Shown: piece by piece, positions 1-40,787 of the stretch | Position numbering within the stretch: the stretch's first letter is position 1 | How the letters are laid out: each line of letters opens with the position of its first letter | Source of the DNA: an uncultured Muribaculaceae bacterium | GTDB taxonomy: Bacteria > Bacillota_I > Bacilli_A > RF39 > UBA660 | Direction of reading: 5' to 3' | NCBI GenBank assembly: GCA_964457135.1 | Contig: CAYWED010000002.1 | Span: forward strand, 1-40,787 | Length of the DNA: 40,787 bases | Notes under the pieces: generated by a model | Seen by the model: the letters and a program-made list of their open reading frames with translations, nothing else | What the model was told of the DNA's origin: nothing | Databases searched by the model: none | Position numbers and translations under genes: made by a program

Positions 1-73
1 TCTATTATTATGGGTGTCAATGCTTTTTTCGTATATTTTTCATTTACTTATCCTGGATAATTCACTACTTTTC

Positions 74-103
74 TTGATTTAAAACTAGTAAACATGTTAT
101 AAT
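74..103 (+). promoter_or_regulatory. sigma-A-type promoter for the 131..1171-scpA-scpB operon
   Basis: TTGATT (74-79), 18-nt spacer, then TGtTATAAT extended -10 (95-103). AAGGAG RBS at 118-123 precedes ATG 131. Confidence 0.4.
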
Positions 104-130
104 TCATATAAAGAATAAAGGAGATTTATT

Positions 131-1171
131 ATGGAAGAAAATAACAATGAAAATAATAATTTAGAAGAAGTACAAACTAATAATATTGAAGTACCAAATG
201 ATAATTTAAATGTAACACCTACAAATGATTCATCTATGAATAATGAAAATAAAATTACCGATGATATTGAAATACTCGAGCTAAATGAAGAAGAACATAA
301 AACTAAAGAGCCTGAAACTGAAAAACATAAAAATATATTTGATATAGGAAAAGAAAATAAAATAATATTTTTAATATTAATAGGAATTTTAATATTTGCA
401 TTTATGCTTCCAACAATAACAAGTTGGTTTAGTAAAAATTCAATATTCACATATACTGATAAAATGGAAGAAATAAAAAATAATCAAACAGTAGATGGAA
501 TGCTAGAAATTGGAAATGAAGAAGGTTCAATAACTGCAAAAAATATAAGATTCTATAACTTTACAAAAAAAACAAATAATCAAATATCTGTAGTATATTT
601 ACCTGAATCAGGAATAAATAATGTAAATGAAAAAAATATATTTATAGAATTATATAATAAAGGAAAGAATGTAATCTATAGAACACAGTTCACTACAAGT
701 GCAAAATTAGAAAGAAAAGTTCAAGGAATATATACACTAAATGTAAATGAAACAATCTATAAAGAAGCAATATATGGAAAAATAGTAATATTAAAAGATG
801 ATGATTTTAAAAATAGTAATGATACATTAGTATGTACAAATATAACTAAAGAAAATGATTATGAAATAGAAAATAAAGTAACATATAACTTTTCTAATAT
901 GGGACTTAAAAGTTATGTAGTAAGTAGAAGAGTAATAAACACTGTAGACTCTGAATTAAATGAAGAATATTCATTTTTCAAAAAAGAAGAAGAAATAATT
1001 GAAAAAACAAATGTAAGTGATTTAACATACGACAACGATAAAGTACAATATACAATTGATTTGCAAACACTTGACACTAAAAACAGTGGATATACATTGC
1101 TTTATGAAAAAGGAAGTTTAAAAAGACAAATATCATTAAGTGAAGAAACAAAAGGCTGGAGCTGTAAATAA
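131..1171 (+). CDS. hypothetical membrane-anchored protein with an Asn/Glu-rich N-terminus
   Basis: 346-aa ORF with a good RBS, a low-complexity acidic/Asn N-terminus and one hydrophobic helix (IIFLILIGILIFAFMLPTITSWF). Its stop overlaps the scpA start (TAATG). Confidence 0.6.
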   Translation: MEENNNENNNLEEVQTNNIEVPNDNLNVTPTNDSSMNNENKITDDIEILELNEEEHKTKEPETEKHKNIFDIGKENKIIFLILIGILIFAFMLPTITSWFSKNSIFTYTDKMEEIKNNQTVDGMLEIGNEEGSITAKNIRFYNFTKKTNNQISVVYLPESGINNVNEKNIFIELYNKGKNVIYRTQFTTSAKLERKVQGIYTLNVNETIYKEAIYGKIVILKDDDFKNSNDTLVCTNITKENDYEIENKVTYNFSNMGLKSYVVSRRVINTVDSELNEEYSFFKKEEEIIEKTNVSDLTYDNDKVQYTIDLQTLDTKNSGYTLLYEKGSLKRQISLSEETKGWSCK

Positions 1172-1887
1172 TGAATAAATTTTTAATCGGGGATTTTGAA
1201 GGTCCATTAGACTTACTACTACATTTAATAAAACAATCAAAAATGGATATTACAGATATTAAAATAGTTGAAATAACAGAACAATATTTAAACTTTTTAA
1301 AAGAAATGGAAGAAATGAATTTAGACATTGCAAGTGAATATTTAGTTGCAGCAGCAGAACTAATTGAAATGAAAAGTAGATACTTACTTCCAAAACCACC
1401 AAAAGAAGAAACTGATGAATTTGAAGGAAATCCAGAAGAAGAATTAAAAAGAAGACTATTAGAATATCAAAAATACAAGGAAAGTGTATCATCATTTAAA
1501 GAACTAGAAGAAAACAGAAGTAATTACTACACAAAAGCACCAGAAAAAAGAGAAGTGTACACTACTAAAAAATTAGAAAACACTGAAAATTTAACAGCAT
1601 ACGATTTGTTAAATGCCCTATCAAAACTACTAGAAAGAAAAGAATATACAAAACCACTAAACACGAAAATAACAAAAAAAGAGTTGTCAGTACATGATAG
1701 AGTTGTTAAAATAAGAAATATATTAAAAAAAGAAAAAAGGGTAGAATTCCTAAGTTTATTTGAAGAATTGACAAGACCCTACATAGTAGTAACATTTTTA
1801 GGAATATTAGAAATGGCTAAAAATCAAGAAATAATTCTTAAACAAGATACTAACTTTGGAACAATTTTACTTGAAAGAGTTGATTAA
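1171..1887 (+). CDS. scpA: segregation and condensation protein A
   Basis: The N-terminus FEGPLDLLLHLIKQSKMDITDIKIVEITEQYL and AAELIEMKSRYLLP are typical of ScpA kleisin. scpB follows directly. Confidence 0.9.
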   Translation: MNKFLIGDFEGPLDLLLHLIKQSKMDITDIKIVEITEQYLNFLKEMEEMNLDIASEYLVAAAELIEMKSRYLLPKPPKEETDEFEGNPEEELKRRLLEYQKYKESVSSFKELEENRSNYYTKAPEKREVYTTKKLENTENLTAYDLLNALSKLLERKEYTKPLNTKITKKELSVHDRVVKIRNILKKEKRVEFLSLFEELTRPYIVVTFLGILEMAKNQEIILKQDTNFGTILLERVD

Positions 1888-1888
1888 G

Positions 1889-2467
1889 ATGAATTTAAAA
1901 AGCGTAACTGAAGGAATCCTATTTGTAGTAGGAGATGAAGGAATTTCAATAAAAGAATTATGTGAAATTCTAGATACTAATGAAGAAGAAGTAAAAGATA
2001 TATTAAGTAACTTAAGAAAAGATTATGAAAGTGCTGATAGGGGACTTAGAATATCTTTTTTAGGTAATACATTTAAATTAACAACAAAAAGCGAACACAA
2101 AGAATACTATGAAAAACTAGTAACTGACTCTCATAATTTCACATTAAGTAATGCGAGTCTAGAAACTCTAGCAATAATCGCATACAACGAACCTATAACT
2201 AGGATAAAAATAGATGAAATAAGAGGTGTATCAAGTGTTCAAATAGTAAGAAAACTTCTAGCTAGGGGGTTCATAAAAGAATGTGGAAAAGAAACTTCTA
2301 TTGGTAAACCTAATCTTTATAAAACAACAGATGAATTCTTAGACTACTTTGGACTTGCTACTAAAAATGATTTACCAAAATTAGATGCAAAAGAAAAACC
2401 TGTAGATGAAGGTGAACTTGACTTATATAAATCAAACTATAAAGAAGAAAATACTATAAAAGAATAA
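1889..2467 (+). CDS. scpB: segregation and condensation protein B
   Basis: MNLKSVTEGILFVVGDEGISIKEL and LETLAIIAYNEPITRIKIDEIRGV are ScpB winged-helix signatures. I prefer ATG 1889 to the upstream TTG 1856 listed in the ORF track. Confidence 0.9.
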   Translation: MNLKSVTEGILFVVGDEGISIKELCEILDTNEEEVKDILSNLRKDYESADRGLRISFLGNTFKLTTKSEHKEYYEKLVTDSHNFTLSNASLETLAIIAYNEPITRIKIDEIRGVSSVQIVRKLLARGFIKECGKETSIGKPNLYKTTDEFLDYFGLATKNDLPKLDAKEKPVDEGELDLYKSNYKEENTIKE

Positions 2468-2500
2468 AACTTGCACTTTTAACTAAGAATGCAAGTTTTT
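2468..2500 (+). terminator. rho-independent terminator after scpB
   Basis: AACTTGCA (2468-2475) pairs with TGCAAGTT (2490-2497) and is followed by a T run. Confidence 0.6.
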
Positions 2501-2540
2501 ATAATATTTATACTAATCTTTATACATTTTGTCTTATTTA

Positions 2541-3164
2541 TCACTTATGAACATTTAATTTTAATAGTGAACACTCTTCTAAAAATCTTGGGTCTTTCCT
2601 GTCTAAATATTGAATATATTGCTTGAAACTTGAGTTATGTTTAAATATTTCTTTTTCTATATAATTAAACGCATCAATTACATTATCGGTCACATAAAAA
2701 ATATTATTCATTTCTAAACTATTAAGTAAGTCAATTAATAGTTTCCACTCATCATTAATATTCAATATAACTATTGGTTTATCATGTTAACCATTTTTCT
2801 TAGCTTCAACTAAATGCATAATTTCAGCAATTGTACTAGCTCCGCCTTTCATAAACACCATAGCATCAGCATATTTAGTTATATTATAAATAAACTCAGA
2901 TTGGTTATTAAAATTCAGTATTGAAGCATTAGTGTTATAAATATAATCACAAGTATAATACTTAGTTAAAAACACAATTGCTCTTCTAGTATCTTCTAAT
3001 TCGTTAAATGAAATATAAGGTAAACCTAAACATCCATCAAAAATAAGTCCATAATCTTTTCTCTCATTAATTATTTTTTCTAATAGACAGGCAGCTAAGT
3101 AATAATTCTCACTTATATTACCATTAGTTGAGCCACCTATAAAAATATTTATCATTTTTTGCAT
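2541..3164 (-). pseudogene. LOG/SLOG-family (lysine-decarboxylase-like Rossmann) gene interrupted by one in-frame TAA
   Basis: ORFs 2787..3176 and 2541..2765 are in one frame. Read through, they give ...ADAMVFMKGGASTIAEIMHLVEAKKNG*HDKPIVILNINDEWKLLIDLL. This follows the LOG pattern PGGxGTxxE...QLGxHxKPxxLLN. The TAA is at 2787-2789. Confidence 0.6.
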
Positions 3165-3169
3165 TAAAA

Positions 3170-3733
3170 TCACCAAGGTTTTATATTCTTTCTTTCTAAT
3201 TTAATTTTTTTAATATAGTAGTCATAATCTACCAGACTAACTCTTAAAATAAAATTATCTATCATCTCTTTAGTAAATAAACACTCTTTATATTCTTTTC
3301 CAGGAAAATATTCATTAGGGTAACATGTATAATCTTTCATAGTAATACCATACTTTTCTATAATATAATTACATAAACAATCATAAGAAAAATATAAATC
3401 ACGTCTAAACTCATCATAAGTATGTGAGAGTAGATATTCTTTAGTAAAACACTCATCAAAAAATAAGTAGTCTGTAACCAAATGTAAAAACCATCCAAAC
3501 TCAAAACTGCTTAAAACCTTATGCTCACTAAGAAAAGATGGTAAATGAACTTTACCTGCTAAATTTCTTACATTATCTAAGCCTCTCATACTTATATCTG
3601 CATAATGAGATAAATTCTTATCTTTAACAGTATCAGGATATAATGCACCACTTAATACTAAATTTTTATCATACATCTTATATCTTTCTAAAACTTTTTT
3701 AGCAATTGCTAAATGTATAGGTGAACTTGCCAT
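3170..3733 (-). CDS. zinc-dependent phospholipase C / P1-nuclease-fold family protein (putative)
   Basis: The pattern PIHLAIAKKV ... GALYPD ... SHY ... FLHLVTDYLFF resembles the small Firmicutes Zn_dep_PLPC family. This is a motif-level match only. Confidence 0.45.
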   Translation of the reverse strand: MASSPIHLAIAKKVLERYKMYDKNLVLSGALYPDTVKDKNLSHYADISMRGLDNVRNLAGKVHLPSFLSEHKVLSSFEFGWFLHLVTDYLFFDECFTKEYLLSHTYDEFRRDLYFSYDCLCNYIIEKYGITMKDYTCYPNEYFPGKEYKECLFTKEMIDNFILRVSLVDYDYYIKKIKLERKNIKPW

Positions 3734-3753
3734 AAATGCCTCCTTTAAAAATG

Positions 3754-4014
3754 CTAAAATTGTTCATTTAAAGAATTATGCTTTTTTAACAATTTTTTAG
3801 CATTATCTATTTTCATTTCATTTAAAGAGTTAATTATTATATCTTTATTCCATAAAACAAGTAAAACTTCTATCGGAAAATATCCACAAAATCTTCTTCT
3901 TAACTCACTAGCCTTAATTTCTGGTTGTAATAATATAAAATCATCATAAAGTTCAAAATATTCATCTTGTAATACTTCACTAATTAACCTCCAAAAAAAC
4001 ATTATATTTTGCAT
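3754..4014 (-). CDS. hypothetical 86-aa protein
   Basis: ORF only, with no convincing RBS. A possible TTGTCA-17-ATATAA promoter would place the transcription start at the ATG, making the mRNA leaderless. Confidence 0.3.
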   Translation of the reverse strand: MQNIMFFWRLISEVLQDEYFELYDDFILLQPEIKASELRRRFCGYFPIEVLLVLWNKDIIINSLNEMKIDNAKKLLKKHNSLNEQF

Positions 4015-4042
4015 ATTTTATTATATCTTACATATACTATAA

Positions 4043-4072
4043 TTGACAAAATAGTACTTATTATGGTATTAT
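4043..4072 (+). promoter_or_regulatory. strong sigma-A-type promoter pointing into a non-coding gap
   Basis: TTGACA (4043-4048), 18-nt spacer, then TGgTATTAT extended -10 (4064-4072). There is no plausible ORF downstream. Confidence 0.45.
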
Positions 4073-4078
4073 TTTGTC

Positions 4079-4194
4079 ATAAAGCAATCATGCTTTAATA
4101 TTGTGTTCTTAATTGAACGTATCGGTTTTCAACCGAATGACTGTGACCTTTAATGGTCGTATGGCTATTACATAAAGTAGTAGCCACTTTTATT
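4079..4194 (+). ncRNA. candidate ~115-nt sRNA, convergent with the MazF-like gene and overlapping its stop codon
   Basis: It is bounded by the 4043-4072 promoter and a terminator: TGGCTA (4162-4167) pairs with TAGCCA (4181-4186), followed by CTTTTATT. Internal hairpins are TCGGTT/AACCGA (4122-4136) and GACC/GGTC (4145-4158). The T tract exists only on the + strand. Confidence 0.35.
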
Positions 4195-4693
4195 GTGTTA
4201 AAAAATTTACTATTTCTTCATTTAGTTCTTTTAATAATTTCTTGTTACAATAACATCTAATATTATCTTTAAAAACTCTATTATTACTTATAGTTTTAAT
4301 TTGTGTAATTAAAGCATATGTATTTTTATTATATTTTTTATCATTAAATGGCAACAAAAGTTTACCTAAACAAAACCTTTTATAACCAGGTTTTGATGTA
4401 AGAGGAACGACTGTTATATTATCAACACTATTATTATCATTATTTAATACAATAGCAAAATGAGTATGTGACAATTCTGACCCCAAATTAACTCCAAAGT
4501 CAACTTTTATGATTTCTCCTTTTTTAAAGTTAGGTTTATTAAATATTTTTCTATTCACTTCATTTTTAAAAATAGTAGATTCCTTTTCTAGCCAATTTCC
4601 TAACTTAACAAATTTTTCATGATTAGAATTATATGCACATTTATAATTCTTGCAACTATTATCAATTTTTTCTATTTGGCTAATTTCATCCAT
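4190..4693 (-). CDS. MazF/PemK-fold toxin-like protein with an N-terminal extension
   Basis: KKGEIIKVDFGVNLGSELSHTHFAIVLNNDNNSVDNITVVPLTSKPG matches the PemK/MazF core pattern G-[DE]-I-x-x-V-x-F ... G-S-E ... V-V-P-L-T-S. The RBS is AAAGGAAATGAGAGG. Confidence 0.65.
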   Translation of the reverse strand: MDEISQIEKIDNSCKNYKCAYNSNHEKFVKLGNWLEKESTIFKNEVNRKIFNKPNFKKGEIIKVDFGVNLGSELSHTHFAIVLNNDNNSVDNITVVPLTSKPGYKRFCLGKLLLPFNDKKYNKNTYALITQIKTISNNRVFKDNIRCYCNKKLLKELNEEIVNFLTQ

Positions 4694-4768
4694 CCTCTCA
4701 TTTCCTTTCTGTTATCTAGATTAATAAATGTAAAATAAAAACCCATTCATCAGGGTTATCTTCTTTTT

Positions 4769-4853
4769 TGGTGCTCGCCCAGGGACTCGAACCCTGACAT
4801 ATTTCTATACACGATTTTGAGTCGTGCGCGTCTACCAATTCCGCCACGCGAGC
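4769..4853 (-). tRNA. tRNA-Leu(CAA): tRNA-Leu (anticodon CAA), class II with a long variable arm
   Basis: Reverse complement: GCTCGCG TG GCGGAATTGGTAGACGC G CACGA CTCAAAA TCGTG TATAGAAATATGT CAGGG TTCGAGT CCCTG GGCGAGC A CCA. The cloverleaf was folded by hand. Confidence 0.9.
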
Positions 4854-4912
4854 AGTAAACTAATTATATAAGATTTATAACAAAAATACAAGTGATTAAC
4901 ATAAAATTAAAT

Positions 4913-5269
4913 ATGAACTCTGAGGTAATAAAAAAACTTAAAGCCATAAAAATAAGTGATTATATCTTTGTAATATTCATAATAATAGCCCTTGTAGGAA
5001 TGTATGCGAACCACAAAGAAAGAGATGCATATACAGGTCTTGATTCTAAAGGAATAGAAAAAGCACATAATATAAGAATGGTTTTACTTGTAGTTTCTCT
5101 ATTAATTTATATATATTTCCTAGAAACAAGAATAAAAGACAGGGAGTCTGCAACAAATAAATTCATAAGTAATTTAGATGTACTAGCCTCTATTTTATTT
5201 GTAATAGGTGGAATTATATTTCTTTATGATGAATATAAAGGTGAGAGTAATCCAATAATCATTGAATAG
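4913..5269 (+). CDS. hypothetical small membrane protein
   Basis: About three hydrophobic helices. ATG 4913 is preferred to GTG 4892. Confidence 0.5.
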   Translation: MNSEVIKKLKAIKISDYIFVIFIIIALVGMYANHKERDAYTGLDSKGIEKAHNIRMVLLVVSLLIYIYFLETRIKDRESATNKFISNLDVLASILFVIGGIIFLYDEYKGESNPIIIE

Positions 5270-5313
5270 ATAACAAAAAAAATATATAATATAAGGGAAA
5301 TGGAGTTGGAAAA

Positions 5314-6951
5314 ATGACAAAAAAAGAATATGCTGACATTTTATTACCAGGAGTTAAGCACACAAAAGAAGAGTATGAAAATATGTATAAAGAAAGAGAA
5401 TTACCAGAAGATGCTATAGTAACGAGATTTGCCCCTAGTCCTACTGGATTTGTTCACATAGGGCACTTATTCACAAGTTTTATAGCTAGCCACTTTGCTA
5501 AACAAACAAATGGGATATGCCTTCTTAGAATAGAAGATACAGATACTAAAAGGACAGTTGAAAATGGTATAGCTAATATAATTAAAGATGTAAAAGATTA
5601 TGGAATAAGTTTTAATGAAGGGCAAGTTAGTGAAACTGAAAGTATTGGTGAATATGGTCCATATATTCAAAGTAAGAGAAAAGACCAGTATCAAGCATTT
5701 GCAAAATATTTAATCGAAAATGACCTAGCATATCCATGTTTTATGACTGAAGAAGAATTAAATGAAATAAGAAAGAGTCAAGAAGAAAATAAAGAAAGAA
5801 TTGGAATTTATGGTAAATATGCAAAATATAGAGACATTTCTATGGAAAGTGCTTTAGAAAAAATTAACAATGGAGAAAAATATATAATAAGATTTAAATC
5901 TCCTGGAAAATTTGAAAATAAAGTAGTTGTAGAAGATGCAGTACGTGGAACTTTAGAATTTCCAGAAAATGATTTAGATATAGTATTAATAAAAAGTGAT
6001 GGATTACCTACATACCATTTTGCACATCTAGTAGATGATTACTTAATGAAAGTTACACACGTTATAAGAAGTGATGAATGGGTAAGTTCACTTCCAATCC
6101 ATGTACAATTATTTGACACATTTGGCTACACTAGACCAGTATACGCTCATTTGTCACCTTTAATGAAAAAAGAAGGAACAACAATAAGAAAGTTAAGCAA
6201 AAGAAAAGACCCAGAACTTGCCGTAAGTTTTTACCACCAAGAAGGAATTCCAACTGAAGCAGTAATAATCTATATACTAACAGTTGCAAACTCAAATTTC
6301 GAGGAATGGTACGACGCTAATAAAGACAAAAGTTATTTAGATTTCCAAATCTCATTTGATAAAGTAAGTTCATCTGGTTCACTATTCGATTTAGAAAAAC
6401 TTATGAACATATCAAAGAATTACTTATCCACAATGAAAGCAAAAGAGATTTACGAAAGGACTGTAACTTATTCACAAGAATTTGACACTGAATTTTACGA
6501 GTTATTAACAAAATATAAAGACTACTCAATTAATGTTTTAAACATAGAAAGAGAAACAGAAAGACCAAGAAAAGACATAGAAAGTTATAGTGCAGTTAAA
6601 AGAGAAATATCATATATGTATGATGAATTATTTGCTAAAGATGAAACCACTTATGAACATAAAGACTTTTATGATAAAGAGTTATTAACATATTATATAG
6701 ACAACGTATATGATGAAAATGATGATAAACAAACATGGTTTAATAAAATAAAAGAAATGTGTCCTAAGTTTGGATTTGCAAGTGAAACAAAAGAATATAA
6801 AAAGAATCCAGAAAACTACAAAGGTTCTGTAGCCCATGCTTGTGAAATAATAAGAGTTGCTGTAACTCATAGAACAATGACACCTGACTTATATGAAATC
6901 TTAAAACTTTTAGGAAAAGATAGAATAAAGGCAAGAATAGAAAATTTTTAA
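5314..6951 (+). CDS. gltX: glutamate--tRNA ligase
   Basis: Class I signatures RFAPSPTGFVHIGHL (HIGH) and KLSKRK (KMSKS), with the GluRS catalytic core. Confidence 0.9.
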   Translation: MTKKEYADILLPGVKHTKEEYENMYKERELPEDAIVTRFAPSPTGFVHIGHLFTSFIASHFAKQTNGICLLRIEDTDTKRTVENGIANIIKDVKDYGISFNEGQVSETESIGEYGPYIQSKRKDQYQAFAKYLIENDLAYPCFMTEEELNEIRKSQEENKERIGIYGKYAKYRDISMESALEKINNGEKYIIRFKSPGKFENKVVVEDAVRGTLEFPENDLDIVLIKSDGLPTYHFAHLVDDYLMKVTHVIRSDEWVSSLPIHVQLFDTFGYTRPVYAHLSPLMKKEGTTIRKLSKRKDPELAVSFYHQEGIPTEAVIIYILTVANSNFEEWYDANKDKSYLDFQISFDKVSSSGSLFDLEKLMNISKNYLSTMKAKEIYERTVTYSQEFDTEFYELLTKYKDYSINVLNIERETERPRKDIESYSAVKREISYMYDELFAKDETTYEHKDFYDKELLTYYIDNVYDENDDKQTWFNKIKEMCPKFGFASETKEYKKNPENYKGSVAHACEIIRVAVTHRTMTPDLYEILKLLGKDRIKARIENF

Positions 6952-7022
6952 AATCCTTGTAAATAAACAATCCTTATGCTAAAATTAATAATGTCAATTT
7001 AGTTATTAAATTGACTTTTACT

Positions 7023-7098
7023 GGCCTGTTGGTGAAATGGTTAACACACAAGCCTCTCAAGCTTGCATTCACGGGTTCAAATCCCGTACAGGTCACCA
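7023..7098 (+). tRNA. tRNA-Glu(CUC): tRNA-Glu (anticodon CUC)
   Basis: GGCCTGT TG GTGAAATGGTTAACAC A CAAGC CTCTCAA GCTTG CATTC ACGGG TTCAAAT CCCGT ACAGGTC A CCA. The overall sequence closely parallels Bacillus tRNA-Glu, but the anticodon reads CTC. Confidence 0.9.
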
Positions 7099-7180
7099 GA
7101 TTGATAGGAAACTCGTGCTTTTTGAAATTATAGAAGTTCGAGTTTTAATATACTCGTTTAAATATTGTAGGAGGTAAAAA

Positions 7181-7720
7181 ATGAAATCTTTATATGGTTT
7201 AAAATATATAGCAATAGATTTAAATAATTTAAATATGGCTTATGAAATTCAAAAAGAAACGTGGCCAGATGATCCAGATTATGATGACTTATATGATAAA
7301 GCAGTAAATACAAAGGATGACAATTGTTTTTTTCTTGTTTATGATGATGAAACTTTAATTGGAATTACAGGAGTAGATGTTTTTAGAGAATATCCTGATA
7401 CTATATGGCTTGATTGGTTTACTATTTTGCCTGAACATAGAAAAAAAGGTTATGGAAAAAAAGTTTTATTGGATACAATACAATATTGTAAAAATTTGAA
7501 TAAATATAATGTATTTAGAGTAGAAACTACATATTATGAAAATAGACCAGCACTATTTTTATATAATAAAGTAATGCAAATGAAAGAAAATTATACAATT
7601 GAAGATACAGACACCATAAAGAATAATACAATAATATATTCTTATTCCCTTAATGGAAAATTAGAATTATGGAATAACAAATATTTAGGTTTAAGAGAAT
7701 ATTATGATAATTTAAAATAA
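7181..7720 (+). CDS. GNAT-family N-acetyltransferase
   Basis: ILPEHRKKGYGKKVLLDTIQYCK matches the acetyl-CoA-binding motif A (R/Q-x-x-G-x-G/A). Confidence 0.75.
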   Translation: MKSLYGLKYIAIDLNNLNMAYEIQKETWPDDPDYDDLYDKAVNTKDDNCFFLVYDDETLIGITGVDVFREYPDTIWLDWFTILPEHRKKGYGKKVLLDTIQYCKNLNKYNVFRVETTYYENRPALFLYNKVMQMKENYTIEDTDTIKNNTIIYSYSLNGKLELWNNKYLGLREYYDNLK

Positions 7721-7873
7721 ATGTTGTTGTACGTCTTCCCTTAGGTCACCATATGAATATTATACGAACCTAATTAGTTAGATTAAATAAATACCCTTCT
7801 TAAAAAATATGAAAGGTATTTTTGATTTTAAAAAAAACAGCTAATACCTAGAATAATAACTGTTTTTCAAAAT

Positions 7874-9106
7874 CTAGTACCCTTTATACATCTTAACAAG
7901 TGACAATAGTTTTTCTCCTTCTTCTTTCATTTCTAGCGAATCTATCTTATTAACTAAACATCTATAACTTATAGTTTCATCATTTCCAATTTGCTTTCCA
8001 TTCATAAAATCTCTAAAATGAGTTAAATTAAAACCAATGCGTCTTAATATATTCTCCGTTTCCTCTTTAGTATATTCATCTTGCTTTTGAACAAAAATAT
8101 AATATAAATCTTTAGGTGTTATTATCTTTAATGCTGGATCGTAAACTATATCATCTTTTTCTAACCAAGAATGTTGATAAAAATAATTTGTTGTTATATT
8201 AAATTCTTGTCTTTGATAAGGAATACCTCCTTGTATTAATTTAAAACTTTCATCAAATAAATTAAACATTATAGATAATTCATAACAACTACATAAAGTA
8301 TTATCAAAGTAGTCTAAGTATATATTGTATTCTTGCTTCATTAAATTACTTATACATTTTGATGTTTTCTTAATATTTTCTAATATCTCTTCATCAATAG
8401 AAGGATGCACTGCAATATTACTACTTTGCAAATAACTTTTCCTTTTTTGTGAAAGAACTTGTCTAAGTTCAGTAAAATCATCAAGCATAAAATGTTCTCT
8501 AATCTCTTTAATTCGTTCTTCATTTAATTCATATTCTTTACTTACATTTTCATTAAACTTTGCTATAATCTTATCTATAAATTTGATAGAAAATTTAGAG
8601 TTTTTGTTTACTCCAAAAATATTAAACAATTTCTTTTCATAAAATTTCAATAAATTATTGTTTTCAATTAAGTAATTCCTAACGTCTTCATTTCTAATTA
8701 CTTTTAACTGCTCAAACATTTTAGAATATATGCTCTCACTTGTAATTACTGCAAGTGAAGGATCAAAAACAACACTTTCATGTTTTAACCAAAAATGAGA
8801 TTTGTTTGTATTTAAATCTATGCCTTCTATAATATCCCAATCTTTATTTATAGATGCAAAAATAAAAACTAAAAGTTCACTCTTCGAATATATATTTTCA
8901 TTATAATCAAATCTATAAAATTTTATGTCTACATTGTCTAGACTTTTTTCTATCTCAGGAATTAGTTTAATATCGTCTTCCAATTTATTTAGTAGATCTC
9001 TATAACTTGTTATAGAAGGATGAATTAATAATCTTAAATTTTCACAAGTGAAAAGAAACTTTTCAGTATGATCTGCTAATATATATCTTAATTTACTTAA
9101 AAGCAT
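7874..9106 (-). CDS. hypothetical protein with an internally duplicated Cys/His/Asp domain
   Basis: GGAGG RBS sits 7 nt before ATG 9106. Two repeats end in HFWLKHESVVFDPSLAVITSESIY and HSWLEKDDIVYDPALKIITPKDLY. Confidence 0.6.
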   Translation of the reverse strand: MLLSKLRYILADHTEKFLFTCENLRLLIHPSITSYRDLLNKLEDDIKLIPEIEKSLDNVDIKFYRFDYNENIYSKSELLVFIFASINKDWDIIEGIDLNTNKSHFWLKHESVVFDPSLAVITSESIYSKMFEQLKVIRNEDVRNYLIENNNLLKFYEKKLFNIFGVNKNSKFSIKFIDKIIAKFNENVSKEYELNEERIKEIREHFMLDDFTELRQVLSQKRKSYLQSSNIAVHPSIDEEILENIKKTSKCISNLMKQEYNIYLDYFDNTLCSCYELSIMFNLFDESFKLIQGGIPYQRQEFNITTNYFYQHSWLEKDDIVYDPALKIITPKDLYYIFVQKQDEYTKEETENILRRIGFNLTHFRDFMNGKQIGNDETISYRCLVNKIDSLEMKEEGEKLLSLVKMYKGY

Positions 9107-9286
9107 AGTAAGTCCTCCAATGGAAGATATTATAACATACCTCTTACAAAAAAGTAACTTAAATTTAATGTCCCTTTTACTTAAAAGAATTGCTATATAA
9201 TAGTAATAGATTGAATAATACGAAATATTGAAACCGTAATATTTTATTAATTTATACATAAAATAATAGTAGAAATTTTTATCATC

Positions 9287-9315
9287 TTGACGTACGTTCT
9301 AAAGTACGTTATAAT
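9287..9315 (+). promoter_or_regulatory. yefM-yoeB promoter with embedded operator
   Basis: TTGACG (9287-9292), 17-nt spacer, TATAAT (9310-9315). Two GTAC cores (9292-9295 and 9304-9307) lie 12 bp apart inside the spacer. Confidence 0.55.
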
Positions 9316-9336
9316 GTATACGAGGTGAAATAAAAT

Positions 9337-9591
9337 ATGAATACTATAAATATTACCAGTGCTAGACAAAATTTGTTCCAATTAGTATCAGATGTAAATA
9401 AAGGATTTAACCCAGTAAATATAATTAATAGCAAAGGTGAAAATGCTGTTTTATTGTCAGAAAGTGATTGGAGAGATATTGAAGAGACAATTTATTTAAA
9501 TTCTATACCAGGATATGTAGACTCTATAAAAGAAGCAAGTAAAGAAGATAGAACTAAGTGTAGTATCTATAAAAAAGGAGAAAAATGGTAG
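9337..9591 (+). CDS. yefM: type II antitoxin, Phd/YefM family
   Basis: MNTINITSARQNLFQLVSDV...AVLLSESDWRDIEETIYL is the canonical YefM N-terminal fold. It overlaps the toxin gene by 7 nt. Confidence 0.85.
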   Translation: MNTINITSARQNLFQLVSDVNKGFNPVNIINSKGENAVLLSESDWRDIEETIYLNSIPGYVDSIKEASKEDRTKCSIYKKGEKW

Positions 9592-9857
9592 AATATACAA
9601 TTATATTTTCAAAAATAGCAGATAAAGATAAAAAATTAATAAAACAAGCAGGTCTTGAAGATAAAACTAAAGATTTATTAGACTTAATTTCAATTAACCC
9701 TTACCAAACTCCACCACTATACGAAAGGTTAAAAGGTAATTTAAATGGATACTTTTCAAGAAGAATTAGTTATCAACATAGATTAGTTTATGAGGTTGAC
9801 GAAACTAAAAAAGAAATTTTTATTTTAAGAATGTGGTCGCATTACGAAAAATTATAA
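9585..9857 (+). CDS. yoeB: type II toxin, YoeB/Txe family mRNA interferase
   Basis: GYFSRRISYQHRLVYEVDETKKEIFILRMWSHYE matches the YoeB C-terminal catalytic region. Confidence 0.85.
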   Translation: MVEYTIIFSKIADKDKKLIKQAGLEDKTKDLLDLISINPYQTPPLYERLKGNLNGYFSRRISYQHRLVYEVDETKKEIFILRMWSHYEKL

Positions 9858-9891
9858 TTAAAAATATTTATGAATAAATTACGTTATTTAA

Positions 9892-9920
9892 GGTAGAATC
9901 ATCAGATATCTACTTTTTTT
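9892..9920 (+). terminator. terminator after yoeB
   Basis: GTAGA (9893-9897) pairs with TCTAC (9909-9913) and is followed by T7. Confidence 0.4.
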
Positions 9921-10019
9921 CTAGACAATTAGTTATTAACAAAACACATATACTTTCTTTTACATATTAATATTAAACCAAAAACATGATATACTTAATT
10001 TAAGAAAGAGTAGGTTTAA

Positions 10020-10484
10020 ATGAAAAAAATAATAGAAATAGATATATTAGATAGAAAAGAATTAACAGAAAAATATAATAATCATAAATTATCAAAAGAG
10101 TTAATGAATTATATCATTGATGAGTCATCGTTCATAATGAAAAAAGATGAAATAAAAATAATAATAAACACGAAAAACAATACCGATGGAGAATATATTA
10201 AAATAATAACTGAAGGACTAAAAGAAGAATATAGAAAAAGTTTAAAAATATACCACCTAACTAACATTAAGCAACTATGTCTTCTTATATTAGGAATAAT
10301 ATTTTTATTTCTATCAACTTTAGTAAAAGAAGAATCAATATGGAATGAAATACTACTAATCGGTGGATGGGTACCAATATGGGAAACTTTAGAAATTGAA
10401 TTAATCGGCGACTTAGAAGGAAAAAGAAAAAGGACTATTTTAAAAAAACTACTAAAAAGCGAAATAATCGAAAAACAAATATAA
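10020..10484 (+). CDS. hypothetical membrane protein
   Basis: 154-aa ORF with two C-terminal hydrophobic helices. Confidence 0.5.
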   Translation: MKKIIEIDILDRKELTEKYNNHKLSKELMNYIIDESSFIMKKDEIKIIINTKNNTDGEYIKIITEGLKEEYRKSLKIYHLTNIKQLCLLILGIIFLFLSTLVKEESIWNEILLIGGWVPIWETLEIELIGDLEGKRKRTILKKLLKSEIIEKQI

Positions 10485-10528
10485 AATAGTAACCAAAAAT
10501 GATATAATACCACCAAGGATGTGAAAAA

Positions 10529-11638
10529 ATGAAAGAAAAAAATGAAATAAAAAAATATATGTTTCTAATATTGTTCGCTATACTTACATTTTTTGCTATA
10601 AACAATATAAAAGGGGTATTAGAAATAATTGAATCAATATTTATCGTAATGTTACCATTTATTCTAGGATTAGTAATAGCTTTTATATTAAATATTCCTA
10701 TGGTAAAAATAGAAAAATTACTAAATAAAAAACTAAAAAACAAAAGAATAGTTAGAACTATATCTATAATATTATCTCTATCAATATTTATATTAATAAT
10801 TGGCTCAGTTTCATTTCTATTAATACCAGAACTAATAGAAAGTATAAAGTCGTTAATAACTAACATACCAAGTTTAGTAAATACTGTAGAAGAATCAGTC
10901 TTAAACTTACTTAAAAGTCATAAAGACGTCCAAATTGAAATACAAAACCTCTTTAATAACATAGACACAAGTAAAATACTTTCAAATATTTTAAACTACA
11001 TAGTAAATGGTTCACTAGGTTTTATTAGTAGTTTCATTTCAAGTATAATAACAATATTTATGTCTATAGTATTTGCAATATATATGCTATCACAAAAAGA
11101 ATATCTTATAAACGGATTTAAAAAAGTATTAAAAGCCTATCTAAAAAAAGAAACAGTAGATAAAATATTGGATATTTGTGAATTATTTAATCGCACATTT
11201 TCTAAATTCATATCAGGTCAATGTCTAGATGCAGTAATATTAGGCTTTATGTTATTTATAGTACTAACTTTATTTAAATTTCCATATGCTCTTATAATAT
11301 CAGTTTTAACAACAATAACTGCACTTATTCCAATATTTGGAGCATTTATTGCTATGACAGTAGGCACAATTCTTATTGGAATTACGAGTCCATTTGAAGC
11401 ATTATTATTTATACTAATTTTCTTTAGTGTACAGCAAATAGAAGAGTATTTCGTTTATCCAAAAGTAGTAGGCTCATCAGTTGGACTCTCATCTCTTTGG
11501 ACACTACTTGCAATAACAGTAGGTGGAAATATGTTCGGTGTAGTAGGAATGCTTATAGGTCTTCCAATTGCATCTATTATTTATTCACTATTTAGGAGTA
11601 ATGTTAACACAAGACTTAAACAAAAAGGTGTATCATAG
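10529..11638 (+). CDS. AI-2E family transporter (PerM/UPF0118)
   Basis: Multi-pass protein. ITALIPIFGAFIAM ... VQQIEEYFVYPKVVGSSVGLSSLWTLLAI is typical of the family. Confidence 0.8.
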   Translation: MKEKNEIKKYMFLILFAILTFFAINNIKGVLEIIESIFIVMLPFILGLVIAFILNIPMVKIEKLLNKKLKNKRIVRTISIILSLSIFILIIGSVSFLLIPELIESIKSLITNIPSLVNTVEESVLNLLKSHKDVQIEIQNLFNNIDTSKILSNILNYIVNGSLGFISSFISSIITIFMSIVFAIYMLSQKEYLINGFKKVLKAYLKKETVDKILDICELFNRTFSKFISGQCLDAVILGFMLFIVLTLFKFPYALIISVLTTITALIPIFGAFIAMTVGTILIGITSPFEALLFILIFFSVQQIEEYFVYPKVVGSSVGLSSLWTLLAITVGGNMFGVVGMLIGLPIASIIYSLFRSNVNTRLKQKGVS

Positions 11639-11734
11639 AACTGATATACTTTTTATTTACCACAAAAACATAGAAAAATATTTTCTTTGAAAAACATAAA
11701 GTTAATGCTATAATCAAAGTAGGGAGGTTAATAA

Positions 11735-12586
11735 ATGACAAAAGGAGACATTTACACAAAAGAAATTTTAAAAAGAATATTAGAAGAGGGTTGTTTAGAC
11801 ATTGATCCAAGACCACATTATATAGATGGAACACCAGCACATACATTAAGTGTTAATCATGGAATGTGCACATATGATTTAACAAAACATGAAACTCCAC
11901 TTATAACACTTAGACCAATTGCTACTAAATCAAGTATAGGAGAATTACTATGGATATATCAAGATGAATCAAATGACTTAAATTTACTTAGAGATAAATA
12001 TGGTGTAACTTGGTGGGATGAATGGGATATAGGAAATAGAACCATAGGTACAGTTTATGGTGAAACTGTAAGAAGACATAAACTAATGAAAAATCTTTTA
12101 GAAGGATTAAAAAATAATCCAGATGGAAGACGACATATGATAAATCTTTGGCAAGAAGAAGATTTTAAAGAAAAACACGGATTAAAACCTTGTGCATTTT
12201 TAACAGAATGGAATGTAAGACATGGACAAGACGGAATAGATTACTTAGATATGTGTTTAACTCAAAGATCAAGCGATTTTTGTACAGCAGGATGTATTAA
12301 TCAAGTACAGTATTTAGTGTTTTTACATTTAGTCGCAAGACACCTAAATTTAACACCAGGAAGATTTACATGGTTTTACAATAATATACAAATTTATAAC
12401 CGACATATGGAGCAAGCAAAAGAACTTATTTCTAGAGAAAGTATAGAATGTACACCTGAAATTGTTTTAAATGAAGATGTTCATGACTTTTATGACTTTA
12501 CTGTTGACGATATACAAATAAAAGGCTATCCAAGAAAATTAATAAAAGAAAAAAATCCACAAATGAAATTTGAGATAGGTATTTAA
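11735..12586 (+). CDS. thyA: thymidylate synthase (B. subtilis ThyA type)
   Basis: Contains DGTPAHTLSV, RRHMINLWQEED and LKPCAFLTEWNV. folA is immediately downstream. Confidence 0.9.
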   Translation: MTKGDIYTKEILKRILEEGCLDIDPRPHYIDGTPAHTLSVNHGMCTYDLTKHETPLITLRPIATKSSIGELLWIYQDESNDLNLLRDKYGVTWWDEWDIGNRTIGTVYGETVRRHKLMKNLLEGLKNNPDGRRHMINLWQEEDFKEKHGLKPCAFLTEWNVRHGQDGIDYLDMCLTQRSSDFCTAGCINQVQYLVFLHLVARHLNLTPGRFTWFYNNIQIYNRHMEQAKELISRESIECTPEIVLNEDVHDFYDFTVDDIQIKGYPRKLIKEKNPQMKFEIGI

Positions 12587-12591
12587 TAAAA

Positions 12592-13071
12592 ATGACTGAA
12601 TTTACTATAATAGCCTGTATCGGAAAAAATTATGAACTAGGAAACAATGGTGATTTAATCTATCACATAAAAGAAGACTTAAATTTTTTTAGAAACTACA
12701 CTAATGGAAAGAAAATAGTCATGGGAATGAAGACATTTAAATCACTCCCTAAACTACTTCCAAATAGAACTCATATAGTATTAACAAGACAAAATATTAC
12801 ATTGCCAGAATTAACAGTTTTACATAGTATCGAAGAAGCATATAATTATCTAAAACTATTTGATGAAGAAATAATGATAATAGGAGGCTCTTCAATATAT
12901 AAAGAATTTTTGAGATATGCTAGTAAAATGATATTGACAGAAGTTGAAAGTGAAGAAGAAGCAGATACTTACTTTCCTAGGTTTAATAAAGAAGAATGGA
13001 ATACAGAAATAATAAACATTAATAGTTCAAATGCTCCAAAATACAAAAGATTAGTTTATACAAGAAAATAA
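12592..13071 (+). CDS. folA: dihydrofolate reductase
   Basis: 159 aa. Contains IACIGKNYELGNNGDLIYHIKEDLNFFR and IMIIGGSSIYKEF. Confidence 0.85.
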   Translation: MTEFTIIACIGKNYELGNNGDLIYHIKEDLNFFRNYTNGKKIVMGMKTFKSLPKLLPNRTHIVLTRQNITLPELTVLHSIEEAYNYLKLFDEEIMIIGGSSIYKEFLRYASKMILTEVESEEEADTYFPRFNKEEWNTEIININSSNAPKYKRLVYTRK

Positions 13072-13106
13072 GTAAGACTAAAAAAATTGAAATCTTACTT
13101 TTTTCT
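13070..13106 (+). terminator. terminator after folA
   Basis: AAGTAAGA (13070-13077) pairs with TCTTACTT (13093-13100), followed by a T run. Confidence 0.6.
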
Positions 13107-13184
13107 TTCTGTAAAGTCATGTAAAAAAATATTCATAAAATATATGTATTTTGATAAAATTGAATTAGATATGGAGGGTAAATA

Positions 13185-14372
13185 ATGAGTAGAGTAGGAA
13201 CAATAGCAAGAGGGATTAAAACTGGAGTAATAAAAGAAGGAGACAACCTAGTAGAAATCACAGTTAATAGTGTAATAGAAGCAAGCAAAGAAGAAGGGTT
13301 TGAATTACAAGATAAAGATATAGTTGCTATAACTGAAGCAGTAGTAGGAATAAGTAGTGGCAATTATGTAACAGTAGATGATATAGCCGAGGACACTAAA
13401 AGAAAATTCAAAAGTCGTCACATAGGAATAGTATATCCAATATTAAGTAGAAATCGCTTTGCAGTTTTATTAAGTGCATTTGCAAGGAGCATGGATAAAA
13501 TAACAATGTTACTTAGTTATCCAAGTGATGAGGTAGGTAATGACATACTAGACAAAGAAAGACTAAGAGAATTAAACATACCACTTTCTAACTATGTAAT
13601 GAGTGAAAGCGAGTACACAGATAAATTTGGTGATTGGCGTCACATTTTCACAGGTGTAAACATGGTGGATTTTTATAGAGATTTAGCTAAGTCAGAAAAT
13701 TGTGAAATAGAATTTGTATTTTCAAACAATCCTGAAACAATACTAGACTATACTAAAGAAGTATTATGTGCAGACATTCACACAAGAGGTGAAACAAAAA
13801 AAATAATAAAAGACAAAGGTGCTACTACAGTACTTGGTTTAGATGACATAATGACCGAAAGTCTAAATGGTAGTGGATATAACGAAAAATATGGACTTTT
13901 AGGAAGTAACCGCGCTACTGAAGAAAAAGTAAAACTATTTCCAAGAAACTGCCAAGAATTAGTAGAAAAAATACAAAATAGATTTAAAGAATTAACTGGT
14001 AAGTCTTTAGAGGTAATGGTATATGGTGATGGTGCTTTCAAAGATCCAGTAGGCCACATTTGGGAATTAGCTGACCCTGTAGTAAGTCCAGGATATACAA
14101 GTGGACTAGTTGGTAGTCCTAACGAATTAAAACTAAAATACCTAAGCGATAACAAATTTAGTAACTTAAAAGGCGAAGAACTAAATGAAGCAATAAAACA
14201 TGAAATAAAAGAAAAACAAAAAGACTTAAAAGGAACAATAGAAACTCAAGGAACAACACCAAGAAGATACACAGACCTTATAGGCTCACTATGTGACTTA
14301 ACAAGTGGTAGTGGAGATAAAGGAACACCAGTAGTTCTAGTACAAAATTATTTCAAAAATTTTGCAGACTAA
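13185..14372 (+). CDS. CofE-like (F420-0:gamma-glutamyl ligase family) protein
   Basis: The N-terminus GVIKEGDNLVEITVNSV...LQDKDIVAITEAVVGISSGN resembles the CofE/FbiB ligase fold. This is a family-level guess. Confidence 0.45.
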   Translation: MSRVGTIARGIKTGVIKEGDNLVEITVNSVIEASKEEGFELQDKDIVAITEAVVGISSGNYVTVDDIAEDTKRKFKSRHIGIVYPILSRNRFAVLLSAFARSMDKITMLLSYPSDEVGNDILDKERLRELNIPLSNYVMSESEYTDKFGDWRHIFTGVNMVDFYRDLAKSENCEIEFVFSNNPETILDYTKEVLCADIHTRGETKKIIKDKGATTVLGLDDIMTESLNGSGYNEKYGLLGSNRATEEKVKLFPRNCQELVEKIQNRFKELTGKSLEVMVYGDGAFKDPVGHIWELADPVVSPGYTSGLVGSPNELKLKYLSDNKFSNLKGEELNEAIKHEIKEKQKDLKGTIETQGTTPRRYTDLIGSLCDLTSGSGDKGTPVVLVQNYFKNFAD

Positions 14373-14403
14373 AAAAGAGACTAACTAATCAAAGTCTCTT
14401 TTC
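14373..14403. terminator. bidirectional terminator between convergent genes
   Basis: AAAGAGACT (14374-14382) pairs with AGTCTCTTT (14393-14401), with A and T runs on either side. Confidence 0.55.
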
Positions 14404-15508
14404 ATTTACCTAAAAGTTTATTAGTAAGTTCAAAAATTTTTTTAACAGATTCATTATCATCAAGTTTAAGTAACTTATTCCTCATAGAATTAACTAAAAA
14501 AGGATAATTCAAAAATATTTTAACTCTTCTTGCTAAAGCATGTGAACCTCTAACTTTCACTCCATAATGACTTTTCACTATATATTTAGCATTAATAAAT
14601 TCTTTTTTACAAACGCCAGGAATTAAAATAACTGGTTTCTTCATTTCTATACATTCATTTAATGTTTTGCTTCCAGGCTTAGTAATAACTACATCACTCA
14701 CATTAAGTAAATTATCTATATCTTTAGAAAACCCAAGAACTAAAACATTCATAATATTATTCTTTAAAATAAAATTTTCACACTTAACTTTTAATTCTTT
14801 ATTATTACCTGCAATAAAAACAATATCAATAGGGTAGTTTCTCATTACTAACACTCTAAAATAATCAAAAACGTAATCATATCCATAACTTCCACCACCA
14901 AAAAACAAATAAATAGGTCTTTCTCCAGATAAACTATATCTTTTTACTACCAAATCCTTACTAAGAAGATTATTAGAAATTCCTCTATTAATAGGAATAC
15001 CAAAAGAAAAAATCTTTTTAGAATTTACTTGATACTTAATCATCTCATTTTTAACAATATCATTTTGTACTACATAAGCATCAACATCTCCGTGATTAAT
15101 AGTCCACAAATCTAAATGACTAGAACCACTTATAACTGTTAAATTTTTAGAATGAATAACATTGGTACTATTATAAAAAGATACAATATAACTAGCATAA
15201 AAATGAGTAGAAATAACAATATCAGGATTAATCTCTTTAAATATATTTCTTAAGTTTTCACTATCAAATAACTTAATACAATAGTTAACATCACCCTTAT
15301 TAGATATCTTATTATTTAAAATATTATAGAAAAGATTATTATTTTTAAAAAAACTACTTAATTTTCTCTTTTCATTACAATAATCACTTATATTTAAAAT
15401 AGTTACATCAAAATTACTCTTATTTTCAAAATAATCTTTAATATATTCTGCTACTGACCTATATCCAAATCCATAATCAGCATAACATATCATTACTTTC
15501 TTTTTCAT
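14402..15508 (-). CDS. GT28 diacylglycerol glycosyltransferase (UgtP/MGDG-synthase-like)
   Basis: MKKKVMICYADYGFGYRSVAE and VITKPGSKTLNECIEMKKPVILIPGVCKKEFINAKY parallel B. subtilis UgtP. ATG 15508 has an upstream AGAGGGA RBS. Confidence 0.7.
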   Translation of the reverse strand: MKKKVMICYADYGFGYRSVAEYIKDYFENKSNFDVTILNISDYCNEKRKLSSFFKNNNLFYNILNNKISNKGDVNYCIKLFDSENLRNIFKEINPDIVISTHFYASYIVSFYNSTNVIHSKNLTVISGSSHLDLWTINHGDVDAYVVQNDIVKNEMIKYQVNSKKIFSFGIPINRGISNNLLSKDLVVKRYSLSGERPIYLFFGGGSYGYDYVFDYFRVLVMRNYPIDIVFIAGNNKELKVKCENFILKNNIMNVLVLGFSKDIDNLLNVSDVVITKPGSKTLNECIEMKKPVILIPGVCKKEFINAKYIVKSHYGVKVRGSHALARRVKIFLNYPFLVNSMRNKLLKLDDNESVKKIFELTNKLLGK

Positions 15509-15586
15509 CCTTATCCCTCTAATATAATTATAAACTAAAAGTCTCAAAATAAATAGTTCTATTTTTTCAACGTCAATTAAAATTAT

Positions 15587-17076
15587 GATATCCGAAATGG
15601 TATAAAATTTAAATTTGGATATCCGAAATTAAAAAAATACCCAATACACACCTTTATAGTACAATATTTTTGTTCAGAAAATTAGACTAAAGGAGGTATG
15701 TATATGGGTCGTAATTATTCTAACAAAAATTTATCTAGTTTGGAACTAGGTAATATTGAATTTTATTTAAATGAAGGAAAGGGTTATAGTGAAATTGGTA
15801 GACTACTAGATAAAGATGAAAGTACTATACGTAAGGAAGTAAAAAAGTATTCTTCTTACTTTGGTAGTCATAGAAAATGCTCGAACTGTCTTAACAAAGA
15901 TAATTGTCACGAGAAATATTTATGTGAAAGAATAGTAGACAAAATAAGGTGTTCCCAATGTAAATATTGTACTCATACAGTCAAGATTTGTCCCAACTAT
16001 AAGGTTAATATTGACTGTGAATTACTTAAGAAAAATCATCATGTTTGTAATGGGTGTGAATTATATCTTAAGTGTAGTAAAGTCAAAATTAAATATCATG
16101 CTCAAACTGCTATTAAGATGCATGATGCTGTTCAAAGAGTATCTAGGATTGATATTAAACTTGATAAATTTCCAGATGAATTTAAAGATTATATATCAGA
16201 TAGAATTAAGTATGGTATATCTCCAGATGTTACTTTAAACACTCTTTCCAAAAGATTTAAGATGTTTAAAATATCTACTCCTACTCTTTATGATTGGATA
16301 AACAAAGGCTTATTAAACTGTTGTAATATGGACTTAAGAAACAAAGTTTCAAGAGTTAGATATGGAAGTAATACTATTAAAAGAAATACTGTTAAAGGAC
16401 ATCAATTAAATGGTAGAAGCATAGAAGATTTATCACAAGAAGAGAGAGATAATAGACCATTAGGTATTGCTGAGTTTGATACTGTTGAAGGTATTAAAGG
16501 TGGCGAGTTATTATTTACTATTATGATACCTTGTTTTTCTTTAATGTTAGCATTTAAAATCGAAAGAAAAACACAAGAAGAAATAATTAGACAATTAGAT
16601 ATATTAGAAAGAAAATTAGTGAGATATTTTTATATACTATTTAAAAAAGTAATACCTGATAATGGAGTTGAATTTCTTGATTTTAAAGGACTTGAAAAAT
16701 CTATATTTAAATTATTAGATAAACGTTTAGAGATACACTATACTCACACTTATTCATCTTATGAGAAACCACATATCGAAAACAATCACATATTACTTAG
16801 ATGGCTAATTAAAAAGGGTTATGACATAACTTTATTATCAGCCGATGACATATTAGACATAATTAATAGACTTAATAATTATCCTAGGCCTAAGAAAGGT
16901 TATAGAACTCCGTTACAAATGTTAGAAGATAGCCTTGGTAGTGAAATATTAGAAATGTTAAATCTTTATCATATTCCAATAGAAAAGTTAAATATGAAAG
17001 ATATGAGAATCAAAAAGCAAGAGATTTAATATTTTTCTCTTGTTTTTTAAAATTCGGATTTCCATTTCGGATTTCC
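15587..17076 (+). mobile_element. IS30-family insertion sequence
   Basis: Left end GATATCCGAAATGG (15587-15600) and right end CCATTTCGGATTTCC (17062-17076) are inverted copies sharing an 11-nt core (ATCCGAAATGG). Each end also carries a second inner copy (15617-15630 and 17051-17061). One DDE transposase gene lies inside. Confidence 0.75.
15704..17029 (+). CDS. IS30-family DDE transposase
   Basis: AGGAGG sits 7 nt before ATG 15704. DDE context: AEFDTVEG ... PDNGVEF ... HIENNHILLRW, then YPRPKKGYRTPLQML. A Cys-rich segment lies near the N-terminus. Confidence 0.85.
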   Translation: MGRNYSNKNLSSLELGNIEFYLNEGKGYSEIGRLLDKDESTIRKEVKKYSSYFGSHRKCSNCLNKDNCHEKYLCERIVDKIRCSQCKYCTHTVKICPNYKVNIDCELLKKNHHVCNGCELYLKCSKVKIKYHAQTAIKMHDAVQRVSRIDIKLDKFPDEFKDYISDRIKYGISPDVTLNTLSKRFKMFKISTPTLYDWINKGLLNCCNMDLRNKVSRVRYGSNTIKRNTVKGHQLNGRSIEDLSQEERDNRPLGIAEFDTVEGIKGGELLFTIMIPCFSLMLAFKIERKTQEEIIRQLDILERKLVRYFYILFKKVIPDNGVEFLDFKGLEKSIFKLLDKRLEIHYTHTYSSYEKPHIENNHILLRWLIKKGYDITLLSADDILDIINRLNNYPRPKKGYRTPLQMLEDSLGSEILEMLNLYHIPIEKLNMKDMRIKKQEI

Positions 17077-17093
17077 TAACTTAAATTAACCTT

Positions 17094-18020
17094 CTATTTT
17101 TTCAAAACTAATACTGAATCTTTCATCTTTTCCTTATTATAAATTAAACCAGACACTCCAACAAAACTTTCTAAAAACACTTTATAATCTTTTAAACTAT
17201 TAATAATTTTCTCTCTTTGATAAATTAAATCCCAGTAGGGCTTAACTTTAGTTTTCTCATCATAATCATATAAATATGAAATAAACATAACACCATTCTC
17301 ATTTATAAATTCAGCCAAATTTTTAATATCTCTAGCAAACTCTTGAATAGGACTTTCATACATACTCTCTATATGCATAGCAATATTAGAAAGCATTATA
17401 TAGTCATACTTTCTATTTAAATGCCCACTTACATCTCTAAAATCCACATTATAAAATGTAGGCTTTAACTTTTGTATTTTCTTTTTTAAAATATAAAAGT
17501 TTTCTCTAGTCAAATATGCATTTTCATGAATAACTACTTTATAAAAGTCTTCATCTTTAGAAAATAATTTCTTTCTAATTCTAATACCTGAAAAAGTATT
17601 AAATAAAGTAGACCAAAACACAAGCGAGTCTCCATTTAAATAAATACGAATCTTATTAAAACTTTCTAAACTAAAAGCATTTTTATTTCTAGCATACTTT
17701 TTAGGATAATTATAATAACAAAAAAACTCTAAATATTCTTCATATGAAAGAGCCAAAATAGCAGCTTTCTTTAAATCAAAGAAAAACTTTGTAAAAGGGT
17801 TTATATCAAAAGAGTCAACTACATTGGCACCTAACATATATGAATTTATTACTTGGTCATTAGAACTACCTACACTAAGCACTGACTTACTTCTTAAATC
17901 GTATTTACTTAAATAACCATCTATATTTTCAGTAGCAAAAGGGTAAATCAAAGCAAACTTATCAGGCTGATTATCAATTATAATCTTTTTTGCTTTTGTT
18001 ATACTTTCTTGTAAAGTCAT
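17094..18020 (-). CDS. SAM-dependent methyltransferase-fold protein, DUF3419/BtaA-like (putative)
   Basis: VLSVGSSNDQVINSYMLGANVVDSFDINP and DYIMLSNI resemble the BtaA-like family. GAGGGG RBS precedes ATG 18020. Confidence 0.45.
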   Translation of the reverse strand: MTLQESITKAKKIIIDNQPDKFALIYPFATENIDGYLSKYDLRSKSVLSVGSSNDQVINSYMLGANVVDSFDINPFTKFFFDLKKAAILALSYEEYLEFFCYYNYPKKYARNKNAFSLESFNKIRIYLNGDSLVFWSTLFNTFSGIRIRKKLFSKDEDFYKVVIHENAYLTRENFYILKKKIQKLKPTFYNVDFRDVSGHLNRKYDYIMLSNIAMHIESMYESPIQEFARDIKNLAEFINENGVMFISYLYDYDEKTKVKPYWDLIYQREKIINSLKDYKVFLESFVGVSGLIYNKEKMKDSVLVLKK

Positions 18021-18360
18021 AAAACCCCTCATTTCTAATAGAGTATATTGTATCATAAAAGAACAAAACTAGATATTATTTTTTATGTAATAATTTTATA
18101 AAACCAATGAAAAAGACCTAAGGCTTCTAAAGTTTCCTAGGCACATCTCGATATATAATATATACTATTTATCAATAAACTGCAATGCTTTTGAATAATT
18201 TTTTTAATTTACTTAACCACATAGACTTAATTTTCATTTGAAACATAAAGAACTTTGCCAGTTTACACTATTTTTGTCAAAAACCATTAATTTACTTAAA
18301 ATATTTAATTATTTATGTATAATAAAAATAGATATAGAACAAACAGAAAAGAGGATATGT

Positions 18361-18780
18361 ATGATTAAATATGAAGAAGCGTGTAAACTTGCTTATGATT
18401 TTTACAAAGTTTCTACAAATGTAAATGGATTAAGTAAAGCAATGGATTTAGGAGAAAAATGGATTTTTTATCCAAGTTATAGTGAAGATGTTTTTGGAGA
18501 TACTACTATTACAATTTCAAAAGAAGATGGACAAATCGAAAATTTTCAATTACCAGATTATAAGAATTTTGAATTATTAAAAAATGCAACTTCGCTTGAA
18601 ATACCAAATGAATTTAAAATAACAAAAGAAGAAGTAATAGACTTATATACAAAAAGATTTGGTGGCTATCCTGCATTTTTATTAATGGGTGCAACTGATG
18701 AAATAATTATAGAAAAACTTCTAGAATCATTAAAAACTGGAAAAGAACTTATTATCGAAAATAAAGAATGCGATTATTAA
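18361..18780 (+). CDS. hypothetical protein
   Basis: ATG 18361 has an AGAGGA RBS. First gene of a tight three-gene operon. Confidence 0.5.
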   Translation: MIKYEEACKLAYDFYKVSTNVNGLSKAMDLGEKWIFYPSYSEDVFGDTTITISKEDGQIENFQLPDYKNFELLKNATSLEIPNEFKITKEEVIDLYTKRFGGYPAFLLMGATDEIIIEKLLESLKTGKELIIENKECDY

Positions 18781-18799
18781 TTAAAAAAGAGGGATTAAA

Positions 18800-19741
18800 A
18801 TGTACAATGAAACAATTAAGGCAGAAAACAAAATCATAAGTAATGACGACCTTAGTCAAATTTTTCAACTGATGGGAGAAACACTAAAAAAATATCAAAA
18901 AATCTCAGCACAAGAAGAACAACTAAATCAATCAAAAGACTACTTTGAAAAAAGTTATACTTTTAAAGATGAAGGAAGCAAAATGAAAGTTGTAGTAGAT
19001 TTTTATGATAACACAAACATAACATTTGATAATTACGAAAACTTTATGAGTATTTTTTATAGTAGAATTGAAGAAATAAAAACAATAGATTTGTATTATA
19101 CATTACACTATACAGTTATGGCTCCTGAACCTAATAAAACTAGAGACTATAATAGCCAATCAATTCAAATGCACATAAATGAAAATAAAATAGATATAAC
19201 TTTAAATCTAAAAAGTGAAGACCCAAAATTAAATGATATATATAATCTAATTAAAAATAAAATTATAAACGCCCCTGAAAAGTACGATAAAATTATAAAA
19301 GAAAAAAGTAAAATCACCAATATAGTGGCAATTTCAACAGGACTAATTCCAGGAATGATAACTAGTGCTTTATTCCTATTAATTCCGACATTTAATAAAA
19401 TATTCTTTAAAGGTTATATAACTTATCCAATTTGTGCCTTAATTTTAGCATATTTAATTGGAAGTATGATTGCCTCATCTAAGTTAGATAAATATTATGA
19501 AAGTATTGTTCCAAACAAGAAAAGTGCTGGATTTGATAGCAACTATAAAAGAATTTATGAGGACGATATTGATTCGTTTGTAGGTACAAGCGAAATATTA
19601 ATAGGAAAAAAAGTAAATAACTTAGAGAATCGTAGGATTATAAAAAACGAATATGAAAAATATAAAACTATCTTACCAAAAGAATTAATTGCATTACTAA
19701 TTACAAGTATAATTGTTATATTAATTGGTTTCTTTATTTAA
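18800..19741 (+). CDS. hypothetical membrane protein
   Basis: Soluble N-terminal half followed by hydrophobic helices (IVAISTGLIPGMITSALFLLIP, ICALILAYLIGSMIA, LIALLITSIIVILIGFFI). Confidence 0.55.
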   Translation: MYNETIKAENKIISNDDLSQIFQLMGETLKKYQKISAQEEQLNQSKDYFEKSYTFKDEGSKMKVVVDFYDNTNITFDNYENFMSIFYSRIEEIKTIDLYYTLHYTVMAPEPNKTRDYNSQSIQMHINENKIDITLNLKSEDPKLNDIYNLIKNKIINAPEKYDKIIKEKSKITNIVAISTGLIPGMITSALFLLIPTFNKIFFKGYITYPICALILAYLIGSMIASSKLDKYYESIVPNKKSAGFDSNYKRIYEDDIDSFVGTSEILIGKKVNNLENRRIIKNEYEKYKTILPKELIALLITSIIVILIGFFI

Positions 19742-19768
19742 ATAAAGAAGAGTAGGGAGTGTATAAAA

Positions 19769-20842
19769 ATGGACATTAATAATATAGCATTGGTAAGGGC
19801 AACAAATATAATTCCTTTTGATGGAATTATAAAACCAATAAGTAATAGTCCTTATTTAACAAAAAATATAGGATTAGAGTTTTCTACAAGAATGAGTGAC
19901 TTTTTACATGAAATTGGAATTATTCCACAATTAGATGAAAGTAAAATGTTTGATGATAATTATTATGATGAAATGGTAGCGCTCTCTTCTAAAATTTTAA
20001 AAGAATACTTACCATATATAAGTGACTATAATTCTTTTGTGTTATTTTCTCTAAATGGATTATGTCCTGATGATAATGAACACGGATTTGGAAATAATAC
20101 TTTTTCAAATAAAAAATGCGCTATAATAGAACCCCTTAGCTATCATATAGAACAAGCAATATCATTAGTTCCTACTGACACAGCATTAAAAGGAGGTGTA
20201 TCTTTATCAAATGAAGCCATTATCTTAATTGAAGAAGAAACATTTACAAATTTGTCTAAAGAACAAAAAGATATGTTGAGTAGTTTAAATCTAACTGTTA
20301 AAACTTTTAATGGTTCTCTAAAAGAAACAGTATATAATGAATTAAAAAACAGTGGACAATTTATACCTGAAATATTAAGTCTTTCTGCTAGCACTAAGGG
20401 ATTTGTTCCATCACAAACAAGTGAAATACAAATAGAGTTAATAAGTAAAATCGCAGAATACTATGGACTAAGTCAAAAAAAATATTTCAATCTAATTACT
20501 TCTAAAGACGAAAATATGCCTAAATATAATGAAGTATGTAATGAATTCAATAATATGCTTATAGTACAAGAATACTACATGACAATGTTTTTACAAAAAC
20601 TTTTAAATGTACTAAATGCACCAGAAAACATGAAAATTAACATAAGAAAAAATCTATATAATAGAACTTATATGAACAAAGTAATTGAACTAATTAAAAA
20701 TTATGGTATAGAAAATTACAAAAGATTTTTAGATGAATATAATGCACAATTAGAAAAATGTCAAAGAGAAGGAACTTTAATTTTACCTAAAGAAATAGTA
20801 GGCAATAATAGTTTAGGTTATAATGATAATAAAAGAAGATGA
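19769..20842 (+). CDS. hypothetical protein
   Basis: 357-aa ORF with a GGGAG RBS. It ends in TGA, and I recognise no motif. Confidence 0.55.
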   Translation: MDINNIALVRATNIIPFDGIIKPISNSPYLTKNIGLEFSTRMSDFLHEIGIIPQLDESKMFDDNYYDEMVALSSKILKEYLPYISDYNSFVLFSLNGLCPDDNEHGFGNNTFSNKKCAIIEPLSYHIEQAISLVPTDTALKGGVSLSNEAIILIEEETFTNLSKEQKDMLSSLNLTVKTFNGSLKETVYNELKNSGQFIPEILSLSASTKGFVPSQTSEIQIELISKIAEYYGLSQKKYFNLITSKDENMPKYNEVCNEFNNMLIVQEYYMTMFLQKLLNVLNAPENMKINIRKNLYNRTYMNKVIELIKNYGIENYKRFLDEYNAQLEKCQREGTLILPKEIVGNNSLGYNDNKRR

Positions 20843-20848
20843 AAATAA

Positions 20849-20876
20849 AACAAGTAAGCACTGACTTGTTTTTTTA
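20849..20876 (+). terminator. terminator after the 18361-20842 operon
   Basis: AACAAGT (20849-20855) pairs with ACTTGTT (20864-20870), followed by a T run. Confidence 0.6.
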
Positions 20877-20969
20877 AGTCATATTTACTTGAATATTCAT
20901 CTATAAATAAAAAATATTCTTATTTATACAAAGTTTTTTACACACTCAAATTTGATTGAAAAACACATA

Positions 20970-21236
20970 TTATGAATGTGTTGAAAGAATGTCATTTACA
21001 ATTTTCAAACATTCTTGCTTTTTCTTTAACTTATTTATTACATCTGGATTTATAAATTCTATGTCTTTAACACATATTTTTTTTAAAAGCTTATTTTTTA
21101 TAATAAACTGAGTTTTTTTCATTTTTTTCACTTGTTTTTTTAAAATTTTGATATCTTCTTTAAGTTCACATTTGATAGTTGTAAGTTCTTGAATGTTTTT
21201 ATTTTTAATAAATATTTTGTATTCTTCTATATTCAT
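20970..21236 (-). CDS. small coiled-coil protein (paralogue of 21237..21467)
   Basis: 88 aa and Lys/Glu-rich. Its N-terminal pattern (EEY..IKNK..EL..IK.EL) is shared with the upstream ORF. Confidence 0.4.
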   Translation of the reverse strand: MNIEEYKIFIKNKNIQELTTIKCELKEDIKILKKQVKKMKKTQFIIKNKLLKKICVKDIEFINPDVINKLKKKQECLKIVNDILSTHS

Positions 21237-21467
21237 CTATTTATTTCCTTTATTTTTAATAATTTCTTCTAACTTTAATAAATATTCTTTATAAACACTA
21301 AGTTTAGTATCTATTTGTCCAAATCCCCAAGGTACATCCTCTGGATGTCTTGATAATCTTTCTAAATCCTTAATTTCTTGTGACAATTCATTTTTAATAT
21401 TCTCTAATTCTTTTTTGCTTTTATTTTTAATTTCTTTAGCATATTGTTCTGGACTAATTAATTCCAT
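21237..21467 (-). CDS. small coiled-coil protein
   Basis: 76 aa with an upstream GGAGG RBS. Its stop abuts the next start. Confidence 0.45.
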   Translation of the reverse strand: MELISPEQYAKEIKNKSKKELENIKNELSQEIKDLERLSRHPEDVPWGFGQIDTKLSVYKEYLLKLEEIIKNKGNK

Positions 21468-21659
21468 AATAATATTTCCTCCTATAATTGTATTATAACT
21501 TTTTTACATAAAAAAAACAATGGCTATCGTTTCGCCATATCTCGAGTTCAAAAGGTTTTGATGGATTTCAATATGATACGATAACTGAATTTTTTTACAT
21601 TCTTTACTTTATAGTTTACAAAAAGATTGAAGATGATATAATAAAACAAAAGGAGAATT

Positions 21660-22461
21660 ATGAAAAATATAGAGTATTTAAAAACATTAAGTCTTGAAAT
21701 AAAGCAATTAATTGAAGAAGGAAAAGATATAAACACATACGATGAAAATGGCTACACATATTTAATGAAAGCTGTAGAAACTGGTAATATTGATTTAGTA
21801 AATATAGTTTTAGAGAGTGGTGCAAATGTTAATGCTATAAGTAAAGATGAATCTAGAGAAACTGCTTTAACTTTGGCAGCATTTCACGCATATTCTTCAT
21901 GTAAAGATTTTGATAATATAATTGTTGAACTTGTAAAAAAAAGGAGCAAATATTGATTATCAAAATTGTGTTGGTTGGACTGCATTAATGCTTGTTAGCG
22001 AAAGACGCAATGATAAAATGGTAGAATTTTTATTGAAAAATAATGCATCGTTATTTATAAAAAAGAGGGATAGTGAACATGAAACTGCGTATCAATGTTC
22101 ACAAAGATATTCAGGATTACAGGAAACAAGAACCGAAATGATTTTAAGAAAAGTTGCTGAAAAAGAACTAATTGAAAAACTTGGTGAAGAAAGATTTAAT
22201 GTAATACTAAAAAGATTTGAGGAACTACGTAGAAGTACTGACTTATCGTATATGGATTATCTATCTAGTCCTAGTGTTTACTATAGTGATATGTTTTGGT
22301 GGTTATATACCGAAGAAGAATTGCCATCTGAAATGCTTTTATTAATAGATGAAATTTTAGAGAAAAGGCGTGAATGTAGAATACAAAAAAAAGAAAATGA
22401 AATTCAAAATGAAGTTCAATACGGAAAACACAAAAATCGATTATTCACAATTAAAATATAA
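21660..22461 (+). pseudogene. ankyrin-repeat protein gene split by a frameshift in an A8 tract
   Basis: ORF 21660..21956 has ANK-like repeats (DENGYTYLMKAVETGNIDLVNIVLESGANVNA). Removing one A from the A8 tract at 21935-21942 reads on as ...ELVKKGANIDYQNCVGWTALMLVSERRNDKMVEFLLKNNASL into ORF 21988..22461. Confidence 0.65.
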
Positions 22462-22668
22462 AAGGAAAATAAAAATACATGGTTATAGTACAGAAACTAA
22501 GCCTTTTGCATGGTAGTAAAAAAATTACTTATATTAAAAAAATAATTTATTTAGAATTTTTGTTAATATTAGAATCTTATATTATTTATTTTATAACAGG
22601 ATATGGGAATGTACCAAAATAATCCTCAACCCTTATAAATAAAGGAATTAGGGACTTTTATTTGGTGT

Positions 22669-22702
22669 AAAGAAAAACGCCTAACTTAAACAACAGTTAG
22701 GC
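22669..22702 (-). terminator. terminator downstream of tRNA-Met
   Basis: GCCTAACT (22679-22686) pairs with AGTTAGGC (22695-22702). On the minus strand this is followed by GTTTTTCTTT. Confidence 0.5.
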
Positions 22703-22792
22703 ATAAATTAAAAATACAACGGTACACTCAACTTAGCGAATCAAGTGTTCCTTTTTTTATTATATGAGAATAAATCTCATTTAATACTATTT

Positions 22793-22869
22793 TGGTAGCG
22801 ACGCAGAGAATCGAACTCTGAACCTCACGGGTATGAACCGTGCGCTCTAGCCAATTGAGCTACATCGCC
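22793..22869 (-). tRNA. tRNA-Met(CAU): tRNA-Met (anticodon CAU, elongator-like; a lysidine-modified Ile2 reading is not excluded)
   Basis: Reverse complement: GGCGATG TA GCTCAATTGGCTAGAGC G CACGG TTCATAC CCGTG AGGTT CAGAG TTCGATT CTCTG CGTCGCT A CCA. Confidence 0.85.
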
Positions 22870-22915
22870 ATAAAACATAATGATAATACCATAGAAAAGT
22901 GTACTAAGTCAAGGC

Positions 22916-23614
22916 TTATTTCTTAAAAACCTCTAGATAATTTTCCACTATATACCCACCATCAAAATCAGAAATTTTCTTTATATCTTCATTATTCTTA
23001 AAAGTATAAAGTAAAGTGGGCTTTCTCTTAGAAAAATATTTAAATATATTGTTATCTAACAATTTATAATTAAAAGAAATAAAATCAGGTTTAGAGTAAA
23101 TTAATGAAGAAATCAGGTGAATTCTATTACTACTTAGAAGACCAACTTTATAGTCCATACAATATTTCTTTCTTAATTTTTTTAGGTACCTTACTATCCT
23201 AGGGTCAAAAGACTTTAAAATATATTCACCATTATAATTTCTTAAAATATCGATGACTGCATTTTCTAAACTATAGTCACACACATCATACTTAAGTTCT
23301 ATATCAAGTGCTACCTCACCATTAACAACATCTAAAACTTGCTTCAAAGTAGGTATAGAATAATTACTTGTTCCTAATTTATATTTAGATATATCTTTGT
23401 AACTTAAATCTTTAACACAAATGTCTATCCCACACATTCTCTTCAAATTATCATCATGAAACACAATTACAGTTCCATCTTTAATAATATGCGTGTCTAA
23501 CTCAATCATCTTTTTATTTCTAACTGACTCTAAAAAAGCAGGAATAGAATTTTCTGGGTACTTATATGAATAATTTCCTCTATGAATAATATGTAATCCT
23601 TTAAAACTCTCCAT
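22916..23614 (-). CDS. glycerophosphodiester phosphodiesterase (GDPD family)
   Basis: HRGNYSYKYPENSIPAFLESV ... ELDTHIIKDGTVIVFHDDNLKRM. GGAGG sits 7 nt before ATG 23614. Confidence 0.8.
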   Translation of the reverse strand: MESFKGLHIIHRGNYSYKYPENSIPAFLESVRNKKMIELDTHIIKDGTVIVFHDDNLKRMCGIDICVKDLSYKDISKYKLGTSNYSIPTLKQVLDVVNGEVALDIELKYDVCDYSLENAVIDILRNYNGEYILKSFDPRIVRYLKKLRKKYCMDYKVGLLSSNRIHLISSLIYSKPDFISFNYKLLDNNIFKYFSKRKPTLLYTFKNNEDIKKISDFDGGYIVENYLEVFKK

Positions 23615-23706
23615 AACTTTTCCTCCAAGAAAAATAATATCACAAAACACCTTTAACTAAAAGTAAAATTATGTTATTCTATATCTATAATAAAAGGGTG
23701 AGTAAA

Positions 23707-25458
23707 ATGTTCGGTAATATCATAAAAATAGATGGAAATTTAGTAGTAGTAAAAAATAATAATCAAGAAACTCATTCAGAACTCATGAATTGTCATGTGG
23801 TTTTTGAAGAAATAGATAGGAAAGTAATAGGCGAAATAACTAAAATAGGAAATAATGAAATAGAAATTCTTCTTGTAGGTGAAATACAAGATAATATTTT
23901 TTCTCCAGGTGTAGTAAAAAAGCCAGCGAGTAACACCTTAGCAAGAATAATAAATGCTAACGAATTAGAATTAATTATAGGAAAAAACGAAGTAAATAAA
24001 AACAACTTAATTATAGGTTCTTCTGCAATCTATAAGAGTTTTAATGTATCAATTCCACTAAATTCATTCTTTGCAAATCACAGTGCTATAATAGGTAATA
24101 CAGGTTCTGGTAAATCGTGTGGAGTTGCAAGACTATTACAAAATTTATTCCTAAAAAACAAAGAATTACCAATAAACTCACATATAGTCTTATTTGATGC
24201 TTACGGAGAATATACTAACACCTTTGACGAAATGAACAAAATACCTAATCTAGGATTTAAAAAATACACTACAAGAGTAACTAAACAAGATGAACAAATG
24301 TTAAAATTGCCAATTCATTTTCTAGGAGTAGATGACTTAGCAATCCTTCTTTCCGTGAGTGATGCAGATGTTATTCCTGTACTAGAAAAAACACTAAAAC
24401 TAGTTTACATATTCACAAGTCTTGATGAAAAAATTAAAGAATACAAAAATGATATAATAGCAAAATGTCTACTTGATATATTAAAAAGTGGAAAAAGTGG
24501 CTCACAAATGAGAGACCAAATAATAGCAGTTCTTTCAAAATATAATACCGAATCTTTAAATCTAGATTCAGTAATAATGCAACCAGGATACAATAGAACA
24601 CTAAAACAATGCTTAATAATTGATGAACAAGGAAAAATGAATGCAATACTTTTAGTAACAGAGTTTTTAAGTCAATTTGAAAGAGTAACACTAGATAATA
24701 TTGTAGTAGGGAAAGGTTTTATTTATACATTAAATGATTTATACTATGCCCTAGAATTTGCCCTTATAAGTGAAGGAACATTAAATAGTACTTTGTCTTA
24801 TAATAAAAATAACATTCTAAAAACAAGGTTGCAAACTATAATAAATAGTGAATATAGTAGTATCTTTGAAGTTAAAGAATATATAACAAAAGAAAAATAC
24901 ATAGAAAATTTATTCAAAAAAACAGATGGAACACTATGTCAATTAATTAACATTAACTTAAGCAATGTTGACGATAGATTTGCAAAAATATTGACAAAAC
25001 TTTATTCAAAATTATTCTTCACATACACTACAAAATTAAATCCTCGTGGTTCATTTAGTATTAACATAATCTTAGAAGAAGCCCATAGATATGTACAAAA
25101 TGACAATGATATAAACATAATAGGTTACAATATATTTGATAGAATTACCAAAGAGGGAAGAAAATATGGAACACTACTTACTTTCATAACACAAAGACCT
25201 AGTGAATTATCTTCTTCATCTCTAAGTCAATGTTCAAACTTTATAGTATTTAGAATATTCCATCCAAAAGATTTAGAAATAGTTAAAGGAATAAGCACAA
25301 ACCTTACGGAAGAAGGAGTAGAAAAATTAAAAACACTAAACCCTGGAACTGCAATTTGTTTTGGAACTGGTTTTAAAATTCCACTTATTGTCAAAATGGA
25401 ACTACCTGTACCTCTACCTGAAAGTACTAGTTTAAAAATAAATGGACTCTGGTACTAA
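23707..25458 (+). CDS. HerA/FtsK-type (DUF87) ATPase
   Basis: N-terminal HAS-barrel-like segment, Walker A GNTGSGKSCG, Walker B NIILEEAHRYV, then LLTFITQRPSELS. Confidence 0.75.
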   Translation: MFGNIIKIDGNLVVVKNNNQETHSELMNCHVVFEEIDRKVIGEITKIGNNEIEILLVGEIQDNIFSPGVVKKPASNTLARIINANELELIIGKNEVNKNNLIIGSSAIYKSFNVSIPLNSFFANHSAIIGNTGSGKSCGVARLLQNLFLKNKELPINSHIVLFDAYGEYTNTFDEMNKIPNLGFKKYTTRVTKQDEQMLKLPIHFLGVDDLAILLSVSDADVIPVLEKTLKLVYIFTSLDEKIKEYKNDIIAKCLLDILKSGKSGSQMRDQIIAVLSKYNTESLNLDSVIMQPGYNRTLKQCLIIDEQGKMNAILLVTEFLSQFERVTLDNIVVGKGFIYTLNDLYYALEFALISEGTLNSTLSYNKNNILKTRLQTIINSEYSSIFEVKEYITKEKYIENLFKKTDGTLCQLININLSNVDDRFAKILTKLYSKLFFTYTTKLNPRGSFSINIILEEAHRYVQNDNDINIIGYNIFDRITKEGRKYGTLLTFITQRPSELSSSSLSQCSNFIVFRIFHPKDLEIVKGISTNLTEEGVEKLKTLNPGTAICFGTGFKIPLIVKMELPVPLPESTSLKINGLWY

Positions 25459-26215
25459 AACAGGCACAAAACAAATCAAAAAGGAAGATTTTTGAGCTAG
25501 GTAAACACATTTATACTGGTGCTTATGGAGAAGGTGCACCACTTTTTTGGGCTCAAATAAATTATTCAAGTATAAATGGAACTTACCCTTTCCAAGGTGA
25601 CTTAGATATTGCTTATGGAGACTTAGGTATCGATTTAAATTACATTAAAAAGCTTTCTGCCCAAGTAAGCAAAGATGATTTGATTGATAATGAAAGAGAG
25701 AATTATAAAGACGTAATAAACACATACTACATAATAAATAAAAAACATTTAGAAGATATATTCTTAGGAAAAATATTTAGTTTTCTAGTAGTAGAATTGA
25801 TTTAAACAAAAAAATAGAATACAATAAAACTGAAATTAACAAAGAACTAAAAGAATGGATAGATTTTATAGGAGCGAGTACTTTAAAAGAATGTGAAAGT
25901 ATTGCCAAAAAGAATAAAATGTTAAGGGAAGTGTTAGAAGAAATGAAAAGATTTAATGAAGACTATTATAGAGTAGGGTATGATAGTAAAGAAATGTTAT
26001 ACAGAAGTAATCTAATAGATGCAAAAGAAGAAGGGCATGCAAGTGGATATAACGAAGGGCACAATAATGGATATATTGACGGAGAAAAATCAAAAGCAAG
26101 TGAAATAGCCAAAAATTTACTTTTAAATACCAATATGTCTATAGACATGATCAGTAGGAACACAGGACTATTAAAAGAAGAGATTATAGAGTTAAAAGAA
26201 AAATTAAATGATTAA
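25431..26215 (+). pseudogene. Rpn-family (PD-(D/E)XK nuclease 'putative transposase', TIGR01784-like) gene remnant, 5'-truncated and frameshifted
   Basis: There is no start codon. Frame 25431-25805 reads ...AQNKSKRKIFELGKHIYTGAYGEGAPLFWAQINYSS...IFSFLVVELI. The -1 frame 25781-26215 reads ...LKEWIDFIGAS...AKEEGHASGYNEGHNNGYIDGEKSKASEIAKNLLLNTNMSIDMISRNTGLLKEEIIELK. This is the characteristic Rpn C-terminus (EG repeats plus IAKNLL..G.....IS..TGLS.EEI). Confidence 0.55.
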
Positions 26216-26337
26216 ATCAAATAATATATATGAAAGTGAAGAAGAACAAAGAAAAGCTCCAGAATTGAATTTTAGAAATTTATTGATTAATAACAAATAA
26301 ATGATAAAATAATAAATGGAAACAGGGAGGTATAATA

Positions 26338-27546
26338 ATGTTATTTCAAAAAAATAAGAAAAAAGAAAATGAACCAAAAAGGGAAATCACTAAACCTAAA
26401 TATTACAATTTTTTATCAGTAGATGTTGAAGAAAAATACTTAAAGCAATACTGGACTGATAATAATTATCAAATACCTTTATTTAATTCTTGGGAAGAAT
26501 TATACTCTTTCCTAAAAGATGACTCAAAGACAATAGCGCAAAAACTAGAAGTATTAAAGAATCTATTTTGTATTGAACCTTTAGGTTTAATGCATAAAGA
26601 AAACAATCCTATTCCAGATTACTTCTGGCAAGACACATCTTTAGATAGAAAAGTAAGAGTTTTATGTAGAATAAAGTCAACTACTTATTCCCATATGTCA
26701 ATTAAAGATTACCCTATAGAAGAAGATTACTACTATGATTTATTTATTAAAGATTTAGATGAAGATTTATTTTTAGGCTCTTGTGAATTAATGAGTTCGG
26801 GACTTTCTGTTTTATTAGATTGTGAGAAAGTTACACAAAAACAAAAAGAACAAATAGTAAGAAGTGCAATGAATTTTAAAGCAAGTTGTAATTTACAAAA
26901 AAATGATTATAACCACGAATATATTTTATTAGCATCATTAGAAAAAGATTGCTTTAATGAAGAATTCAAAAATGAAATATATGAAAAAGCAAAACAAAAT
27001 ATGTTATTAACAGGAAATTATGCTAGTAAAGCCGAAGATTTTAAATATTTCTTTTATCGTTTTTATAAAGATGAAAGTGTTAGCATTGAAGATAAAGTTA
27101 AAATCATTAATAAAGCACTACCAGATACTCAAGGGAATAACTATTCTAATCAATATTTATTCTATTTAGGAAATAAAAACATACCTTCATTTATTCAAAG
27201 AATAGTATTAAATCATTTTGTAAGTGCTACAGGTTATAATTTAGAACATTCACACCCAGCTCTATTTAAAAATATTAATACCTCAAATATAGTAAATTTA
27301 CTTGCTAATCCTAAAATAACAGACGATTTAAAAATAAAACTAATTAATTCAATTACGAATCCAGTATTACTTTGTTATTGTATAGTGCAAAATGAAATAG
27401 ATGATAATATTGTAGAATTATTAAAAACTAAACTTGAAACAATGAAAATACCAGAAACAAAAGAAGTATTAGAAATAATTAAATTAATGTTAACAGCTGA
27501 CACTCAGACAATTAAAAGACGCCTATTTTTAAAACAAGAACAATAA
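26338..27546 (+). CDS. hypothetical protein
   Basis: 402-aa ORF with a GGGAGG RBS. I recognise no motif. Confidence 0.55.
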   Translation: MLFQKNKKKENEPKREITKPKYYNFLSVDVEEKYLKQYWTDNNYQIPLFNSWEELYSFLKDDSKTIAQKLEVLKNLFCIEPLGLMHKENNPIPDYFWQDTSLDRKVRVLCRIKSTTYSHMSIKDYPIEEDYYYDLFIKDLDEDLFLGSCELMSSGLSVLLDCEKVTQKQKEQIVRSAMNFKASCNLQKNDYNHEYILLASLEKDCFNEEFKNEIYEKAKQNMLLTGNYASKAEDFKYFFYRFYKDESVSIEDKVKIINKALPDTQGNNYSNQYLFYLGNKNIPSFIQRIVLNHFVSATGYNLEHSHPALFKNINTSNIVNLLANPKITDDLKIKLINSITNPVLLCYCIVQNEIDDNIVELLKTKLETMKIPETKEVLEIIKLMLTADTQTIKRRLFLKQEQ

Positions 27547-27558
27547 TCTTGTTTTTTT
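27532..27558 (+). terminator. terminator overlapping the stop of 26338..27546
   Basis: AACAAGA (27532-27538) pairs with TCTTGTT (27546-27552), followed by a T run. Confidence 0.55.
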
Positions 27559-27610
27559 CTTCTTATATCCTGTATAATATAGTAAAACAGTTAAGAAAGA
27601 AAGTGATACT

Positions 27611-28627
27611 ATGAAAAAAATAATACTAACAGGAGATAGACCTACAGGAAAACTTCATTTAGGACACTTCGCAAGTTCACTAAGACTTAGACTAAAATAT
27701 CAAAGTGAAGGAGACTATGATGAAATGTATGTTTTCTCAGCCGATATGCAAGGACTTACCGATAATGCAAAAACTCCTAAAAAAATAAAAGAGAACGTTT
27801 TCGAAGTTATAAAAGATAACCTTTCAATAGGATTAGACCCTGAAAAAATAACATTCTTTGTTCAATCAGGTGTCCCAGAATTAACTGAGTTAACAACTTA
27901 CTACTTAAATTTAGTAACATTATCAAGACTAAAAAGAAATCCAACAATAAAAGAAGAAATCAAACAAAGAGGGTTTGAAGAAAGTGTACCAGTAGGCTTT
28001 TTAACTTACCCTATAAGTCAAGCAGCTGATATAACTGCCTTTGATGCAAACATAATTCCAGTAGGAGATGACCAAATTCCGATTCTAGAACAAGTATGTG
28101 AAATCGTAGATACATTTAATAAAACTTATGGTGAAACCCTAACCAGACCTAAATATGTAATACCAGAAAATATTAATTCAAGACGTCTTCCAGGAACTGA
28201 TGGAAAAGCAAAAATGAGTAAAAGTCTAGGTAACTGTATTTACTTAACTGATGATACTGAAACTGTAAGAAAAAAAGTAATGAGTATGTATACTGACCCT
28301 AACCATATTAAAATCGAAGACCCAGGAAACACAGAAAACAATCCAGTATTTATATATCTAGATGCATTTTGTGAAGACAGAGAAAAATTTGAAGAACTAA
28401 AATCTCATTATGAAAGAGGAGGACTTGGAGATAAAGTCGTAAAAGAATATTTATTTGAAGTCTTAGAGGGGATTTTAAAACCAATAAGAGAAAAAAGAGC
28501 ATATTATGATGCACACCCTGAAATAGTAGAAGACATTATAAAAAAAGGAACAGAAAAAGCAAGAATAAAAGCACGTGTTGTATTAAATAGAGTAAGAAAG
28601 AATATCGGGGTAGAATATTTTAAATAA
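27611..28627 (+). CDS. trpS: tryptophan--tRNA ligase
   Basis: GDRPTGKLHLGHF (HIGH) and KMSKS motifs; 338 aa. Confidence 0.9.
   Translation: MKKIILTGDRPTGKLHLGHFASSLRLRLKYQSEGDYDEMYVFSADMQGLTDNAKTPKKIKENVFEVIKDNLSIGLDPEKITFFVQSGVPELTELTTYYLNLVTLSRLKRNPTIKEEIKQRGFEESVPVGFLTYPISQAADITAFDANIIPVGDDQIPILEQVCEIVDTFNKTYGETLTRPKYVIPENINSRRLPGTDGKAKMSKSLGNCIYLTDDTETVRKKVMSMYTDPNHIKIEDPGNTENNPVFIYLDAFCEDREKFEELKSHYERGGLGDKVVKEYLFEVLEGILKPIREKRAYYDAHPEIVEDIIKKGTEKARIKARVVLNRVRKNIGVEYFK
28538..28627 (+). repeat. direct repeat copy 1 (functional 3' end of trpS)
   Basis: Manual alignment shows 86 of 90 nt identical to 29669-29758, with no indels. Confidence 0.85.
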
Positions 28628-28648
28628 TTAAATATTGGGGGATAAAAA

Positions 28649-29626
28649 ATGAGAAATAATTTAATAAGAACAGACGTATTAACTACAGTTAGTACAAATA
28701 ATTACTATAAAAAACCAGTAGAAGAAATAACTTCTAAAATATCAAATTCAAATAGAAAAAGAGTAATAGTCTCTGGAGTAAAAGGTGGAGGAAAATCAAC
28801 AGTACTATACCATCATAGAAATGCTTTACTATACACAGGACATGAAAATATAATTGGAACTTTTCATGATTCTATTCCATTTTTTGGAATTAATGAATTA
28901 TTTAGTGCACAATACTATGAATATTTTTATGAACTTGAAATGAGTTTAATGTTATTGTCACAAATAAAACTTTTTTATAGTAATATATTTAATCAAGAGT
29001 TTGCTAATCTTTATGAAGAAATTGAAGAAAGATTAAAAGAGTTAAAAATATACACAAGAATCTCTAATAAAGAACAAAAGAACTTAAAAGAATTTCTACC
29101 TTTTGGTAGTTTGACCGAGCCTATTATAAGAAAGTTTAAAAATGAAGCATCGCTTTTCACACTTTCTTTAGAAATAGACCAGTTTGAATATAACAGTTTA
29201 TATCACCAACTTAATTTAGTAAATTATAGTGAGTTATTTGACCAAATAATTTTAGCAGTCAACTCTTCATGTGTAACTCCAGATTTAAAAAATAAAGGTT
29301 ATGAAATTATAAATGTAGATTATGGAAAAAATTATGAAGTTTTAAGAGAAATTTTAAAACAAAAAATAATATCTTATAATGTATCTATAGCAAAGTCTGA
29401 AGAAACATTTCCTTTTAACTTAGTAACTGATAAACTAATCGAGTCTCTAGCACAAATATCTAACGGCAATATAAGTATAGTTTTAGATGCACTTTATCTA
29501 GTAAACGAAACACTTAGTGGTTCTAAAAATATGAATTTAGAAACTCTTATAACTTACTTACAAAGAGAAATAGCTCATAATGAAAAAATAGAAGAAATGT
29601 ACCCGACAAAAAAATTGCATTTATAA
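28649..29626 (+). CDS. P-loop NTPase, otherwise uncharacterised
   Basis: Walker A VSGVKGGGKSTVLY and a Walker B-like FTLSLEIDQF. GGGGGA RBS. Confidence 0.6.
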   Translation: MRNNLIRTDVLTTVSTNNYYKKPVEEITSKISNSNRKRVIVSGVKGGGKSTVLYHHRNALLYTGHENIIGTFHDSIPFFGINELFSAQYYEYFYELEMSLMLLSQIKLFYSNIFNQEFANLYEEIEERLKELKIYTRISNKEQKNLKEFLPFGSLTEPIIRKFKNEASLFTLSLEIDQFEYNSLYHQLNLVNYSELFDQIILAVNSSCVTPDLKNKGYEIINVDYGKNYEVLREILKQKIISYNVSIAKSEETFPFNLVTDKLIESLAQISNGNISIVLDALYLVNETLSGSKNMNLETLITYLQREIAHNEKIEEMYPTKKLHL

Positions 29627-29641
29627 ATTTATATATAGAAA

Positions 29642-29758
29642 ATGAATATTTTAGATGACGAAAAATTAATAAAAAAAGGAACAGAAAAAGCAAGGATAAA
29701 AGCACGTGTTGTTCTAAATAGAGTAAGAAAGAATATTGGGGTAGAATATTTTAAATAA
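29642..29758 (+). pseudogene. detached duplicate of the trpS 3' end (38-codon remnant; direct repeat copy 2 = 29669-29758)
   Basis: Encodes MNILDDEKLIKKGTEKARIKARVVLNRVRKNIGVEYFK. The last 29 residues are identical to the TrpRS C-terminus, and all 4 nucleotide differences are synonymous. Confidence 0.7.
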
Positions 29759-29786
29759 AATCAAAACTATATCAGGAAGGTAACAA

Positions 29787-30557
29787 ATGAATAAACTAAC
29801 TATAGAGAAAAAATATGATAAAGATAGAGACTATGTAAGAAGAATAATTTTTACAAGAGATGAAAATCAAAAATTTATTATTCATTTTGAAGGAAATTTA
29901 GACTTATATTTTACTTTAGAAAATTTTGGTAGTAATTCTTCTTTTATAATAGGAAAAGATAACTACAAAGTATGGTCGATATTTGATACTTTATACTATA
30001 ACATAATAAATGCAAGAGTTTATGAGCCAGTTGATGTAGATACAATTTTTGAAACCAAAATGAATGAGTTAGGCATAGATGAATTAGACTATCATTTATA
30101 TCCTGATTTTTATGAAAAAAGTATTTATGAAGCCCAAAGAATTGAATGTTTGAATTATGATTTAAAGAATCATGAAGAATATAAAGCATTAGTAAAAAAT
30201 GGTAAAATTATTTGGAAAAGTGATGATTATCCAAAAGAAATATCGCCTTATTTTACAATTGAACCCTTAGAAAATTCTTATCTAATCAGTTTTGGAGTAC
30301 CAAAGATACAAAGCTTTTTATCTTTAGAAGAAAAGATGATGATAGAAAATTTTAGAAACTTAGGTTTTATTAATGTAAGAATACGTAACAGTGGTTCAGC
30401 CTATGAGCCATTTAATATACTATTTATGAAAGCATTTAACTCTTTAATGGTAGAAGACGTAGATAATCTTTATCATCAAATCCATATTGAAGAATATTTA
30501 ATAGATAGACAACTTGAAAAAGGATATGATCTAGAGAAAATATTAAGAAAAAAGTAA
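29787..30557 (+). CDS. hypothetical protein
   Basis: 256-aa ORF with an AGGAAGG RBS. Confidence 0.55.
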   Translation: MNKLTIEKKYDKDRDYVRRIIFTRDENQKFIIHFEGNLDLYFTLENFGSNSSFIIGKDNYKVWSIFDTLYYNIINARVYEPVDVDTIFETKMNELGIDELDYHLYPDFYEKSIYEAQRIECLNYDLKNHEEYKALVKNGKIIWKSDDYPKEISPYFTIEPLENSYLISFGVPKIQSFLSLEEKMMIENFRNLGFINVRIRNSGSAYEPFNILFMKAFNSLMVEDVDNLYHQIHIEEYLIDRQLEKGYDLEKILRKK

Positions 30558-30624
30558 TTAACTAAATTTTTCACACAAAATACATATTTAATATATATAA
30601 TGAAACTTAACTGAGGTGATACAA

Positions 30625-31281
30625 GTGAATATTTTAGTAGTAGATGATGAAAAACTAATAAGAAACGTAATAAGAGATTACCTAGAAAATGAAGGACTGA
30701 CAGTTTACGAAGCAGAAGACGGCAAAGAAGCAATAAGAGTATTTAAAGAAGAAAAAATAGATTTAATTGTACTTGATATTATGATGCCTGTAATGGACGG
30801 TTTTGAAACACTAAAAGAAATAAGAACTATGAGTGAAGTCCCAGTAATCATGTTAAGTGCGATGAAAGAAGAAATTGATAAATTACATAGTTTTGACATT
30901 GGAGTTGACGATTATGTTACAAAACCATTTAGTCCAAGAGAACTAACAGCAAGAGTAAAAGCAGTATTAAAAAGAAATGGAAAAACAAAAGAATTATACA
31001 CATATAAAACTTTAGTAGTAGATTATTTAGGAAGAAAAGTAACAATAGATAACAAAACTATAGAACTAACTCCAAAAGAATATGAACTCCTAATATATTT
31101 TATTGACAATAAAGGAATAGCATTATCTAGAGAGCAACTCCTAAATGTTGTATGGGGGTACGATTTTTATGGAGATGATAGAACGGTAGACACACACATA
31201 AAAATGCTTCGTCATAGTCTTGGAAAATATAGAGACTTAATAAAAACTGTAAGAACAATGGGGTATAAATATGAAGAATAG
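30625..31281 (+). CDS. OmpR/PhoB-type response regulator
   Basis: Receiver domain (ILVVDDE ... DLIVLDIMMP ... K) plus a winged-helix output domain (LTPKEYELLIYF ... RTVDTHIKMLR). GTG 30625 lies 6 nt after GAGGTG. Confidence 0.85.
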   Translation: MNILVVDDEKLIRNVIRDYLENEGLTVYEAEDGKEAIRVFKEEKIDLIVLDIMMPVMDGFETLKEIRTMSEVPVIMLSAMKEEIDKLHSFDIGVDDYVTKPFSPRELTARVKAVLKRNGKTKELYTYKTLVVDYLGRKVTIDNKTIELTPKEYELLIYFIDNKGIALSREQLLNVVWGYDFYGDDRTVDTHIKMLRHSLGKYRDLIKTVRTMGYKYEE

Positions 31282-32662
31282 AAGTTTAACTATGCACATA
31301 TGGCTTTATCTAGCATCATTTCTAACCATCATACTTGCTTTTCTTTGGATATTGCAAGTCCTTTTTTTTGACACATACTATGAAAATAGAACAACAAAAT
31401 TAATAGAAAAAATTGCCATAAAAACAAAAATATATTATAAGAGTGAAAGAGACTCATCATATTATGATAGACTTTCATACGATAACAATGCCTGCATACA
31501 AATAATACAAAATACTGAAACCATATATTCATCAAATGGAACAAGAAGAGGCTGCCTTTATGATAATGATGAAAATGGAAAAATCACGACAAGTTACATA
31601 CTTGACTTTATAACTAGTGGTAAATCAAGACAAAATTACAAAATAGTAAACCCAGCACTCAATAACGATACATTAATAAGTGCATTAAAACTTGATGACA
31701 ACACATATAGTTTCATAAATGTTTCATTGGAACCTACTGACCCAGCAATCAAAATCATAAGAGACGAACTAGTATTTATAAGTATAGGAGTATATATTTC
31801 ATCATTCATACTTGCATATTTTATCAGTAGAAGAATATCTACTCCAATACTAAAAATAAATGCACGTGCTAAAAAAATGTCAAAAGGAGACCTTGACACA
31901 CCTTTTGAAACAAATGCAAATATAACTGAAATAAGAGAACTCGGAGAAACTCTAAATCAAACTAGAGAAGAATTATCTAAAATAAACGAAACAAGACGTG
32001 ATTTAATGGCAAATGTAAGTCATGACTTAAAAACACCTCTCACAATGATAAAAGCATATGCTGAAACTGCAAGAGACTTAAATAAAAATAATGAAGAAAA
32101 ACGAACAGATAATTTAAACATAATAATTGAAGAAGCAGAAAGATTAAATATACTAGTAAACGACATATTAGAGCTATCTAAAAGTGAAACAAATATGACA
32201 GAACTTTCAAAAGAAGACTTTAATTTAACTGAAGAAATAGAAACAATAATTCATAGATTTGATTATCTACGAGAAACAGAAGGCTATACATTTATATTCA
32301 AAAATAAAAAGCCAGTAATCATAAATGCAGATAGAAACAAAATTGGTCAAGTAATCTACAATTTAATAATAAATGCAATAAATTATACAGGGGACGATAA
32401 AAAAGTTATAGTTGACATTGAAACATTTAAAAAATATATAAGAGTATCTGTAACTGACACAGGAAAAGGAATAGAACCAGAAGAAATAGATATGATATGG
32501 GAAAAATACTACAAAAGTGAGAAAAAACATAGAAGAAATAAAATCGGAACAGGCTTAGGTTTATCTATTGTAAAAAGTATTTTAATAAATCATGGATTCA
32601 AATATGGAGTTACTAGTAAAAAAGGAAAAGGAACAAAATTCTATTTTGACATTAACATGTAA
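31271..32662 (+). CDS. sensor histidine kinase
   Basis: Two TM helices, a HAMP-like linker, H-box SHDLKTPLT, N-box and the G-box GTGLGLSIVKSIL. Overlaps the regulator gene. Confidence 0.85.
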   Translation: MKNRSLTMHIWLYLASFLTIILAFLWILQVLFFDTYYENRTTKLIEKIAIKTKIYYKSERDSSYYDRLSYDNNACIQIIQNTETIYSSNGTRRGCLYDNDENGKITTSYILDFITSGKSRQNYKIVNPALNNDTLISALKLDDNTYSFINVSLEPTDPAIKIIRDELVFISIGVYISSFILAYFISRRISTPILKINARAKKMSKGDLDTPFETNANITEIRELGETLNQTREELSKINETRRDLMANVSHDLKTPLTMIKAYAETARDLNKNNEEKRTDNLNIIIEEAERLNILVNDILELSKSETNMTELSKEDFNLTEEIETIIHRFDYLRETEGYTFIFKNKKPVIINADRNKIGQVIYNLIINAINYTGDDKKVIVDIETFKKYIRVSVTDTGKGIEPEEIDMIWEKYYKSEKKHRRNKIGTGLGLSIVKSILINHGFKYGVTSKKGKGTKFYFDINM

Positions 32663-32807
32663 ATCTCATACTTCTATCACAAAACTTTCACATTCATATA
32701 GTAAACTTAATATCACAAAGGAGATGATAGATGTTTAAGAGAAAAAGAATTATTATAAATATACAATCCTCTAAAAACCTATAAAATCACATAGATTAAA
32801 AACTGAA

Positions 32808-32842
32808 AAAGAGACACGTTATTTAAGATGTCTCTTTTGTTT
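32808..32842 (+). terminator. terminator closing the two-component operon region
   Basis: AAAGAGACA (32808-32816) pairs with TGTCTCTTT (32829-32837), followed by TGTTT. Confidence 0.55.
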
Positions 32843-32854
32843 AGAATAAAATAA

Positions 32855-32883
32855 TTTAAAATATAAACTATCCATGCTATAAT
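32855..32883 (+). promoter_or_regulatory. promoter of the retron ncRNA/RT transcript
   Basis: TTTAAA (32855-32860), 17-nt spacer, then TGcTATAAT extended -10 (32875-32883). Confidence 0.45.
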
Positions 32884-32888
32884 AACCT

Positions 32889-33060
32889 TGCAGTAGTGAT
32901 TGGAAATTTATTTCCTTTCTTTAACGAGTCGTTAAGGGACTAATTTAATTAAGATAATCAAAATAGTAATATTCCAAGGGACTTCCCTACACTTCATGTA
33001 GCCGCTACGCGTTGCTTCGCTAAAATCCATTTTCATATTACTCTTATCTTTAGTACTGCA
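32889..33060 (+). ncRNA. candidate retron msr-msd RNA
   Basis: It lies between the promoter and the RT. Flanking inverted repeats are TGCAGTA (32889-32895) and TACTGCA (33054-33060). Two 5' hairpins span 32902-32915 and 32918-32938. A long imperfect stem pairs 32951-32972 with 33035-33050 and encloses a locally GC-rich core. Confidence 0.5.
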
Positions 33061-33142
33061 CTTTTGGGGGTGGCAAAATTAATAAAATAAACTTTAATTT
33101 TGCTATCTCTAATTAAATATATAAAACCAAGGAGTAAATCAC

Positions 33143-34117
33143 ATGTGGAAATAAACAGGCACAAAAGAATGCAATGAATTTTTATTATCTCTAAGATTAT
33201 TAAATTGTAAAAATGAAAAGAAATACATAAAAACATTATATTCACTAAGTAACAATAAAGAAAATAATTACAAAATATACAAAATAAAAAAACATAATGG
33301 AAAATTAAGAACTATTTATGAACCAAATAAAATATTAAAACATGTCCAAAGACAAATCTTATCGAATATTCTAAACAATAAAAAAATATCCAAATATGCA
33401 AAAGCTTATCATAAAGGTGATTCACTAAAAGACAATGCCATTCCTCATGTCAATAAAGACATAATACTAAAATTAGATATTAAAGATTTTTTTGGAAACA
33501 TAAATTTTTATAATATATATAATGCCTGTTTTCCATTAGAGTACTTTCCTCCAAGCGTAGGAATGCTTTTAACTTACCTATGTACTTATAAAGATTTTCT
33601 TCCACAAGGGGCACCAACATCTTCTTATATTTCAAACTTAGTTATGAAAGACTTTGATGAAACTCTTGGTGCTTATTGTGAAGAAAACAAAATATCTTAC
33701 ACAAGATATGCAGATGACATGACTTTTTCAGGAAATTTTAATCCTAAAGAAATAATCATAAAAGTAAGAAAAATGCTTGCACCTCTAGGATTAGAACTAA
33801 ATAAAGATAAAATACATGTAATAAAAAAATCCAGAAGTCAAAATGTTACAGGCATAGTAGTTAATGAAAAAGCATAAACAAGTAGTAAATACCGTAAAAG
33901 TATAAGACAAGAAATATACTACATAAAAAAGTTTGGATTAACTTCACATCTAGAAAAGAAAAATATAAATATAGCTCCTAAAAAATACATTGCTCAGTTA
34001 TATGGAAAAGTATTATATGTTCTACAAATAGATGAAAAAAATAAAGAATTTCAAAATTATAAACAATTTTTACAATTGTTAAAAAACAACAAATCTAACC
34101 CTAATTTTAACGCGTAG
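33143..34117 (+). pseudogene. retron-type reverse transcriptase with two in-frame TAA codons
   Basis: A single frame of 325 codons with AAGGAG RBS (33129-33134) and ATG 33143. Motifs: NAIPH (33434-33448), LDIKDFF, QGAPTSS, YADD (33707-33718) and VTGIVVN. In-frame TAA at 33152-33154 and 33875-33877; terminal TAG at 34115-34117. Confidence 0.8.
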
Positions 34118-34136
34118 ATACTAACTTTTATCATAG

Positions 34137-34165
34137 TTGACAACAACCCTAAAATTTTGTAAAAT
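34137..34165 (+). promoter_or_regulatory. promoter of the membrane/AT-hook protein gene
   Basis: TTGACA (34137-34142), 17-nt spacer, TAAAAT (34160-34165). Confidence 0.5.
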
Positions 34166-34190
34166 TACTATTAGGATAGAGGTGGCTAAT

Positions 34191-34988
34191 GTGAAAAATA
34201 CTTTAAAAAGAATAGATTTGTGTTTAATAAACCAATTAATCTTATCAGTAATCGTGCTACTAATAGGTGTTGTAGTAACAATATTCAAATCATTTGGGTT
34301 AATTGATATAGTTTTATATATTTCATTATTATTTTATATTTACTCATTTTTTAGCATACTACTATATTTTATAAGAAGAAAAGAAGGAGATTACGAACTT
34401 TTACTATTATCATTAATTAATATAATAACAGCAACATTTATGTTTGTATTTAAAAAAGATAATCCTCCAATGATACTAGGTGCAGCAATGACTATTTATA
34501 CAATATTGTTAGTAATAAATAGGGGAGTAAAAATTTTAAAATTAAAAAGCGAAAACAATTTTATGTGGGTAGTAAAATTTTTAGTAACATTCTTAATTGC
34601 ATTTTTAGGAATGCTTACAACATATAATTTGTTTAACGAAGTTACAGTACAAACATTAATGTTTGGATTCTACTTTATGAGTTTAGGATTTATGACAACA
34701 ATAGAAAATCTAATTGAAATTTTTATAACTGATACAATATTTAAAAAAATACTATCAAAAATATTAGAAGATGAAAATGTAAAATTAGAAGAAATAATAG
34801 AAATAGTTGATTTAGATAGTACTAAATCAGAATCTAAACCAAAAACAGTAAAAGTAAAAAAAGAAGCGTCAACTGTTACTAAAAAAGCAGGTAGACCAAA
34901 AAAAGAAACTAAGACTAAAACAACAAAAAAAGAGGAAACCCCTACACCAAGAAGAGTAGGTAGACCTAGAAAATCAGATATAAGGTAA
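34191..34988 (+). CDS. six-TM membrane protein with a Lys-rich C-terminal tail carrying two AT-hook (GRP) motifs
   Basis: GTG 34191 lies 5 nt after AGAGGTGG. Six hydrophobic helices by eye. The tail reads ...KKAGRPKKETKTKTTKKEETPTPRRVGRPRKSDIR, with GRP at 34890-34898 and 34959-34967. Confidence 0.65.
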   Translation: MKNTLKRIDLCLINQLILSVIVLLIGVVVTIFKSFGLIDIVLYISLLFYIYSFFSILLYFIRRKEGDYELLLLSLINIITATFMFVFKKDNPPMILGAAMTIYTILLVINRGVKILKLKSENNFMWVVKFLVTFLIAFLGMLTTYNLFNEVTVQTLMFGFYFMSLGFMTTIENLIEIFITDTIFKKILSKILEDENVKLEEIIEIVDLDSTKSESKPKTVKVKKEASTVTKKAGRPKKETKTKTTKKEETPTPRRVGRPRKSDIR

Positions 34989-35021
34989 GTTAGCCTAAAG
35001 ACTTAACTTATCTTTTTTTTT
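34986..35021 (+). terminator. terminator after the AT-hook membrane protein gene
   Basis: TAAGTTA (34986-34992) pairs with TAACTTA (35004-35010), followed by TC and T9. Confidence 0.6.
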
Positions 35022-35074
35022 GTAATAAAGATTTTCCCTTTTTAATATATTTTACAGAAGGGGGAATTAAAAAA

Positions 35075-35338
35075 ATGGATATAATAAAAGTATCAAGTAA
35101 AAGTGCACCACAAAAAGTAGCAGGTGCAATAGCAAATTTATTTAGAGAAAAAGGAGAACCAATTGAAGTACAAGCAATAGGTGCAGGTGCTCTAAATCAA
35201 GCAATAAAAGGAATAGCAATAGCAAGAGGTTACGTAGCACCTACTGGAAAAAATCTCGTTTGTACCCCAGCATTTAGTGATATAACAATAGATGGGGAAG
35301 AAAGAACTGCCATTAAATTAATAGTCGAGGCTAAATAA
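35075..35338 (+). CDS. spoVS: stage V sporulation protein S
   Basis: 87 aa. IKVSSKSAPQKVAGAIANLFREKG...VQAIGAGALNQAIKGIAIARGY is near-canonical SpoVS. Confidence 0.85.
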   Translation: MDIIKVSSKSAPQKVAGAIANLFREKGEPIEVQAIGAGALNQAIKGIAIARGYVAPTGKNLVCTPAFSDITIDGEERTAIKLIVEAK

Positions 35339-35416
35339 GCCTTTTTCTTTTGCATTGAAAATTGTAATTTTACGTTATATAATAAAATTACAAATAAAAT
35401 AGTAGGAGGGTTAAAA

Positions 35417-36010
35417 ATGGCGAAATTATATTTTAGATATGGAGCAATGAATTGTGGAAAAAGTACAAGTCTTTTACAAGTTGCTCACAATTATGAAGAA
35501 AGAGGACAAAAAGTAATGGTTTGTAAACCTGATATAGATACAAAAGGTGAAGGACTAATAATATCAAGACTTGGAGGAAATGCACAACGTGAAGCAGACT
35601 ATTTATTATTAGAAGAAACATTAGTAAGTGACTTACTAAATAATATTACAGACGAACTAAGTTGTATATTAATTGATGAAGCACAATTTCTAACAAGAAA
35701 GCAAGTTGATGATTTATATTACATTACAAAATTAATAGGAATTCCTGTAATATGCTATGGTCTTCGATGTGATTTTGGTATGAATGGTTTTCCTGGCTCA
35801 ACAAGACTTCTTGAAATAGCTGACGATATAGAAGAAATGAAAACAATATGTAGATGTAGTAAGAAAGCAACACAAAACTTAAGAAGAGTAAATGGAATTG
35901 AAGTATTTACTGGAGAGCAAGTAGAAATAGATAATCAAGAAAACTTAGAATATGAAAGTTTATGTGGTGAATGTTATTTAAAACTAAAATACAAAAAAAG
36001 CAGACCTTAA
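35417..36010 (+). CDS. tdk: thymidine kinase
   Basis: P-loop GAMNCGKST, ILIDEAQFL, and the C-terminal zinc ribbon CRC...CGEC. Confidence 0.9.
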   Translation: MAKLYFRYGAMNCGKSTSLLQVAHNYEERGQKVMVCKPDIDTKGEGLIISRLGGNAQREADYLLLEETLVSDLLNNITDELSCILIDEAQFLTRKQVDDLYYITKLIGIPVICYGLRCDFGMNGFPGSTRLLEIADDIEEMKTICRCSKKATQNLRRVNGIEVFTGEQVEIDNQENLEYESLCGECYLKLKYKKSRP

Positions 36011-36027
36011 ATAGGTCTCTTTTAATT

Positions 36028-37158
36028 CTAATAATTATATTCACTAGTAATACCAAAATAATCTTCTAAAGTTATCCACTCTCCATTATTGTATAATTTA
36101 CTTGCTAATTCACTACCAACATATCTAAAATGCCAAGGTTCATAAATATATCCAGTTTCATTAGTTTTACCTTTAGGATATCTTAAAATAAATCCGTACT
36201 TATAACAATTTTCACTAAGCCATTTTGCTTCTTTTGTATTTGCAAATGCCTGACTAATATCATTTACATCAAATGCAAGTCCTGTTTGATGTTCACTGTG
36301 TCCTGGTCTTGCACTGTAAGTATCTGCTTCATTTTTTCCATCTCTAGAAACATATCTATTGTATATTGCTTCCTGTGTACTATAAGACCTAAATCCACTT
36401 GAAATATAAATATTTAAGCCTTCTTTTGCAGACTCACTTTTCATTTTACTAAACGCTTCATTAGTTTCACTTGTAAGACCATTTCCATAACTAGATGGTA
36501 AAGAATATGTTTTATTTGCAACTAACACTCCGTCAATATAAAGAGTACCATTCTTTATAACTCCATTAAAACCTTTAGAAGTAGTAAAAGTTCTATCACT
36601 CATAACATATCCACTAGATGTAGTAGGTCTTTTCTTAACAGTTAAAATCACTTCTTCTCTTGTTTCATTTCCACTAGAGTCTTTTGCCACATAATAAATT
36701 TTATATTCTCCTGGAGTACTTAAATCATAACTACCTTCAACACTAGGCTTTATTTTCTCTTTAGAATTATCACTAACCTTAACATCTTTAAGTAAGTTAG
36801 CATCCTCATTTGCAGTAGTCTCTATTGTTTTCTCACATTCAATACTAGGGCTTTCAGTATCAACAATTTTTACTACAAAATTATAATCACTCACTTGTCC
36901 AAATTTATTCTTTAACTTTAAAGTTATCTTTTTCTCTCCTAAAGTACTAGTATCAATATTTTCATTTTCAGTTATTACTTTTCCTTTACTAATACTTTTC
37001 ACAAAAGAAACATTGCTAACTTCTCCAAATATATCAACATCTAAATTATCAATAAGTTCTACTTTAACATCTTTATTTAAAAAATAATAAAGAAAAGAAC
37101 AACCTAAAACCAAAACGATTCCTATAACACTAAATATAATCAATTTCTTTTTATTCAT
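36028..37158 (-). CDS. M15B (VanY-like) D-alanyl-D-alanine carboxypeptidase with an N-terminal anchor and Ig-like domains
   Basis: SGFRSYSTQEAIY ... ARPGHSEHQTGLAFDV ... EPWHFRYVG are the M15 zinc-site motifs. An N-terminal TM helix is present. Confidence 0.75.
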   Translation of the reverse strand: MNKKKLIIFSVIGIVLVLGCSFLYYFLNKDVKVELIDNLDVDIFGEVSNVSFVKSISKGKVITENENIDTSTLGEKKITLKLKNKFGQVSDYNFVVKIVDTESPSIECEKTIETTANEDANLLKDVKVSDNSKEKIKPSVEGSYDLSTPGEYKIYYVAKDSSGNETREEVILTVKKRPTTSSGYVMSDRTFTTSKGFNGVIKNGTLYIDGVLVANKTYSLPSSYGNGLTSETNEAFSKMKSESAKEGLNIYISSGFRSYSTQEAIYNRYVSRDGKNEADTYSARPGHSEHQTGLAFDVNDISQAFANTKEAKWLSENCYKYGFILRYPKGKTNETGYIYEPWHFRYVGSELASKLYNNGEWITLEDYFGITSEYNY

Positions 37159-37275
37159 AAGACACCTTACCTTTTATGTAAATAATTTTATCACTTATAG
37201 AAAATAATTTCAAAATGCTTGCTTCAAAAAATTGATAAATCCCATAATTTATGTTATTCTTATTCTAGGTGTTAT

Positions 37276-37650
37276 ATGAAAAATAAAAAAGGGTTTACAT
37301 TAACTGAAATATTAGTTGTAATAGTATTACTTGTAGTTGTAACAGGTAGTACAATTTTTGGGATAGATGAAATATCAAAACAATCAAGAGAAAAAAGACT
37401 AAAAGAACTTATAAAAGACATCGAGCGTGCCACTGATGTTTACTTTAGTGATAATGACGTTTATAATGATGCTTTATTAAATGGTGGAATTGAAAATAGA
37501 TGCACAAGATTATACATACTTCAAAATGAAGGACTTATTGATATGGATTTAATTAATCCTGTAACAAATAAAAGAATTCCGGGAAATTTATGTGTCTATT
37601 CAACTCTTGATGAAGATGGAGTAATAACTCATACATTTTCAATAGATTAA
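37276..37650 (+). CDS. prepilin-type N-terminal cleavage/methylation domain protein (pseudopilin-like)
   Basis: MKNKKGFTLTEILVVIVLLVVVTG is a class III signal peptide (G-F-T-L-x-E). Confidence 0.7.
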   Translation: MKNKKGFTLTEILVVIVLLVVVTGSTIFGIDEISKQSREKRLKELIKDIERATDVYFSDNDVYNDALLNGGIENRCTRLYILQNEGLIDMDLINPVTNKRIPGNLCVYSTLDEDGVITHTFSID

Positions 37651-37720
37651 ATAAATATTGATAAATACTTAAAGTAATGTTAATATAAAGAACATTAATA
37701 AAACGAAAGGAAGAAATATA

Positions 37721-38485
37721 ATGGGAAGTGACTATTATGAAATTATACCAGAAAGTGGAAGATATCCATATAAACCAAGTGAAATTTGTTTTTGCCTAAG
37801 TGAATATGCTAAAAAGTATATAAAAGAAAATAGAGAAAAAATAAAAAATATTGACAGAAAAATAACAGAAGCAGTCATCGTGAATTTTATAAATTATTTA
37901 GGAATGGTAGGATGGTGTGATTTTGCATTATACACAAAAAGTCTACATGATGAAACATACAAAGGAAAGTTAGTTGATTCAAATACACTAATTTCAATAC
38001 TATTAAATTATGGAGGAATTTATCTATATAATAATGATTTTGTTACTAGTATTTTAGATAATAAACATATGAGTGAAATAACAAACCCATTCGAGCCATA
38101 CTTAGGTGAAATAGTGCTATTAGACTTTATAAATTATGTTACAAAACAAAATGGATATAAAAATGTATTTACTATAGATACTCTAATGACAAGGGCTAAA
38201 GTACAAAAAGATTTAATTGAAACTCACGATACACAAAGAGAGTTATCAAAATTAAAAACTTTCTTAATTAATTCAGGGAATTATTATAGAATATTATCTA
38301 AAACTCACTCTATTAATGAGGCTTACGAAGATATTAATGATATAGGCGAAATACTAGAACCTACTTTAGATTCTCGATTCTATGAATTAGCATATGCCTA
38401 TGCAAAATTAAATAGAGAAAAAGAAGAAGATGAAGAAATACCTGAACCTATACAAGAAAAGTTATTAGAAATGAAAGTAAGATAA
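37721..38485 (+). CDS. hypothetical protein
   Basis: 254-aa ORF with an AAGGAAG RBS and an acidic C-terminus. Confidence 0.55.
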   Translation: MGSDYYEIIPESGRYPYKPSEICFCLSEYAKKYIKENREKIKNIDRKITEAVIVNFINYLGMVGWCDFALYTKSLHDETYKGKLVDSNTLISILLNYGGIYLYNNDFVTSILDNKHMSEITNPFEPYLGEIVLLDFINYVTKQNGYKNVFTIDTLMTRAKVQKDLIETHDTQRELSKLKTFLINSGNYYRILSKTHSINEAYEDINDIGEILEPTLDSRFYELAYAYAKLNREKEEDEEIPEPIQEKLLEMKVR

Positions 38486-38524
38486 ATGCCTAAAAGCATT
38501 TTTTCTTTACCTTAAAATTAGTTA

Positions 38525-38553
38525 TTGACTGTCGTACTCTTGTTTGATATCAT
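38525..38553 (+). promoter_or_regulatory. uvrA promoter
   Basis: TTGACT (38525-38530), 17-nt spacer, TATCAT (38548-38553). Confidence 0.45.
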
Positions 38554-38619
38554 ATTGTTGCACTCATGAATAAATGAGTTATTTAAAGTGAATATTAAAT
38601 AGTAGGAAGTGTTATATAA

Positions 38620-40787
38620 ATGAATCAAATTATAGTAAAAGGTGCCAGAGAAAACAACCTAAAAAATATAGATATTGAAATACCAAAAAATAAACTTGTC
38701 GTAATGACTGGCGTAAGTGGAAGTGGAAAAAGTAGTCTTGCTTTTGACACAATATATGCAGAAGGTCAAAGAAGATACGTTGAAAGTCTAAGTGCATATG
38801 CCCGTCAATTTTTAGGAGGAACTGAAAAACCAGAGGTAGACTCAATAGAAGGATTAAGTCCAAGTATATCAATTGACCAAAAAACAACGAATAAAAACCC
38901 AAGAAGTACAGTTGGAACTGTAACTGAAATATATGACTATTTAAGACTATTATTCGCACGTATTGGTGTACCTTATTGTCCTAAACATAAGCGTCCAATT
39001 AAAAGCCAATCTATAGAAGAAATGGTTAACAAAATAATGGAGTATCCTGAGGGGACAAAAATAGAGGTATTATCTCCAATTGTTAGAGGAGAAAAAGGAA
39101 CACATAAAGATTTACTAGAAGATTTAAGAAAAGATGGATTTTCTCGTGTTAGAATAGATGGAGAAACTAGAAATTTAAGTGAAGAAATAACACTAGAAAA
39201 AAACATAAAAAACACAATTGAAGTAGTAGTAGATAGAATAGTTATAAAAGAAAATGCTAGAAGTAGATTATTTGAAGCAATAGAATTATCATGTAAAAAT
39301 GCAAGTGGTAGGGTACTTATAAACATAATAGGCGACAAAGAAATACTTATGAGTGAAAACTATGCGTGTCCAGACTGTGATTACTCTATAAGTGAACTTG
39401 AACCTCGTATGTTCTCATTTAATAGTCCTTACGGTGCATGTCCAGATTGTAAAGGTCTAGGAGTTAAAATGAGCATAGATGAAGATTTACTAATTCCTGA
39501 CAAAACAAAAAGCATAATGGAAGGTGCAGTAGTATCATTTCAAAGTGGAGAAACAATAAACATAGCATATAAAAAATTAAAATATGTTGCAGAATACTAT
39601 GGAATAGATTTATACAAACCAATAAAAGATTACACTAAATTTGAATATGAAACTATATTTTATGGTTCAAAAGATAAAATAGACTTTAAAGTAGAAACAA
39701 GAACAGGAAGCGTATTAAAAAGTTATGACTATTTTGAAGGAATAATAACTAACTTAGAAAGAAGATACATGGAAACGACAAGTCCTGGAATACGTGAATG
39801 GATAGAAACATACATGACTGAACTACCATGTGATACGTGTAAAGGAGCAAGACTATCTGAACCTATACTAAATGTATTTATAAACAAAAAGAACATAAAT
39901 GATGTAACTGAGATGAGTATAAGAGAATTAATCCCTTTCTTTGATAACTTAAAATTAACTAATGAAGAAAAAGAAATATCTTTCCTAATATTAAAAGAAA
40001 TAAAAGAAAGACTAAATTTCTTACACAATGTTGGATTAGACTATTTAACATTAAGTAGAAGTGCAAGTACACTTTCTGGTGGAGAAAGTCAAAGAATAAG
40101 ACTTGCAACTCAAATAGGTAGCAAACTAAGTGGAATATTATACGTCCTTGATGAACCAAGTATAGGACTACACCAAAGAGATAACGATAAACTTATAGCT
40201 TCACTAAAAGAAATGAGAGACCTAGGAAACACTTTAATTGTAGTAGAACACGATACAGACACAATGTTAGCAAGCGACTACATTATAGATATAGGTCCAG
40301 TGGCTGGAGAAAAAGGTGGATATGTAGTTGCAAAAGGTACACCAGAAGAAATAATGAAAAATGAAAGTAGCCTAACTGGAAAATATTTAAGTGGAAAACT
40401 AAAAATAGAAGTCCCTAAAAAAAGAAGAAAAGGTAATGGCAAGTTTATAGAAATAAAAGGTGCTTGTGAAAATAATTTAAAGAATATAAATGTAAAATTT
40501 CCTAGAGGAACATTCACTTGTGTAACTGGAGTAAGTGGAAGTGGAAAAAGTAGTTTAGTAAACGAAATTCTATATAAAAAGTTGTCTTCTTCAATATACA
40601 AATCTAAAGACAAGCCAGGAAAATTTAAATCAATAAAAGGAATAAGTGATATAGATAAAGTAGTTTATATAAGTCAAGACCCAATAGGAAGAACTCCAAG
40701 AAGTAATCCAGCAACATATGTAGGACTATTTGACCTTATAAGAGATGTATTCACAGAAACAAAAGAAGCGAAAATGAGAGGATATAA
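38620..40787 (+). CDS. uvrA: excinuclease ABC subunit A (3'-partial, continues beyond the window)
   Basis: My own translation from ATG 38620: MNQIIVKGARENNLKNIDIEIPKNKLVVMTGVSGSGKSSLAFDTIYAEGQRRYVESLSAYARQF... It has CPDC zinc modules, LSGGESQR, and a second Walker A (GVSGSGKSSL) near 40530. It is absent from the ORF track because it has no stop in the window. The listed minus-strand ORFs here are antisense artefacts. Confidence 0.95.
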   Translation, partial: MNQIIVKGARENNLKNIDIEIPKNKLVVMTGVSGSGKSSLAFDTIYAEGQRRYVESLSAYARQFLGGTEKPEVDSIEGLSPSISIDQKTTNKNPRSTVGTVTEIYDYLRLLFARIGVPYCPKHKRPIKSQSIEEMVNKIMEYPEGTKIEVLSPIVRGEKGTHKDLLEDLRKDGFSRVRIDGETRNLSEEITLEKNIKNTIEVVVDRIVIKENARSRLFEAIELSCKNASGRVLINIIGDKEILMSENYACPDCDYSISELEPRMFSFNSPYGACPDCKGLGVKMSIDEDLLIPDKTKSIMEGAVVSFQSGETINIAYKKLKYVAEYYGIDLYKPIKDYTKFEYETIFYGSKDKIDFKVETRTGSVLKSYDYFEGIITNLERRYMETTSPGIREWIETYMTELPCDTCKGARLSEPILNVFINKKNINDVTEMSIRELIPFFDNLKLTNEEKEISFLILKEIKERLNFLHNVGLDYLTLSRSASTLSGGESQRIRLATQIGSKLSGILYVLDEPSIGLHQRDNDKLIASLKEMRDLGNTLIVVEHDTDTMLASDYIIDIGPVAGEKGGYVVAKGTPEEIMKNESSLTGKYLSGKLKIEVPKKRRKGNGKFIEIKGACENNLKNINVKFPRGTFTCVTGVSGSGKSSLVNEILYKKLSSSIYKSKDKPGKFKSIKGISDIDKVVYISQDPIGRTPRSNPATYVGLFDLIRDVFTETKEAKMRGY

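What the first reader, a model, noticed from the sequence alone, without database searches (positions are those of the whole stretch)
32855..33103. Structured msr-msd-like ncRNA with its own extended -10 promoter upstream of the RT
Seen in the sequence:
- TGcTATAAT at 32875-32883.
- Inverted repeats TGCAGTA (32889-32895) and TACTGCA (33054-33060), with three further pairs after one mismatch. They sit like retron a1/a2.
- Guanosines right after a1 (32896, 32898) are candidate branching G residues.
- Hairpin GGAAA/TTTCC at 32902-32915.
- Hairpin TTAACG-agt-CGTTAA, extended by C-G and G-U pairs, at 32918-32938.
- A long imperfect stem pairing AAGATAA..AGTAATAT (32951-32972) with ATATTACT.TTATCTT (33035-33050). 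It encloses a locally GC-rich core, GTAGCCGCTACGCGTTGCTTCGC, that includes a CTACA/TGTAG hairpin (32987-33001).
- An 8-nt direct repeat AAGGGACT at 32934-32941 and 32976-32983.
- A perfect 10-bp hairpin GCAAAATTAA/TTAATTTTGC (33073-33103) between a2 and the RT RBS.

Inference: msr is roughly 32889-32945, and msd is templated from about 33053 back to about 32946.
Basis: partly seen in the sequence, partly recalled or inferred. Interest (0 to 1): 0.65.

Follow-up and report, generated by a model that had tools for sequence, protein, structure and literature searches.

The report
Retron RNA gene beside dead RT
This stretch is the template-RNA gene (msr-msd) of a known effector-less "Ec107-like" retron that is common in gut Bacilli. 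In this genome the reverse transcriptase next to it carries two premature stop codons, so it is an ordinary, decaying copy.

Summary
The RNA folds better than all 200 shuffles (z -4.4).

Sixty-three related loci from gut Bacilli and "Tenericutes" MAGs carry an RT 51-75% identical to this one. Wherever upstream DNA is present, the same about 175-nt element sits just upstream of the RT, behind a -10 box.

Of 43 proposed base pairs, 22 show compensatory double changes, against 7.2±1.7 in shuffles and 5-9 in slid controls. A covariance model built without the window hits 32885-33062 at 149 bits (E 2e-30).

The RT matches PADLOC RT_Ec107-like (4e-128). No neighbouring gene recurs across loci, as published for the stand-alone clade-2 Ec107-like retrons.

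Three caveats:
- The window's RT has in-frame TAA codons at codon 4 (Tyr in relatives) and codon 245 (Gln). TAA is this genome's normal stop codon.
- The hairpin at 33073-33103 lies in a 64-nt insertion found in no relative.
- The three extra a1/a2 pairs show no covariation.

Verdict: a correct call, a degenerate new member of a known kind, of modest interest.

The parts
32807..32838 (+). Terminator-like hairpin that ends the upstream histidine-kinase operon (10-bp stem running into a T-run). It marks the retron as a separate transcription unit. This is context, not part of the retron.
   Evidence: Sequence. Fold of 32800-32848 gives -12.5 kcal/mol, z -3.56. The kinase ORF ends at 32662.
32855..32883 (+). 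Promoter: -35-like TTTAAA (32855-60), 17-nt spacer, extended -10 TGcTATAAT (32875-83). The predicted transcription start falls at about the first bases of a1.
   Evidence: Promoter scan gives 10 of 12 matches with a TG. A -10 hexamer is present in 59 of 59 family upstream regions, TGN in 49, and the modal distance to a1 is 5 nt. Alignment.
32889..32895 (+). a1, the 5' arm of the closing inverted repeat (TGCAGTA).
   Evidence: Pairs with 33054-33060. Helix 1 is 97.6% paired, and 6 of 7 pairs have changes on both sides, for example A-U to G-C in 8 sequences.
32896..32896 (+). Candidate priming (branching) guanosine. It lies immediately 3' of the a1/a2 duplex, opposite the invariant G at 33053.
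   Evidence: G in at least 90% of the 48 aligned sequences; L016 has A. G32898 is equally conserved, so the choice rests on position only. This is inference.
32902..32915 (+). msr hairpin 1 (GGAAA/TTTCC).
   Evidence: All 3 tested pairs of helix 2 have changes on both sides, 95.7% paired.
32919..32937 (+). msr hairpin 2 (CTTTAACG-AGT-CGTTAAGG). Its sequence is almost invariant across the family, so it is a likely RT recognition element (inference).
   Evidence: Helix 3 has 8 pairs, 100% paired. Five never vary and two have double changes. Invariant columns are listed.
32952..33049 (+). msd, a long imperfect stem-loop. The lower arms are 32952-57 with 33044-49, and the upper arms are 32965-72 with 33035-42. 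It is the presumed template for an msDNA of roughly 100-110 nt.
   Evidence: RNAfold. Upper stem helix 5 is 93.8% paired with 3 double-change pairs. The lower stem covaries in relatives, U-A to C-G at one pair in 11 sequences. In the window the lower stem pairs in a shifted register.
32979..33028 (+). Inner msd helix GG..AC (32979-82) with GUCC-type partner (33025-28). It encloses the apical hairpin CTACA/TGTAG (32987-33001) and a GC-richer segment (33002-33024) whose length varies between relatives.
   Evidence: Helix 6 has 3 of 4 pairs with double changes. Helix 7 has 3 of 6 and is 98.6% paired. The window breaks one pair, C32982 with A33025. The 33002-33024 segment is shortened or absent in some relatives.
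33054..33060 (+). a2, the 3' arm of the closing inverted repeat (TACTGCA).
33066..33142 (+). Window-specific junction. It holds a degenerate remnant of the ancestral Shine-Dalgarno and spacer (GGGGGTGGCAAAA, 33066-78). It also carries a new RBS, AAGGAG (33129-34).
   Evidence: Relatives run a2, then 0-10 nt, then GGAGGTAGTAAAA-ATG. Hairpin energy is -18.9 kcal/mol, z -8.65. There is no U-tract and no terminator call. No other copy of the insert exists in the window or the loci.
33143..34117 (+). Retron reverse transcriptase pseudogene of 324 codons. It has in-frame TAA codons at 33152-54 (codon 4) and 33875-77 (codon 245), and its stop is TAG at 34115-17. It retains the NAxxH (DNAIPH), YADD and VTG motifs.
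   Evidence: Translation. Relatives have Tyr and Gln at the two positions. PADLOC RT_Ec107-like 4.4e-128, Pfam RVT_1, Ec86 RT 7.5e-36. An independent Logan contig at depth 26 is identical. TAA ends 26 of 34 window ORFs.

Best explanation
Positions 32875-33060 are the promoter and msr-msd non-coding RNA gene of a stand-alone retron, meaning ncRNA plus RT with no effector. It belongs to the clade-2 "Ec107-like" lineage that is widespread in host-associated Bacillota.

How an intact family member is inferred to work:
1. An extended -10 promoter starts transcription at about a1.
2. a1 (32889-95) and a2 (33054-60) pair and close the RNA.
3. Two msr hairpins, the second almost invariant in sequence, position the RT. 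The RT is translated from the same transcript, just 3' of a2.
4. The RT primes from the 2'-OH of the G that follows a1 (32896 is the best candidate).
5. It copies the long msd stem-loop back towards about 32946, giving a branched msDNA of roughly 100-110 nt.

What is shown here: the conserved sequence, the covarying structure, the promoter, and the invariable position next to a retron RT. What is inferred from established retron biology: priming, the template limits and msDNA synthesis.

In this genome the RT is inactivated by two nonsense codons. It is also separated from the ncRNA by a 64-nt insertion that locks the old ribosome-binding site into a 17-bp hairpin. The ncRNA may still be transcribed, but no msDNA should be made from this locus unless an RT acts in trans. 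This is a recently decayed copy.
For: - Fold: z -4.37.
- RT identity: PADLOC RT_Ec107-like 4.4e-128, next best RT_III-A 3.9e-106. Below-cutoff matches to retron St85 and Ec67 NCBIfam models. Ec86 RT is the best solved relative. NAxxH, YADD and VTG motifs are present.
- Relatives: 63 related loci. The ncRNA model finds 61 full copies plus one cut off at a contig end, each directly 5' of the RT on the same strand, and only one in the window.
- Covariation: 22 of 43 pairs with double changes against 7.2±1.7 in shuffles (0 of 500) and 5-9 when slid. RNAalifold finds 19 of 35 compensatory.
- Promoter is conserved.
- Neighbouring genes are unrelated between loci: GNAT, NUDIX, dehydrogenase, ATPase and others. 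The window has no PRTase or other retron effector.
- Literature agrees. [quoted passage not shown] In the SPIRE survey, clade2_Ec107like is 93% Bacillota, host-associated and without recurrent accessory modules, and the Ec107_like covariance model is among the most often detected (bioRxiv 10.64898/2026.05.14.725207). Clade 2 retrons are among the highest RT-DNA producers when expressed (bioRxiv 10.1101/2024.01.25.577267).
- Pseudogene: Tyr4 to TAA and Gln245 to TAA. TAA is the normal stop codon and the window holds no suppressor tRNA. An independent assembly is identical. A 98%-identical relative in another sample shows no listed difference at codon 4. No start codon follows the first stop until 33563.
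Against: - There is no transcript, 5'-end or msDNA data for this organism. The only RNA evidence is a low-depth metatranscriptome contig from a relative that spans a2 into the RT, and it could be DNA carry-over.
- Assembled contigs hide minority variants, so an intact RT allele could coexist in the population.
- The Ec107-like assignment rests on a PADLOC profile name and on the published description. The E. coli Ec107 sequence and the Mestre Ec107_like model were not compared directly.
- The window's ncRNA is nearly intact (149 bits, the same as subfamily members with intact RTs). That fits recent decay, but it also fits continued use.
- The predicted msDNA hairpin is only weakly stable as DNA (z -1.5).
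Confidence: 0.9

Rival explanations
1. The retron is fully functional here. The two TAA codons would be assembly or sequencing errors, minority alleles, or read through, so the RT is made and msDNA is produced.
For: The ORF is otherwise open for 324 codons in a genome of 26% GC. The catalytic motifs are intact. The ncRNA and promoter are intact. Both stops share the context TAA-ACA.
Against: - The two changes are independent substitutions, not homopolymer indels.
- A Logan contig at depth 26 is identical across 32600-34200. A second sample has an identical fragment covering the second stop.
- A 98% relative shows no listed difference at codon 4.
- TAA terminates 26 of 34 ORFs and the window holds no suppressor tRNA.
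- No start codon allows re-initiation before 33563.
- The window RT has 6 private changes at otherwise invariant positions, against 3 or fewer in 60 relatives.
Confidence: 0.05
2. The ncRNA is kept for its own sake. Either a second intact RT of the same family elsewhere in the genome uses it in trans, or it has an RT-independent role as a structured small RNA.
For: The ncRNA scores as well as those of subfamily members with intact RTs, and its promoter is a perfect extended -10. One MAG holds two RT copies that are 92% identical (L027 and L042), so multi-copy genomes may exist.
Against: The ORF is otherwise uninterrupted, which points to recent inactivation, so lack of decay in 175 nt is expected by time alone. 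One inner msd pair is already broken (C32982 with A33025). No second copy exists in the 40.8-kb window. Nothing is known of the rest of the genome.
Confidence: 0.08
3. The region is only a structured 5' leader or cis-regulator of RT translation, not a reverse-transcription template.
For: It lies in the 5' UTR of the RT, and covariation alone does not say what a structure does.
Against: The architecture is that of msr-msd: a terminal inverted repeat, a conserved G right after a1, two msr hairpins and a long msd stem whose apex varies in length. It sits next to an RT that matches retron profiles and carries the retron-specific NAxxH and VTG motifs. Published covariance models treat this class as retron ncRNA, and clade 2 retrons make RT-DNA (papers cited above).
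Confidence: 0.02
4. The inverted repeats are chance features of AT-rich intergenic DNA.
For: At 26% GC, short inverted repeats are frequent. The promoter scan finds 22 sites against 14.4 expected.
Against: No shuffle of 200 folds as well. The covariance model gives E 1.7e-30. 22 pairs are compensatory against 7 expected.
Confidence: 0.005

Closest known systems
Clade-2 "Ec107-like" stand-alone retrons (Retron-Eco5/Ec107 branch of Mestre et al. 2020; clade2_Ec107like of the 2026 SPIRE survey)
   Same: - The RT's best profile match is PADLOC RT_Ec107-like.
- The cassette is msr-msd plus RT with no recurrent accessory gene.
- Hosts are gut and host-associated Bacillota, as reported in 10.64898/2026.05.14.725207.
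- The predicted msDNA length of about 100-110 nt resembles the 107 nt of Ec107. That figure comes from my own knowledge of the name and was not tested.
   Different: This copy has a nonsense-inactivated RT and a 64-nt hairpin-forming insertion between a2 and the start codon. The E. coli Ec107 sequence and the published Ec107_like covariance model were not compared directly.
Type III-A retrons (PRTase-like effector with or without a winged-helix protein, e.g. Retron-Eco11)
   Same: Second-best RT profile family, RT_III-A at 3.9e-106. According to PMC7736814, the Ec107 branch shares a node with PRTase-linked RTs.
   Different: There is no PRTase-like or wHTH gene next to the RT in the window or in relatives.
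Retron-Eco1 (Ec86), the structurally solved reference retron
   Same: Best solved RT relative, 7.5e-36 over residues 28-270. It shares the same ncRNA logic: a1/a2 closure, a priming G after a1, msr hairpins and an msd stem.
   Different: Ec86 is a type II-A retron with an NDT effector. Its RT is a distant relative, not a family member, and the ncRNA sequences are unrelated. No Rfam family matches here.

Membership tests
Retron (msr-msd ncRNA + RT) | RT of the retron lineage with the NAxxH and VTG signature motifs and a YxDD catalytic site | tested here: met
   PADLOC retron RT profiles from 4.4e-128. Retron RTs fill the solved-structure hit list. DNAIPH, YADD and NVTGIVVN are read.
Retron (msr-msd ncRNA + RT) | ncRNA directly upstream on the same strand, closed by terminal inverted repeats a1/a2 | tested here: met
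   7-bp a1/a2. 97.6% paired, 6 of 7 pairs with compensatory changes. The position is conserved in 61 loci.
Retron (msr-msd ncRNA + RT) | One to three msr hairpins plus one long msd stem-loop | tested here: met
   Two msr hairpins and a composite msd stem, all with covariation.
Retron (msr-msd ncRNA + RT) | Conserved priming guanosine at the 3' end of a1 | tested here: inconclusive
   G32896 and G32898 are each conserved in at least 90% of sequences. Which one, if either, forms the 2'-5' branch cannot be told from sequence.
Retron (msr-msd ncRNA + RT) | Production of branched msDNA | not testable with these tools
   Only assembled contigs and one low-depth metatranscriptome contig of a relative were available.
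Retron (msr-msd ncRNA + RT) | Intact, translatable RT gene (needed for a working member) | tested here: not met
   In-frame TAA at 33152-54 and 33875-77. By descent the locus is a retron, but it is a pseudogenised one.
Clade-2 Ec107-like stand-alone retrons | RT groups with the Ec107 branch | tested here: met
   Best PADLOC profile is RT_Ec107-like, 424.9 bits, covering profile positions 2-305 of 307. No tree was built.
Clade-2 Ec107-like stand-alone retrons | No recurrent accessory or effector gene beside the cassette | tested here: met
   ORF clustering over the 63 loci: the largest non-RT clusters have 9 members, and only one of them (c2) sits next to the RT repeatedly. Immediate neighbours belong to unrelated Pfam families.
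Clade-2 Ec107-like stand-alone retrons | ncRNA matches the published Ec107_like covariance model | not tested
   That model is not in Rfam (no hit) and was not available. My own model R1 was used in its place.
Type III-A retron | Adjacent PRTase-like effector, with or without a winged-helix partner | tested here: not met
   No such family among the window ORFs or the neighbours of relatives.
Intrinsic terminator (for the hairpin at 33066-33110) | Stable GC-containing stem followed directly by a U-tract | tested here: not met
   The stem is stable (-18.9 kcal/mol), but it is followed by AAUUAAAUAU and the scan makes no terminator call.

The most novel reading that the evidence does not exclude
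This is an orphan retron ncRNA that outlives its RT. It keeps a perfect promoter and a nearly intact structure because it still works, either with an RT supplied in trans or as a structured RNA in its own right. That would bear on the open question of what effector-less Ec107-like retrons of gut Bacillota do. The 64-nt insertion, whose 3' arm looks like an inverted copy of the RBS region, would then be a device that uncouples RNA production from RT translation, not debris.
Probability: 0.07. Interest if true: 0.6.

Novelty: new member of a known kind. Interest (0 to 1): 0.3.

Why it matters
The result confirms that a tool-free reader can recognise a retron ncRNA from sequence alone. It also supplies a well-supported consensus structure for the Bacillota branch of the Ec107-like stand-alone retrons: 48 sequences and 22 covarying pairs.

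That lineage is abundant in gut metagenomes, yet its function without an effector is still unknown (PMC7736814). The family alignment and model could guide the choice of compact retrons (about 1.25 kb, promoter to terminator) for RT-DNA production.

The copy in this window adds little. It shows that such cassettes decay by nonsense mutation and by insertion at the ncRNA-RT junction.

Tried and rejected
- **Rfam.** Neither the gathering threshold nor E up to 10 gave a relevant family. The hits were three tRNAs and chance snoRNA or plastid matches.
- **Synteny.** Window neighbours (two-component system, TM protein, SpoVS, TK) are not next to the RT in relatives, so no conserved operon exists.
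- **Hidden effector.** I scanned the ORFs immediately upstream and downstream in relatives. They are heterogeneous (GNAT, NUDIX, P-loop kinase-like, 3-hydroxyacyl-CoA dehydrogenase). An AAA_15/AAA_21 ATPase recurs in only 9 loci.
- **Window ATPase.** The window ATPase at 28649-29626 shows no similarity to the ORF upstream in L054.
- **Phage carriage.** IMG/VR has no close relative, best 35% identity.
- **Origin of the 64-nt insert.** No other copy exists in the window or the loci.
- **TAA recoding or a suppressor tRNA.** Rejected.
- **L013.** An apparent duplication of the RT 5' end turned out to be a scaffold gap of Ns.
- **Narrow read-laying windows (161 nt).** These laid almost nothing.
- **Supplements of PMC7736814.** Not held, so listing of this family there could not be checked.
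- **Alternative pairing of the msr copy of AAGGGACT.** By eye on the alignment, the msr copy does not change when the GUCC partner changes, so I dropped the idea.

Full report
**Observation**

These are the extended -10 TGcTATAAT (32875-83), TGCAGTA/TACTGCA (32889-95 and 33054-60), and the G residues at 32896 and 32898. They also include the two small hairpins, the long imperfect stem (32952-72 with 33035-49), the CTACA/TGTAG hairpin, the AAGGGACT direct repeat, and the GCAAAATTAA/TTAATTTTGC hairpin.

RNAfold of 32885-33110 returns exactly the proposed architecture. The MFE is -56.5 kcal/mol, z is -4.37, and none of 200 dinucleotide shuffles folds as well. The ncRNA alone (32889-33060) gives -37.4 kcal/mol, z -2.85. 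A terminator-like hairpin at 32807-32838 closes the upstream histidine-kinase operon, so the element has its own transcription unit.

**The gene next door**

The frame that opens at ATG 33143, after RBS AAGGAG at 33129-34, encodes a 324-codon reverse transcriptase.
- Pfam RVT_1: 9.5e-23.
- PADLOC RT_Ec107-like: 4.4e-128 over the whole profile, followed by RT_III-A at 3.9e-106.
- NCBIfam retron St85 and Ec67 models match below their cut-offs.
- The best solved relative is the Ec86 retron RT, 7.5e-36.
- The retron signatures NAxxH (DNAIPH), YADD and VTG are present.

The frame is interrupted twice by TAA, at 33152-54 (codon 4) and 33875-77 (codon 245). All aligned relatives have Tyr and Gln at these positions, so each stop is a single-base substitution. 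The evidence that these are genuine stops:
- TAA ends 26 of 34 ORFs in the window, and the three tRNAs in the window are ordinary, so there is no recoding.
- No start codon follows the first stop until 33563.
- An independently assembled public contig (run X1, depth 26) is identical over 32600-34200.
- A second sample holds an identical fragment across the second stop.
- A 98%-identical relative in a third sample shows no listed difference at codon 4.

The RT is therefore a pseudogene. It is a young one, because the frame is otherwise open in DNA of 26% GC.

**Relatives**

A protein search found thousands of RTs. The best are 72-76% identical, 315-323 aa long, intact, and mostly unnamed or labelled "Bacilli bacterium".

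A scan of one genome per species returned 63 loci. They come from gut MAGs of uncultured Bacilli, "Tenericutes" and Erysipelotrichaceae, from Clostridium sp. CAG:302 and from Candidatus Fimihabitans. Hosts include rabbit, ruminants, chicken, mouse and human.

The roughly 200 nt upstream of the RT start align well in every locus that has upstream sequence. Conservation begins at the -35/-10 region and not before. The -10 hexamer is found in 59 of 59 regions: 47 are exact TATAAT, 49 have the TGN extension, and in 45 it lies 5 nt before a1.

**Structure test**

On a MAFFT alignment of 48 non-identical sequences (A2), RNAalifold predicts a1/a2, both msr hairpins, the msd stem and the apical hairpin. 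Compensatory changes occur in 19 of 35 pairs.

I then tested a hand-drawn structure of 43 pairs.

| Measure | Observed | Control |
|---|---|---|
| Cells paired | 95.3% | 32-45% when 3' partners are slid 1-3 columns |
| Pairs changed on both sides | 22 | 7.2±1.7 in column shuffles (0 of 500 reach 22); 5-9 when slid |

Every helix contains double changes: a1/a2 in 6 of 7 pairs, msr hairpin 1 in 3 of 3, msr hairpin 2 in 2 of 8 (the rest are invariant), lower msd stem in 2, upper msd stem in 3, inner GG..AC/GUCC helix in 3 of 4, and the apical hairpin in 3 of 6.

They pair in 83% of cells against 82% in shuffles, and no covariation measure exceeds the shuffles. They also compete with the covarying lower msd stem.

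**Membership of the window copy**

I built covariance model R1 from 47 relatives, leaving the window out.
- It matches window 32885-33062 end to end at 149.3 bits, E 1.7e-30. This is the only real hit in the window.
- Across all loci it finds 61 full copies plus one cut off at a contig end, each directly upstream of the RT. It finds none in the ten distant viral loci.
- The window's score is at the low end but equals that of a subfamily with intact RTs (L030, L031, L044, L047).
- Only one inner msd pair is broken in the window (C32982 with A33025).

**What is specific to the window**

In relatives, a2 is followed within 0-10 nt by GGAGGTAGTAAAA-ATG. The window keeps a degenerate remnant, GGGGGTGGCAAAA (33066-78). 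It then has 64 extra bases (33079-33142) with a new RBS.

The remnant and the insert form a 17-bp hairpin at 33066-33110 (-18.9 kcal/mol, z -8.65). The reverse complement of its 3' arm, AGAGATAGCAAAATTAA, resembles the RBS region, which suggests an inverted duplication. There is no U-tract and no terminator call. No other copy of the insert exists.

**System type**

Genes next to the cassette differ from locus to locus. They include GNAT, NUDIX, P-loop kinase-like, 3-hydroxyacyl-CoA dehydrogenase and unknowns. An AAA_15/AAA_21 ATPase lies upstream in 9 loci.

The window is a housekeeping region (tRNA ligases, ThyA, DHFR, ScpAB, TK, SpoVS). It has no PRTase or other retron effector. IMG/VR holds no close relative.

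This matches the published description:
- A 2026 survey of SPIRE genomes finds clade2_Ec107like to be 93% Bacillota, host-associated and without recurrent accessory modules. It names the Ec107_like covariance model among the most frequently detected (bioRxiv 10.64898/2026.05.14.725207).
- Clade 2 retrons are among the best RT-DNA producers when expressed in E. coli (bioRxiv 10.1101/2024.01.25.577267).

**Mechanism**

Shown here: a conserved promoter, a conserved and covarying RNA structure, and an invariable position 5' of a retron RT.

Inferred from established retron biology: transcription from about 32889, closure by a1/a2, and RT binding to the msr hairpins. Hairpin 2 is conserved in sequence as well as in structure. 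Priming would come from the 2'-OH of the G after a1. G32896 is favoured by position, but G32898 is equally conserved. Reverse transcription of the msd stem back to about 32946 would yield an msDNA of roughly 100-110 nt.

In this genome the chain is broken at the RT. Decay is not unique to this copy: the RTs in L049 and L057, and apparently L058 near its contig end, are also interrupted.

**Verdict**

The element is a degenerate new member of a known family. Interest is modest. The open question is the function of effector-less Ec107-like retrons, and it belongs to the family, not to this copy.

Noticed in passing
window 33143-34117: The retron RT is a pseudogene. Single-base nonsense changes give Tyr4 to TAA (33152-54) and Gln245 to TAA (33875-77), both in the context TAA-ACA. 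The frame is otherwise open, and the catalytic box is YADD where all relatives have YSDD.
   Followed up: yes
window 33066-33142: A 64-nt insertion lies exactly between the ancestral RBS/spacer and the ATG. It forms a 17-bp hairpin with the RBS remnant, and its 3' arm looks like an inverted copy of that RBS region. Its origin is unknown and no other copy was found.
   Followed up: partly
window 29787-30557; L054 4955-5587: An ORF of unknown function (256 aa, no Pfam, PADLOC or NCBIfam hit) lies 2.3 kb upstream of the window's retron. It has a 26%-identical homologue (E 7e-17) immediately upstream of the retron in L054, and in no other locus. This may be coincidence or an occasional partner.
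   Followed up: partly
L014, L015, L017, L018, L021, L022, L061, L062 (about -1080 to -210 relative to the RT start): A 288-302 aa AAA_15/AAA_21 (AbiEii/OLD-type) ATPase ends right at the retron promoter, on the same strand, in one subclade of loci. In L062 it is split into two ORFs. It resembles the ATPase partners of type I retrons, but it is absent from the other loci.
   Followed up: partly
L027 6001-6858 and L042 1-822 (same MAG, RUG13428): Two RT copies that are 92% identical at the DNA level sit at contig ends of one MAG. This could be two paralogous retrons per genome, or a mixture of strains.
   Followed up: partly
run X3, contig laid on window 33143-33570: A 98%-identical RT from another sample of the same study has a different sequence upstream of the ATG (...TTATAGGAGATGGTAAAAAA). 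It lacks the window's insertion, and no a2 motif is visible in the 30 bases shown. No difference from the window is listed at codon 4.
   Followed up: partly
window 23671-25458: A 595-aa HerA-like ATPase (Pfam DUF87, 2.7e-17). One window ORF, most likely this one, also matches PADLOC HerA at 6.6e-105. It could be part of a defence system or a housekeeping gene. Its neighbours were not examined.
   Followed up: no
window 34137-34988: Downstream of the RT lies an ORF for a 283-aa, apparently multi-pass membrane protein. By eye its tail is lysine-rich with AT-hook-like GRPKK and GRPRK motifs, and it has a near-consensus promoter (TTGACA-17-TAAAAT at 34137-65). It has no family hit and is not found next to the retron in relatives.
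   Followed up: partly
window 32934-41 and 32976-83 (family-wide): The AAGGGACT direct repeat is conserved across the family (AAGGGACU after msr hairpin 2; AAAGGACU or AAUGGACU in the msd). Only the msd copy covaries with the GUCC partner. The role of the msr copy is unexplained.
   Followed up: partly
L002/L003/L005/L006/L008, about 60 nt after the RT stop: Homology between cassettes in different genomic contexts starts at the -35 region and ends about 60 nt after the RT stop, in a GAAAAAA...TTTTTTC inverted repeat. The shared unit is therefore a compact module of about 1.25 kb. How it moves between sites is unknown, and no flanking repeats were searched for.
   Followed up: partly

Follow-up and report, generated by a model that had tools for sequence, protein, structure and literature searches.

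The Ec107 (Retron-Eco5) branch of clade 2 of retron reverse transcriptases (RTs) has no associated protein and is sister to the PRTase-linked retrons (Mestre et al., 2020; PMC7736814). Ec107 was omitted from the retrons that were cloned with predicted effectors for defence assays (Millman et al.). A 2026 survey listed Ec107_like first among the msr/msd models most often detected in metagenome-derived genomes. Among the retron RTs with solved structures, the closest to the RT described below is that of Ec86 (Retron-Eco1; 7v9u, 7v9x, and 8qbk), and the two are alike in the fold family and the retron motifs. In contrast to our locus, which appears to have no effector, the type II-A retron Ec86 possesses an effector of the nucleoside deoxyribosyltransferase-like kind and operates as a tripartite toxin/antitoxin defence.

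Here, we describe an Ec107-like locus found in a 40,787-nt stretch of DNA (the whole of which is designated as the window; GC content of 26%). The locus resembles Retron-Eco5 in its best HMM match and in its minimal organization, namely a promoter, msr/msd, and an RT gene within ~1.25-1.3 kb and no conserved accessory or effector gene. The runner-up models for the RT belong to type III-A, which PMC7736814 names as the sister group, and this is a further likeness to the Retron-Eco5 branch. Unlike Retron-Eco5, which is of E. coli, the host of the window is an uncultured low-GC gut lineage of the Bacilli/'Tenericutes' type, the RT gene bears two nonsense codons, and a decayed, hairpin-forming duplicate of the 5' end of the gene is placed between msd and the RT start. 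From the comparisons presented below, we regard the locus as an Ec107-like (clade 2 orphan) retron in ancestry but a pseudogene in its present state, which adds a recently dead member to a retron clade that is already known and common. We propose that the RT gene is most probably a real pseudogene that was inactivated recently by two independent single-base nonsense substitutions. The positions of the features are summarized in Table 1.

Table 1. Features assigned to the retron locus, in coordinates of the window.
Feature	Position	Strand	Basis
ncRNA promoter: -35-like TTTAAA (32855-32860) and extended -10 TGcTATAAT (32875-32883)	32855-32883	+	Promoter scan, conservation
Retron ncRNA (msr-msd)	32889-33060 (approximate start)	+	Conservation in 13 sequences, fold, consensus structure
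a1 arm	~32889-32900	+	ncRNA fold
msr hairpins	32902-32915 and 32917-32939	+	ncRNA fold
Long msd stem	~32952-33049	+	ncRNA fold
a2 arm	~33047-33060	+	ncRNA fold
Window-specific insert from a2 to the RT SD, with a relic of the ancestral SD (33066-33073; GGGGGTGG), a decayed duplicate of RT codons ~6-24, and a hairpin	33064-33128	+	Alignment, fold
SD and start of the RT gene	33129-33145	+	Read directly; homologous to AGGAGGTAGTAAAA-ATG of the orthologs
RT gene of the Ec107-like clade, regarded as a pseudogene; all RT and retron motifs	33143-34117	+	PADLOC, Pfam RVT_1, PDB, identity to homologs
Nonsense codon 1, TAA for Tyr (TAC/TAT), codon 4	33152-33154	+	Codons of orthologs, residues of homologs
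Nonsense codon 2, TAA for Gln (CAA), codon 245	33875-33877	+	Codons of orthologs, residues of homologs
Right edge of the retron module	34118-34135	.	Homology to the retron-free L024 starts again from the next gene's promoter

Identity and layout of the retron locus

The RT was subjected to protein searches with X put at both of the stop positions. The sequence matched Pfam RVT_1 with 9.8e-23, and the best PADLOC model was RT_Ec107-like (4.7e-128; 424.9 bits), which was aligned at model positions 2-305 of 307 and thus across the second stop. The runner-up was RT_III-A, and the matches listed, 25 in number, were all to retron RT classes. In tblastn, the RT and an intact homolog, P0001, shared 75% identity over 317 aa in a single frame. 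Because of the matches to Pfam, PADLOC, and P0001, the RT frame stands far above chance. The best 15 matches among the PDB sequences were retron RTs, headed by the Ec86 RT with 7e-34, for which the 240-aa query, beginning at RT codon 5, was matched at residues 24-238, while the matches to DRT2/DRT3 were 1e-7 or weaker. No RNA of a group II intron was detected when the window was searched with Rfam. The RT gene is single-copy and native in composition, with a GC content of 24.3%. The motifs NAxxH, VTG, and YADD, on which a reading of the sequence alone (henceforth the sequence-only reading) had called the gene a retron RT, are present in the translation as DNAIPH, QNVTGIVVNE, and YADD, respectively, and all of them are kept in the orthologs. 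The call itself, for which a test with clade HMMs had been suggested, is borne out by the best PADLOC model, the best PDB matches, and the structured msr/msd directly upstream; the RT falls in the retron clade and not among the RTs of group II introns, DGR, Abi, or DRT.

The identity of the RT to intact homologs ranged from 73 to 81%, the latter being the best match. The orthologs in the MAGs of gut Bacilli (L001-L010, L020, and L027; P0001-P0120) are akin to the window locus in this amino acid identity, the ncRNA, and the -10 box, but differ from it in having open frames with Tyr 4 and Gln 245 (one with Lys), no insert upstream of the RT gene, and unrelated neighbourhoods. To compare the neighbourhoods, the ORFs of at least 70 aa (from the first Met) in the RT flanks were clustered across 12 loci. 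No gene was common to the flanks across these loci, the module of ~1.25 kb being placed in unrelated neighbourhoods. As in the Ec107 branch, the gene content points to a retron that has no dedicated effector gene.

The gene downstream of the RT gene (34191-34988) encodes a multi-TM membrane protein and has its own conserved promoter, for which the promoter scan of positions 34137-34165 gave 11/12, with TTGACA at 34137. We considered this protein as a type IV-like effector and rejected the idea, as it is unlinked to the RT at other loci and found where there is no retron. The nearest relative for the membrane-protein gene, L024, has the same promoter but not the upstream kinase of the window. 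Positions 1700-1760 of L024 match positions 34136-34200 of the window, a segment in which the membrane-protein gene has its promoter, SD, and GTG start; in L024, no retron is present upstream of it. Since the upstream kinase is not shared, L024 fixes only the right boundary of the module.

Upstream of the RT gene and on the same strand, we recognize a contiguous ncRNA with the retron layout, in which the a1/a2 repeats enclose the msr hairpins and the msd stem. This block is conserved at the nucleotide level in 13 sequences (the window and 12 relatives). The a1 sequence, TTGCAGTAGTGATTGG, is next after the -10 box, and the a2 sequence, TTAGTACTGCA, closes the block at position 33060. The promoter scan gave 10/12 for the region upstream of a1, including the TG ahead of the -10 box. 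A -10 box, either TATAAT or TACAAT, is found at a constant distance from a1 in all of the 10 aligned orthologs, and also in L027 and L028. Rfam has no model for the Ec107-like ncRNA class, and a consensus structure was built from the 12 intact relatives. The consensus comprises 39 pairs, and 97.6% of the cells are paired, as compared with 32-51% when the partners are slid by 1-3 columns. Compensatory double changes were found in four of the pairs, one of which belongs to a1/a2 (GCAGTGG with AGCACTGC in L027).

The window ncRNA alone folds into the retron form in its MFE structure (-59.3 kcal/mol; z of -3.9), with a1 and a2 paired as the closing stem around the two hairpins of msr and the long stem of msd. 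By rigid threading, it retains 35 of the 39 consensus pairs, as compared with 36-39 in the intact relatives, and at least one of the four missed pairs is an artefact of a loop that is 3 nt longer in the window, the hairpin in question being perfectly paired in the free fold. G 32896 (alignment column 12) is invariant and the sole unpaired base within the a1/a2 helix in 13 of the 13 sequences, which makes it a candidate for the branching G. By analogy with the established biology of retrons, the RTs of the intact relatives would bind the folded ncRNA (msr), prime from the 2'-OH of the conserved G by the a1/a2 stem, and copy msd into msDNA.

The two in-frame stop codons

The RT gene is preceded by an SD, AAGGAG (33129-33134), and, after a spacer of 8 nt, starts from ATG (33143-33145). 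From this ATG, a single frame of 325 codons (324 plus TAG) extends to TAG at 34115-34117 and is interrupted by two TAA codons only. No in-frame ATG, GTG, or TTG was found in 33155-33562, leaving 136 codons after the TAA at codon 4 with no restart, and this is the reason why the ORF list shows just a 104-aa fragment (33563-33877) for the entire RT locus. The TAA at codon 245 is placed just after the VTG motif and would cut off the C-terminal 80 residues. The SD, the start, the length of the frame, the two TAA codons, and the start-less stretch had all been reported with their coordinates in the sequence-only reading, and each was verified in the sequence. Altogether, the locus lacks an intact RT ORF, as the frame contains two in-frame TAA codons and offers no alternative start. 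The stop at codon 4, followed by 136 codons with no restart, would leave no functional RT; the ncRNA is possibly still transcribed but msDNA would not be expected.

We then examined what the two TAA codons had replaced, a check that the sequence-only reading had called for. In the 109 homologous proteins, the residue at codon 4 is Tyr with no exception, and that at codon 245 is Gln in 108, the remaining one being Lys. At the DNA level, the comparison covered the 11 close orthologs (73-77% identity) found in species-representative genomes, which are gut MAGs labelled as uncultured Bacilli, 'Tenericutes', or Mycoplasma. Sense codons were found at both sites and the frames are open in all of the orthologs: nine of them have TAC and two have TAT at codon 4, and CAA is found at codon 245 in 11 out of 11. 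Given these conserved sense codons, each TAA is accounted for by a one-base nonsense change, codon 4 having changed from C or T to A in its third position and codon 245 from C to T in its first. The change from CAA to TAA is in the GC-to-AT direction, which is favoured in AT-rich bacteria, and the change at codon 4 would be so as well if the ancestral codon was TAC.

No in-frame stop was detected at the DNA level among 42 loci of the family. The other defects found in the family are a homopolymer frameshift (A8 to A7) in L038 and an apparent chimera in L044, a low-coverage contig. We also inspected the contexts of the stops. Both of the internal TAA codons are followed by ACA, but we reject TAA-ACA as a signal, since ACA accounts for 3.4% of the host codons and the two mutations differ from each other, being different base changes at different positions of the common 7-mer. 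The 7-mer, ATAAACA, shows a strand asymmetry of 22:1, which is largely due to A-skew and fails multiple-testing correction. Frameshifting at the stops is rejected as well, as the homology in the zero frame resumes directly past each TAA.

Age of the damage and origin of the stops

To calibrate the decay of the RT gene, random AT-biased substitutions were introduced into the coding DNA of the intact P0001 (431.6 bits) and the products were rescored on the PADLOC model. The simulated genes scored 405, 418, and 413 bits with 10 substitutions, 389, 412, and 412 bits with 20, and 362, 391, and 388 bits with 40. Thus, 10-40 substitutions cost 13-69 bits, roughly 1.3-2 bits per substitution. The window RT, with the two stop positions masked, received 424.9 bits on the same model, and nine intact orthologs received 412.7-431.6 bits. 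As the score of the window RT lies inside the range of the intact orthologs, the loss rate in the simulation implies few unconstrained changes in this gene, probably fewer than ~10, a figure that is approximate as the ancestral score of the lineage is not fixed. The window deviates from its homologs at 8 columns that are at least 97% conserved (the mean being 1.1), and the states found there are conservative or those of outgroups (e.g., FPPS and YADD). We do not regard these deviations as degradation, as they reflect the outgroup position of the window relative to a densely sampled cluster. The RT score in the intact range, together with the promoter, ncRNA, and SD that are as well kept as those of the intact relatives, leads us to regard the inactivation as evolutionarily very recent.

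A first alternative is that the RT is intact in the organism and the two TAA codons stem from base calls, polishing, or the consensus of a metagenome with mixed strains. The species has been seen once in the databases, the contig is probably metagenome-assembled, and the relatives are all MAGs. Neither the 104-aa fragment nor the upstream histidine kinase had an exact match in the protein look-ups, and a DNA pattern that was exact except for NNN at the first stop gave none in the species-representative genomes. A metagenome scan for the RT locus found nothing above 78%. Among 5.8 billion proteins, the best non-self match to the protein of the downstream gene was 69%, only the window itself being above this value. 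Two bases aside, the RT gene is indistinguishable from the intact orthologs, and contigs of the family do contain artefacts, as seen in L044 (chimera) and L038 (homopolymer slip). Furthermore, two nonsense changes in a gene that is otherwise almost undecayed and free of indels are mildly above the expectation from neutral drift, an excess that would suit either an artefact or selection. On the other hand, two errors per 975 nt would correspond to ~80 errors in the contig and ~5 stops in other genes, of which none was seen. It is very unlikely that two random errors fall in a single gene of ~1 kb out of ~36 kb of coding sequence and that both create stops. The differing base changes at differing positions of the shared context fit poorly with a motif-specific systematic error, and indels, the typical error of long reads, are absent. 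Two stops in one gene are also the pattern expected from relaxed selection after a first knockout. We therefore consider an error in the sequence improbable, albeit the foremost of the alternatives, and retain recent inactivation by two substitutions as the reading of the locus.

The mild excess of nonsense changes can be read in another way, that is, as an adaptive knockout in two steps. For instance, Q245* may have arisen first and yielded a costly truncated RT, and Y4* may have been selected afterwards for its complete silencing of the gene; alternatively, the loss of the retron was itself advantageous. Of the random substitutions in the RT gene, 6.5% give rise to a stop, which is TAA in 61-68% of such cases. 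The probability of two or more stops under neutrality is ~0.04 with 5 substitutions and ~0.13 with 10. Consistent with selection for Y4*, the stop at codon 4 ends the translation almost at the start and no restart follows for 136 codons. Nevertheless, the excess is statistically uncompelling, as two stops also arose in one of the three neutral simulations with 10 substitutions. This scenario is a variant of the recent inactivation of the RT gene rather than a separate mechanism, and we find the involvement of selection quite unlikely.

The last group of alternatives assumes that TAA is decoded. TAA ends 26 of the 36 long ORFs in the window, in which TGA and TAG are used as stops too. The products of gltX, trpS, tdk, and the genes for a response regulator and SpoVS gave near-full-length matches to the corresponding models, while the histidine kinase and LdcB matched over their conserved domains. 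No other stop-split gene was found in the contig, the remaining pairs of adjacent ORFs in the same frame being clearly separate genes. As TAA is the usual terminator, the RT gene is the only interrupted one, and the two sites need different residues, both codon reassignment and genome-wide readthrough are dismissed. We know of no TAA-recoded bacterium or phage.

Decoding restricted to the RT gene, by programmed readthrough, an ochre-suppressor tRNA of the host, or a phage-borne suppressor that makes the RT conditional, would agree with the lack of frameshifts and the intact signals. Tyr and Gln are the residues that near-cognate tRNAs insert at UAA, but this agreement follows automatically from one-step mutations and is not independent support. 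Programmed readthrough would predict a conserved stop, and we found a stop at either site in none of the 109 proteins and none of the 42 DNA loci; their absence weighs against the other modes of decoding as well. Besides the role of TAA as the main real terminator in the window, one inserted residue cannot serve at two sites of which one is invariably Tyr and the other almost invariably Gln. The A that follows both stops likewise follows many normal stops in the contig. The tRNAs encoded in the window are Leu-CAA, Glu-CTC, and Met, and no suppressor tRNA was found within the 40.8 kb. Basal readthrough of two successive stops has a negligible yield. A literature search on interrupted or read-through retron RTs returned nothing relevant. 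Expression of the RT through decoded TAA codons is thus very unlikely in our view. We give still less credence to the version in which the pair of TAA codons acts as a conditional switch, with an ochre-suppressor tRNA (e.g., from an infecting phage) permitting the synthesis of RT and msDNA; if true, the orphan retron would be a sensor of phages that use suppressor tRNAs.

The sequence-only reading had ranked recent inactivation first, an error second, and readthrough last, and this order agrees with the sense codons in the orthologs, the intact-like RT score, the ncRNA, the promoter, and the usage of TAA. If the RT gene was inactivated recently, as we propose, the window would represent the earliest visible stage of decay and suggest that loss does occur among Ec107-like orphan retrons, a group very common in uncultured gut Bacilli. 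The locus may thereby add a small data point on whether selection acts at all on retrons that lack an effector. Protein-based surveys of retrons would miss such a locus or report the 104-aa fragment alone. The intact ncRNA and an RT that could be repaired by two base changes may make the locus useful as a natural 'off' control in tests of orphan retrons.

Insert between a2 and the RT start

The start signals of the RT gene had been described as intact in the sequence-only reading. This description holds for the presence of the SD and ATG but not for their setting, which is lineage-specific, as a decayed duplicate of the 5' end of the gene parts the ncRNA from the SD. In the 12 relatives with an aligned junction, the SD is within a few nt of a2 and the RT starts ~20-26 nt past a2. 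The window possesses ~62-65 extra nt at the junction of a2 and the SD, and these nucleotides are absent from all of the 12 aligned relatives. The 5' part of the insert contains a relic of the ancestral SD, which reads GGGGGTGG in the window and AGGAGGTAG in the relatives. Positions 33072-33126 align to positions 33158-33212, which correspond to RT codons 6-24, with a score of 21 as compared with 11.8 +/- 2.6 in the null (p ~0.001; three nulls). Judging from this score, the insert is a decayed tandem duplicate of the 5' end of the RT gene.

An 8-mer, AAATAAAC, is also present in the decayed upstream duplicate. The idea that the TAA at codon 4 was copied from the duplicate by gene conversion is unsupported, as the best alignment does not place AAATAAAC opposite codons 3-5. 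The stem pattern of the hairpin described next was not found in 28 related loci, nor was its full sequence found elsewhere in the window. The SD relic and the rest of the insert together form a 19-bp hairpin (33064-33112), of which the folding energy is -20.9 kcal/mol with a z of -5.2. The duplicate is ~70% identical to its source, a level of divergence by which the duplication is much older than both of the stops in the RT gene.

Segment separating the retron ncRNA from the RT gene

The extra segment that separates the retron ncRNA from the ribosome-binding site of the reverse transcriptase (RT) pseudogene is specific to the window, being absent from every aligned related locus. This insert is a decayed tandem duplicate of the Shine-Dalgarno sequence together with RT codons about 6-24. 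Its fold is a strong 19-bp hairpin (-20.9 kcal/mol, z -5.2).

The plus strand of the whole window bears a strong A-over-T skew (A 42% vs T 32%), and ATAAACA was counted 22 times on this strand versus once on the minus strand. As 7-mers of the composition A5T1C1 run 930 versus 341 in the window, most of the ATAAACA asymmetry is explained by the skew, and the asymmetry was non-significant after correction for multiple testing.

Irregular RT relatives and a neighboring toxin gene

The metagenomic RT relative L038 carries a frameshift near codon 25, where a homopolymer A8 is reduced to A7, representing either another defective copy in the RT family or a sequencing slip. In L044, another related locus, RT homology stops abruptly at codon 76 and is followed by GC-rich sequence. 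This 1.4-kb contig has 1.45x coverage and is probably an assembly chimera rather than a genuine truncation of RT.

In the closest RT relative (81%; L027, an intact ortholog, and L028), a PemK-family toxin gene lies on the opposite strand approximately 400 nt downstream. No such gene adjoining RT was found in the other loci.

Other genes in the window

Besides the retron, the IS30-family transposase gene is the sole mobile element recognized in the contig. The HerA-like ATPase has no recognizable SIR2 or DUF4297 partner. Because neither of the two ORFs downstream of its gene matched any entry in Pfam, NCBIfam, or PADLOC, the locus may represent an uncharacterized HerA-associated defense pair. 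Separately, two short ORFs of 76 and 88 aa, arranged head to tail, share a common frame with one TAG between them; they look like coiled-coil paralogs and distinct genes.

Coordinates of the features described (in the window unless a locus is named)
Feature	Position	Strand	Remark
IS30-family transposase	15698-17029	+	NCBIfam NF033563, 1.1e-28
76-aa and 88-aa ORFs	20970-21467	-	
GDPD phosphodiesterase	22916-23650	-	upstream neighbor of HerA-like ATPase gene
HerA-like ATPase	23671-25458	+	PADLOC HerA PDLC04102, 6.6e-105
98-aa ORF	25919-26215	+	downstream of HerA-like ATPase gene
402-aa ORF	26338-27546	+	downstream of HerA-like ATPase gene
Insert	33064-33128		
Hairpin	33064-33112		within insert
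PemK-family toxin gene	L027 6372-7001	-	
PemK-family toxin gene	L028 1863-2492	-	
Frameshifted RT relative	L038 1186-1265		
Interrupted RT homology	L044 56-283 and beyond
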